Assembly (NCBI GenBank): GCA_965603825.1 | Contig: CBFDEM010000035.1 | Location: 558,001-622,000 of the forward strand | DNA: 64,000 nucleotides | Direction: 5' to 3' | Origin: Blepharisma stoltei ATCC 30299 | Taxonomy: Eukaryota > Protista > Ciliophora | In this document: in pieces, positions 1 through 64,000 of the stretch | How the letters are laid out: every line of letters begins with the position of its first letter | Numbering within the stretch: the stretch's first letter is position 1 | Notes under the pieces: generated by a model | Told to the model about the DNA's origin: nothing | The model's input: only the letters and a program-made list of their open reading frames with translations | Databases searched by the model: none | Made by a program: the position numbers and the translations under genes

Positions 1-175
1 TGCTCCCTCATGAAGTTTGGAAAGGCTCATTGTTATTAGAAGATAAGTCTTTGATCTTCCCATCTACTAGATTGTTTGGGGTAAAAACCCATTTTGCTAT
101 AGGAGAATAAGCAGTAATACCAATGGAAAGACAGAAAATAACAAAGCATGCTTTTAGTTTGGTCAAGCTTGCCAT
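1..175 (-). CDS. 5' end of a secreted protein, possibly LamG/concanavalin-like (truncated by window edge)
   Basis: ATG at 175 reads MASLTKLKACFVIFCLSIGITAYSPIAKWVFTPNNLVDGKIKDLSSNNNEPFQTS(TGA=W)GS. Signal-peptide-like start, then a W-x-F...D-L-S-x-N pattern typical of LamG-like N-termini. Confidence 0.6.
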
Positions 176-1369
176 TTAATAATTATATCCGTACACATAA
201 ATAGGGATTATCGAAATAAATTTTAAAAAACGGATATAAAAGCCAGTTCTTAGAGCTCTAAAAAGGGATGAGACTTGAAAAAGACTTTAAAAATTAATAA
301 TTTCAAATAAAAGCGCGCATAAGCACGTTCCATCGAAAATAAATCGTTACTTTTTTTGATGTTTCGAATATAGGTAACTTCTTCGAAACGACAATGAAGA
401 GTTCGAATCTATTAAAGAGCACTGAAAAATTAAAAGCCAGTGGCTTAGCCTAAACTAAAAAATTAAGTCAGTCACTGCTATAAATATGTAATAATTTAAT
501 TTGGTTATCTGATAATCTAGCCTCTAAATGCCAGCTCAATGAGGGCATTTTCTCGCTACCCTAGATTGTTCATAAATCTGTGACTCGATTCTAGCTTCAT
601 TTAGGTTATTTAATAACCCAGAAATTCTGAAAATTCAAGCGGCCTTACTTGTCCACTTTCCTCCTGCACCTGCTTGGTCTTAGGGTCTCGCAGTATCAAG
701 CACAGGAAGAGGTAAAACGCAATGAATGAAAGATACTGAATAGTCTTTGCCATTTCTTTCCTATCAGACATAAATCATGCACAAAAACCTAACCCTATAA
801 TAAAAGTTCGGTAAGGAAATTCATGCAGTGGATCTTCTATTTTATTTTTATCATGCTATAATTTTAATAGCTTTTTAAGTCAACGATCAATAAGTTTTGG
901 CTCTTAAGTTAAAGTAGCACAAATACCTAAATGGAAGCTTAGATCAATTATTCCGAAATACTAGAAATAATTTTTATTCAGTTGACTTATTTTAACCATC
1001 ATCTCAACTAAATGCAAACTTTCTGAATAAAATCTATGTGTAAAAGAAATCTCCATAAAGGTCATCCTGAAATAAAGTTGTGAATGGATTTAAAATTATG
1101 AACTGAAGCCACAATAAGGCTAAAATGTAAATTATATCTCACCTATAGTCATATAATGATGCTCGGTTTTCAATCTTTTATACGCTTACAAAATTATTTG
1201 TTTGCAGTATCGCACCTATCCTTAAGCTTGAAAAAATATGCAAGGTTAGATTAAATTATGGAAACTTTTATAAAGATTGTATTTTAATATGCTCACAGCT
1301 TATGGCCTTTAATGAGTTTTTTTCTTCAAATAGCACTATTGAAGTTTGAGCTCTATGCAATTATAAACA

Positions 1370-1759
1370 TTAAAGAAATGATGAAAGTTCTTTTGAAGAA
1401 GAAGCAAAAAAGCTTGAAAACTAGAGAGAAGGAAGACGAAATGAATCAGAAAACTAAAAAACTAAATAAACTAGAAAAAATATTGCAGCTGATGTATGTA
1501 ATCTTAAAATAAGAGAAGAAGAAATTGAGGTAAGAGAAAAGGAGTGCAAAGAAAAGACGTTGGTGCTATTAAATAAAGAAAAATACTAGAGCTAAAAGTA
1601 AAAGAAGTAAACAATTTGGTACTGCAACTTAATGATAATATAAGAAAAGCGAACCCTAGCCAGTCGCAGCTTCAAAAAGATTAATTTTTGGAAAATGCAT
1701 TTGAAACATGCCAGCCTGATAATAACTACAGATTAAACAATATTTTATTTGATATATAA
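1370..1759 (+). pseudogene. Frameshifted coiled-coil protein relic (copy A)
   Basis: K/E-rich reading (TREKEDEMNQK / NLKIREEEIEVREKECKEK / ELKVKEVNNL) hops between frames, with TAG/TAA stops. A more decayed homolog lies at ~4915-5160. Confidence 0.5.
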
Positions 1760-3090
1760 GGAATTTTAACAGTTTTAATTTTTTCAATTTAAATTAAATA
1801 ATCACAAATAGTTAAATGGCTTTTTAAACCCTAAAAATGTCTTTAGATTCCATTTAAAGATGCCAAATTTCTATCTATAATATTAGAATACCTTGCTTAA
1901 TAAAAATCAAAACATTTTCTTAAACATATAATATATTATTTTAAAATTAAAAACATTTTTAATATAGTTCATGTCTCCCTTTTAAAAATATTGTAAAAAA
2001 TTATAAAGTCTTTATTTAAGTACTTCTGAATTTCGGTATAAACAAAAAAATACTCAAAATAGAATAACTTTATGAAAAACCCAAGTGTGTGAATTAATTC
2101 TTAGTTTAATCATATAAAATATATATCCTATAAAAATTCTGTAAAATGAACCTTATCGATTCTGAGGGAACTGAGGCTAATTATTATCTTTAAATTGTTT
2201 AGTCTTATATATGCACTCATAATATCATACAATAAGAAAAATTTTGCCTCTCCTTCTAAAAGTAAAGTTGTAATACTCTGGAAATAAAATTCCATTTGCA
2301 TATCTCTAAACTGATTAATTAATCGCCAATATTTCAATTGAATGTTTAAACGAAATAAATCCATTAACCTAGCTATCGTTTTGCAGAATTATTAAGAAAT
2401 GGCGTTAAGCAAAATAAATGTTAGTTAATATGGATATTAGATCTTTTTTCTGCAAAATGGCTCCTATGCTAAATGAAAATCTCATAACTGAATATGCTAA
2501 TATTCAAAGAAAAGCGATAAGCCTCTAATTTAGCTGTAATCTATAATTAGGGGCTGCTTAGAGAGCATTTTGCATGATAAATAACGAACACACTTTTAAA
2601 AGTTTATATTTTATTTAAAATCTCTATAAGAGAGGGTAATAAGAATTCTTGTTTCGACTGATAATTTATGGGTGGTAGCTCAATGCTTACGGCTTGAAAT
2701 TCGTTGGAAGTTTTTTCAATTTTTTTCTTTAATGTTTTATTTATAGTTTCCTCTGGATGTGACTCGATGTAATTTTCAAGTACTTCGCATGTGGCTTCAT
2801 GCTCTCGTGCGTGAATCACCACTTGACTTCTTTGTCTGTATTGCTTCTTGCATATTCCACATGCAAACGGTTTTACTCCTCTGTGTTTGTTTAAATGCTC
2901 TCGCAGATTTTGTTTGCTTGCAAGTGTTTGCTGACAATAATGACAGATGAATTTCTTTGCCTTCAAGTGAGCAACGTCAATGTGGTGCTTTAAATTCGAT
3001 CTGGTAGTGTACTCATTGTGGCAACCATTGTACATGCAACAGTAGAGCTGTATCACTTTAAAGTTTTTCATATTGATATTTTATTATATA
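1455..3090. repeat. Segmental duplication copy A (relic + spacer + C2H2 gene)
   Basis: Collinear similarity to ~4915-6650, e.g. TAAAAATTCTGTAAAATGAAC, TTTTGCAGAATTATTAAGAAATGGC and AAGCCTCTAATTTAGCT occur in both. Confidence 0.9.
2604..3071 (-). CDS. C2H2 zinc-finger protein (3 fingers), paralog 1
   Basis: CxxxxC..HxxxxH and two CxxC..HxxxH fingers with HRGVKPF linker; 155 aa. Confidence 0.92.
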   Translation of the reverse strand: MKNFKVIQLYCCMYNGCHNEYTTRSNLKHHIDVAHLKAKKFICHYCQQTLASKQNLREHLNKHRGVKPFACGICKKQYRQRSQVVIHAREHEATCEVLENYIESHPEETINKTLKKKIEKTSNEFQAVSIELPPINYQSKQEFLLPSLIEILNKI

Positions 3091-4019
3091 CCCATATTTA
3101 TATATCAGTTGGCATCGATGATCTACTCTCCTATTTATGGGTGTTAACATGCATATTTAAATTATATTACTAAGATTTTTTTTCTTGTATTGTAGTAAAA
3201 TACATTGCTCTTCCCCTTTAAAATACGTTTACTGTATATTGGTGAAAGCTATCAAATTTTTACTTTCTCGTAATTGTTCAAGAACAATTTGAAAATATCC
3301 TTATATGCACTACTATAGCTTTCTTTGATGATTTTTAATAACTATAATTTCAATTAAATAATTATCTTGCTTCTTAAAAATTTATAGGCCCTCGTGGTCT
3401 AAGAAATTCAATTAATAAGCTTTAGTTAATTTAAATTAATTGTTTAATATATCTAAAATAGCATATATTCGACGTAAACAATCTTTTCATCATTGCTTTT
3501 TACATGATATTACTCTCAACAATTCACTTAATACTGAAATTAAACGATAAGTAAAATGGTGCTAATAGGGAAAATAGTCACTAAAATTCTAAGTTTTTCG
3601 TTTGGATTGTCAAAAATAAATTCGTAGACCTCATCTTTTTATCAATAATGAAGTAATCAAATTATTTAATCCACTTTAGCATCAACTCATTAAATAAATT
3701 CTCATGTTGAATTTTTTCTTTGATTTTATAATACCTCTTGGTTTCAACAACTTGAGGAAAAGGTAATTACAAAATAAAAGGGTCGATAAATAATACCTCA
3801 TCAGTCAGACCATTTGCCAAATCTAGATGCATAATTATTAAAAAAGCATTTATTATAATCTAGATCGATGTCAAGTCTTAGCATATTTTTTTAGCCTTTA
3901 TCACCTTGTAAATATATTTTTGATGTATTTATCTGCTATCCGGCTTTTTTTCCATGCTTTATTCAATTTCCTTCGAAAAAGTACAATTTTATGCATCTTA
4001 AATCTTCCCTAATAGATTC

Positions 4020-4712
4020 AGTAAGCATTTGCCCTTTGCAAGCATAATTGTAATCCCTTATATATAGGTATTGTGGTGGGCGGCTTAATTTTTGTTGTAC
4101 TTTTGGTGCCAGATTCCTATATATGCCATTTTTAGGGCTTTTTTGCGAAAGCCAAAACTAATAGGCAATAGGGAAGCACCCTCAGTATGCTCTCTTTTAC
4201 CCAACAATTTAAATCGACTTTAGACCTATTGTAGATATAAATGTTTATTATCAAAACAAAAAGGTCCAATAGGTCTCCAAAAGCTATGATGGTATGACCC
4301 GCTTTAGGAAGTAAGCCATGATAAAAGATTTGTTTTCCGATATAGATTTCATAGTGAGCTGAGCTTTATTTTTGGTATGGGACCAGATTATAATATACAC
4401 CATTTTCTTCACTTTTGCTAAGGCAGAAATCAATAAGCTTTAGACAGACATTTCTAATGTGCACTGTTTTTGCCCAAAATATAAGAGGTCTATTGTGTCA
4501 AAACAAAAAGCCCAATAAGTCTCCAGCAAGTTATGATGGTTTGACTCATTTTGGGCAGTAAGCACCTGCTAAAAAGATCTTTCTTCTAATATAGGTTTGG
4601 TGGTTGGTTGAGCTTTATTTTGCAAGGATTTCAGGCTTGAGTGGGATTCCCACATACGCCATTTTTCGGACTTTTTGCTAAGGCCAAAATCAATAAGCAA
4701 TAGGAAGACTAT
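4020..4712. repeat. Degenerate ~260-275 bp tandem repeat, about 2.5 units
   Basis: CCATTTT..CTTTT(T)GC anchors at 4126, 4400 and 4659; TCAAAACAAAAAG at 4251 and 4498; TGAGCTTTATTTT at 4360 and 4609; GTAAGC at 4021, 4311 and 4558. Confidence 0.8.
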
Positions 4713-4914
4713 CCTCTTTTCATCAGCCACTCTCTGACAAATATTAATATTTTATAAATACTTATTTAAGTAAACAGAAAATATTTCTGAGGAAGTTTCG
4801 TTACTAAGCCTTACATTAATCCAATCTAGATGAGGCATTGAGCCCCGTCTATTTGCCAGTCCTAATTTTCATCAGCTGGGCCATTTCCTTCATTGGAAGA
4901 GTTTGAAAATTTGC

Positions 4915-6650
4915 TTAAAAAAATTAGATAAATCGGAAAAATATAGCAGCTGATGCATCCTAAATTAAGGGAAGAAAATTTGAAGTAAGGGAAAAGGAAT
5001 CCAAAGAAAAAGCGATGATGATCTTGAGCAAAAAAATATTTAAAAGCAAAAAATCTATTAGTTCATTTGAATTATATCAGAAAAGCAATCCCAGCCAGTC
5101 ACATATTTAAAGATGATTTTTTGAAAATGCTTTTAAGACTAATTTTATTTGATCTATAAGGGCATTTTAAATAATTTTGATTTGCAGTATTAAGTTTTTT
5201 TGCATGAATAAATTTTTAATAATTATAAAAGTAGCTGAATAGTTATTTTTAACATGTTTTTAGAACTAAGAATTTCGTTAGCTACAATTTAAAAAATTTA
5301 AAAGTGTTAAATCATAGAATGACTCATCTTATGAAGATCAAATCATTTTCGAAATATAAATGCTTTGATAATTCTAATTAAATTTATATTAGCAAACTTC
5401 ATACCGCCCTTTTTAAAATTTTTAAAATTATAATAGCTTTATTTAAACACTTCAGAAATTAGTTATCATCAAAGTAAAAACTGGATTTTGAATATTTTTA
5501 TATAAAAAACAGATAAAATAAGCTAATTTACTGTTTAATCATATAAAATATATTCATTGTAAAAATTCTGTAAAATGAACTTTAACGATTTTAAGAGTAT
5601 TGAGGCTAATTTTTATTCTTAGATTGTTTAGTTTTATGTGTGCTCTCATGAAATTAAAAATGGACGAATGATTCGAGATAAAGAATCGCTGTTTTTTAAT
5701 ACTACTGAAATAAAATTTCCTTTTGTGTGATCCCGAAATTGATATTGCAGCCTTTATAATTGCTCGCTGCTAATATACTTTATGTACCTTAGCTAATCTA
5801 TATCGTTTGCCATCATCCACTATAATTCCAGATAATGTTGCCATCGCTATATGAGTTTTTAATTTTCTGTTCAAAAGGTCTTTTGAGGAGACCTCAAAAG
5901 AAACCACTTAAATTCTCCTATAAGCACAACTGTTATTTTGCAGAATTATTAAGAAATGGCATTAATCAAAATAAAAGTTAGTTATTATGGCTTATAGACC
6001 TTTTTTCTGCAAAATGGCACATATTTAAATTGAAAATTTTATAACTTAACTAGTTGATATTCAAAGAAAAGTGCCCAAGCCTCTAATTTAGCTATAATCT
6101 ATACTTATAGGCTGCTTGGAAAGAATTTTGCATTATATATAATGAGCACAATTTTAACAGATTAAATTTTATTTAAAATCTCTGTAAGAGAGGGTAATAA
6201 GAATTCTTGTCTTAGCTGATAATTTATAAGTGGCAGCTCGATATTCATAGCTTGAAACTCATTAGAAGTTTTTTCTATTTTTTTCTTTAGCAGTTTATTT
6301 ATAGTTTCCTCTGGATGTGATTCGATATAATTTTCGAGTACTTCGCATATAACTCCATGCTCTCTTGAGTGAATCAGCACTTGGCTTCTTTGTCTGTATT
6401 GTTTCTTGCATATTCCACATGCAAACGGCTTTACTCCTCTGTGTCTGTTTAAATGTTCTCGCAGGTTTTGTTTGCTTGCAAGTGTTTGCTGGCAAACATG
6501 ACAAATAAATTTCTTTGCTTTCAAGTGAGCAACGTCAATATGATGTTTTAAATTAGATCTGGTAGTGTATTCATTGTGGCAACCATTGTACATGCAACAG
6601 TAGAGCTCCATAACCTTAAAGTTTTTCATTAATTATTATATTTATAATAG
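4915..6650. repeat. Segmental duplication copy B
   Basis: Matches 1455-3090, with an unrelated replacement/insertion at ~5745-5930. Confidence 0.9.
6162..6629 (-). CDS. C2H2 zinc-finger protein, paralog 2
   Basis: Same length (155 aa) and roughly 90% identical to 2604-3071. Confidence 0.92.
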   Translation of the reverse strand: MKNFKVMELYCCMYNGCHNEYTTRSNLKHHIDVAHLKAKKFICHVCQQTLASKQNLREHLNRHRGVKPFACGICKKQYRQRSQVLIHSREHGVICEVLENYIESHPEETINKLLKKKIEKTSNEFQAMNIELPLINYQLRQEFLLPSLTEILNKI

Positions 6651-8524
6651 TGGCATATTTTTTATTCCTAAATCATAATAATAATTCACTTTTTCCAGAA
6701 TTTCTAGATAACTATCGATTCGATATCGAAAATTAAAGCTTTTTGAAAGAAAATTTCTCAATTGTAGAGCGAAATTGCAACAATAGAAAACGGCTAAAGA
6801 AAAGAAAAATATATGTTAATTTAGAAAAGATAATTAAGAATAGCGGAATTTATAAGGTGTTTATTATGAAATGAACTAAAAAAATCATTAAGAATTGCAT
6901 TAAATTTTCATAGAAAGAGTATAAGAGGAATTTTTAGGTAAAATGAATCCAAATATGACTAGGGTTAGGCTAAAAGCAGTAAAATGAATAAGATTTAAGA
7001 AAAATTGTGGAGATCAATGCAAATAACCTTTGCTCAATTCTTTTAATATAAAATTGCCTTATAATTCACTTAACAATATGCAAAATAGGTATTAACAAGG
7101 CAAAAATCTATAGTTAAATATCGCCTTAAAACAGAATTATTTAGGACTCGTAAAAAAGCGATTCTTATAGAGCACAAAATATTCACTGCTATTTTCATGA
7201 ATAAATATTTATAATGATATTTACTACCTTTAATACCAATAGAAATCAAAATAGCTTTTAGCGAGAGCTCTCTACGTTAAGTTGGAATATTTAATACTAT
7301 ATCCTCTATAGAATAAGTAAGTTTTTCTTGAATTCAAAGAAACTATCTAAGCATCATATATTTATCAATAAGAAGATGTAAAAACAATATTTGTTTATAT
7401 TTTAATTTTAATCCCTTTAATAAATTCTAATGATAAAGAATCATAGAAATTCTTAAAAGATCATGATTCTTTAATTTTTTGAATTTATGATGCATTTTCA
7501 TTAGTAAATTGATGAAAAGAAAATGATCTTAAAGCGCAAATATAGGAGGACTGATAAATAGCATTTCATCAATCCAAAAAATTTTAAATCTATATTAAAG
7601 ATAATTAATAAAGTTTTAATTAATATTGTAAAGACATAGATAATTTTAACAACAACTTATTCAAGCCTGGTAAAAAATATAATTAGTTTGACTTTTAACA
7701 AAGATAAGCTGAATATTTTAAAAATGAGAATTACTTCCTAATGCAAATTCTAGTAGATTTAAATAAAATTTTCAGCAAATTTGTGGAATTACTTATTATA
7801 TTATTATCTCTTAGGGTTTTACTCTATTTTTATTTATTTAAATGCAAGAATTGCCACTTTTATATTTATATGGATTTCAAACGGTACATGTTTTAAATTT
7901 GAATGCCATCTTAAACTAACCCCACGCCCTTCCAATGCCAAATTGTCCTTTTAGTCGAATCATTTTCAATTGGATAATGCAAGAAAGAACTAGCAGCTTT
8001 CGTTATTGCGAGGCAAAGAAACAGCAGAAACTTAGGTATGTGCGCTGCCCTTTTTATATATAGAAACCACTGGGCAGGGCATTGATGACAAAAAGATACA
8101 TTTAACAGTCCAAAGAGAAAGGCTTAAAAAGTGGCTTTGGATCACTTCTATCGCTTTTAAGATACAGACATGCTGGTCCATAAATATACCTCAAAAACAA
8201 AGGGATATGCCGCTCACCTCAGTGATTTTATTATGCATTGAAACTAATAATTGAAAATCAATTTCTATTGCAATAATTTTCAATATATTTATTGGAGAAT
8301 CTAATTAGTATTGAAAATATTATAGTTGTGAAATAAAATTAAAAATTAATAAAGCTTATTTCATGAAAAGCAGCTAAGCAGCATTTTTAATTTTGATAGA
8401 AATTGCATTAAATAAAAAATTTAAATTACGTCAGTTAGAAGCTAATGTTTTAGTAAATAATGATACATAAAATATAATTATGATTCATCACTATTATAAA
8501 TTGACTAATATTTAACGATTATAC

Positions 8525-9097
8525 TTATTCCAACTTCTTCGGATATATAACTTGTAGCATTTGGGACTCCAAAGCGACAGCTGCCATATAGCAAATAGCT
8601 ACCCAGCCAGTTAAGAAAATCCCAGCAGGGCTTCTCCCCAATAGAGCATATCCAAAGAAAGTGCCTGTAGATCCCCAATACATCGGGTCATTACAAACAC
8701 TAAATGGGAAGCACGTTAATGGTCCATCAAATAGAGAAATTCCAAAATAATCTCCATAATAGGTTCCTACTATTCCTAATCTGTAAACTGATGCACACAC
8801 AAAGAATTGTCCAATCATTATTAAAGCGTATGAAGCCACATCAAGTGCAAAGCTGTCAATGTCCATTTGTGGCTCTTTCTCAATGGCCTCATGAAAAGCA
8901 AAACCGCGAACTAAATTTAGAGTGAAAATAATCGCTCCAAATAATGCTACGGCTGCCCTCTTGTGACCAAAGAATAATTTGGATATTCCTTTAGTGTGGA
9001 ATTCAAATCTGGCAATAATAGTCCAGAGGAATGGACTTAAAGCTGTAAACAGCATTGAGTTCAGCAAAGCAGGTTGGCTGTACTCGATCCACTCCAT
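8525..9097 (-). CDS. PEMT: Phosphatidyl-N-methylethanolamine methyltransferase (PEMT/Opi3 family)
   Basis: LGIVGTYYGDYFGI and FPFSVCNDPMYWGST signature motifs; 4-5 TM segments. Confidence 0.93.
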   Translation of the reverse strand: MEWIEYSQPALLNSMLFTALSPFLWTIIARFEFHTKGISKLFFGHKRAAVALFGAIIFTLNLVRGFAFHEAIEKEPQMDIDSFALDVASYALIMIGQFFVCASVYRLGIVGTYYGDYFGISLFDGPLTCFPFSVCNDPMYWGSTGTFFGYALLGRSPAGIFLTGWVAICYMAAVALESQMLQVIYPKKLE

Positions 9098-9436
9098 ATT
9101 TTATAAACATGTGGGGAATTAGGTGAATTATTAGCTATTTAAAGCTTATTTAGGATATATATGCAAAATAATGAATATAGAAAGATCAATTTTTATATCA
9201 AGGGTATTTTTATATGATTATTTTAACTATGGAACATTCTAGATTTTCATATAAATTCATTTATATAGCATAGAAATGGCTTTAAATATAATGATATATA
9301 GTAATTTTATGTTCATTTTATTGAATTTATATAGAACTTATATAATCTATAATCTTTTTGCTTTATTATTTTAATTTTCTTGGCTTCAATTTAAAATACT
9401 TTTATGAAAAGAAAGGTATAATCTTAATTTTATATA

Positions 9437-10132
9437 ATGTGGTGGCTTGCTATTTTAATCGTCGTCGAAGCATCTCCTAGTGAGGACGCAGTCAATTATT
9501 TAAACGAAGTCTATAAGCTGAAAGTCACCGGCGGGAACGAAAGCTTGTTCATTTGGGCAGAATCTCTTTCAGAAGAGCACATCGACGATATTTACAATTC
9601 CATAATCGTCCTCAACAACACCCTTACCCTCGGGCTTGAGCTACATTATCTTCAATTCTCCTTCCTCGACAATTCCTCAGCTATCCACCTAATCCAGCAC
9701 CAAAACCCTGACTACACAAAAATTTTGGAACCAAAATCAGAAGAAATCACGTCAAAGTTTCTCAAAGAAATATCAGGACATCCACATGGAGTTACCCTAC
9801 AAAGCTCAAAAACCCAAACAATTGAGCACGGGGATAAGACTTTTGCAATAAATGAAAATATTTTGACAGCAGAAAAATCAACATATAAATTTTACATAAT
9901 TTCGAATTCCACGTCAAAAGTAAGCACTTATCATTGGCAAGTTTATGGAGTTACTACAAAATCTAGTGAGACAAGCAATACAAAACTTATCATCACTGTG
10001 GTTTTCACTTTTATTATAACAAGCTCATTGACTGTACTGGGAGTCTGCTATTATTGGAAGAAAAATAAGTCTTTTCCATTTTTACAAATGAAGGATGAGG
10101 TAAGCGCTCCACAAGCGAAGCTACAGTTATAA
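9437..10132 (+). CDS. Type I membrane protein of unknown function
   Basis: Short signal peptide, C-terminal TM helix (LIITVVFTFIITSSLTVLGVCYYW) followed by KKNK. Confidence 0.8.
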   Translation: MWWLAILIVVEASPSEDAVNYLNEVYKLKVTGGNESLFIWAESLSEEHIDDIYNSIIVLNNTLTLGLELHYLQFSFLDNSSAIHLIQHQNPDYTKILEPKSEEITSKFLKEISGHPHGVTLQSSKTQTIEHGDKTFAINENILTAEKSTYKFYIISNSTSKVSTYHWQVYGVTTKSSETSNTKLIITVVFTFIITSSLTVLGVCYYWKKNKSFPFLQMKDEVSAPQAKLQL

Positions 10133-10187
10133 TTAAGATCTAAGTAATTATACAAAGCCCTTAAAATTAAAGTGATAAATGCTTGCT

Positions 10188-11609
10188 TTATTTACCTCTT
10201 GGCCTTTTTTGAGGTAAATTTCTGGCAGGAGTCAGATCGATTTCGTAATCTTTTAACCATATATTAGCCTTTCGTTCCCTTTTTGGGTATTTTTTGTCAG
10301 GCATTGGATTGGTATACTTTGGAGAAGTCTTGTGAGTAATTGTGCTTGAAGTTTTTGCAGGCTTAGGGGCATCTTTTCTTGCTTTAGAAGGCTGTAAATC
10401 AGGGTTATTAGTGGCTTTAGGAGGTTTTCTTGGAACCTTTGTAGATGGACTAATAGGAGATTTTTTCGCTTGAGGAGTTTTTGCTGGGGATTCAGCTATA
10501 GGTATATTGTTTTCTAACAATTGATTAGTGTTATTGCTATTTCTTGCCGCTCTGCTTGCTTTTCTAGTTATCTTAGGTGCAGGGGAAGCTGGGATAGAGG
10601 CTTTCGCGTTATTTTTGGGTTTATTTTGAGGGCCAGCTAGTTTAGGTGTTATCAAAGAACTTCTCGTTGAAACTACTTTACTAGCCTTACCATCTTTAAT
10701 TTTACGTTGTCTTGTGGGTGTTTTGCTTGGTATAACTCTAACACTCTTATCTTCATCAATTCTCCTTAGTTTTGCTGGAGCACTATCTTTATAATCCTTT
10801 AGTAGGCTCTTGCTCAAGAATATATTGACACCTTTGTTTACTCTTTCACCTGAAGAGTATTGATTAATAATATTTTTGAGTTCCCATCTTCCTCTCTCAA
10901 TCTCTTCTATTTTAAATAAATCAGAAAAATCTTTTTTGGTATTGGCAGAATCAAATTTTGTTGGAGCACGCATGAAGACCTTAGCAAAAAATATCAAATA
11001 CACCCCACAATCAAATAGATTTTCTTGCTGCGGCACTCTTACTGCTATCAATGGTACTTCCTTTTCTGGAATTTCACAGTAATCTTCATTATTAAGAGTT
11101 GCCCATGCATTTGCTATAAAATACCTCACATTCTCTCCAAGATCTTCTTCTATAATATTCAACGAATCAAACAGCAAAATCTGGGGCCTCTTTTGCTTTC
11201 CTTTTCTATTTTTTAAGAAAATGCATTTTGGATAGCAAACTACAAGTAACACCCAATGATTATTAATGGCTAAAGGGATAACCCAATAATCCTTATCAAA
11301 AATTTCTTTTTCATTAACCCACTTAGCGATCTTTTCATACCCATCATTTTCCAGCGTTTTGTAAAAAAAGCTATTGAAGACGTGAATACTTTTTCTTTCA
11401 CTTTCATTGAGAAAGTACAATAGAAAGAAGTCAACTACGTTATCATTTAAATACTGTTTAGGATTAAGTCTAGAGTAGTCTGATTCTTTTATTGGAATGC
11501 AAGATTTTATTTTGTATGTCATGATTACAGGGTCATTGCTGTAGTTGCAGATATTTTCTTTTTCAGAGTCGTCACTGCTTGAGTCTATTTCAAAGACTTC
11601 TATATCCAT
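10188..11609 (-). CDS. Ulp1/SENP-family SUMO protease (C48) with basic low-complexity tail
   Basis: YLNDNVVDFF, HWVL (His), FDSL (Asp), PQQENLFDCG (Gln/Cys). First ATG is at 11609; the track start is TTG. Confidence 0.9.
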   Translation of the reverse strand: MDIEVFEIDSSSDDSEKENICNYSNDPVIMTYKIKSCIPIKESDYSRLNPKQYLNDNVVDFFLLYFLNESERKSIHVFNSFFYKTLENDGYEKIAKWVNEKEIFDKDYWVIPLAINNHWVLLVVCYPKCIFLKNRKGKQKRPQILLFDSLNIIEEDLGENVRYFIANAWATLNNEDYCEIPEKEVPLIAVRVPQQENLFDCGVYLIFFAKVFMRAPTKFDSANTKKDFSDLFKIEEIERGRWELKNIINQYSSGERVNKGVNIFLSKSLLKDYKDSAPAKLRRIDEDKSVRVIPSKTPTRQRKIKDGKASKVVSTRSSLITPKLAGPQNKPKNNAKASIPASPAPKITRKASRAARNSNNTNQLLENNIPIAESPAKTPQAKKSPISPSTKVPRKPPKATNNPDLQPSKARKDAPKPAKTSSTITHKTSPKYTNPMPDKKYPKRERKANIWLKDYEIDLTPARNLPQKRPRGK

Positions 11610-12193
11610 GTTTAATAATTTTATTGAAGTGTTATTTTGTGAGTGTAAAGCCAATGCATTTATGGATTAAGAAATTAAATTTAAGGTAGTTTAGGCTTAT
11701 TGCTTATTTATTAAAGTTTGTAAGTAAAACATTTGATTTTTGTTTTATTCAACAGAGAAGTGGCAATTTTTTATAAAATTAGATTGTCTTGTATTATTTG
11801 TGTAATATTACCTTGGATAATCGATTTTTTTGATTATAGTCCATTGACTATTTTAAGACAACTGCATTTTATATCATTCTTGCTAAGCAAGTTCCAAAAC
11901 CCAATAAACATTTCAAATTCGTAATTAAACTGCACTAAAAATTTCACGCGCGCACTTAGCAGGACTATTATCTGCAGCCTATATATAGGATAAAAATTAT
12001 TTTCAGCCTGCTTTAAAAATTGCCTCAAAAATTAAAAATTTGCTTTTGAGCAATTAAGCATAATGAAAAATTATGACCTCAACAATGAAAAACCCTGCTG
12101 CAAAATTTATCAAAAATTAATAAAAGTAAAGCCATATCAGCTCGATTATTATTTGTTCATCTGAGTCCATATTAGCTTATTATAATTTTAATG

Positions 12194-12254
12194 GTGATGA
12201 TCACTACGCTGGAATTACCAACTGCATCCAGATGAAAACTAGATCGCTAACTGA
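12194..12254 (+). ncRNA. snR77: Box C/D snoRNA 1, snR77/SNORD65-like (18S Um578 yeast / Um627 human site)
   Basis: C GTGATGA 12194; guide GCTGGAATTACC 12208-12219 complementary to 18S GGUAAUUCCAGC; D' CTGC 12222; C' CAGATGA; D CTGA 12251. D'+5 falls on the U of GCGGUAAUUCC. Confidence 0.85.
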
Positions 12255-12271
12255 TTTTTATAGAGCTCTAA

Positions 12272-12326
12272 ATGATGACAACTGTTCAGTTCTGCTTCAG
12301 AATCTTGACGACATTTACTGTCCTGA
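12272..12326 (+). ncRNA. U38: Box C/D snoRNA 2, U38/snR61-like (LSU Am1133 yeast site)
   Basis: C ATGATGA 12272; guide CAGTTCTGCTT 12287-12297 complementary to LSU AAGCAGAACUG; D' CAGA 12298; C' TTGACGA; D CTGA 12323. Same guide register as U38. Confidence 0.85.
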
Positions 12327-12345
12327 ACAATTTTATTCATTTACC

Positions 12346-12395
12346 TTGATGACTTCTCTAGAATTACTGTCCTTGACGACATTCCTCGTTACTGA
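12346..12395 (+). ncRNA. snR57: Box C/D snoRNA 3, double guide (18S GUAAUUCUAGAG region; snR57-type Gm1572 site)
   Basis: C TTGATGA 12346; guide CTCTAGAATTA; D' CTGT; C' TTGACGA; guide ATTCCTCGTT complementary to 18S AACGAGGAAU; D CTGA 12392. D+5 is the G of AACG. Confidence 0.85.
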
Positions 12396-12412
12396 CTTCA
12401 TATAACTTTATA

Positions 12413-12475
12413 CTGATGACAAAACTTGCCCTCTTCTGATTCATTGATGAATCTTTTTATCACCAAGATCTCTGA
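12413..12475 (+). ncRNA. U24: Box C/D snoRNA 4, double guide (18S GAGGGCAAGU; U24-type LSU Cm1437 site)
   Basis: C CTGATGA 12413; guide ACTTGCCCTC; D' CTGA 12436; C' TTGATGA 12444; guide CACCAAGATCT complementary to LSU AGAUCUUGGUG; D CTGA 12472. Confidence 0.88.
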
Positions 12476-12572
12476 CTTTATAAATTTCTTAATTTTCTAT
12501 TAAATATTGAGAACTGCTCAAGCTGTGTGAGCATTGAGTAAAACAAATTAAATTAAATTATCAAATATTCGA

Positions 12573-14111
12573 CTAGTAGCTGATGTGAGGCATTTCCCAT
12601 TTTTCTTGACTTTTAATGCATTCCTGTATCATTTTTCTGTAGTCTGCTTCAGAAAGCATATAATCCCCCCTCGGTTTCTCAGGCAATTTTACCATTTTGA
12701 CCTTCTTATTCTTAAGGAAAGCAGTGGCTTCTCTTTTGTATTTTATTTTTTCTTCCTGCTCCATAAGTTCTCTGCATTTTATTTTCCATTCTTTTAGTTT
12801 TTCAATATATTCTTTTGCTCTTTGCCTTAAAAGATTTTTAATACATTGTTCTTTAACGTTGTCAGGGATTGTAGATTTCCCGAAAATCGCTTTTGAATCT
12901 ATTGGTTTTTTTAGCTCATTATTCTGTAAAGCATGCCTTTTTACTTGTAACTCTCTGAATATTTTATATTCAGCTTTATTTCACATGACTATTTTAAAAG
13001 TCATTGAAGTTTTTTTCTCAAATAATAAGTGCTTTATTGTTCTTTGGAGAAATGTGATTTTTGTTTTTCACTGGGCGAGAAGCCGGAAAAGCATATCTTT
13101 TGTAGCAGCACGTTCAATTATATCGATAATTCTGCTTTTATACACAATTTTCTGTGATTTGTGCCATTCTCTTACAGGTTTCACAAGCTTTTCTAGACAT
13201 CTTTTTGCATTTCTAATTTTTAATAGTTTGTGTAGCCGTTTAAACTTTCCAATGCTCCAGCAAAGCACATAAAGCCTCTTCAAAACCCCTTCTGACCTTA
13301 TATGCAAATCAGTTCTCTCTACCATTCTATGATACCCAATAGACTGTCAGCTGCACACAATCCAAAAAATAACCCACCCTTTAGCAATTTTATCAATTTC
13401 TTCCCTTCTCACTTTATATTCAAATTTCCTTTGTTTCGCGTCTAATTTTAGCTGTGTATCTATCCTCTTTTGAAAAATCAAAAGCTCTTTTTTCTTCTTC
13501 GCTTCCAAGATTTTTGTGTTTTCAATCTGAGACTTCAGCTTGATAAGCTTTTCTTTATTATCAGGCAGGTATTTTTCCATTTCTTTGTTTTCTAATAAAA
13601 TAGCTTGAATTCGTCTTCTCTGTTCTATTTCGTCAATTTCAAGTGGAGGTGAAGCTAGCTCATTTCTTTTGAATCTAGAAGTGGTGCTAAACTGAAACGA
13701 CTGCCCTCCTAAAGTGCTTAATGAAACATTATAGCAGCCTGGGCCGAGTTTTGTACTTGTGCTGCCTGGAGTCATGGAAAATCTTCTTGTTTCAAAAAGA
13801 TCAGAATACTCGTTAAGCAATTTTTCTATCATTGCTCTGTTCTATATAAAAGTTACAGGCTTTTTGGTATCTTTAGGCAAAAGTTGTTCAGATTTTACTC
13901 GGGGATGGGAAAATCGATTTGTTTGTGTAAATGCGGCTTGGAGGTCGGTATATGAGTCGCTTGGAGTTATATCAATTGAAAATTTTTTTCTCTGGGTAAT
14001 ACTTGATTTTAAAATTGGTAGGTCTGCAGTTTTTCTTGATGAAAGAGTAGAAGAAGAGGCTGGTGGAGAGTTAATTAAGACTGAAGGCAATGAAGCTTTC
14101 CTTGAGTGCAT
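12573..14111 (-). CDS. Basic ~507-aa protein with a PGxY (SHIPPO-like) motif; one 15-nt intron
   Basis: Four track ORFs join in one frame via intron 13842-13856 and TGA=Trp at 13347, 13068 and 12981. Ends at TAG 12573. Confidence 0.8.
13842..13856 (-). other. 15-nt spliceosomal intron
   Basis: GTAACTTTTATATAG; in-frame TAG if retained; A at -6. Confidence 0.85.
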
Positions 14112-14143
14112 TAAGATGATATTAATAGTATATATTATAATAA

Positions 14144-15808
14144 TTATTTTCTTAAGGACTCCCTAAGCTGATAAGCTCGCTTCTTCAGCTCTTCAAAACT
14201 ATCTTGCTCTTTATTAATATGAGACTTCTTTGAAGTTGATGATACTGAGTACTCCATTGTTTCATCGCCCATTTCAAGTTCATCAATAATACTCATCATT
14301 TTTGAATCAAGATAATCAGTTTTATTATGATTTGATGAGCTGTTTAATTGAGAAATCGAGAACTTTGAACTGTCAGATTTTTCAATTTCTTCTACTAGTT
14401 GAAAGAAATTATCATCAAAAACTTTATCGTCTATAGCCCTATGATGATTTTTTTCTGGGTATTTTTGGGTATATCCAAGATCTTTGAGCTTGAAGCTTTG
14501 GCTTTTTTCGTCTTCATGGGAGCTTTGTTTAGTTTTAAATGAGCTTGATTTAAGTTTGTCAGAAAATTTCTTTGAGTCTGTGAGATTTGATAAATGCATT
14601 TTACTAGAATCGTCAAGAGTATTTGTAAGGAGTGGGTTGTAGTACTTTGAATTTAGCTTATTTGATAGAGAGAATGATGAGCTTGGAGATTTAATTGAAG
14701 CTGAAAGAGAATTGAGCTTGCTGCTTATAGATTCTTTTGACTGGGATAATTTATCAATCGGTTTTAATTCATCACTTGTTAGAGGAGGCTCTTTTGATCT
14801 AGGCTCATAAATAGTGTTTTTTGGAGCAAATGATAGTTCTAGACCTTTTGATTCTGAGGCCTGAAATATTGCATTCTCTTTACTAGATTTTTCTGAAGCA
14901 TTAGTATTTTCTTCTTTCATATGTGAGATATTTTTAACTCTTGTTTCTCCATTGATATTTTGTGGCATCATAACTTTTTCTTTACTTTTATTCTGAGCTT
15001 TTAGCCTCGTCTCATTTATTGACTCTGATTGTGTTTCTTGGCTTATTTTTTTCGCTATTTTTTCTCCCTGATTTTTAGTCTGTGTCTGTATTTCTTTATC
15101 ACAAACTGTTTGAATCAAAACACTATGATAATCTTTTGTAGAGCTTACTTCAATAGGAGATGTGGCTGTTTCTCTTAAAACCAATGTCTGCTGATGTTTA
15201 GAACTTAATATGCTTGATTTATTCGTAGGGCTAGATGGTATACGAGCATGCTGAATAATCTCATCAATTTTGCCAGGTTTATCCAAAATCTTATCTGCTT
15301 CTATACTTTGTGGGGAATCTTCATCATGACTGGGAAATAAAAATTTAGTGATAGGCGTTGCTTGATAAATCATTTCTCTAGTCAAACTTTGGTTAAAAGC
15401 TTGCGGAGAATTCGGAGTTTGGATTATTGAGGAAACTGAGATATGCTTGTATTTATTTAGCAGTTCTTCTGATTTTTCCAGCTGTGATTTTATAGTTTCT
15501 GCTTTTTCTTGTAGCTCTTTGTTAAGTTTTTTATATTTTTTTAATTCATTTTCTTTACGCTTTAACTCTTTAGCAGCCCGGAGTTCAGATTTAACTCTTT
15601 GGCTTTTTTCTAAAGCAGCTTTTTTAACGAGGAGCCCAATTTTAGTTTTGTCTTCAGCACAAAGATCTTTTAATCTAGCTTGTGTTGTATCTGGGCGTGG
15701 AGAATTATTCAAGCTACTAGTTTTCATATTTTGGTTAACAATTTGTTGTGAGCTTGGCCTAGTCGTATTCAGCCCACTTCTGAGTTTCTTCGAAAGTAAA
15801 TTATCCAT
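14144..15808 (-). CDS. Hinderin/KIAA1328-like coiled-coil protein
   Basis: LKDLCAEDKTKIGLLVK matches the recalled KIAA1328 motif LKDLCxEDKxxIxxLIK. A coiled coil ending ELLxxY follows, then a Ser-rich tail. Confidence 0.7.
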   Translation of the reverse strand: MDNLLSKKLRSGLNTTRPSSQQIVNQNMKTSSLNNSPRPDTTQARLKDLCAEDKTKIGLLVKKAALEKSQRVKSELRAAKELKRKENELKKYKKLNKELQEKAETIKSQLEKSEELLNKYKHISVSSIIQTPNSPQAFNQSLTREMIYQATPITKFLFPSHDEDSPQSIEADKILDKPGKIDEIIQHARIPSSPTNKSSILSSKHQQTLVLRETATSPIEVSSTKDYHSVLIQTVCDKEIQTQTKNQGEKIAKKISQETQSESINETRLKAQNKSKEKVMMPQNINGETRVKNISHMKEENTNASEKSSKENAIFQASESKGLELSFAPKNTIYEPRSKEPPLTSDELKPIDKLSQSKESISSKLNSLSASIKSPSSSFSLSNKLNSKYYNPLLTNTLDDSSKMHLSNLTDSKKFSDKLKSSSFKTKQSSHEDEKSQSFKLKDLGYTQKYPEKNHHRAIDDKVFDDNFFQLVEEIEKSDSSKFSISQLNSSSNHNKTDYLDSKMMSIIDELEMGDETMEYSVSSTSKKSHINKEQDSFEELKKRAYQLRESLRK

Positions 15809-15818
15809 TTTAAATTAT

Positions 15819-16232
15819 TTAGCTATTTATGCTATTGTATTTTTCAATCATTTTTCGGATTTTATTTGCAGTCCATTGCCATGTGTTGATTTTTATGTTC
15901 TTCGACATCGCTTTATAGTCGTCTCTATATTTCTTTATCATGCTTTCAATGATCTGTATTTCCCAATCTGCCAGTTTTTCTTTTGTAGGGACATGCTCAG
16001 AGTTTTTTGTTAGAGCATTTAAAGCTTCTTTTTTAAACGGGGTATCAGTTGGAGTATCAATGCTTGTGCGGATCCCTAAACTTTCATAGTTAGCTTTTCC
16101 TGACTTTTCTGGGTCCCAAAATTCTTTAAGCTCTGGTGCTCCTTGGAAGTTTTTCTTTTTCTTTTGTGATCTACCGACTGTTTTGTGTTTTTTAAGAAGA
16201 CCTCTGGATGCTCTTTTCTTAATTTTTGCCAT
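15819..16232 (-). CDS. NOP16: Ribosome biogenesis protein Nop16
   Basis: WDPEKSGKANYESLG and MIKKYRDDYKAMSKNIKINTWQWT motifs. Confidence 0.88.
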   Translation of the reverse strand: MAKIKKRASRGLLKKHKTVGRSQKKKKNFQGAPELKEFWDPEKSGKANYESLGIRTSIDTPTDTPFKKEALNALTKNSEHVPTKEKLADWEIQIIESMIKKYRDDYKAMSKNIKINTWQWTANKIRKMIEKYNSINS

Positions 16233-16637
16233 GAATTATTATTGAATATTTACCAGACCAAGGAATTCTTAATGATTTCGAAGATACTTTTGGCTTAGGC
16301 ATGCAAATTTAATGATTAGGTTTGCTTAAAGCTAAGGAATTAATGATTTTTCTACGACAATCATTTTTACTCTGCATAAATATTAGAGGATGACAAATCT
16401 AGCTTTACTGAAGGTCAATATTTAACCTAAGAGGAAAATTATGATGTTAGAGAGGCGGGAGGCCATCCAAAGAGACGGCACTAAAGATCTCTATTCTTAT
16501 TGCACATGCTCAGAGCTGCGCCATTTGGATTATAAGCTCCATTTTTACTCATAAGAAATCAAAAAATGGAAAAGGTTTTTGATTTAATTTTATAAGTTGC
16601 TTTATTTTATGAAATTAAGGTAGACTTATTTTAATTT

Positions 16638-17315
16638 TTAAATGGATCTAAGCTGATTTTTGTCAATTAAAGGTGCTAAATTTCCAATATGCAAAAGTAT
16701 GTCTTCAAGCCCATGAACTCTTGCCCACCAGAAATAAAGAGCCCCTGCAATCATAATTCCTTCATTTACAAACATCAGAACAATCCCAGCTCCAAATGTA
16801 ACACTCCAATCAGACCACGTTTCCCCATCTTCACTAAGAGAATAAAAGTTTGACACCGATAAATAAAGAATAATCCCTATAGAATATGCAATTGGTACTA
16901 AATAATGAGATATTTGCAGACTTAATATCTTAAAACACGTACATCCAAATGATAAACTTAACAAATTCAGCACATTATAGACCATGATCACTAGGCATAC
17001 AATAGAATCAATTAGATAGCATAATGCTGCAGCTTTAAAGTGCCCAGTCCAGTCACATACCTCACTGTCTGTTCCTTCAGGCTTAGTACAATAATATTTA
17101 TCAAATTCCTCGAATGTTGTAAGTGTATATGCATCCATTCCATTATACTCAAACTTTTTAGTGACGTCTTGCATTGAAATATAATAGGTATTGCCATAAG
17201 AAAAAGTGGTCACCAAAAAAGTGACCATAATAATTGCGCAGCTGATTAAGTCGAATGTAAATTTCATAAGAGCTTTAGTACGAGGATTTCTTCTTATCAA
17301 AAGTGGCTTGTCCAT
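16638..17315 (-). CDS. Four-TM membrane protein (claudin-like topology)
   Basis: Four hydrophobic segments with a two-Cys loop after TM1. Alternative ATG at 17339. Confidence 0.75.
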   Translation of the reverse strand: MDKPLLIRRNPRTKALMKFTFDLISCAIIMVTFLVTTFSYGNTYYISMQDVTKKFEYNGMDAYTLTTFEEFDKYYCTKPEGTDSEVCDWTGHFKAAALCYLIDSIVCLVIMVYNVLNLLSLSFGCTCFKILSLQISHYLVPIAYSIGIILYLSVSNFYSLSEDGETWSDWSVTFGAGIVLMFVNEGIMIAGALYFWWARVHGLEDILLHIGNLAPLIDKNQLRSI

Positions 17316-17651
17316 ATTAATAGAAATTATCCAATACATAATGGATAAGTATAGATTTCTAGTATTTTAGGATTTGAAGAGTTTCTTTAAATAGAATATT
17401 ATTTTATTAAATTAGTTAATAAAAAGCTATGAACTAATAAGTCCCTTCAATCTATGCAATGTACATTAATGATTTAAGGGTCTAGACTTACTTAAAAAAT
17501 ATGATCAAATAGCCTGATTAAATATAATTCTATGATATTAAATAAAAATCTATTATATTTGATTCATTAATAACATAAATTAAATTTCTCTGAACAAAAA
17601 AAGATCCGAAAATTTATCCGCGCAATATGAAAGCCAAAATAAATTTAATTA

Positions 17652-17930
17652 ATGAAAGAAAGAGATATTCCAACCCTCATCAGACTTGCAAAAACCGGGA
17701 TAAATTTATCGACATTTGAAAAAGACAATAGAGAAAAGCTTGAGAATTTAGTAACCGATTTAGAAAACGAAATGAAGACTGTTTTAGTCATGTACAAGCT
17801 TAAGGAAAATGAATCCCTATCCAAAATGAATAGATACACAGATGAGCTTGCTCTAAGCTTACCAGACAATATAAAACAAATGCGGCTTGAAGATTATTGC
17901 AAATTTAAAACAGAAGAAGAGCTATTTTAA
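17652..17930 (+). CDS. Minimal Borealin/Nbl1-like protein
   Basis: KLENLVTDLENEM...LSLPDNIKQMRLEDY aligns without gaps to the recalled Borealin N-terminus KLASFLKDFDREV...LRLPKALREMNWLDY. Confidence 0.65.
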   Translation: MKERDIPTLIRLAKTGINLSTFEKDNREKLENLVTDLENEMKTVLVMYKLKENESLSKMNRYTDELALSLPDNIKQMRLEDYCKFKTEEELF

Positions 17931-18032
17931 TATAAAAACAATTAATTAGCAATAAATTTATTTAAAAAGCCTTCCAGAACATACAAAATTCATTTTCTTT
18001 AATAATTTGATTTTTTAAATATAAATAGGGGC

Positions 18033-18137
18033 TTATTCTGTCTTCTCAGGTTTCTGAGCTTTTAGCTTGTTTATTTTCCATATCTTGTAAAGCATATAAG
18101 GAAGTACAAACAAAAGTGTGTAAAGCCAAAGGACCAT
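18033..18137 (-). CDS. 34-aa single-TM microprotein
   Basis: AATAAAATG start context; MVLWLYTLLFVLPYMLYKIWKINKLKAQKPEKTE*. Confidence 0.55.
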   Translation of the reverse strand: MVLWLYTLLFVLPYMLYKIWKINKLKAQKPEKTE

Positions 18138-18159
18138 TTTATTATGGCTAATAATAAAT

Positions 18160-18237
18160 ATGAGAGACAAGTGGAGGAAGAAGAGGATGAGAAGACTCAA
18201 AAGAAAGCGCCGAAAGATGAGACAAAAGGCCAAGTAA
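18160..18237 (+). CDS. RPL41: Ribosomal protein L41 (eL41/eS32), below the ORF-track cut-off
   Basis: [25 protein letters not shown], near-identical to canonical [25 protein letters not shown]. Confidence 0.97.
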   Translation: [25 protein letters not shown]

Positions 18238-19233
18238 GGAATAAGTAACGCACAAATTGTGTAAATGACTTTTGACTGATTAATTTTTAATTCTTAAAAA
18301 ATTCTGAAATATGCAAACGCTGATGCGGAAGTAGTCAGCTGATTTTAAAGTAAATGCACCTTAATGCATAGGAAGGAGATTTCTCGTTTATTAATATAGG
18401 TGAAAATAAAAGTGATGAGCTTTTGAGTGAATTTTTCCATTAAAAGCAGCAGAAACACTATTCTAGATAGAAAAACAAAAAGGATGTCATTTATTAATAA
18501 AAAGCAAGAATTGAAAATAAAAATTTGAAGTTAGAAATATGAAAAATCGAGCAAAATGCTCAATATTTCATATTAAATTAATGCTAAATATCATAAATCT
18601 CTTTGATTCAAATCGTCCAGGCTCATATCATTGCATTTAATTGAAAATTAAGATCATAGAAACCTTATTCTTGCATGAGATTAGCATTCTAAATCCTTGC
18701 AGATTTTGTTAGATATTCAATTTTTGTAATTATAAATAATTGAGATGAATACCAGCAAGCCACTTAAAGTAACTTATAAATTAAAGCAAATTTGGCTTTT
18801 TATTCAAAATATAATTAAAGTAAATCAAGGTAGCTTTATAATGATTTATATGAGAGGCTTGCGCTTGAAGTAATTTTTCGGATAAATTCAATTGATTGGC
18901 GAATTTCCTACTATAGGAGGAAAAGTTAAGATAAAAAATTCCGGATGAAATATAAAATGTTCCGATCAAAAAGGCACACCAAATTTTTCAATTTTATCTA
19001 GAAAAATTCTTAGAAATACGATAAAAACTTCATTTCCTCGATTTAACAAATATTTTAACTCAAATAAGACTGAAAATAATACTTGATGAAATTTATTTTG
19101 AACATCGCTAACAGGCTAGTACACTTTCGTGCTCATTTGCTAGTAAATAATTTAAACACACTTGATTTAGGATCTCCTGGAGTTCTTTTGAAATCTTTTC
19201 GCATATTTTAAGTCCATTATATTCATAAAATCA

Positions 19234-19491
19234 ATGGAAGGCCATAGAAATCAAGGAATTTCTCAGCATGCACTCCAAGAACAAGCAGCAATAATGCAAA
19301 GCTTTGCACGCCAATCTCACAAATGCTTTATGAAATGTGTTCAAAAGCCTTCCAGAAGTCTTTCATCGACTGAAGATCGTTGCTTAACAAATTGTGTGGA
19401 TAGATTTTATGATACACAGCAATTTTTGATTGAAAGACTACAAGGATTAGCCCAGAAAGAGCAAGAAAAAGCAGGAATGGTCAATCATTAA
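19234..19491 (+). CDS. Small Tim chaperone (Tim8/Tim13 family)
   Basis: Twin CX3C: CFMKC...CLTNCVDRF. Confidence 0.9.
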   Translation: MEGHRNQGISQHALQEQAAIMQSFARQSHKCFMKCVQKPSRSLSSTEDRCLTNCVDRFYDTQQFLIERLQGLAQKEQEKAGMVNH

Positions 19492-20231
19492 AACTTATCG
19501 CTTAATTAAATATCTACCTCTATGAATTCTGCAAGTATAATTTTTCAGTAAAAATTTATCTCAGGAAAATGTATTTTTATATTTAAATAGCTATCAGCTC
19601 TAAATAATTAGATATCTCGACAAGGTTTCTTCTTTACTAGGTCTTTATGTGCAACTTTGCATTGCCTTTATATAGATGTCGTGGGTAATGCGAAGGGCTG
19701 CTTATATAATTTTTTTCACGAGTCAAAAATCAAGAGGAGATGTGGGATTAGAATGAATTTTAATATTTTAGGTACACAAAATTGATCCTCTATTGTCTTA
19801 AGAGGTCCCATAATGAGGGACAAAAGGAGGCGAAAATCTTCTTATTTTTGACTGTAATAATTTATTTTGGCTTCAGAAGCTATATATTGAATTGCTTCGT
19901 ATTTTATAGAACGGGATTTTGGTTTCCAGCAAGCATTGAAATAAGCCCTTTAGGGTTATGATTTTGATTCCTATCTCATAAATCGCATAGCTATTTATAA
20001 TATCTAGAAATTGGCTATACTTGATTGCTAATGCTTTGATAAATGGGTCAGCATGAAGAAGCACAGTCTACTTTTTTATCTTCACCTTGGTAAATATATG
20101 GAATAATTGAGTACTTAATTCAATGTTCCTTTTTCAGAGTTTAAGTTGAAATACTTTTTCATCCATTTTTATAATGGTGATTTATTTTTCTCTTCCATTA
20201 ACTTCAATTCAAATTTTTTATTTGTTAATAA

Positions 20232-21188
20232 ATGAAAAATTTGGCTATCAATCAGCTTATTGAAATCCTTTCATTTCTGAGCACTACTGAAATCTACTGG
20301 ATTTTTGCCAGAATCAATAAATCTTGCCGAAAATCTGCATATTCTGTTCACGTAATTCAAAATATCCTTAAAAACGAGCTTGGGCTCCCTTTCATTCAGA
20401 ACAAAGATTTGAAATCGCTGATTGAAATTTTAAAATTTAATACATGTACAGCCCAAAAATCTCGAAAATCAAAGAGATTGACCTTCTTTGGCTATGCGAC
20501 TAACGGAGGGGTTTTGCTCAATACATCTCAGTATTGGATCGGAAACTTGTTTCTCGAAGCCAAAGAATGTGGAGCGATGTATAGTTCAATTAAAGATAAA
20601 AACATAACATGTGCAGCAGTAGTTGGGCAGGATGTAAATTATGAATTTAAAGGACTTAATGATTTAATAACTGACCATGATGACCCAAATACAGTTGAAT
20701 CGTATATTGATCATTCTTTTATAAAAAAATCAAAAATAAAAGCATGTATTCATACAATTGTAATAGAAAGACCAAAGACTTTTACTTGTCCTTTAAAAGT
20801 GTTCTTGATAATGACAAGTGATAGCTATTATCCAATCAATCATACAATTTTTAATGATTTTGATGATGTGAAAGGATATAGTGATTTACAGACAGAAATT
20901 GAAGGAAAATCGACAATTTTATGTGAAAAAGAAGAAAATGGGATAAAAATAGTTGAATTTCAGAGGGATGAAAAAGATTTGCAGCTGATATGCTGGGGGC
21001 GATATGAAAATAAGGCATCAACTAAAGCTGTAATTGAACTGCAGCAGAAAAGATGCTGTAAATATCTGTATTTTAAATTTATTGAAGGGGAAAGCAGCTC
21101 ACAGCTGCTATGGCTCCATAATAATGTGAGATCAAATATTGATGTAAACGGCATCAGTATTTTTGGGAATTTTATAAATTGTTTTTAA
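20232..21188 (+). CDS. F-box-like protein
   Basis: N-terminal LAINQLIEILSFLSTTEIYWIFARINK resembles an F-box; 318-aa ORF. Confidence 0.65.
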   Translation: MKNLAINQLIEILSFLSTTEIYWIFARINKSCRKSAYSVHVIQNILKNELGLPFIQNKDLKSLIEILKFNTCTAQKSRKSKRLTFFGYATNGGVLLNTSQYWIGNLFLEAKECGAMYSSIKDKNITCAAVVGQDVNYEFKGLNDLITDHDDPNTVESYIDHSFIKKSKIKACIHTIVIERPKTFTCPLKVFLIMTSDSYYPINHTIFNDFDDVKGYSDLQTEIEGKSTILCEKEENGIKIVEFQRDEKDLQLICWGRYENKASTKAVIELQQKRCCKYLYFKFIEGESSSQLLWLHNNVRSNIDVNGISIFGNFINCF

Positions 21189-21225
21189 TGTTAATTTATT
21201 ATATAAGAATAGAAAAATCGCATCA

Positions 21226-22269
21226 ATGAGTTTAGAAGCTTACATCGACATAAGATTTGCAGACCCAGTCATTTCCCTCTCTATAAACCAAAGAGGTCTC
21301 TGTTATGGTAGTGCTTTAGGTCGTGTTCTTTACTACAACTTCAATACTCATGAAGAAACCCCAATAACTGAGTTTAGTGAAGAGTGCATAAGAGGGGTTT
21401 CACTATCTGCTGATGGCTCATTATTTATAGCAATTGGAGATCTTTACTGTTGAGCAGTTTTAAACCCAGATTCTTTACAGTCCTCCAGAGAAGTAATTAA
21501 TCATGAAAGATTGCACTCAAATGATGACTGTGGCTATACACAAGTCTTAATGAAAGATGACACTGTATGCATACTTACAATCACTCAGCTTGCTGGGATT
21601 GCTGACAGAGCTGACACTATATATATTACAAATATTTCAAGCCAAATTAAGCTGAAATTTGAAATCCCGAGTTTGCCCCCTCAGTCAGTTCCTTATGATT
21701 TTGATGGGAAAAGGCTATTATGAATGGAATGAGGCACTAATCTTCTTAGGACATTTAAAATGTATGATTTCACAACTCAAGCAGTCAGTGAGATAGCTGC
21801 ATATGAAAAAAAATATGGACACATCACACATGTTAAGCTACTCCAAGATTCAATTTTATTAGTCAGAAATCACAGAAGTTTGATCCTTGTTGACATATCA
21901 ACAGGGGTTACAAGACATATTCTAGGAACTCATAAAGCTGACATTGTGGCTTTAAATTGGCTTTGTCTAAAAGAAGGGATTGCATCAATGGCTAGTGATG
22001 ATGATAACATTACGGCTACAAAGCTAGTAATTATAGCAGTAGACTATGATGGGAATATATGTTTATGAGATAACCAAGGACTAGCAGAGTGTATACAGAT
22101 AAAAAACCTCCCTCAGCTGACCCCTCCCTATCAGAAACTTATGTATTTCTCTATGGGCTACCCATATATTGTTGCAGCCCATGATGTAAAAATCGCATTT
22201 TCAAGTGACTTAGGAGTTTTGGTTGTGCGCTCAAAGTATTTGGAATCACTTCAAAACTTGCAAACTTAA
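21226..22269 (+). CDS. WD40/beta-propeller protein (347 aa)
   Basis: Three track ORFs join through TGA=Trp at 21451, 21721, 21730 and 22066; VDYDGNICLWD is a WD motif; ends TAA 22267. Confidence 0.85.
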
Positions 22270-22296
22270 ACTAATGCATACTATATTAATTATAAA

Positions 22297-23508
22297 TTAA
22301 TTATCCCACATAATGAGGGTTCCGTTTGAATGACCTGTGTAAATTGATCCATAATATTCATCATACGCCAAAGTCGATACGTTGACAAGCAGCCTATCAG
22401 CAACAATTTCTGCGATGCAAGTCCCACTCATGAGCTCTAAGACTTTTATGACTCCACTGCTTTTCCTATCATTTCTTGTTACATTAGAAGGCCTTCCCGG
22501 TGTTCTAGATTCGCTACAGCATATCAACAGCAAGTCTTGCTTCCTTGTTACATACAGTCTACTCGGAACATAAGCTCTTATACTTGTGCATAACGGCGCA
22601 TGAAAAGTTTTAAGCAAATTCCCTTGAAAATCCCACAGCTCAATAATTCCAGCCCTTAAAGCAAGGAATTTCATTTTTTCCTGAAGGAATATAAAAGCCT
22701 GTGGAGAGAAGAAATTTGCAACCAAAATGTGCGTCGATTGCAAAAGATCAAAAATCACCAAAGGCTCTCCAGCTTGTTTAAGGAGCAAGAATTGATTAAA
22801 TAGCTCAAGTAGTTCAATCATTCTAACAGGCTTTATAGGAATTTGGTAAACATTAAGCAAGTGGCCGTTAGCAATCGACACAAGCTTTGAAGTTAAAACT
22901 CCGCCCTGAGGCCCATAAACTAAAAGAACAAGATCTGTGCTCAGCCTGATTTCTTCCACCAGAGGGTCTGCAATTTGGAAAGCCAAGGAGTAATTATTCA
23001 TTCTCCAGAACTTAAAACTGCCTCTTGTAGCTGATCTCGTAAGGATAATTTGGTTTGTGTCGTCAAATTCTATAAAGCCTGGAGTCCTTAAATCTTCGTC
23101 TTTAAATATCGGTACGCTTTCTAAGGCTCCTTTTTCTATAGATTCCATTGGATAGGACCTGCATATGAGTCTTCCGTCGAGATCTTCGTCTCGGAGCGTT
23201 ATCAGGATTACTGATTGATTTGCTTTATTATAAAATAAAGTCCTCGTTTTTTCACTCTCACCTGTTAAATTAAACAGTTCTTTGCATGTGACCTTGTCTA
23301 AGACAAGGCAACATCCTCTATTTGTAATAACAAATAAAAATGAGCTCGTTGGAATTATTTCAGAAATTCCGCCTTTTCGGAGAGAATGCCTCTTGCTTGA
23401 GCTTGGGCTGATTGCTGTGAGGGATTTGTATTGATTTTTCATTTGAAAGTAACTGCATTCTAGCTGCCCTGTTTCTCTGAGGAAGAGAGAGTTTGGAATA
23501 TTGGTCAT
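22297..23508 (-). CDS. WD40-like protein of the conserved PGFxEFDDxN family
   Basis: RTLFYNKAN, LRTPGFIEFDDTN and terminal YTGHSNGTLIMWD. Probable ATG at 23508. Confidence 0.8.
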   Translation of the reverse strand: MTNIPNSLFLRETGQLECSYFQMKNQYKSLTAISPSSSKRHSLRKGGISEIIPTSSFLFVITNRGCCLVLDKVTCKELFNLTGESEKTRTLFYNKANQSVILITLRDEDLDGRLICRSYPMESIEKGALESVPIFKDEDLRTPGFIEFDDTNQIILTRSATRGSFKFWRMNNYSLAFQIADPLVEEIRLSTDLVLLVYGPQGGVLTSKLVSIANGHLLNVYQIPIKPVRMIELLELFNQFLLLKQAGEPLVIFDLLQSTHILVANFFSPQAFIFLQEKMKFLALRAGIIELWDFQGNLLKTFHAPLCTSIRAYVPSRLYVTRKQDLLLICCSESRTPGRPSNVTRNDRKSSGVIKVLELMSGTCIAEIVADRLLVNVSTLAYDEYYGSIYTGHSNGTLIMWDN

Positions 23509-23808
23509 TTTAATTTTTAAATTTATTTTGGGGGAATTAAGTTTTTTATCAAAATGGAAAAATGTGGAAATAAGAATATAACTGATAGCCCTATATAAGA
23601 ATATCATTCAATTGCAACGCTTTTATCCTCTGCTCTTAATCACAACTGCCATCTTAATTCTTACATTCCATGCAAACATATACATAACAAAAAGTCTCCT
23701 AAAACCCCTAAAATTTTCCACCAAATGATAGATTTTCAATATTAATTAATTTCTCATCCACCCATCATATTATTTAAAAATCAACCAAAACTATTTTTCA
23801 GATAAATA

Positions 23809-26001
23809 ATGGAATATGAAGGATTAAAAACTGAAATGAAGCTTCTCAAGCCTTGTACCAAAAGTCTCACCGATCTCGCAAATCAATTTTTCATAACAGA
23901 CGCATCAACAGCTACAGGCCGTCACCAATCAGCTACTAGAAGATCATCTCAAAAATTTTCATCACCAAAAATGTTTTTAAACGTCATAGATGGCTCCAGT
24001 AAACAAATCATCACAATCCCTGACAAAGAAAAATATTTTATTGACAAAGCCAGACCTGTCACTGCAAGTTTCCAAAAAAATACTTCAAAACAAATTTTAG
24101 GTATACATTCTCAAATTGGCCATAGCAATAATTCAATTATTGCCTCAAAAAAGACGAGTGATGAAGACTTATTGAGATACCTGAAATCAATAAAATGCTT
24201 AAAAGAGCTGAATACTGATATAGAAATCAACTATTTGTTAGCAAATTCCAACCCAAAGTCATCATTTTTAAAAAGTGTGGATTCATTTTTAAATAAATTA
24301 CACTCAGATATCATGATCTCAGCAGACCAAACCCCTTCACAAATTCTTAGCTTAAATAGAGAAGCAATAATCCAAAAACACAAAGAATATTTAGGACTAT
24401 TAAGACAGCTTTACAAAGAAAACCCAGATTCTGTTTATACCATGTCATATGAAATCATTTGGAGATTTGCAATAAAGCTGTTTGACAATGCCCTGATTGT
24501 CCACGACTATCAAATTAGTGCATTAGAAGAATCATATAAATATAAGATGAAAAGAACTGTAGATAAATACGAAATAGAGATTTTGAAGCTAAAAGAATCT
24601 TTGAATAGCCATCAATCTGATGCTCAAAGAGACGAAGACAAGCTGAAACAAAGAATTGATGTATTGAAAGAAGAAATTTATAATTTGACACAAATTATCG
24701 AAGAAAAAGAAAATACTATAAAAAAAATGCTTGAGTTTGATACTAGGGAGTATACATTATTGAGGGTCGGAAAAATGATTAAAGGACTTGGAAATTTTAC
24801 AGCTGAAATTGAAGAGGAAAATAGCTCACAGTTAAAAATTTTGAGCAGTCTTTCGGGGTTAATTAAGGCTCAGACAAGCTGATTGGCGAGTGCGAAAAGA
24901 TGCGCAATTGAGATACAAACTGATTGAAGTCTGCCTCAGCTGCATAATGTATTACCAGAGCACGATTTTCCAATAATTTATAATAATTATATCAGTAGAA
25001 TCGCTTCAAAAGCTGGCCAAGAATTCAAAATCATAAATGAAACAGATGCAATAGAGCTATGTGAGTCAATCTTATACGAGCTAAACTCAACTTGCAAATT
25101 TGATGAGATCCTTGCAATGAATTTAATCAAAAAGTTCCCAATAGACCAAAAGCTAATTTCCCATACTTCTGGCTTATGCTGCCAGCTCTTAACAAACCCA
25201 AAAAACTGAGCCAAATTCTACCGAAGACTAATATTTTCAAACCCAAAGCTTTCTGATGCTGAAAATTCCTACATCAAAGACATTTTCAATATTATAAGAT
25301 CCTGTAGGCTTGACAAAGCTGACCAATTTTCTTTAAAAGACGCTATCAAATGCACACAAACTATTTTTTGCAAAGACAAAGCCAAAGAATTTGAGATTTT
25401 CAACAGTCTTATTTTTAGAAACACAGAATCATTCGAAGAATCAAGCTCGCTTGAAATTTTTTTAATAAGACTAGCCCAATCGATGACAGGAGAAAAAAAA
25501 GATCTTCACAAATCATTAAATGCATCTGTATCTAAAGCCGAATTATTTGAATATATCAGTTCTCTAGGCATGTGAATGTGTGAAAGCGAGCTCGAGAATC
25601 TTTGGAACTATTTGGATCCATTTGCAAAAGGGGAAATACAAATATATATGCTTATGAATAAATTAAATATCCCTGAAATGCTAATAAAGTCCAAGCTGAT
25701 GTTTGTAGAAAAATATGAATATTTAAATAAAGCCCTGGATTTGTGGGAAAAATGCTATGAAGCAAGGAAAAAACAGCTGATAGGCTTGATTTCGTGTAAA
25801 ACATATGAAGAGTGCCAATTTTGTTTAAAAAAACTCAATATCGTTGCAGATTCTGAAAGAATTAAAAAAATTCTCTTGGAAAATTTTATGTGCAGCACTT
25901 TTGATGAAATAATTGATAAATGCAAATTAATTGATGGAAATTTAATACAAATTACAGAAAAAGTATTTAAAAAGAGAAAAAATGTACAGAAAAAGAAATA
26001 A
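23809..26001 (+). CDS. Large coiled-coil protein (730 aa), unknown function
   Basis: Single frame with TGA=Trp at 24880, 24925, 25207 and 25573; ends TAA. Confidence 0.78.
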
Positions 26002-26020
26002 TCTAATGTAATGAATTAAA

Positions 26021-27223
26021 TTAGCTTGATTTAACATTTTTTCTGGCTTCATTTAATAAAGAAATAAATTGGGTTTGGGATCTGTCAGTGTCTAGTTTTC
26101 TTTCCATAATATCTAGTGCAAAAGAAAGGACTTCTTTAAACTGAGGCATCCTGCCTGGCTTCTTTGCCTGGAAAACAGGAAGCACATGTGTATGGACAAC
26201 TGCTTGCCACAGTGAAACCTCTTTTTCAATACTATCAAGCCTTTGTTTTAAATACGCCACATAAGAGCACAAAACTTCTTTGGATTCTCTATACTGTTGT
26301 ACTTTTTGCACAAGAGTCTTATTAAAAGAGTCCTTAATTTGTTTTTTAAATTCTTCATATTCTGCTTGCAGACTCATTAATGCAGTGTCTTTTTGGGTCA
26401 GTTTTTCTTCAATAGAAACAGTCCTTTGTGTATAGTCTTTTTCTGCTGAGTCGCACTGAGCTTTTAAGATTTCGATTTGGTTTTCATATTCTTTTATTTG
26501 TTTATCTCTTTGACCCATTTGCTTTTTCTTGCTTTGGTCTTCGCTTGTTTTCTTATCAATTTCTTCAGTCAAGTGCTTGATTTGGTCATTTAAAATTTGG
26601 CGTTCTTGTTCTAATGATTTTATTTTATTTTTAAATTTTTTGGTGTCTTCGTTTTCAATAATGCCTTCGTCGCTGGAATTGTCGATGGCTGCGCCTTCGA
26701 AGTGAACTTCGCTTTTAGATTTTTTTAAAAGGTGCTTTTTAAGATCGTTTATTTCTTCATCTAGGGATTTTATGGATTTTTCGCTTGCCATTTCGTCACT
26801 GCCTATAAGCAAGCTAACTCCTCTTACCCACATATCGCGCTCACGGTCTGTAGGGGCGACAATATCAACGTTTCTCTGCTTCAATTTAATTGTGAAGCAA
26901 AGATTTTCTGAGTCGTTTTTCAAATTCATTGATGATACCTTGCATGAAAACTCAGAATTCCCTATTACTACATCGTTTATATCATTAATTGAAAATCTGC
27001 GAAGTTTTCTATTAGAATTTTCAATTTTTCATTGAAAATATTTCAAGTCCGGAGATATTGAAAACTCTCTTGGGTGTTTCTTTCCATTATTATATGCATA
27101 TTTATTCATGACTGTTCCTGATATAAGCCTCCGAAGTAGCTTGGACTCCTCAAACCCTTTTAATGACTCTTCCACAAGTCGATCTTTGCAGATGAAAAGC
27201 TGATTAATTAGATCTTTTGCCAT
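26021..27223 (-). CDS. PH-domain + coiled-coil protein (400 aa)
   Basis: KHPREFSISPDLKYFQ(W=TGA 27029) and VAPTDRERDMWVRGV are PLC/Num1-type PH motifs. Confidence 0.82.
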
Positions 27224-27261
27224 TTATATTACTTTATTCTTGTTATTTAATGTATGCAAGC

Positions 27262-27531
27262 TTAATTTTGAGTATTATGGGCTCATAATTCATAGATCGC
27301 AATGGCATCTATGACTCAACCAGCCGATCAATATCTTACATTGTAATTGATAAAAGTCCAATGTAATTTGAGATATTTCAATAAGTCTCCTTCTTGATCA
27401 GTATCGCCGAAGAAATGATATTTGGCGATATCATCATAGATAGCAAAGGCATCCACGACACATTTGGCCAATTCTTATAACACCCCTCACAATTTCTATT
27501 GGAGTTGAGTGTAAAAATTGTTTTCATCCAT
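27262..27531 (-). pseudogene. Interrupted 90-codon reading frame (or antisense of a structured RNA)
   Basis: AAAAATATG start; MDENNFYTQLQ*KLWGVL*ELAKCVVDAFAIYDD...DAIAIYELWAHNTQN*, with internal TAG (27496) and TAA (27475). Confidence 0.35.
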
Positions 27532-27598
27532 ATTTTTATCTCACTAATCCCTAAAAATTATTTTCATTACTCTTAAATATCAATAATTTCTTCCAGCT

Positions 27599-28226
27599 TT
27601 ATCTGTACTTATCTAAAATGCTTTTAGCCTGCCCTTCCATGCTCCCCATAACAGTTTTCTGTTTTATAATTTCCTCTTCTTCTGCTTTCCTTAAATCATT
27701 AGCAATTTTTTCAGCATCTAAATAGGCTTCTCTTTCCTTAGCTTCTCTTTGTTCTTTTAAAATATTTGGGTCAATTTTCATTTCTACTTCTTCTTCAACG
27801 TCTATTGAAGGGGCTTCAGGGGATTTTCTACCGTCTGGTAAGCCTCCAGGGACTTCTTTGAACTCTTCTGGCTCTTCAATTTGGTTTTGGTCGATTTGGA
27901 ATGCCTGTTCCTGTTCAGGTTCTTTATTATTTTCTATAACTACAGCAGGGACTACAGAAGGAGGGGCTTGGACTTCTGGATTTGCATTGGAATTATTGTC
28001 TTGGTTGGGCTTTTTCTCTTGGATTGTTGAAGGCAGTTCTGGCTTTTTACGGTTAGAGCCTTTTACTCGCTCTGCTTGGGATTTGAGGACTCTGCCAAAT
28101 CCTTCTAGAACTTCGGGTGGGAGCTTTTGATTGGGATCTGATTTAGAATTTACTAGGTGGCATTTGTCTAGCTTTCACGCTGTAAGAGCTAACGGCTGAT
28201 GCTGATTTATGTTGTCCACTACCCAT
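27599..28226 (-). CDS. 203-aa Pro/Glu-rich protein with MGSG start (possible N-myristoylation); one 16-nt intron
   Basis: Removing intron 28138-28153 joins ATG 28226 to the track ORF 27599-27781. Confidence 0.8.
28138..28153 (-). other. 16-nt spliceosomal intron
   Basis: GTAAATTCTAAATCAG; removal restores the frame and removes TAA; A at -6. Confidence 0.85.
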
Positions 28227-28659
28227 TTTAGATTTATTAAAAGTCTCCCTTGGATGTTTCGGAAATATAAAAAGGCGATTAAATGGTAAAAACTGTGAAA
28301 GCTTGCTTAGTTTTTATCTCATTATGTGGATGAAATGCATTTCAAACTAATTAATGCACAATAAAGCTTATTAATTAGTAACTTAGTACTAATGCACTTA
28401 GTTAATAATACCGATTTCATTTTAAAATTAAATAAGATATGCCTGCAAGGCTGTATACTTTAATAGAATGATCTATGGATATCAAATTTTGATAAAATAA
28501 TTAGTAGGATCCAAAAGGCTCGAAGACTATTTTATAGCAGGTATGTTTTGGTTTTTGCAAAAATTATAAAGTTGCTTGACAGATATTTTTGTTATTGATA
28601 TAAATTATCGAGAATATTCAAAGGCTAAACTGCTAATGTAATGATTAGTTTAATAATAA

Positions 28660-29160
28660 ATGCTAAATTTTAGTAAGAGATTTTATAAAAGTGTATATCG
28701 ATACCCTTATGTCGGCGACAATAAATCGTTCAAACCACAAAAAGCATTAGTGATAACAGGCTCTTTAGTATTTATAGCAACCTATCTAATTTACAAGCAA
28801 GTAAGTAAAACAAGAAAAAGTCGCGAATTGTTCTCATCAAACTATAAAGAAGTAGACCCTGAAATGCTTGTTCCAAAGCTTGAGAAAATGAAAAAAATTG
28901 ACGAAGTTAAACTTAAAGAAGCAATTTTAGACGGCGATAAGTTCATTCGTGATGAAATAAGAAAAAAAATTGCCATCACTCCAGGAGAATATGCATTTCT
29001 TCACTTAAAAGGAGTCAAGGATAAAACAGGATTTATGAAATTTGTTGATAGAGCAGTTATCAGCTCAATGAAAGCACAAGGAAATGATATATTTGAGTAT
29101 AAAAGACCTCCGATTAACAAAAATCTTAATATAATGAATAAGAAATCATCTTCAACATAA
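28660..29160 (+). CDS. Probable mitochondrial single-TM protein
   Basis: MLNFSKRFY presequence-like start; TM ALVITGSLVFIATYLIY. Confidence 0.7.
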   Translation: MLNFSKRFYKSVYRYPYVGDNKSFKPQKALVITGSLVFIATYLIYKQVSKTRKSRELFSSNYKEVDPEMLVPKLEKMKKIDEVKLKEAILDGDKFIRDEIRKKIAITPGEYAFLHLKGVKDKTGFMKFVDRAVISSMKAQGNDIFEYKRPPINKNLNIMNKKSSST

Positions 29161-29546
29161 CATTGAATCTAAAATAAAATTAATTTTATATATGAGAAGT
29201 TTTGACACTGTTTTATGCAATAATTTAGTAATAAAGATAAATTTAATCAAATCGATAATAAAAAGGGTAGAAGTTGGGCTGATGCTTGCTTTTCTTTTCT
29301 TCAAAAAGCTCAATAACTGAACACAAAGCCAAATTCTCAATCTTTCTGGTACTTATATTAGTCAATTACAGTCAATGAACAGATTATGAAGATAATATCA
29401 GGTTTAGCCTAAAAATTTTCCTTTCCCTAAGTTAATTTAATATGCTTTTGCTAAGCTTCATTCTTCTCTCTTTCTCATACTAAACTTAATACAACAAATT
29501 AATGATCCCATAATCCTATTGATTTGCAAACTAATATTAATTTAAT

Positions 29547-32219
29547 TTAAATTTGAGGCCTTGACTGAACTACAAATATCTTCCCCCCTTTTATGACTCC
29601 TTCAATATCCTGTGGCACACCATTAAATATATTTTCCACCAAAATTCCAATTTCTTTCAATTTGAAAATAATATCTTTGCAGAATCCAAAATCTATATAA
29701 ATTTTTTCATTGCCATAAGATACTATTTCTTCTTCAGTTTCCTTCATAATTATACTATCAAAAAGTCCAGCTCCTGCAAACTCAGGCAAGTCTTCAGAGT
29801 TTGAGTCAGATCTAAATATGAATCCTGACCCTCTTAATGCAACTGATTTATTTGGAAAGCTTTCAATTTGATAATCATTATTATTTTTGCTGACTGTAAA
29901 CGAAAATGCACGGCCCTCATAAGCTCCAACTAGGGTTTCACCAAGCCCTAGGACTAATTCTCCGTAAATATGAGAAGAATCATTAGTAAATGGGTCTTTT
30001 GTGTGCAAAACATAAGCATATTCTCCTACTATCACTTCTTGGCAAAGTACTGACATTATAATATCATTTAATGGGATTCTTAATTTTGCAGTGCTTAAAT
30101 AAGCTCTTTCATTGAACTTGCTAGCCCATACTTTTTTAATTGCAAGGAATGCTGCTTCCCAGTCTTCTTTAGCTATGCCAATACTTTCTAATTTTTCTTG
30201 AATTTCATTCATTTCGTGTTCAGGCATCTCTAACTCTAAAATAACTTTCTTTAAATCGCTTAAATCTTCTGCTATTTCTTTATTATGCTCCATTTCTTCA
30301 AGTCTTCCGATTAGCTCTCTATATTTATTAGTTTTTTCTTCATTAATCATATGAGAAATCACATACTCACACCCTCCATAAGGGATTGCAACTTGTCTTG
30401 GGACTCCAAAATGCTCAGGAAGATTTCTCTTTAAAATTTCACAATTATTAGCTTTTGCCCCAACTTTTCTTTCATTAAACTGATCAGAAGATATAGCAAT
30501 AAATTCTAATGGCTCAGGTCTTTTGATTTGCTGAGCATCATATCTCTCATTTTCTTCTTCTTCAAATCTTTCTTCTTGTGCTGACTTTACTATAATTATC
30601 CCTCCTTGAGAAGTCACACAGATTCATTGATCGACATATTTTTCTATATTTTTTATTTCCTCCTCATTAAAACAAACAGCTAGCAATTTTTTCTGATTTC
30701 TGGCCCTTACAGAAACATGTGCGAGGCCATCAAGTTCTCCACAAGAAATTACCCCAAGGACTCCTTCAGGAATTTCTTCTTCTCCGAATGTTTTTTTCGA
30801 TAAAATAATAGTAGGCTCATTATAAATGTTATAAGCTACATCATGAAGTAATTCGACTTTTATTAGCTTTCCTTGGATTTTTGAAATGGGGCTGATAATT
30901 TGCCAAGGTTTTAGCTTTGCAATTCCTCTGAACTGTGCATCTAGCTTCCTCAAAATCATTGATGGGGCAAAAAAACAGGATGCTCTAATTATTTCTTCGC
31001 TGAAAAAATCAACAAAATCTTTATCAATTTTGCAACGTTCGCCAATTGTTTTTGCTTTAGGCTGAAATAGGCTACTAAAATCATCTACAGCAACACCTAT
31101 GATCCTGCCAATTCTGTCAGCCGCTGATTTCAGCACCAATGCGATTTCACGATTTCCTTCTAAATTATTTGCATATCTTTTCGCTAGCGATTTCCAATCA
31201 TTTACAGCAATAATCAATTCTTTATCCTCATTTGTAATCAAAGCATTATCCAATAGCAAATTTAGCTCTCTAATATAATGTCTCGGAGCCATATTTCTAT
31301 GTAAAATTGATTCAAATAGTTGCCTGATATACATTTCTAAGCTCAAATCGACATACAAAAGTTCTCTATATTGATAATTATTCCCTTTATTTCCATGATA
31401 ATTAATTTCAAGCCTCGCCCACACAGCTCTCTCAATTTGACTGATTGTATCCCAATGATGTAAATTTCTGAGCACATCATCTATTTTTACATGCATAAAT
31501 GGAGTAAAACAATGCCTGGCATGCTCTATACTTGTGATTAAATCAGCCCCTGAGTGGACTGATTTTAAAGTCTTCAAGAAATCTCTGAAATCATTAATTA
31601 AATAAGGCGTGTAGTTAGGCTGGGTTGTGATTGGTCTTTCAAAGGACGCTAATCTATCTCTAGTAATCCCATGACTATGTAGAACTTCTCAGTATTTATT
31701 CATGTTGCCTGTTTCCCAATATGCAATGGTCGCCTCACAAATTCCGATATCATCTGGAGTTGTATTGTTGTGCAACTTTTGATGCCATTGCTCAAGATAA
31801 GTGCCATAAGTCTCACCAATTCTATGCCTGTGCATTATTTCTAAGATTTGGTCACGAATTCTCTGTCCATAATCACCGCCTCTTCCAAAACTTCCTAAAA
31901 TGCTACGTAATATTCATGCGGGGGATACAAAGCCTTGCTTGCTGGCTTTCGCAATTAATTCTGTTACGGTGAATGCTAAATTTTTCTGGCTTGCAGCTAA
32001 TTCTGAAGGCCTTGTGTTGTATTTTCTTTGCCAATCTAATTTCCGCAGTTCTGAATACCTCATCCATACATAAATCCATGCAAGGCTTTCTAGATCGGAG
32101 TTTCCTATGATTTTCATTCATTTATTACAAAGATTACACCGATGCATTAAGGTCCAAGAGCCATACTCGCTCTCTGCTTTACATATTTCATTGACCATAT
32201 CAGCAACTTTCCCTTCCAT
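29547..32219 (-). CDS. GWD: Alpha-glucan water dikinase (GWD/R1), 890 aa, no N-terminal CBM
   Basis: GQRIRDQIL, EQWHQKLHNNTTPDD, LKSVHSGADL, phospho-His LAHVSVRARN, FRSDSNSEDL..FAGAGLFDS and VVQSRPQ. TGA=Trp at 32118, 31914, 31689 and 30624. Confidence 0.95.
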
Positions 32220-32653
32220 TTTTATTTTAATTAATCTGATGTAAGTATCCAGCTCTAAAAAAACAATGGTGCAGTTTAAATGGTTTTGAATTAAATGAAA
32301 ATTTGTGCAACTTGATAAAATAAAAGATTGGGCACAGATAAAGATTTAATTAATTTTGCGATATATAAACTGGGAAAGAAGTCGGAATGGTATTAGGAAA
32401 AATCATTTAGTAAATTAAGGCAAATTTAATCTGCAAGTAAAAATTAATTAAATTTTCCTCATGCTATCTCAATTATTTTTAGCATCATTGTATATACCAA
32501 GATTAATAATTATCTTTCAAGCTTTGCCCTTAAAATTATTTTAAAAAAATCTCAGACTTCACTGTTTCTTTCAAAATTTTCCTTTGAAAACTACCTGACC
32601 AGATATGAATAATCCTCATAGTGTCAATATGCTAAACTAGAATCTTTATAAAG

Positions 32654-33235
32654 ATGGAAGCTTCAAGCAAGTATCCTCTTCAAAGAACATGGGTTCTCTG
32701 GGAAATGTGGGACACCAGAAACACTGCAAATTTTCTAGATAACATGAAAATCATTGGCAAGTTCGATACTCTCTGATCATTTTGGCAGCACTGGTCTAAC
32801 CTCCCTCACGCTGATCCTTCCTATCTCTTTACCGAAGAAAGCAACATGCAGAAAAACTTTGAAGGGATGACTCAGCCTATCGAAGCTATTGGGATTTTTG
32901 AAGAAAATATCGTCCCAGCATGGGAAGACGAAGTAAATAAATTCGGGTCTGATTTTTCTTTCAAAAGGCCTTATAATCGTGAAGAAATAAAAAATATTTG
33001 GACCCGTCTTGCTTATGCTTTAATCGGAGAAACTTTTTTCATGCCAGAACAAATTACAGGAATAAGGATTGTTGATAAAGGAAAAGTCACGAAATATGAA
33101 ATTTGGGTAAGATTTGATGGGAAGGTAGATCCTTCTAAGAATAGTGAGTTTGAAGCAAGAATTAGAGAGCTTCTCCCTGGGATTGAAATTAACGTGACTG
33201 ACCCAGGATGGTCTTCTCATCATCATAGAGTTTAA
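32654..33235 (+). CDS. eIF4E: eIF4E family cap-binding protein (193 aa)
   Basis: YPLQRTWVLW, SFWQHW, IVPAWED, LIGETF, ITGIRI and EIW; TGA=Trp at 32774. Confidence 0.92.
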
Positions 33236-33275
33236 ATATAAACTATATTAGGGTTTTAATTGTGATATTAGAAAA

Positions 33276-34268
33276 ATGAGCTTTATCAGCCCAAAGAAAT
33301 TCTCCAGGCTTGGAAAGGTGTATGATTTTGCGGGGAAAAATTACTGTGTGAGGGAAAAAAGTGAGCCACCTCCGCTTTTGAAACAAATTAGTGCCGAAGA
33401 TGTGGAAAAAGAATTGAAAAAAGTTCAAAAAGAAATCGATTTATTAGAGAAAACTGGGAAAGCTCATAGTAGGCACTCTTCATGCTTTTTATCCCCATCC
33501 AGAGAGAAGTTAGAAAAAATAAACGTAAAATTTATACAGAAACCTTCAAATCTTGAATCTCCTCCTTCTACCAAATACAATCCAAGAATCAATTTTCTTC
33601 TGCCTCGAGTACCTGAAGTATCAATACTCAGATCAGTTTCTGGATTATCCAGAAATCAAAAAATCTATATCCCAACCTGTGTTGATACCGAAGACCTTAC
33701 CTGTCATTATCCTGTAAAACGAAAAAATACTTTGAATTCAGAAATTAGCTATATAGATTTCAATGCGTTGAGGAAAAAAATTAAGCAAAGGACTACTGAA
33801 GAAAATACCTTAGATTCTTCTTGGTCTTCAAGAGCCTCTCTGTCGTTTGACAAACAATTACCAAGAAAATACACATCATCTTCTCAAATTGAAGCCCGTT
33901 TCGAAACAGTTAATTTTCCTAAACTTTTTTCCAAGTATAAAAGTTCCCCAAGTGTTGATTTCGGTAAAATTTCCCCAAGAAAGGAACCTCAAAAGTCTTT
34001 CACCCCGTCTCCTTATATATTTTCTGATAAAATCATCAAGCGAAAAGCCAACATTGGCGCTTATGATATGAGCAAAGCAGTTGGGGTTCGTTTTTCGCCA
34101 GAAAAATATAAAGTTGACACTATAAATCAAGACAAAGTTGCAAAAGCTTATAATATAATTCTTCCAAAAACCCATATATCTACTCCAAATTTTGAAAAAA
34201 TTACAGCAAGAGCTCATAAGCATATATCCAAAGAAGAGGACAAAAAGTATATTTATGAAATTTTATAA
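33276..34268 (+). CDS. Basic Ser/Pro-rich protein, unknown function
   Basis: 330-aa ORF with PPSTKYNP and repeated F-x-K-x-x-P-R motifs. Confidence 0.75.
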   Translation: MSFISPKKFSRLGKVYDFAGKNYCVREKSEPPPLLKQISAEDVEKELKKVQKEIDLLEKTGKAHSRHSSCFLSPSREKLEKINVKFIQKPSNLESPPSTKYNPRINFLLPRVPEVSILRSVSGLSRNQKIYIPTCVDTEDLTCHYPVKRKNTLNSEISYIDFNALRKKIKQRTTEENTLDSSWSSRASLSFDKQLPRKYTSSSQIEARFETVNFPKLFSKYKSSPSVDFGKISPRKEPQKSFTPSPYIFSDKIIKRKANIGAYDMSKAVGVRFSPEKYKVDTINQDKVAKAYNIILPKTHISTPNFEKITARAHKHISKEEDKKYIYEIL

Positions 34269-34281
34269 TATTACTAATCTT

Positions 34282-34659
34282 TTAAGCTCACTCAATAAAT
34301 TCTCCCCAAAAGCTTTTTATCTGTTGCAGATGGCCTCCGTTTTCTCTTGAAATTTCTAAAGCTTTTTCTAATCTTTTGATTTTTTGGTTAAGGTCTTGTG
34401 TGATTCTTTGATTCCTGGCAGCTTCTCTTTGTTGCTCAATTGAAATTCTTTGTAGGAGCTGCTTTAGATCTAGAACTTTCTAATACAGCGAGTCTTTCTC
34501 AGACTCAATTCGGTTGATTTTCATCTGGATCAGATTGGCTTGTTCACCAAGCGAACTCTGATAGCTTTTAGATATGATTTTTGCTTCTGGGGCTATAGGA
34601 AGATGACGATCAGATGATGGCTTTATCTGAGCTTGCCAAGATTTAGCTGAGATCATCAT
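34282..34659 (-). pseudogene. Coiled-coil frame with one in-frame TAG
   Basis: MMISAKSW...EKDSLY*KVLDLKQLLQRISIEQQRE...; 126 codons with TAG at 34480-34482. Confidence 0.55.
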
Positions 34660-34774
34660 TCTAAAATGAGATCTTTACAAGCCCCATATTCAGAATAAAA
34701 ATGTAAGAATTGAGCAGAATTAATTTCCAATTTAAATTCATCACAAATTCTTATAAATAAATGTTAGCTATTAT

Positions 34775-36241
34775 TTAAGCTGCATAGTAGCTGCTATACC
34801 TTAAATTTTCATATATTCTATTGATGGCATTCACATAAGCTGCGTCTCTATAGTTAATAGCGAATCTATTAGCAGTCTTCTGGGTAAGCTTGACAGAGTT
34901 CGTCATAAGATCTTCCAAAGCGTTATTCACAATATCCAAATCTGAAGCAACGTGAAGCTCTCCATGTGTAAGATCAGTTTCCAAGAGCCCTGCAATGAAC
35001 TTCAATATAGCTTCATTTGACCTCATTTCCCATCTCTTTGTTAATTTGCCTGGACTAATGTGGCCAATGTTCTTTACATACTCGAAGTATGAAGTAATGA
35101 CTCCTCCAGCGTTCATTAAAATGTCAGGTAAAATAGCGACTCCATGGTTAAGTAAATACTCTTCAGCTTTAAGTGTGATTGGCATATTGGCAGCTTCTGC
35201 AACAATTTTGCATTTTAGGAGGTGCATGTTTTCTGAGTTAATGGTTTTTTCAATAGCTGCTGGTACCAAGATGTCGCATTCTTTTGATAAAATATCTTCT
35301 GCATATGAATAGGTGTCTCCGCCATCAAATCCTTTAAGTGTATGATGCTTGTCAAAATGCTTCTTTAAAGCTTTTACGTCAAGTCCTTCAGGGTTATAAG
35401 TGCCACCATCCTTTTCCAAAATTCCTACTATTTTGCCTTTGGCGTTTTCCGTCACAAATTTAGCAATATAGTAGCCTACATTTCCAAAGCCTTGGATGAT
35501 ATATGACTTGTTGTCTAAGTTATTTGTAAGGCCTAATGACTCAGTCAGCTCTAAATCAGACAAGAATTGGTGGAGAGCATAATAAAAGCCGCGACCAGTG
35601 GCTTCAACTCTACCAGCAATGCCTCCAGATGCCTCTGGTTTCCCAGTGACCACAGCTAGCAGTTCTGTATCATTTGGAGCTAGCTTTGAGTACTCGTCCA
35701 TGACCCATGCCATTGTTGTAGAATCAGTGCCAATATCAGGGCCAGCCACATCAATTGATGGTCCCATGAAGCCAGACTTGGTCAGCTCCCTAGCATAATT
35801 TCTGGTCAGCTGTTCGAGCTCTGATTTGCTCAGTTTAGATGGGTCAACTGAAACTCCTCCGTGGGCTCCTCCATAAGGAATGTCCACAACAGCCATCTTC
35901 AATGTCATGAGTGCTGCAACAGCTTCCACATCTTCTAGCTTGAGCCCTGGGGTGAATCTGATTCCTCCTTTAAGCGGCAAAGCGTGGATGGAGTGGTGAG
36001 CTCTGAAGCCTTCAAAAATATCAATAGAACCGTCGTCACGTTTTATTGGGATTTGCATTTCTAAGATGTGTGAGCATTTCTTTAGCCCTTCCACAAAGGA
36101 GCCTGGGATTCTTGTATAAGCTGAAGATCTGTCGAAAAGTCGATGAACGTGCTCTTTCATGCCGATGTCTCTGAGAGCTTCACTTCGACCTAAAGAAGAC
36201 CTCTTGCCTATAAGGCCTTTTGCAGCCACGTTCTTGAGCAT
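34775..36241 (-). CDS. GDH: NAD(P)-dependent glutamate dehydrogenase, probably mitochondrial
   Basis: PLKGGIRF, GPDIGT, VTGKP, QGFGNVG, EAAN and NAGGVITSYFE, followed by an antenna-like GKLTKRWE segment. Confidence 0.96.
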   Translation of the reverse strand: MLKNVAAKGLIGKRSSLGRSEALRDIGMKEHVHRLFDRSSAYTRIPGSFVEGLKKCSHILEMQIPIKRDDGSIDIFEGFRAHHSIHALPLKGGIRFTPGLKLEDVEAVAALMTLKMAVVDIPYGGAHGGVSVDPSKLSKSELEQLTRNYARELTKSGFMGPSIDVAGPDIGTDSTTMAWVMDEYSKLAPNDTELLAVVTGKPEASGGIAGRVEATGRGFYYALHQFLSDLELTESLGLTNNLDNKSYIIQGFGNVGYYIAKFVTENAKGKIVGILEKDGGTYNPEGLDVKALKKHFDKHHTLKGFDGGDTYSYAEDILSKECDILVPAAIEKTINSENMHLLKCKIVAEAANMPITLKAEEYLLNHGVAILPDILMNAGGVITSYFEYVKNIGHISPGKLTKRWEMRSNEAILKFIAGLLETDLTHGELHVASDLDIVNNALEDLMTNSVKLTQKTANRFAINYRDAAYVNAINRIYENLRYSSYYAA

Positions 36242-36406
36242 TTATAGTGGATGGATTAAAATAAGAAATAAAATGTGTGTGAATTAGATTTTGAAAATTT
36301 AGATAGGCTTTAAGGAGTAGGCACTTAAATTGTGGGTTTATTTAAATATGCTACAAGATAAAGACGAGCTGGAGATTTAGGAAATAAATTGGGATAAATA
36401 TAATAA

Positions 36407-36871
<465 letters not shown>

Positions 36872-37073
36872 AAACTGATGAAAACACAATAATTTATAAC
36901 TATTTCTTTTAATTTGTAATGAATTCGCTAGCCGAGTCTAAAATATTTTTCGAAATTTTCAGATTTTAAAGATATTAATAGAAATTGTCTAAACAACCGA
37001 GCAAAAACATTGAAAAAATGCCTATTTTTTGTAAAAACCCACAAGAAATAAATTAGGCTAGATATAATAAAAT

Positions 37074-37545
37074 ATGCAAATTTTTGTGAAAACGCTCACT
37101 GGGAAAACACGTAGAATCGTCGGATACTATTGATAATGTGAAAGCGAAAATTCAAGATAAGGAAGGGATACCTCCTGACCAACAACGGCTTATTTTTGCT
37201 GGAAAGCAATTGGAAGATGGCAGGACATTGGCAGATTATAATATTCAGAAGGAATCGACGCTTCACCTTGTCTTGAGACTTAGAGGAGGTATGCAAATTT
37301 TTGTGTATACGTTGGTAGGGACAAGAATTACTCTTAATGTTGATCCTTTAGACATGGTTGATAGGCTAAAGGCTTTAATTGAAGAAAGCCAAGGCGTGCC
37401 TGCTGATCAGCATGGAATTGTGTTTGCTGGAAGATTAGTAGAAAGTGGAAAAAGTCTTGCTTCGTATAACATTATAGAAGGCTCAAACCTTCATATGGTA
37501 ATTAGATGTAATATTGGACGATCAAACCTGACGATAGCAAAATAA
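37074..37545 (+). pseudogene. Ub-UBL copy 2, 11-nt deletion near the start
   Basis: AAAACACGTAGAA replaces AAAACGATTACACTGGATGTGGAA, so the ATG frame soon hits TAA. Confidence 0.85.
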
Positions 37546-37674
37546 TTTATGACTATATCTTTTAATTTGTGATAAATTCATTAGCCGATTCTAAAATATT
37601 TTTCGAGGTTTTCAGATTTTAAAGATATTAATAGAAATTGCCTAGGAAATAAATTGGGCTAAATATAATAAAAT

Positions 37675-38131
37675 ATGCAAATTTTTGTGAAAACGCTCAC
37701 TGGGAAAACACGTAGAATCGTCGGATACTATTGATAATGTGAAAGCGAAAATTCAAGATAAGGAAGGGATACCTCCTGACCAACAACGGCTTATTTTTGC
37801 AGGGAAGCAATTGGAAGATGGCAGGGCATTGGCAGATTATAATATTCAGAAGGAATCGACGCTTCACCTTGTCTTGAGACTTAGAGGAGGTATGCAAGTT
37901 TTTGTGTATATATTGGTAGGCAAAAGAATTACACTTAATGTTGATCCTTTAGACATGGCTGATAGGCTAAAGGCTTTGTTTGAAGAAAGCCAAGGCGTGC
38001 CTGCTGATCAGCAAAGAATTTTGCTTGCTGGAAGAGTAGTAGAAAGTGGAAAAAGTCTTGCTTCGTATAACATTATGGATCATATGGTAATTAGGTGCAT
38101 ATTGGCGAATAAAAACTGAAGACAGCAATAA
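37675..38131 (+). pseudogene. Ub-UBL copy 3, same 11-nt deletion plus a 12-nt deletion in the UBL
   Basis: Frameshift junction identical to copy 2; NIMDHM versus [10 protein letters not shown]. Confidence 0.85.
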
Positions 38132-38241
38132 TTTAATTTGTGATGAATTCGTTAGCTGAGTCTAAGAAATTTTCCGATTTTAAAGATATTTATAGAAATT
38201 GTTTAAGAAATAAGTTGAATAAAATTAACTAAATATAATAA

Positions 38242-38697
<456 letters not shown>

Positions 38698-38897
38698 TTT
38701 ATAATTATAAGTTTCTTTTAGGCTGTAAGGAATTCCTTAGCCGACTCTAAAGCATTTTTCGACTTTCAATTTTAAAGATATTTATGGATATAAGGCATTC
38801 TAATTTTAAGCAGTTTCATCTTTATGTATTTATAGAGTTTAGATCTCAGATTATAAATGACTCAATTTATGAAAATGTTTCAAATTGATTATGTTAC

Positions 38898-40295
<1,398 letters not shown>

Positions 40296-40322
40296 TTAAA
40301 TAAGGAAAAATTAAATTAAAGA

Positions 40323-40386
40323 CCCCCATGATTTTTAAAAGGGTATAGGAAAAAATGCCTGTGGGTACCCCTGATTTTAAAAAGGG
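40323..40386. promoter_or_regulatory. Duplicated motif upstream of alpha-tubulin
   Basis: CCCCCATGATTTTTAAAAGGG (40323-40343) and CCCCTGATTTTAAAAAGGG (40368-40386), 64-127 nt upstream of the ATG. Confidence 0.4.
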
Positions 40387-41258
40387 CGGTTTTAAATGGA
40401 AAAGGTGGGCATTTGAGATTAAGCTTTTGAGCCTAGATCGACCATTGCAATAAGCTATACGAATAAAAATTAAAGAAAACTAGAGATGAGGTGATAAGAA
40501 AGAGGGAATTAGGGACAGTGTAGTAAAATATTACAGAGGCTCTGTTGGGGTTATTTTAAAATAAGATAACCTATTGAATAAAAGAAGATTTCAAATCGTT
40601 AATTTATGCTTTTCAATAAGAAGTCAAACAATCAAAGCAATCAACTATTAGAATGAATTTTGGATATCTCTTCAAGGAAGGATATCTGTGAAAGCTAATT
40701 TCAATTTTAATTGATTTTATGAGAGACAATTAAATCACTATTTTAGACAGACTCAAGTTCAAAATTTTACTTATCATTTATTTATACTTTTGGTCGCATA
40801 GATTGAGTGCAATAGGAATAAACCAAATTACAATTTGATAATTTACTATTTAAAATTCAAAAGATGATATCTTAATAGCTCTCATCTCTATTAAGGAATT
40901 TCTTTTTTGTATCAGCTACAGCAATATTTCAGCTATTCAAATTATCTAATCAAATAAACTATTAGCATCATCATACTCTTGGGGTTACAACCACAACAAT
41001 AGAAGCCAGATGAGCTTAAACAAATCAAATAATGGCTGCATAGAAAAAGAAATCCCGATCTATTACATTAGTTATTTGAGTTTTAAGAGTTAAATTAATA
41101 AATTCAATTATTTTATGAGAATAAGTGATTAGAGCATCAGATTCTCGTAAATTGCATATGAATGAAACAATTCAAAGTGCTTTTTTAAAGTTAGCTACCT
41201 CTTAAATCTTTGTATTGAACAGGATCAGCTTGAGGTGAGACAAGAAAAGATGGATTTA

Positions 41259-41315
41259 ATATACGCCCTTCCTATAGATGGCGCGCAATGCGCCATCTAT
41301 AGGAAGGGCGTATAT
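41259..41315. repeat. Perfect inverted repeat, 26-bp arms with 5-nt loop
   Basis: ATATACGCCCTTCCTATAGATGGCGC-GCAAT-GCGCCATCTATAGGAAGGGCGTATAT. Confidence 0.97.
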
Positions 41316-41588
41316 CAAACTATTTCAAAATTGTTTTAAATGTTGATTCGCAGAACTTCTAGAAATTGGATTAACATTTTGCATGAATTAATAAATTTAA
41401 AAATTTTCAGCCTAATAAGCATAGGCAACCGATTAAAAATTTTCCTAGCAAATATCGAAGCTTGGTTTCGAATATATTCATAAATAAATACATAGAATCG
41501 CAATAAATGAAGTCACAATAAGCTAGTCACTTTTTTACATAGAGTTTCTTTTCCCACAATTAGTGATATCCATATTGAAATTAATAAA

Positions 41589-42776
41589 ATGATTTTAGCA
41601 TACGTGTTAATTATAGCATGCAGCGCTGAGTATATTGCTCTTAATTCAACTAACCACTCTTATCCATATAGAAATACCTCTCCAAAAGATTGGCTTATTT
41701 TATATACAAACAACCCTTCTGGAAAAATCGAGCAAGAATTTTTAAACGCCTCTCAGTCTGAAATCACACAAAAGCTAACATTCAGCTTATTCAACTGTCA
41801 AGAACATTTAGAAACTTGCGAAAGGCTTAAAATCACAAAACTGCCTAATGCTACTTATGTTTCTCGAGGCTTAGTAAAAGAGTTCAATTGGGATTTAACT
41901 TACGATGATTTCCTTGAATTTGGTCAAAAAATTTCTATGCCTCAAATTTTACCCGTCTCCTCAACAGAGCATTTAAGAAGATTCAGAAAATTCAAAAGTG
42001 CCTTTATGCTTTGGACTTTTCCAGAATTCCTTTCAGGTGTTAGAAAGCCTCAGGATATTGAGTTTGAGCAGCTTGCTCGAGAAATGCATCATACACATAC
42101 TTATTTTGGAAAATCCCAAGCAGAAGGTTTATTCCAGCATGCTAGAGTTGAATGGACTGAGCTGCCAGCTGTAAAGCAGCATGGTATTGATGACGCTTAT
42201 GACTACAACATTACAAATTTTGATAGAGATTCCTTAAGAGACTTTGTTGAAAAATACAAGTATGGGATGGTCTTTAACTTCACAAGAAGTATAGAAAAAG
42301 AAGTCATGCCATGGCTCAAAGGCAAGCTATTTGCACTGGCAGCTATAGATTTAAATAACCAAACTCAGACTGGCAGATATGTAGGCCACATGAGAGCTTT
42401 GGCTTGGGGGTTAAGAAAAGCAAAGGATTTCAGGTTTCAGTTTTCTTATCTCGATATCAATATATTCCCAGACATAGCAGAAAAATTCAAAGCTTATGAG
42501 CATCCGCAGCTGATTTTGGTAGATTACAGACGAGCTAATAGCACTGCTTATTACTTCGGGGATTTTCCGGTAGAAAACGAAACAAAGCTTCATAAACTAT
42601 TAAATGATACCTGGGACTATAAAACTTCGGCAAACTACACAACGCCCTTGCCTAAGAAATGCCATTCCTGTGGAGGAATTCCATTTGGAGGATACTTAGT
42701 TATTGCCTCCCTACTATTTGTGGTTGGATTAATTATCTATATCATCAGAACAGGAGCAAAACAAAAGCAAGATTAA
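41589..42776 (+). CDS. PDI/thioredoxin-fold-like type I membrane protein without CGHC
   Basis: Signal peptide, FNCQEHLETCERLKITKLP and FSYLD..FPDIAEKF thioredoxin-like patterns, C-terminal TM and KQKQD tail. Confidence 0.7.
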   Translation: MILAYVLIIACSAEYIALNSTNHSYPYRNTSPKDWLILYTNNPSGKIEQEFLNASQSEITQKLTFSLFNCQEHLETCERLKITKLPNATYVSRGLVKEFNWDLTYDDFLEFGQKISMPQILPVSSTEHLRRFRKFKSAFMLWTFPEFLSGVRKPQDIEFEQLAREMHHTHTYFGKSQAEGLFQHARVEWTELPAVKQHGIDDAYDYNITNFDRDSLRDFVEKYKYGMVFNFTRSIEKEVMPWLKGKLFALAAIDLNNQTQTGRYVGHMRALAWGLRKAKDFRFQFSYLDINIFPDIAEKFKAYEHPQLILVDYRRANSTAYYFGDFPVENETKLHKLLNDTWDYKTSANYTTPLPKKCHSCGGIPFGGYLVIASLLFVVGLIIYIIRTGAKQKQD

Positions 42777-42805
42777 CGTAAAATAAAAATTAACTTATCA
42801 AAAAA

Positions 42806-43300
42806 TTATAACTGAATCTCAATGTTTGGCTTTGGGGCAGTTATAGGCCGATTTCGAATCGGTCTAGGCAAAAGAGATGGCTTAGTTTCTTGTAGGGTGT
42901 ATTCTAATTCTTCATTTCTTAAAATTTCATAATCAACATTAATGTGCCTTGGGATTTCATTTACGTTTTTTTGGCTGCCTGAATCATAAATTTTCCTCCT
43001 TTTTGTAGCTGTGGTTCTGGGTCTTAAGTTTGGCTGATATAAAATGTCGTCTCATCTGGAATAAGTCTTTTCTATTCAGGTATTTGCTAATTTAACTGAC
43101 TGAAGCCTTGGGGATTTTACTTTGAGTAACTGAGTAAATGGTGATCTTTGCTTTGTGGCTGATTTATTTCGTCTTTGCCGAAGTGAAGTGATAGTGTTTT
43201 TTGAGATGGCAGGAGGTTTGACCCAGATTCGCTGTCGAGCATTGCTGTTTGGTCTTCCTGGAATAAGTCCTAATTTAGGAACAAAAATTAAGTCTGTCAT
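42806..43300 (-). CDS. 164-aa basic protein, unknown function
   Basis: Track ORF extends through TGA at 43076 and 43052 to TAA at 42806. Confidence 0.7.
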
Positions 43301-43375
43301 TTTTCATAACAATCATATAAAAAATTAATCTTGAAGGAAGCAGCTAAAATTGAATACAAAATTTTTTAAGTATAT

Positions 43376-44488
43376 TTAATTTTCAACCCACTTCAGTCTT
43401 TTTCCTTCTTGCCATTCTCCTTCTTTTCTTTCCCCTTTAGCAGTAGAGTAAACCCCATGTCCATGCTGTTTACCATTATATCAGCTTCCTTCATATTTTC
43501 TTCCATCAGGTCACGAAAAATACCCCCTGCCTTGTTTTTTATCATCTACATACTCTCCTTTATAACATCTTCCATCAGCCCACGTAAAAGTGCCAAATCC
43601 ATCCATTTTATTGTTTTTTCAGGTTCCTTCATATCTTCTTCCATCCATTCATGAATAAATTCCTTCTCCATCAATATTATTATCTTTAAACTCCCCATAG
43701 TATTTGCTTCCATCAGACCAATGGAATTTGCCTTTCCCATCTTTTCTGCCATAAGTATACTGTCCTTCATATCTGGCTCCGTCAGGCCATATTTCAAGGC
43801 CAAACCCATGCTGTTTATCATCTTTTCATTGGCCATTATAGGTGGCGCCATCAGTATGTTTATAAACTCCATAGCCATGTGCTTTATCATCAACTCAGTC
43901 TCCTTCATAAACATCTCCATCTCCATGCATCAGCCTTCCTTTTCCGTTAGCTCTATCATGCAGTCAGTAACCTTCATATTTTGATCCATCAGGCCAAACT
44001 TGGACTCCTTTTCCGTGCCTTTCTCATTTATCACTTCACTCTCCTATATAAATAGCTCCGTTATCGAGCAAAACTGGGCCTTTTTTGACCCTTGGAGTAT
44101 TATCAGTGAACTCAGCATCATACTGAAAAGGCTCAAGTTTTTTATATATAGCTTCTGTTATAGTGTTTGAATAATTTGGAAGTTCTCCATGAATTTCCAT
44201 AACGGAATTTCTAGGCTGCATTGTGTATCCAGAGTTTAGCCTGACTTGAGTGCTATTAGCCTTGATTTTTTCTTTAACTGCTCGACGATCAAGATAACCT
44301 CTTAGGACAGATTGCAAAATTAAGAGATGGGAATTGTTGATTTCTGCAGGCTTGAAAAAATAGGCAGGTATTTCAATGACAAAAGCGCCTTGCTCTTGTT
44401 TTAAACGTGAATTTGAAGTTTCTTTTTTGATAGTAAGTTGCTCTGAGTCTAGCTGGGTTTCTTTAAAGCATGAGCATGCTGCTCCCAT
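43376..44488 (-). CDS. MORN-repeat protein with IQ-like motif and MGxxC acylation start (370 aa)
   Basis: [11 protein letters not shown], then about 9 YxGxW..xxxxG.G repeats; 9 of 15 Trp codons are TGA. Confidence 0.95.
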
Positions 44489-44814
44489 TAATTGGAATTT
44501 AATGATAGTTTAAATAATGAAATAGAAAAAATTCTATCATATATTTTTAAATATTCAAAAATTAAAATTTGTCAGTCCAAATATTTCAATATTTTTGAGT
44601 AAACAAAGACTTTTATTTATTTGAATTTTTATTTAATTAGGTAATCAAGCGTGCCGAATTTTTAGTCAAAATTTAAAAAAATTCAATTAAATTTTCCCAA
44701 TATATTTTCTACGTTTTTATGAGTCAGCTACTAAAGCCGTTTCCATCTAATACTGGCTACTATGTATTTCACTAATTCTTCCCTAAACACAAATACTAAT
44801 AATTTTTTCCTAAG

Positions 44815-45504
44815 ATGTCATACTTAATTGCGATAAATGATTACCAGAAACAGCAAAACTACATCGAGTACATACTTCTCGTCAAAGATACCCAAACAGG
44901 AGAAACATGATCTATAAAGCGCCGTTACTCTGTCTTGCGAAAACTCTACGAATCTCTAATTAAATATTCACAATGGCTTGATTTCCCTCCCAAAAAGTTC
45001 TTTGGCAATACATCTCCACAATTTATAGATCACAGAAGGCGAGAACTTGAAATATATTTTACAGAGCTACTGAAAATCCCTGAAATTTACCAAGTTCCTG
45101 CTTTTCAAGAATTTATTAAGCCAAAAGACCGAGAAACAATCAGAGACTCAGGCTCATCAATCTTGATTAATGGGGAAAGACCAAAAAGAAGCAATAAAAA
45201 AGCTTTGACATTGACTTATAGACAAATTGCTGAGGATACGACTACGCATTTTATTGATTTATCAGTTCAGCCAAATTTTTTAACAGAGGAAGATGCGGAA
45301 AGGCGAGCAAGCACTTATGCTCAAACTTTGAATTATCATGATATAGTTTTTGAGCAAGTTTTGCCAGAAGGTTATGAAATTAACAAAACTCAGCTGGATA
45401 AACCGATTCAAGATATCAGAGGAAGGCTGGAAAAATACTTTCAGGAATTTGCATCGATAATGGCTGAGCCTTTGGAATTTGAACCTATTATATCGAAAAT
45501 TTAA
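44815..45504 (+). CDS. PX-domain protein (229 aa)
   Basis: ET(W=TGA 44908)SIKRRYSVLRKL, FPPKKFFGN and FIDHRRRELE. Confidence 0.9.
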
Positions 45505-46353
45505 TTCATAAGTAAACTTATAATATTGGTAAGCTTGATCATAGCAGCAATAGCTTTAAATTTGATACACAAAAATTTGGCATGGATATATTTAAAAGTC
45601 TGAATGTTTAATAAATAAATACACCTGAGCAATGAAAATGCGTATCTACTTAGCTGAGATATAATTCGCTCATATATTTTAGTTTAACTTGAACGATGGG
45701 CATATTACTTAGTTAAATCCTATTAATTCATTGAGTTAGAGAGCTGGACTACGATATTAATTGAAAGAAAATAAATGATTTTACTAATAAATTAAATTGC
45801 CTTAAAATAGTAAATATTAAAATTTTTTAAATAAAACATTGTGCTAATCCAAAAATTTTAGCTAAGTTAAAAGCAAAATCTCGTACTTGATTCTTCTATA
45901 ATTATAGCTTAAATAATTCAGATTTAGAAAATATGGACGATTTATTGATAGAGAAAGATGATGAATTATTAAATATTAACTAAAAAGAATTAATTGGTTG
46001 ATAATAAAGATAAAACTCTAAAATAAAATAATTCCTTTGAAAAGCATGTATTTTACATTTAAAATGTGATTTAAAGATTAACTATCATTATTATTCGTGA
46101 GCCTTTTTTATGCATCGAAATTTACAGTATTAATTTGAATTGATTACAGTGTGTTATTTCCAACTTGCAATTGAGATTTAATTGAAAATTTATATTTATT
46201 GTATAAACATTATTTTAAAATGTAACTACGGCTTCAACCAAATCGAATAAGTCAAGTCATTTCTAACGAATTTTCAGTTTCAAAAGAAGCTTAAAGCATC
46301 GAAAAATTAAATCAACAAGGAGATAGTCATGAAAACATTAAAAAAAGCATTTT

Positions 46354-46745
46354 ATATACCAAGTTGCAAAGTTTAATATGACAATAGAGCCTGGCAATAC
46401 TTTTAAAACTACGAGAGTATATCTCATTTTGCTCCAGATGAACGGTTTTATGAAAACACTGTTCTTAATGATCTTAATAAGCCAGTGAGGACCAAATTGC
46501 TCACTTGTTTATGCAAAAAATGAGAGTTAGAATTCAAAAAAGCAAATAGAGCTTCAGCTTATTCTTTGTATTAAACACAAAAAACTCTCAATTGATCAAT
46601 GAAAACATTTTATATCGATTTGCATAATTGGAAATGCTTTTCAAGCAAATATAAATGTAATAGAAGGTCAAGTCTTATGCTTGTCATTGATTTAAAAAAT
46701 ATTAGACGATAAGTCTAGATATATATTGAGGTATGCATACAGAAA
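46354..46745 (+). pseudogene. Heavily eroded chitin-synthase relic
   Basis: Fragments IYQVAKFN, APDERFYENTVLNDL, IAHLFMQKMRV and ELQLILCIKHK match the 47821 gene; NAFQANINVIEGQVLCL resembles the NxYLAEDRxLC motif. Confidence 0.8.
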
Positions 46746-47820
46746 GGTGAAGTCTTTCCTCTTGATCCTACTATAGTTCAGGGTGATTCTCCTAATAATA
46801 TTAGTAGCTTTCAGAGAGTTTAATGTCATTTATAGATGATTCAATCACACTGATTGATTATTGTATAATATCCTAATTATTTTATAAATATTAGTCTTTT
46901 TTAAAGTAAAATCAAGTAAAACCTAAATAGGACTTTAGCAGTTTGTGTTAACTTGATATTAATCATAAATATATAATTGAACATTTTAAAATTAAATTTT
47001 ATTAATTAAATTATTTATTATCATATAAAATCTTTAAAATTGAGATTTCGCTGATTCCCTATTTAAATTTATTTTATACTTTAATTATTATAATTTAATC
47101 TATTATTTAATTGGGGATCTACTAATAGAATAAGCACAGTATCTTTAAACTTAAGCTATTTTCTTCGATTGCTTTGATTTAACCAAAAATTCATAATCCA
47201 TAAAAAATTTAAGATAGCACTTGATAAGCTTTTTTACCAATTGCATAAAATTTTGATTTTAAAAGTAATTGGGAATATTTCGCTAATCTTTTTAGTTAGA
47301 AATGAATTGAAGAGGAGTCTCTTATAAAAATTTTACCATAATAAAATGCCTATAGTTAGCTTTATAAGCTCAATAAATGTCTGCTATTTGCAATAAATGC
47401 ATAAAGATTATTACGATCCTTCCAGATATATAATTTGTAGAGTTTCATAAGCCTTAGCATACTTTTTTGCTAGTTATGCAGAATTCTCTGTGCTTAACTT
47501 TGTTTTGTATTTATTAAGATAAACTATTGATAATTTTATGACTTTTAAATTAATGCTGAAAATTCATAAAACTAATTTTTAGTAGATTGCCTTTAATCTA
47601 TAGAAAATATTAGCATGCTCATATAAGAAAATATTTAAGCTCTCTCTAAATTTATTTGCAGCACAAACTTTATATAATATTAACTTTTTTAATATGATTC
47701 TTTTTTCATAAAGACTTATAGTATTATCCTAGCTCTGTAGTTTATTCAAATAAACATAGGATTTCAAAATATCTAAAATTTAATTTAGCATTAATTAGTT
47801 TATTGTAGAAGGTTTATAAA

Positions 47821-49637
47821 ATGGAAAAGGGCAACAGCCTTAGCGGTGAGGAATCCGCAATAGTCATACAAGATGAGTACGTAAGTGAGCAATCTCAAGT
47901 CATACCAACTGAATGGATATCTGGACCACGAGTAGAAGTCAATTCTGAGATGATTTATCAAGTAGTAAAGCTAAATAAAGCTCTTGAAACGACTACTCAT
48001 GAAGGAAAAACTTATAAAGCATTAAAAAGTGTCAATGGCTTATCCTGTGTTGCTCCTGATACACGATTTATCGAGAACAGCGTGCTTAAAGATCTAATAG
48101 CCTCAGCTAATGGGCCACTGCATTGCGAATTTCTTATTGTAATTACTATGTACAATGAGAAAATTGATGAACTAAAAAATACTTTAGATGGGGTCAAGTC
48201 AAACTTAAAATCCTTTGTTCAAAATGATGTGCAGCCTCAACAATATGCCTGTATAGTAATTATTGATGGTGTGGAAGCATTTTTTAAAACTTATGACAGC
48301 CAGAAAGAATTTTTTATAAAATATTGCAATAAGCAAAACATTTTGGACAGGTTTCCAGAAGCAGGGGGGGATGTGCGGAATTGCCAAATACCTGAAGGGA
48401 CTGATGATGATGAGTTCGCCCACTTGTTTATGCAAAAAATCCGAGTTAATAATAAAAATGAACTAGATCTTCAACTTATTTTTTGTATAAAACAAAAAAA
48501 TAAGAGGAAATTAAACACCCATTTATGATTCTTCGGAGGCTTTTGCCAGATGATTCAGCCTAAATATGTGATGCTTCTGGATGTAGGCACTAAACCTCTA
48601 GATAACTCTTTATACTATTTATACAAAGCAATGGAAAACGATGTAAGAGTAGCAGGATGCTGCGGAGAAATTGAGCCAATGTCTGTTGATGGTTTTAATT
48701 TAGTAGTTCCTGCTCAAATGGATCTTGGTTTGCATTAATTGACTCAATCAGAAGGTTTCTATCTATTTATAAGACAAAACACACTTGCTGCAGAAAATTT
48801 TTCTTTGGAATCCAGCTGTTTTACTATGTTATTAATGTCGTTTTTTCATGGTTAATTGTTGGATCATTTTTCTTAGTTTTTGCTGTTACAGTTCACTCGA
48901 CCTTTCCACAAGATCGAGACGATTTGGTTACATTTGGAAATGCAATTATATTGGTATATGTCGCAATACTTATTATCATTTTGCTTATATCATTAGGTGT
49001 TGAGCCTAGTAGAGCAAAAGACACAATCAAAGCTATTGCTTGCGTATTGGGAGTTTATATGATTGGTGCTGTCATTTTTATGATTGCTTTTCTCGTAAAT
49101 GTCAACTTTTCCAAGCCAATCATAGTTATTTTAGCATTTTGCACTGCTGGAATGTTTACATTAAATGTTTTATTGAATAATGCGATTTTGCCAATACTAA
49201 GAGGAATAGTTCTGTTCTTGTTTTTAACCCCTACGTATGTGAATATCTTCAACATCTATGCTATTTGCAACATTCATGATTGTACTTGGGGAAACCGCCC
49301 ACAGGAGTTAAATAATGATGAAAGAGAAAGATTAAGCGACTATCAAGCCTTCAGAACTAGATGGCTAGTTATTTGGGTTTTAACGAATACATTCTTTGCT
49401 TACTGCATCAATTTCTTAAATAAGTAAAAAGATTATGGGGCTAATTATATTTATGCAATTGCTATTATTGGAATTATACTTCTTGGATTTAGGTTTATTT
49501 GTGGCTGCCTATATTTGTTCCAAGAATGCTGTAAAAAGAATATAACTATCTCTTCAAGAAATGATCAAAAGAATGAAGATGCCAATGGGCAGGGAGCGGA
49601 AGCTTTGAGATTAAATGTGAATTCATTCCAGGTTTAA
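47821..49637 (+). pseudogene. CHS: Chitin synthase with catalytic core deleted
   Basis: ITMYNE, IIDG, KQKNKRKLNTHLW, LLDVGT and GCCGEI, then PAQ joins directly (-1 frame, 48717) to NGSWFA. PGAFSAYR, EDR and QRRRW are absent. NIHDCTWGNR is present; extra in-frame TAA at 49425. Confidence 0.88.
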
Positions 49638-50450
49638 AATCAATTAAGTTTAAATAAGTTTAACTATTTATTACAAGGTAATTAAAATAAATTAATTTGA
49701 TTTCCATTCTTTATATTCCTCTTGAAATGCTAAGCGACTATAAGGCATTTAGAGCCAGATGATTTTTTTGGTATATTCTGATTTGTTTATCTTATTAATT
49801 TATTGGTTAAGTCTATGAATATGGTATTAATTATATTGTTTTAATTACCATTATTGAAATTTAATAGATTTATTTGCGGATGATAATATTTAGTACAAGG
49901 ATATGGGTATTTTAGGAAAAAATGAATATATAGAAACAATAGAATCCTTGGTGAAAATTAAAGCCAGAGAAAGTTTAATAATAGTATTGCATATGCAGAA
50001 TCAGACTGACATGGATTGATCCAAGTTCAAAATCAGCAGAATACTCGCAATTATCACCCTTTTATATCATTTAGATATAGCAATCGGACAGAGTAAATGC
50101 CTATTTAATTATCTCTTTAATATTATTGATAATATTGACATATGTTTTTTATACTGTGCAAATCCTACACTTTTAAGATCTAACTTCTGTGTTTCTGGAA
50201 ACAAAGATAATCTAATAAGTGTTAGGAAGACATTAAATAAATTAAAGTCTTTCAATGGCGATTTTATTAAATTCTGACTAATCTTTTATTTGTTTTAGAT
50301 TCTCATGATCAAAAAGTTATGATTAATCCTCTCATACAAAAATTGTATGAAACTATGATACATTTAAAGAATACCTAGCTGGCTGGTATTGCATGCATCT
50401 ATTCTGCATTATTTTAATATGAGCGACTTATATTAATGGAGAAATTTTAA

Positions 50451-50999
50451 TTATCTCATTAAAGACTTTGATATTGCCTGTCTTGCATTGGTTATTGCCC
50501 TACCTAAAGTTGATTCTTGCTTTTTATTTTTTTGTGGCAAAACTTGCTGTCCTTCTCTCATTGTGACTCTTTCCACAATACTCATAGCATCGCAACAGAT
50601 TATAATCCCATCATCTAAAAACTCATCAATTGCAAGCATCATTAAGTCCATCTCTTCACAAACCCGTTTTTTATCAATTTCTGTCCTATAAAGCATCTCC
50701 AAAGCCTCAGTAATTGCATCTAAAAGTGATGCCATCAGTATTTCATTTTCTTCAAAAGTCGCAAATAAATATATAGCTATATCGTTATAATTTTTAAAAA
50801 CAACTGAATAAGTTTCCAGCATAAAAATATCAGCTTCTGTGCCTCTTGTGCTAATTCTTGATGATTTTGAATATAGCTGCTGCTCAAAAAGTTTCTGATT
50901 TGAATGGGTTAATAAGGAAGATGAAGGGTTATAGTATTTACTAAAAATATTTTGACCTTCGTTATCTAGAACGATTATTCCTTTCATCTGGCATATCAT
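50451..50999 (-). CDS. COPZ: Coatomer zeta subunit
   Basis: IIVLDNEGQNIFSKYY, ENEILM and LAIDEFLDDGII longin motifs. Confidence 0.9.
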   Translation of the reverse strand: MICQMKGIIVLDNEGQNIFSKYYNPSSSLLTHSNQKLFEQQLYSKSSRISTRGTEADIFMLETYSVVFKNYNDIAIYLFATFEENEILMASLLDAITEALEMLYRTEIDKKRVCEEMDLMMLAIDEFLDDGIIICCDAMSIVERVTMREGQQVLPQKNKKQESTLGRAITNARQAISKSLMR

Positions 51000-51443
51000 T
51001 TTGTGAATTATTTATTTTTCTGACGTATGATTTAGGTAAATGGTGATTGAATTTGTGAAGAAATGGCAGATTAAACTGTAATTTTTTCGAGTCTTTCACT
51101 ATCAAATCTTTATTTTGTATTTTAATGACAAGGCTGAATGAATAATTTATATGAGGGAAAAATATAGCGTTCTGATAGAAAGGATTTATTATAGCCAATA
51201 AATTCTCAAAAGGATAGAGCGCAGTTCTGCATCATTAAGTTTTTATTCATGCCATAAATCTTATATGAATAGAGCCCCTATTATTTTTCTGAACTTTATC
51301 AATTTATTTTTCTTATTAATAGTCCTCTGCAATCAAAACACGCATATTTAACTAAAAATGATTTCTATATTTATTAAATATATTAATTTACTTAATTAAA
51401 TAATCAATCTAACAAAATATCAAACGAGCCAATATATTGAAAT

Positions 51444-51752
51444 TTAATTTCTTTTCAAATTATTTAATATCTCCTTATATCCTCTATTCTCCAATGTTAA
51501 AACCGCATTTTCTCTATTCAGCTCTTCCGCCTTGTTCACAAGTTGCAGTAAAAGCGCGTCTTTATTTGAGTCATTATTTATCATTTCCATCATCATTAGT
51601 CTTTCAGTCTGCAGAACTTCTTGAAACTGCATGAAAAATACCTTAAGAAGTAGCATTTCACTTGTACTGTTTATCAGTTTTCCCAAGCACTCTCCGCTAC
51701 ACTCACAAGCATATGAGCTCTCAGCAGCTATTTTGTTGTTGAATGTAAACAT
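51444..51752 (-). CDS. Short coiled-coil ORF (possibly degenerate)
   Basis: 102-aa ORF with heptad C-terminus; the best-context ATG (51780) is out of frame. Confidence 0.4.
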   Translation of the reverse strand: MFTFNNKIAAESSYACECSGECLGKLINSTSEMLLLKVFFMQFQEVLQTERLMMMEMINNDSNKDALLLQLVNKAEELNRENAVLTLENRGYKEILNNLKRN

Positions 51753-51793
51753 ATGTAAATATCAAATATTATTGCTCCATTTTTATAATTTTC

Positions 51794-52609
51794 ATGCTTG
51801 CTCGTATACCTAGAGATAGTGTAAGGCCAGCAATTATTGGAGTCTCGTGCTTAGCTGGATTATACCTAACCTATAAGGCTATGTCTTTCATCAAAAGCTT
51901 TTACCAAAAAAGCCTCGTCAAGCCATTAGATTTCATACAAAGATATGGAGCCAAATCCTGGGTCGTGATAACAGAAGGGTCTACAGATTTTGGAAAAAAC
52001 TGGGCTGAAAAATTTGCATCAGCTGGTTTTAATATAATTCTTATAGACAAGAGTCCAATTCCAGCAGATTTTAAGGCCAAAATTGAGAAAAATTACAAAG
52101 TCAAGCTTGTTACGATCGATGAAAATTTAGCTGATGAGGAATCAGTTAAGAAAGTTCTAGAGCTTTTTAATAACCAGGCTTATGATATTTCCATTGTGAT
52201 TGTGAACTCAAAAGAAGTAGAGTTGGGAAGATTTAAAAGCATAAAAAATGATGAAGGAATAATCGAACCAGGAGCATTTAAGGAAATGGAGAGTGAGAAT
52301 ATCACGAATGTTATACAGACAAATTTAATTGTCCCTGCATTATTTATTAGAGGGTTGGCTTTAAGATTATTTGGAAGGGACAAAAGATCAGCAGTAATTT
52401 TGTGCACTGCAGAGTTTAGTGGAAAGTTTCCTTATTCAGCAGCTTATAATGCTGTGAAAGGATATAGAAGTGCGCTAGGATTAAGCTTGCAAGAAGAATT
52501 AAAAGAAAAAATTGATGTTCTTGTAGTTAATGCATCAGGATATGACGAGGTAGCTACTGTAAATCAAAGCTACAGACATTTAGGAAGAAGGGTGGAGCCT
52601 CCAATCTAA
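51794..52609 (+). CDS. Short-chain dehydrogenase, HSD17B12/KAR-like, degenerate NAD(P) motif
   Basis: RYGAKSWVVIT, GFNIILID and YNAVK (YxxxK); TGxxxGxG replaced by TEGSTDFG. Confidence 0.8.
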   Translation: MLARIPRDSVRPAIIGVSCLAGLYLTYKAMSFIKSFYQKSLVKPLDFIQRYGAKSWVVITEGSTDFGKNWAEKFASAGFNIILIDKSPIPADFKAKIEKNYKVKLVTIDENLADEESVKKVLELFNNQAYDISIVIVNSKEVELGRFKSIKNDEGIIEPGAFKEMESENITNVIQTNLIVPALFIRGLALRLFGRDKRSAVILCTAEFSGKFPYSAAYNAVKGYRSALGLSLQEELKEKIDVLVVNASGYDEVATVNQSYRHLGRRVEPPI

Positions 52610-52711
52610 TGAATTAGTAATCGAAACATAATTTATTGAAAATTATTTTTTCATAGAAATTCTACCAAAATTGTTTTTAAAGATTTTTATATATGTAATC
52701 TATATTTTTTC

Positions 52712-53035
52712 CTATAAAGACCGATAAATTAGTTGCTCTTTTAGATTTTTAATCGCATCCTCTACAGTAGCAGTCCCAGTTGCTCCCAATTTGCAGGTGG
52801 TTTCATCATATCCTATATCCTTAAGTTCATCATATACCCACTGATTGAATTCCATCCCATAAATAGGCAAAGGATTGATCATTTGACTCCCTGTAGCTTG
52901 TATTTCAAACTCTATAGGCATTGCTATCAAATATTGTGCGTATTCCCAAGCGTTTTGCCCATCTCCATTATTAATAAGGTTCTGAAGTCCCTGCACATAT
53001 GCGCAGAGAGTTTGATGATCAGGTATATTATTCAT
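52712..53035 (-). CDS. 107-aa protein with LUBAC-tethering-like motif and UBA-like domain
   Basis: LQNLINNGDGQNAWEYAQYL...IEFEIQ, then ELKDIGYDETTCKLG..TATVEDAIKNL. Confidence 0.65.
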   Translation of the reverse strand: MNNIPDHQTLCAYVQGLQNLINNGDGQNAWEYAQYLIAMPIEFEIQATGSQMINPLPIYGMEFNQWVYDELKDIGYDETTCKLGATGTATVEDAIKNLKEQLIYRSL

Positions 53036-53095
53036 TTTATAAATATTTCACTAATTATCGAACGTTCTTAAGTTAGAGCTCAATAAGGCTGCTCC

Positions 53096-53344
53096 TTACA
53101 TACTAATATCCTTATCAATCTCAATTGATGGAAGTGCTTTACTGAGGGTCGTAACCTCACTTCTGCTGATTTCTTTGCCATTTCTGAACTCACGGATCTT
53201 GAATCCTGTTTTTCCTGAAGCTTGCAAAAGATTCCTGCGAGGCCCAGCAGCGAATTTTGTTGTCAAATTGATTGAGTGGCACCACATGCGGTTCCAACTG
53301 AGCTTTCCGTAATACCAACCAAGAATATGATTCACTCCTCCCAT
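53096..53344 (-). CDS. ATP15: Probable mitochondrial ATP synthase epsilon subunit
   Basis: 82 aa, basic; W-x3-LS start and KIREFRNGKEISRSEVTTLSKALPS resemble the epsilon pattern recalled for ciliates. Confidence 0.55.
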   Translation of the reverse strand: MGGVNHILGWYYGKLSWNRMWCHSINLTTKFAAGPRRNLLQASGKTGFKIREFRNGKEISRSEVTTLSKALPSIEIDKDISM

Positions 53345-53472
53345 TTATTTATATAACTTGCTAAGCTGCTGCTTTGATTTCCCAAGCCAGAAAAAGAAAT
53401 TATCTATTTAAAATTTTGAAAAGAGTTTAAATAATTCATCATTTGTGTGAAGACAAAATAAATTTTCTTATA

Positions 53473-54240
53473 ATGGACGGACTACTTTCCACATCAAGTC
53501 TTCAAAATTCTTTAGAATGTCCAGTTTGCTTTGAATACCTAGCACCACCTGTATACCAATGCCCCAATGGACACTCAATTTGTTCACGCTGCCACCAGCA
53601 CGTTCCGACTTGCCCTGAGTGCAGATCTGATATGTCTCAAAGCTATAGAAACCTAACAATCGAAAAGATCTTAGAAAGCATACAAGTGAAATGCCGATTT
53701 CCTGGCTGTGACGTGATTACAACCTTATCAGCACGTTCTGCTCATCTTTCAAGCTGCCCTTTCAATCCTTATGTTGAGTGTTTGTATGTGGGTTGCAATA
53801 TGATAGTGGAAGATTTGCCTTCCCATTTAAAATCTGTACATAATGTAAAAGAATTCGATATGAGCGACATAAGAGGGGTGAGAGGGTGGAACTCGAAATC
53901 TTGAAGGATGGCTGACTGGGGGTTCAGCATATGGAATTTTAATGGAGAACTTATATTAAATCAGAGCCAAAGCAACAGAGACTTTTTTTATTTATGGGTG
54001 TTTGATATCGGAAATACCAGAAAACGAGTGAAATTAACTGTTGAAAAAGACGGAAAAAAAGTCAGTTTTATACTTGTCACAGCTTCAGCCAGGGGAAGGA
54101 GAAAATCAATGCCTTTTCATTTGAACATCAAAGAAATTGAGAACCACTTTTTGGAAGCTGCTGAAGGGTTGGAAGAAGGATATCAGAGGCTTACTATTCA
54201 TGTTGAGTTGCTGGTTGATTCGACGCTAAAACAAGCTTAA
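53473..54240 (+). CDS. SINA/SIAH-type RING E3 ligase (255 aa)
   Basis: LECPVCFEYLAPPVYQCPNGHSIC..CPECR, RNLTIEKI and SIAH zinc fingers; TGA=Trp at 53902 joins two track ORFs. Confidence 0.92.
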
Positions 54241-54821
54241 ATCGTGGAACTAATATAATCTGTTAATGAGTCGAAAAGAAATTAAAAGATTTATATATTT
54301 TTATATTTGATATTCTTTTATTTTTTATTGAAATTAAAAACCAGCTTAAGAGTAATGAGAATAAAGCATATCTTTTAAAAGATTTTTTTTCCTCAGAAAG
54401 CAGTTTTTTTATGCCGTTGATCAATACTTTTTCCTTATCAGACTGTTGATTGTTATTTTTCAATCAAATGCCTGACTAGAAAATTTGCTAACGAAATGGT
54501 GCAGAGGAAATTGCTGAAAGAGGAACTATCGCTTAGAGAAAGATATATAAATTGATCTTCTTATCGATTCCACATTATGAAAGTGCATCTAAGAGATAGC
54601 TTCAGAAAACTTATAAAAATTGGTTCATGAAAGCCCATCACAATTTTTAAATTAATAAATAAATCGTAACATAAATCACAATGAAACATATTAAATTTCA
54701 AAAAGTTTTAATTTTTTTCTATAGACGTCGATTTACTCTAGTATCATCCACTTTAAATTTTATTTATTATAGTTTTCAATTTCACTATAAACTGAAGTTA
54801 TATAAAATTTTTCATTAATAA

Positions 54822-55484
54822 ATGAATAAACATAAAAGAGTACCCTCAGCTATCCCACATGTTAAAAAAGAATTCCTCGAGGACGAGCCTGGAAGATTTT
54901 TAATATCACAAGGGATAGGGAAAGAACAAAGTTCTTCTTCTATGAATTCTTCATCAAGCTATGAAGCAGTCCAGCACAATTTTGTTGTACCATTTGACGA
55001 GTTTAAACAAAAAACTCTTGAATTTCTCAAAAACCAAAGCTCAAAGCCACCAGTCAATATAAAAATCACACCAGCCAATGCTTCATTAAACTCATCATCA
55101 AGCGAAAATTCCAGCATTATAAATCCCCAGCCTGCTTGCCTATTTCCTTTAGGTGAAAAATCTTGTGAGGATTCTTCTGACTCTCAAAAGCGATTTCGAG
55201 CTAAAAGCTGCTCAAATCCTCGAGTTGAGCTCTCTGCAGCTATGAAAAATATACAAGAAAGTCAAACAATCCATCAAAAGAAATTAGAATTCATCAGGAA
55301 AGATGTAAAGCAACAACTGCTGCAGATAGTCATGCAGCTGGATCAATCTGATATAGATACTGATAGAATGCCAGACCCAAGAATATCAGTTGGGTCAACA
55401 GAAACGCTAAGTGGGCCTGGAAGCTCAGTAAATCAATTAGACGAAATGAGCTGGGTAAAACTAGATAACTCCGTTGAGCATTAA
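54822..55484 (+). CDS. Ser-rich protein, unknown function
   Basis: 220-aa ORF with AATAAATG start context. Confidence 0.7.
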   Translation: MNKHKRVPSAIPHVKKEFLEDEPGRFLISQGIGKEQSSSSMNSSSSYEAVQHNFVVPFDEFKQKTLEFLKNQSSKPPVNIKITPANASLNSSSSENSSIINPQPACLFPLGEKSCEDSSDSQKRFRAKSCSNPRVELSAAMKNIQESQTIHQKKLEFIRKDVKQQLLQIVMQLDQSDIDTDRMPDPRISVGSTETLSGPGSSVNQLDEMSWVKLDNSVEH

Positions 55485-55645
55485 AGAAGGGATAAGTGTG
55501 CTGCTTCAATTTAAGCAAAATATATACGTGCTAATTAATATAAATATCGTTGTATTTATGGAAAAACATAAGCAATGTTTATATAAGAAACCATGCTTGA
55601 GAAATAAAATAACATATCAATAAATGCTAAGCAATTTATTATTGA

Positions 55646-58351
55646 TTAATATTTTGCATGCTTATTATAAGCTCTAATCTTCAAATGCTCATATTCGCTT
55701 TCCAAGTCTCTTAAAAGTGCATTCGATATATCAATCTTATGCACTTTCTCCAAAAACCTCTCATCAAATACATCAATTGGACAATTTGGAGTATTTATAT
55801 TAGTCAACAGTGACATCACGTCTTCAAACCTTTTCCCTTGAATTTCTCTTGACGCCCTTGACAAAATAGCTATGCAGACCTTAAAAGCAATTTTTCAGCC
55901 TTCTAAGAAGAATAAATCCCATATCGACAGCAGCAGCTCTGGCTTATCCTGAAGAATACTTGAAAATACAGTTATAAACCAAGAAGCAGTAAAATGCCCA
56001 GAACATAATCCAATTTCTCTAAACAATGAATGAATATCAGGCAATAAAATTCCTATAAGCCTGTCTAATTGGTAAAAAAATTGCTTAAGCTTAGGTAAAG
56101 ACTGCACATAAAGTGGCTGCATTTGGAACTTTTCAATCATCCCAATTAAGCATTTAAACACTAATTCTTCGTCCTGCAGCTGCACATATAAAGTTCCAGC
56201 CACATAATTCATGCCTTGACAGTATCCTATTTCAGGGTTATAAACAGCTATAGACTTAAGAATATTTTTCAATATTTGGCCAGTGATAATCTGATGCCCT
56301 TGGTATGATCTGATTACATCTAAATCAATGACTTCTTCAATATCACCTAATTCTGATATTTTATTTAAATAAGTTGAATATTCAATACGCCTGATATTTG
56401 CTTTTAAAAGCGTTACCCATGCTTGTGATCTTAAATAATGCTTTTTTTCTGCAGATAAATTCCATTCTGTAAGCCATTTTTTGATAATTTGATGGTAAAA
56501 AATATTTTTCCATTGCTTGCAGACTAAAACCAAGCTAAAGCATTCATTTGGCTGAAGAAAGTCTATTGCTAAACCATAGGGCAGTAATGCCCCAAATCGT
56601 TCACGCTCTTTTTCTCTAGCTTTTAAAGATACTTCAACTGGAGATTCTAAATGTACAAGAAGTCGTTTCGTATTAAGGACTTCAGCTAGTAGCAAGCAGG
56701 TCCTTTCAGGGTCCAAATTTACGCTTTGACAAGCTGCAAGCACAATTGAATTTGCAGTCTCCACTGGTATCCCTAGTTTTATCATATGATAATTAAACTG
56801 ACTAATCATCAGATATGCCGCAGCCTTTTCAGCTCTTTCATCTGCCAATCTTTTCTGAAAAATCAACGGTATCTTATGTGTCCAACTTTTAATAGCGGTA
56901 ACAAGCCCATTTCTTATTTTCCTTCTTTTATTCGGAGATAGCGGTGACTCACTTTCGTTCTCCAGCTGTGTCTCAATAGCGCTCAGAATGGCTTGGTTTC
57001 ATCTTTTGGCATCAGACCATATACAATGAGAACTGATAAAGCTTGCTAAATACTGTTTTTTGTTTGCTTCATTTTCTGTATAAAATTTATCACTGACAAA
57101 AATAACTTTGCAGAAAATCGAAGAGTCTGTGTCCCCGTCTATCATCATAGCAGTTAGCATGCCTTTTATTAATGAAGCAAGCTGGGTAATTTTTGAGTAC
57201 TCAAGGCAACGGTTGCTGTTTTTGTGCTCTAAAACATCACAGAATAGCTCTCGGCCCTCAGCTGTATGGAGAAGCTCTGATAGTTTTGCATAAAATCGGG
57301 AGTCTAAGACTTCTTCAGAACTTTTGTCTTCTTCTGGGGAGTTTATAAAAATGCTGTCTCTGACTGGGTCTAGTTTAAAAGGAATTAAATACCCAAGCAC
57401 AGCTTTTACAAGCTCAAGATCAGGGTCTTTTCCATTTTGAATGCCAGCATCGCCTAAAATTTCGTAGTCTTCTTCATTAAAAACTGGCTGATTTCCTTTC
57501 TTTTGCAGTCTTTTTCATTTTTCATAGCTCACGAACTCTTCTCTTTTTATAGGGGATGACGATTTATGATTGTCAACGAACTCTTTGATATCAATTTCAC
57601 TATTAACAGTCCCCAGCGCGACATTTAGTTCTTCAAAAATTTCATTGATGTTTTTTTGGTAGGCTATGTAGTAATTCGCGTATTTCTCTATTGAGTATTT
57701 GATGAAATGGATTCTACTTTCTTCGTTCTGTTGGAAATCGGCCATTATCCCTGGAATAATTGAATCATAGTCATTTCAGCACTGGTTTGCGTCAAATACA
57801 GATTTATCATATGCTTCTGAAGCTTTAAATGCTGAGTTCTTATACTGCAAGACTTGCTTGTACATCTTTTGCTGCTTTTCGCTTGTGTCATTATAATTGT
57901 ATTGTTTTTCTATCTTTTCTGCTTCTGAGCTGCATTTGATATGTTTTTCTTTGTGCTTTTCCATCTTCTGTATCGCTTTTTGCAGCTGCTTATGTGTAGG
58001 GGTCACTTTATTGACTAAATTTGTATTGGAATTGTTGATTTGACTGATGAATAATTCAAGAGGATCAATTATTTCTTGCTGCAGATGTCTAGAATACATA
58101 GCTTGTTGGGCTGCAAATTTTCTGAAATGAATAGTTGTTGAAGTTAAAAGTCTAGATAATGTGGCTGAGTTAATATCTTTAGGGAGCTCTGCTGAAAAAG
58201 CATCAATAGACTTAAGCGTTTGTTGAGAAAACGTGTCTAGAGCTTTCTTGAAGTTTTTATAAAATGAACACAGATTTGCACTGACCTGCAAGCCCTTGCG
58301 CAGATGCGAAGAGACAAGCTCAAATTTGTCACTTAATTCGGGATAGCTCAT
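55646..58351 (-). CDS. F-BAR + SBF2-like + F-box-like + TBC Rab-GAP protein (901 aa)
   Basis: Five track ORFs join via TGA at 57776, 57515, 56999 and 55895. FCH-like start; IDFL..NECFSLVLVCKQWK; IDLDVIRS and YCQGMN catalytic fingers. Confidence 0.88.
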
Positions 58352-58593
58352 AATTAATAAATATGCCTCTTATTTGATACTAAGTGCTGATGGGCGAAAA
58401 AATTGTTTATTTGCTATAATTTCGTAGATTTTTAGAAAATAATTACTATTAAAATTTTTAAATTATATATATATGCTGGCTGAATTAGAAAAAGAAATTA
58501 CTCCTCACTAGTAAAATCTTTAAGCTCGCTTGTATAGGTTTTAGGAATTTGAAATAATCCTGATCATGGCTCTGCTTAAAGCCTATTAAAAAA

Positions 58594-61326
58594 ATGGGAA
58601 GCACCTGTGCAACCTGTGGCCGAAGAGAGTACATACTGCGTGAGGTAAAAAACCGAAAAGATTCCTTAGGATCCCCTACAAGGCTGCAGCCTACAGGACC
58701 GAGTCAGCCTTCAACCAAAAATCAAATTGAGAATCAGTCAAAACGCATAAGGGTGAAAGGAATCAAGACCCACAAATTTTCTCACCACCCGAGTCCTTCA
58801 ATAGAAGGTATTACTGAAGCTTCCCATGCAGAAATTATTGATAAACCTAAAACTGAAGAAGATATTAAAATGATTTTAACAGCATTTAATAATCACTTCA
58901 TATTGCGAAGTCTCGATGAAGATAGCAAATTTATTATTGCAAATGATATGAGGTTTTACACAATAGGACCACGCGAAATTATTTTTGAGCAAGATAAACC
59001 AGGACTGTGTTTTTATGTTCTAGCAACTGGGAGATTGGAAGTCACTATAAATGGACAAAGAAAAAATTTGATATCTCCAGGGACTGGTTTTGGAGAGTAT
59101 GCACTGATTGATAATAGAGCCAGGTCTGCAACTGTAACTACATTAGAAAAGTGCACACTATGAGTAGTTGACAGAATTTCTTTCAAAGAAGCGGTAAAAA
59201 GAGTAAATGATATGAACCATTTAGAAAACAAAAGTTTCATTGACAGTGTACCATTATTTAACACTCTTACATCTCAGCAAAAAGAAGCTTTATTAGCAGG
59301 ACTTAACACACAAAAATGGCATAGTGGACAAAGGATTGTAAAAGAAGGTGACGTCGGCGACCTCTTTTATATCATAAAAGAAGGCCTTGTCTCATGCTCT
59401 CAAAACGGCATCGAAATACGTCAAATGTCCAAAGGAGATTTTTTTGGGGAACAGTCCTTACTTTATGGCTCCCCAAGAACTGCTACATGTACAGCTATAA
59501 GTGAGGTCAAATTAATATCAATAGGAAGCAATTCCCTTATAGATGTGCTAGGAAGCTCATTGCAACAGATATTGTATAGAAATACCTTGAGAATTGCTTG
59601 TGAAAGAAGTCCTGTATTAAGAGCATTATCAAAAGAACAGAAAGAAAGTATATTTGATTGTATGAAAGTGAATACCTTCCAGCCTGGATCTGTAATAGTA
59701 GCCAGAGGCACACATAAAGGGCAAAGGCTTTGAATTGTACTGAGAGGTGCTATTAGAGGACCTGTAGGAGCAATAGAAAAATTTGGGTGCATTGGGGATG
59801 AGTTTTTAGACCACCCATCTGAAGGTGAATATATGATTGATTATTTAGCAGAGGTAGAAAGTGATGTTGCTGATATTTCAAGGGTTTCTATAGAAAATTG
59901 CATTGGTGGAAACTTCAATAAGGTGACTATTTATAATGAAGCTCTTTCAGTCCTCAAACAAGTGCATCTACTAAGAGGCTTAAGCCCAGAAAAATTCATC
60001 TCCCTTACACAAGCATTAAAAGTGATGCATTATAGCGACCGAGATGCAATCGTCACTCAAAATAATCCAGGAAATTCATTTTTCCTAATAAAATCAGGAA
60101 AAGTTAATGTTTTTAAAGATGGAGTGAAATTGAGAACTATAACAAAAAATGATTATTTTGGAGAAAGGTCAGTGCTATTTAATGATTTTAGGACAGCTAC
60201 TGTAATCGCTGATGGACAAGTAAGCTGTTGGGTGTTAGAAAAAGATGATTTTTTGTCTCTTATTGATGAAGAAATAAGACAAAATTTAATAGAAAGAATT
60301 GAGCTGCAGGATGACACAATTACACTGAATGATTTAATACCTATAAAACAGTTAGGAAAAGGAGTCTTTGGGAATGTGTTTTTAGTTGGACATATAACAA
60401 CCCATAGATTATATGCACTGAAATCAGTCTCCAGAGAAAAGATTGAGCAGTGGCAAATCCAAACGAATTTAATGCTCGAAAGGCAAATTCTTTTACAAGT
60501 CGACCACACAATGATCCTCAAGCTTGTCAAAACTTTTAAAGACACTAGCAGGATTTATTTTTTAATGGAATTTGTCCAAGGTCTTGATTTATTTGATGTA
60601 CTTATAGAGCTACAGCTTGTTAGTGACGCTGATGCTAAATATTATATTGGAGCTTTAGTGGTCATTTTAGAGCATCTTCATGAAAGGGATATTTTATATC
60701 GAGACTTAAAGCCAGAAAACATAATGGTCGATCATGAAGGATATCCAAAATTGATTGATTTTGGAACTTCAAAAATAATAAATGGAAGGACTTATACTAC
60801 TGTAGGAACTCCTCATTATATGGCTCCTGAAATCATTTTAGGTAGCGGATATACATTTTCTGCTGACTGATGAAGCTTAGGCATCATTCTTTATGAGTTT
60901 ATATATGGCAGAGTCCCTTTTGGAGAAGATGAAGACGATGCACATGCAATCTATGAAAAAATTTTAGAACACAAAATAATTTACCCTACAAATATTGACC
61001 CAAACTTAGCAGCTAAACCGTTAATTCAGCAGTTATTAAACAAAAATCCTGCAGCAAGGACTGGAGGAAGTGTTGATAAATTAAAAGCCCACAAATGATT
61101 TGCAAACTTTAATTGAGTAACTTTTACATAGGACCGACTTTTATCCCGCCAGTTAAAAATGCCTTACATACCTAAGCTTCGTTCTTTGCACAACGAAATA
61201 GAAGTAGCTTTTAGCAGCATGAAACCGCTAGAAAGCTTAATCCGAGAAGAAGAAAGTAAAGAAGAAGTCGATTTCTGTATATGGAATTCCATGCCGCCTC
61301 CTGAAGATTGGGATTCAGAATTTTAA
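58594..61326 (+). CDS. PKG: cGMP-dependent protein kinase, alveolate type with 4 CNB domains (905 aa); one 15-nt intron
   Basis: MGSTC start; FGE...RSAT/RTAT motifs (third CNB degenerate); GKGVFG, YRDLKPEN, DFG, GTPHYMAPE and AD(TGA)(TGA)SLG = DWWSLG. Confidence 0.95.
61117..61131 (+). other. 15-nt spliceosomal intron
   Basis: GTAACTTTTACATAG; removal gives FNWDRLL...PYIP of the AGC tail. Confidence 0.92.
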
Positions 61327-61352
61327 ATTTATCGATAACCTGCAATGAATAA

Positions 61353-62426
61353 TTATCTGAGAGTTATTTTAAGATCTGCCACCGCTTTTTCTCTGAGCCT
61401 AAATTGTAATTCATCAATTTCTTCATTCGTTAAATTCCTTTCCATGCTCCTGTAATTTACTCTAAAGCAGTAGCTTGTTTTATCGCCTTTACTAAACTTG
61501 TCTGTTTTTTCGACCCTTTCGACTAAGTCTCCTCCAACTTCTCTTACAAGTTCGAAAAAGTCATTTTCTTCGAATTTTTCAGGAACCCAAAAAGATATAT
61601 CTTTGTAGCATAAAGGAAACTTTGAAAAGCTTTTAAACTTTGTAATGCCTTTTGTAGCTGAAAACTGTGATAAAAATCGTTGGTCTTCAGACCAAAACAG
61701 CCTTATGTCAGGAATATCAAAAACCTTCATTGCCCATCTTTCTAGCCCTATACCAAAAGCAAGCCCGAAGAAGTCATCAGATTTTCCAGCATTTCTAAGC
61801 ACTTGTGGATGATAGACGCCACATCCAAGGACTTCCATCCAGTTATCTTTCCATCTGATTTCTAGCTCTAAACCTGGATCTACAAAAGGGAAATAGTTGT
61901 CATACCATCTCATTTCCACATCTCCAAAACATTCTCTGGCAAGCCCCTCAAGCATACCTTTAAGCTCAGTCAAGGCAAAATCATGAGCTTTTTCTTGGGC
62001 TGCAAAGCTGAATTCACTTTTATTCCAGACTCTTCCACCTTCTAGCTGGTGAAAAGCTGGATAATGTGTGCTGTCTATTTCATCTCTTCGATATACATCT
62101 CCTGTCATGAGAAATGCATTATGATTTTTCAACATTTCGCAGTCATGGGCAGTTGTATGGGTTCTAAGGACTGTGTTTTCATCAATATAGTATGTATCAC
62201 TAGGACGCCTGGAAGGGTGGTCTGGAGCAATTAAAAGATTATCAAAATTTTCTCTGACTCCGACAACTGGGTCATAATCATCTTTTGTGATAAACACTCC
62301 AGGGTAGGTTTTGTGGACAAATGAGTACATTTTGGAGCGGAGAATTGATAGAGGATGATTGGGGTTTGAGAGAAGCTTCCTTTTAGTTAATTCAATAATC
62401 TTAGGGGTAATGTTGGATATTGACAT
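61353..62426 (-). CDS. FARS2: Mitochondrial phenylalanyl-tRNA synthetase
   Basis: LRTHTTAH, DVYRRDEIDSTHYPAFHQLEG, FGIGLER and C-terminal FDX-ACB domain (KDISFW, YRSMERNLT). Confidence 0.95.
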   Translation of the reverse strand: MSISNITPKIIELTKRKLLSNPNHPLSILRSKMYSFVHKTYPGVFITKDDYDPVVGVRENFDNLLIAPDHPSRRPSDTYYIDENTVLRTHTTAHDCEMLKNHNAFLMTGDVYRRDEIDSTHYPAFHQLEGGRVWNKSEFSFAAQEKAHDFALTELKGMLEGLARECFGDVEMRWYDNYFPFVDPGLELEIRWKDNWMEVLGCGVYHPQVLRNAGKSDDFFGLAFGIGLERWAMKVFDIPDIRLFWSEDQRFLSQFSATKGITKFKSFSKFPLCYKDISFWVPEKFEENDFFELVREVGGDLVERVEKTDKFSKGDKTSYCFRVNYRSMERNLTNEEIDELQFRLREKAVADLKITLR

Positions 62427-62458
62427 ATTAGCTTAATAACACATTCATAATCATTATT

Positions 62459-62815
62459 ATGGGAGACCATTCTAAAGCGTTCTTCAAAAGAGCTGGCTTT
62501 GCTGTGCTAAGAGGTCAAAACTGAACCTACCTGCTTACAAACACACACATTATTATAGGAAGAAAGCCTCAAGCAAGTGACTCCCAATGGCAAGTTGACT
62601 TAGACTTAGGCCCTTCTAAGTTTATTTCAAGGCAGCATGCTTTGCTGATTTATAATTTTAAAGATCAAAGGTTTGAAATCAGGTGCTTAACGAAGAAAGG
62701 AAGAGTAAAAGTTGACGGGAAGGCTTACAGATATCAAGATGGGGCTGTGCCCTTGAAGCACCGTTCAGTGATTTCTATCAATAAGTGCAGTTTCTTATTT
62801 GTGCTGCCATCATAG
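62459..62815 (+). CDS. Stand-alone FHA-domain protein, Fkh/Fhl1-type (118 aa), missed by the track
   Basis: AGFAVLRGQN(W=TGA)TYLL..IIIGRK..VDLDLGPSKFISRQHA..YNF...FLFVLP; ends TAG. Confidence 0.9.
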
Positions 62816-62888
62816 GATTAAGATAATAAAAATAGTGTAATTTGTGTAAAATTTAAAAAAATAATCATGACTATTTAATGAGATTAAT

Positions 62889-64000
62889 TTATACTGAAAT
62901 ATTGTAGACTGTGATGATATTTGTAAAAGAAATTGCAAGCTTTGTATTATCGTCACTCCAAACCCTACCTAAAAATTACATATCAATTGCTTGCTGCTTT
63001 ATTGAAAACGATTTAATTTTCTCTGCAGTTTCATAGTTCCATACATTGCAAATTCCATCTAGTCCTATAGTTGCGAACATCTGCCCATCTTTACTATGAG
63101 CGATTTTAATAATTTCTGAAGTTTCTGCAATAAATTGGTGTTTTATGACTCTTTTTTCTGGGTCAATGATTTCAACGACACCTCCTCCTTTAGCAACTAA
63201 TAATAATGGGGTATTAGGATTCCATTCAATTTGTTTACAAATAATGGTATTCCATCATGACCCTTCTTGTTCCCAAATCCCCAGCCTTTCATCTTCCAGC
63301 ATCGCTATAAATTTCCCTTCATAATCCCAAAATATTTTTTTTACATTTAAAGATTCCTCGATTTTTATTCTTTCAATTCTGCTCAATTTCCATAAAAATA
63401 CTCCTGTCATCGTTGCTGTACAAATTTCATCTGTATTGTGCCATTTTGCATCCCTAATCCCTGAGCATGACTCAATTGAGTTTATAGAGTTTCCTTGGCT
63501 ATTCCAAATTTTCAAAGCATCTTGTGACACAGTAAGAAACTTAGAGCCTGTAGACTCAAAATATGCACAAATTATAGGAGTGTTATGAGAAATTTCTGAG
63601 ACTAAAGTTCCAGTGCTTGTTCAAAATCTAGCCAAGCCATCGTTTACTACTGAAAGAATATCTCCTGCTTTATTTCAGTATAAACTTTTTATTTCAAAAT
63701 TCTCAATCTCTAGATTAGTCAGAGAAATCGTGACTACTAGGTCCCATTGATTAGGGTTTTCCCCAATTCTCCATATCTTAGCAGTGCGGTCTTTAGAGCT
63801 GAATTTTTGTTACCCTGAAAGAATATATGAGTTTTGGTAGTGGATTATTAATACTTCTTTTGAGTGGCCAAATAGAGAGGTATGCTCGAATGAATCGTCG
63901 ACCATCATACCAAGTGAAGTCTCTGGGACGAGTTTTGGGGTCTCTTCGCGATACATGCATTTATGGGAATGAGTTAGCTTGAATTCTGCGTGGCATTTTG
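62889..64000 (-). CDS. WD40 protein, TBL1/Sif2-like (5' end beyond window); two 15-nt introns
   Basis: CHAEFKLTHSHKC and LFGHSKEV..ILSGSKDRTAKIW after splicing; TGA=Trp at 63675, 63621 and 63255; ends TAA 62889. Confidence 0.82.
62965..62979 (-). other. 15-nt spliceosomal intron
   Basis: GTAATTTTTAGGTAG; removes an in-frame TAA and gives IDMVWSDD. Confidence 0.88.
63799..63813 (-). other. 15-nt spliceosomal intron
   Basis: GTAACAAAAATTCAG; removal gives the WD motif LSGSKDRTAKIW. Confidence 0.92.

Follow-up and report, generated by a model that had tools for sequence, protein, structure and literature searches.

Four compact box C/D units in an intergenic gap

Four box C/D units lie head-to-tail on the + strand at positions 12194-12475 of the window, by which we mean the whole stretch of 64,000 nucleotides analyzed here, within contig 35 of the source assembly (41.46 Mb, 64 contigs). 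Their box motifs were located in the region 11700-13000. The cluster occupies a gap of about 1 kb between two minus-strand genes, in agreement with the intergenic placement first proposed for it, and it is outside the introns and UTRs of either neighbor. The macronuclear genome of Blepharisma stoltei ATCC 30299 comprises 64 telomere-to-telomere contigs, has introns of 15 and 16 bp and reads UGA as tryptophan; snoRNAs are unmentioned in the main text of the paper that describes it (PMC9942806). A literature search for Blepharisma or Stentor together with snoRNA found no study of heterotrich snoRNAs. The features of the locus are as follows.

10188-11654, - strand: left neighbor, ORF of an Ulp1-type protease (Pfam PF02902)
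12166-12186, + strand: conserved upstream element, a putative promoter, with TCCATATT at 12166-12173 followed by a TATAA-like motif at 12181-12185
12194-12254, + strand: unit U1, 61 nt; C box GTGATGA at 12194, D′ box CTGC at 12222, C′ box CAGATGA at 12229, D box CTGA at 12251-12254
12255-12271, + strand: spacer 1, 17 nt, AT-rich, opening with a run of five T
12272-12326, + strand: unit U2, 55 nt; C box ATGATGA at 12272, D′ box CAGA at 12298, C′ box TTGACGA at 12305, D box CTGA at 12323-12326
12327-12345, + strand: spacer 2, 19 nt, AT-rich
12346-12395, + strand: unit U3, 50 nt; C box TTGATGA at 12346, D′ box CTGT at 12367, C′ box TTGACGA at 12373, D box CTGA at 12392-12395
12396-12412, + strand: spacer 3, 17 nt, AT-rich
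12413-12475, + strand: unit U4, 63 nt; C box CTGATGA at 12413, D′ box CTGA at 12436, C′ box TTGATGA at 12444, D box CTGA at 12472-12475
12476-12557, + strand: 3′ trailer of the transcript, with a short conserved T-rich motif and, in the fold, a small hairpin near 12512-12538
about 12647-14116, - strand (its ORFs): right neighbor, a spliced gene under RNA contig cover

The sizes of the units (61, 55, 50 and 63 nt) and spacers (17, 19 and 17 nt) given in the initial annotation, as well as its box positions, were reproduced to the base. All four units carry a C box of the form NTGATGA and a perfect CTGA D box, and D′ and C′ boxes are present in every unit, degenerate as is usual for these internal boxes. 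In U3, the guide spacers measure 12-14 nt and the D′-C′ linker 2 nt. The lack of clear terminal stems, which would close the canonical kink-turn, had been remarked on at the outset and is borne out, as the 12 nt flanking each unit on either side pair no better than shuffled flanks. Since most Tetrahymena C/D snoRNAs are alike in this respect, the missing stem would be compatible with box C/D membership in a ciliate and does not exclude it. The fold of the cluster, whose structure has a z-score of -1.96, contains no hairpins in the spacers.

Complementarity of six guides to rRNA of the same organism

Guides were scored against the rRNA of the organism itself, that is, the SSU (L001:1501-3231), the LSU (L004:1501-4643) and the ITS/5.8S stretch between them. 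Position 5 of the guide (D+5) was required to pair, and each guide was compared with 300 shuffles. The best targets, with the number of shuffles reaching the same score, were:

U1-D′: SSU U544, 12 Watson-Crick pairs; 0 of 300
U2-D′: LSU A1020, 12 bp including 1 G-U; 5 of 300
U3-D′: SSU U153, 11 Watson-Crick pairs; 3 of 300
U3-D: SSU G1520, 10 Watson-Crick pairs; 12 of 300
U4-D′: SSU G517, 11 bp including 1 G-U; 14 of 300
U4-D: LSU C1315, 15 bp including 2 G-U; 0 of 300
U1-D: no target, at chance; 188 of 300
U2-D: no convincing target, at chance; 204 of 300

Thus six of the eight guides form 10-13 Watson-Crick pairs with position 5 paired, each of them beating at least 95% of its shuffles, in agreement with the six guides for which complementarity to rRNA had been claimed before. 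U1-D and U2-D are orphan guides, with no target in rRNA or in the U2, U3 and U6 RNAs. Single guide matches of 10 bp are not rare, about 36 of them being obtained when all CTGA words of the window were scanned on both strands as background; the weight of the evidence therefore rests on six of eight guides matching together at one locus.

The four D+5 sites that had been named initially hold, and correspond to yeast Um578, Am1133, Gm1572 (this one by our own count) and Cm1437. The U1-D′ site, SSU U544, is the equivalent of yeast Um578 and human Um627 and is of the snR77/SNORD65/snoR77Y type; the U2-D′ site, LSU A1020, is the equivalent of yeast Am1133 (snR61/U38/Z1 type); and the U4-D site, LSU C1315, is the equivalent of yeast Cm1437 (U24/SNORD24 type). 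The U3-D site, SSU G1520, is 67 nt upstream of the first C of the CCCGTC motif, with a G at +3, where yeast has m7G1575. By our count along the yeast sequence, we take it to be the equivalent of yeast Gm1572, a site of the snR57 type; the homology of U3-D to snR57 follows from the position of G1520 relative to the decoding-centre C. G517 is presumably one position away from human Gm601, again by our own count. The U4-D guide together with its D box recurs in two metagenome contigs (L050 and L054).

Published site tables show that yeast Um578 (snR77) corresponds to human Um627 and to Arabidopsis Um582 (snoR77Y), yeast Am1133 (snR61) to Arabidopsis Am1143 (U38), and yeast Cm1437 (U24) to Arabidopsis Cm1447, and that Um578/Um627, Am1133 and Cm1437 are conserved in yeast, human and Arabidopsis (PMC8583080; PMC5199042). 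The yeast landmarks Gm1572 (snR57), m7G1575 and Cm1639 fit the placement of G1520 (PMC5199042). Neither SSU U153 nor G517 has an exact counterpart in the site tables of PMC8583080 and PMC5199042.

The SSU genes themselves are found on at least 11 macronuclear contigs, near-identical and full-length (C1, C4, C12, C23, C34, C41, C51, where there are two, C52, C53, C54 and C56), with the LSU directly downstream in those checked. This indicates that the rDNA is dispersed, and is neither a single array nor a separate minichromosome.

Relation to Rfam families

At gathering thresholds, no Rfam family was found anywhere in the window. In a permissive scan, U2 aligned with snR61/Z1/Z11 (RF00476; 34.2 bits, E 0.003, gathering score 45) with guide and D′ box in register, U4 with SNORD24 (RF00069; 32.7 bits, E 0.002, gathering score 41), also in register, and U1 with snoR77Y (RF01178; 25.8 bits, gathering score 52) with guide and box in register. 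U3 searched alone had no match in Rfam. The three units agree with these families in the guide and in its register to D or D′, and select the same rRNA nucleotide. They differ from them in being 20-30 nt shorter than the models, in their second guides and in their sub-threshold scores. We call U1, U2 and U4 functional homologues by guide, and not curated members of those families.

A paralogous cluster retains boxes and guides more than spacers

A second cluster of four units, 81% identical overall, is present on contig C54 (G000:C54:170891-171225; L007:1501-1835). Its units measure 60, 56, 53 and 54 nt and its spacers 16, 16 and 18 nt. Identity between the two copies was distributed as follows.

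Boxes: 84/88 (95%)
Five retained rRNA guides: 79/88
Spacers: 35/54 (65%)
Flanks: about 50%
35 columns directly upstream of U1: 26/35; farther upstream, 23/63

By spacer, identity was 12/17, 10/19 and 13/18 for spacers 1 to 3. The U2-D′ guide is identical at 19/19 positions; of the U1 guides, D′ is identical at 19/21 and the orphan D at 9/15. Conservation of boxes and guides above that of spacers is the pattern expected under selection on the boxes and the working guides. The 3′ trailer is only about 44% identical, and its hairpin at 12512-12538 is not conserved in the C54 copy.

The two copies have also diverged in their guides. U4-D′, which is intact in the window copy, is lost in the paralogue (4/16 identical), and a 2-nt insertion beside the D′ box of the C54 U3 makes A151 the predicted SSU target in place of U153. 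The pair thus shows guide turnover after duplication directly, with one guide lost and another shifted by 2 nt. Whole-genome duplications have been reported for Blepharisma (PMC13685798) and could be the origin of the pair.

RNA contigs span the spacers

Four public runs of one study (X1-X4) contain the locus. Assembled contigs were used, which are weaker evidence than single reads and are uninformative on strand, on RNA ends and on mature species of 50-63 nt. The contigs covering the cluster are:

X1: 12264-12557
X2: 12274-12527
X3: 12209-12498, with the paralogue's letters at 12239-12272
X4: 12209-12491

Spacer 1 is crossed by the contig of X4, and spacers 2 and 3 by those of X1, X2, X3 and X4. 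All three spacers are therefore bridged by RNA contigs in the four runs, and the units are joined in one transcript, as are those of a polycistronic cluster. The runs represent RNA, because the 15-nt intron at 13842, in the right neighbor, is removed in the contigs of three runs, and because depth is zero at 11974-12107 in every run. The paralogue-specific letters in the X3 contig indicate that both copies of the cluster are transcribed. A number of contigs begin where the window and C54 copies differ, and these starts are branch points of the assembly graph and not RNA ends; on the 3′ side, the contigs stop at 12491, 12498, 12527 and 12557. The contigs continue through the five T that open spacer 1, which speaks against RNA polymerase III as the transcribing enzyme. 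The upstream intergenic DNA is otherwise silent, with a lone RNA contig of 152 nt at 11812-11963 (depth 2.2) in one run.

Arrays of the same layout recur in the genome

A search of the genome for tandem units (C box, 40-58 nt, D box, 14-22 nt, C box) gave 56 matches, compared with 2 in a reversed control, which exceeds what chance would yield. Among the loci fetched from this search, there were at least 11 further arrays in addition to the window cluster and its C54 paralogue, with 2-5 units of 48-62 nt each and spacers of 14-22 nt. The suggestion that such arrays are a habit of the lineage is in line with this recurrence of one geometry. In the further arrays, one or both guides of most units form 10-14 Watson-Crick pairs with rRNA. 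The arrays include:

C24, near 141.6 kb (L034:1380-1701): 5 units of about 53, 52, 53, 59 and 62 nt; spacers of 15, 22, 14 and 14 nt
C2: 3 units
C3: 2 units, paralogue of the C10 array
C10: 2 units, paralogue of the C3 array
C5: 2 units
C9: 2 units
C14: 2 units
C28: 2 units
C35, near 46.7 kb: 2 units
C51: 2 units

The array on C24 is the largest found. Its first unit has an ATGACGA C box, and one of its guides forms a 12-bp pairing at position 111 of the ITS/5.8S stretch.

In metagenomes, a linked U1-U2 pattern designed to find an orthologous cluster gave no match. A compact snR61-type pattern matched 17 contigs of about 43-66% G+C, none of them ciliate-like, which are taken to be from fungi or other non-ciliate eukaryotes; the neighbors of these snR61 homologues are about 200 nt away. 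Separately, the metagenome contig JACLAC010012000.1 (L060), from a eukaryote, contains at about 2200-2700 a tandemly repeated snoRNA pair, composed of an snR61-type unit and a second unit, with some boxes separated by just a few bases.

A conserved element precedes most arrays

The element at 12166-12186 has counterparts at most other arrays, where CCATATT or CCATTTAT, followed by ATAATA, is found 10-47 nt before the first C box (L008, L010, L013, L020, L022, L034, L069 and L070). The CCAT-type element occurs once per array, and in the window only before U1, with none between the units; internal promoters would not fit into spacers of 17-19 nt. It resembles TGTCCC(A/T)TAA, which is located at about -55 to -65 of the U2, U3 and U6 genes (L047, L048, L066-L068). 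Tetrahymena snoRNA genes carry an upstream AAACCCATAA (PMC3273799). The CCAT-type element may be the array promoter, a role that is uncertain because it lies about 28 nt before the C box, compared with 55-65 nt at the snRNA genes.

A strict pattern, CCATATT-TATAA-TGATGA, was tried as a marker of arrays and was not specific: of its 9 matches, 3 were arrays and the rest resembled gene starts.

Proposed expression of the cluster and alternative explanations

The pairing of the guides with rRNA and the RNA contigs that cross the spacers support the initial reading of the locus as a polycistronic cluster of box C/D methylation guides. This analysis observed directly how the units are built, that six of their guides are complementary to rRNA of the same organism, that conservation in the paralogue is selective, that RNA spans the spacers and that the layout recurs across the genome. 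We interpret the locus as an independent intergenic transcription unit of a heterotrich ciliate macronuclear genome that encodes four miniature box C/D snoRNAs carried on a single precursor, an explanation to which, taken as a whole, we assign a probability of roughly 0.87.

The promoter, the polymerase, the cleavage of the spacers, the sizes of the mature RNAs and the methylation itself are the parts of this explanation that we infer. Transcription from one promoter close upstream of the U1 C box would give rise to one precursor, probably made by RNA polymerase II, that contains the four units and about 80 nt beyond them. Snu13, Nop56/58 and fibrillarin would assemble on each C/D and C′/D′ pair, the single-stranded, AU-rich spacers of 17-19 nt would be cut, and exonucleases would trim the products back to the protein-protected boxes. 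As the spacers lack hairpins and are too short for stems of the Rnt1 type, cleavage of single-stranded linkers is the likelier route. The mature RNAs would then pair with pre-rRNA, and fibrillarin would methylate the ribose of the nucleotide that faces guide position 5, counted upstream from D or D′. The sites predicted in this way are U544, U153, G517 and G1520 of the SSU and A1020 and C1315 of the LSU.

The four units could instead form one RNA that stays uncut or is only partly cut, with a stable multi-snoRNP concatemer as the working form. The k-mer depth of the spacer-spanning contigs (12-26) is like that of neighboring mRNAs (7-47), the spacers have no hairpins or stems that would direct cleavage, and stable multi-unit "precursor intermediates" are known in Ostreococcus (PMC7671301). 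However, RNAs of 50-63 nt are lost from standard RNA-seq libraries, so that a view restricted to the precursor is to be expected, and abundance is poorly reflected in contig depth. The spacers also evolve faster than the units (65% compared with 95% identity), as would be expected if they were discarded. We therefore consider it distinctly unlikely that the concatemer is the working form. Alternatively, each unit could be an independent gene with its own start, and the contigs crossing the spacers could be due to read-through or to joins made in assembly, since De Bruijn contigs can merge overlapping transcripts; several clustered Tetrahymena snoRNAs do have their own upstream element (PMC3273799). 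Spacers of 17-19 nt are nevertheless too short to accommodate an upstream element plus a TATA-like motif, which were found once, before the array, and a 31-letter word that bridges a spacer requires reads that cross it, while such contigs were obtained in four runs. Independent starts thus appear very improbable.

Finally, the locus might be a functionless, decaying duplicate, or a set of box-like words that arose by chance in AT-rich DNA. The two orphan guides, the Rfam scores under the gathering thresholds and the possibility that the paralogue carries the function would be in keeping with this. Yet six guides are significant against shuffles, the two copies share 95% of box positions while differing at 35% of those in the spacers, RNA is made from both of them, and it is the window copy that has the larger number of working guides (U4-D′ being intact). 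We regard lack of function as the least credible of these explanations, with hardly any probability left to it.

Returning to the single-precursor reading, its recurring layout could be extended to a more general proposal. Spacers of 14-22 nt that are unstructured and too short to hold RNase III hairpins, terminal stems or internal promoters would call for a rule of monomer release that has not been described. Heterotrichs with 15-nt introns may accordingly obtain most of their C/D guides from ultra-compact arrays that are either processed by such a rule or kept as uncut multi-snoRNP concatemers. This generalization is speculative and, in our estimation, unlikely. If true, monomers could, for example, be released by an endonuclease acting on the short naked linker that separates one assembled snoRNP from the next.

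Comparison with known systems

The present work adds to the genome a snoRNA annotation and six predicted rRNA methylation sites, four of which fall on positions methylated in yeast and three on positions methylated also in human and Arabidopsis. The recurring layout, with units of 48-63 nt, spacers of 14-22 nt and one element per array, represents one way in which a genome with tiny introns houses its guides, and offers a compact system in which to study how snoRNAs are released when RNase III hairpins and terminal stems are both lacking.

In yeast, snR57, snR55 and snR61 form a polycistronic snoRNA cluster, and guides of the snR61 and snR57 types thus share a cluster there too. The spacers of yeast clusters contain hairpins that are cut by the RNase III enzyme Rnt1, whereas those of Blepharisma are unstructured and could not accommodate hairpins of this kind. 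The fungal snR61 homologues in metagenomes are separated from their neighbors by about 200 nt. More generally, plants, Euglena, Chlamydomonas, Ostreococcus and trypanosomatids have polycistronic C/D clusters as a standard arrangement, and yeast has them as well (PMC7671301; PMC2784804; PMC3273799). The cluster described here resembles those of yeast, plants, Euglena, Chlamydomonas and Ostreococcus (PMC7671301) in having guides on the same strand, a single precursor and, as we suppose for Blepharisma, release by nucleases.

The likeness to archaeal C/D sRNAs, which consists of a length of 50-60 nt and two usable guides, is one of geometry only, and the symmetric 12-14 nt arrangement is seen in U3 alone. 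In contrast to the archaeal RNAs, the cluster is a eukaryotic nuclear tandem array directed at eukaryotic rRNA sites, in a genome with 18S/28S rRNA, snRNAs and spliced introns, and it does not belong to the archaeal class.

The closest parallel is with the TtnuCD snoRNAs of another ciliate, Tetrahymena thermophila (PMC3273799). Tetrahymena C/D snoRNAs are 55-77 nt long, most of them without a terminal stem, and their clusters are spaced at 169-421 nt (PMC3273799). The two sets have in common short RNAs with degenerate D′ and C′ boxes and mostly no terminal stem, a first C-box position without purine preference, intergenic clusters composed almost purely of C/D genes, and an upstream element of the CCCATAA type. 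They differ in that the Tetrahymena members are 169-421 nt apart and many have their own upstream element, whereas in Blepharisma the units are of 48-63 nt, the spacers of 14-22 nt, and there is one element per array. Polycistronic C/D clusters and stem-less ciliate C/D snoRNAs had thus already been published (PMC3273799), and the novelty of the locus was overrated at first. The packing alone is unusual with respect to the Tetrahymena and fungal examples, and this is a difference of degree, with slightly smaller units and spacers about tenfold shorter.
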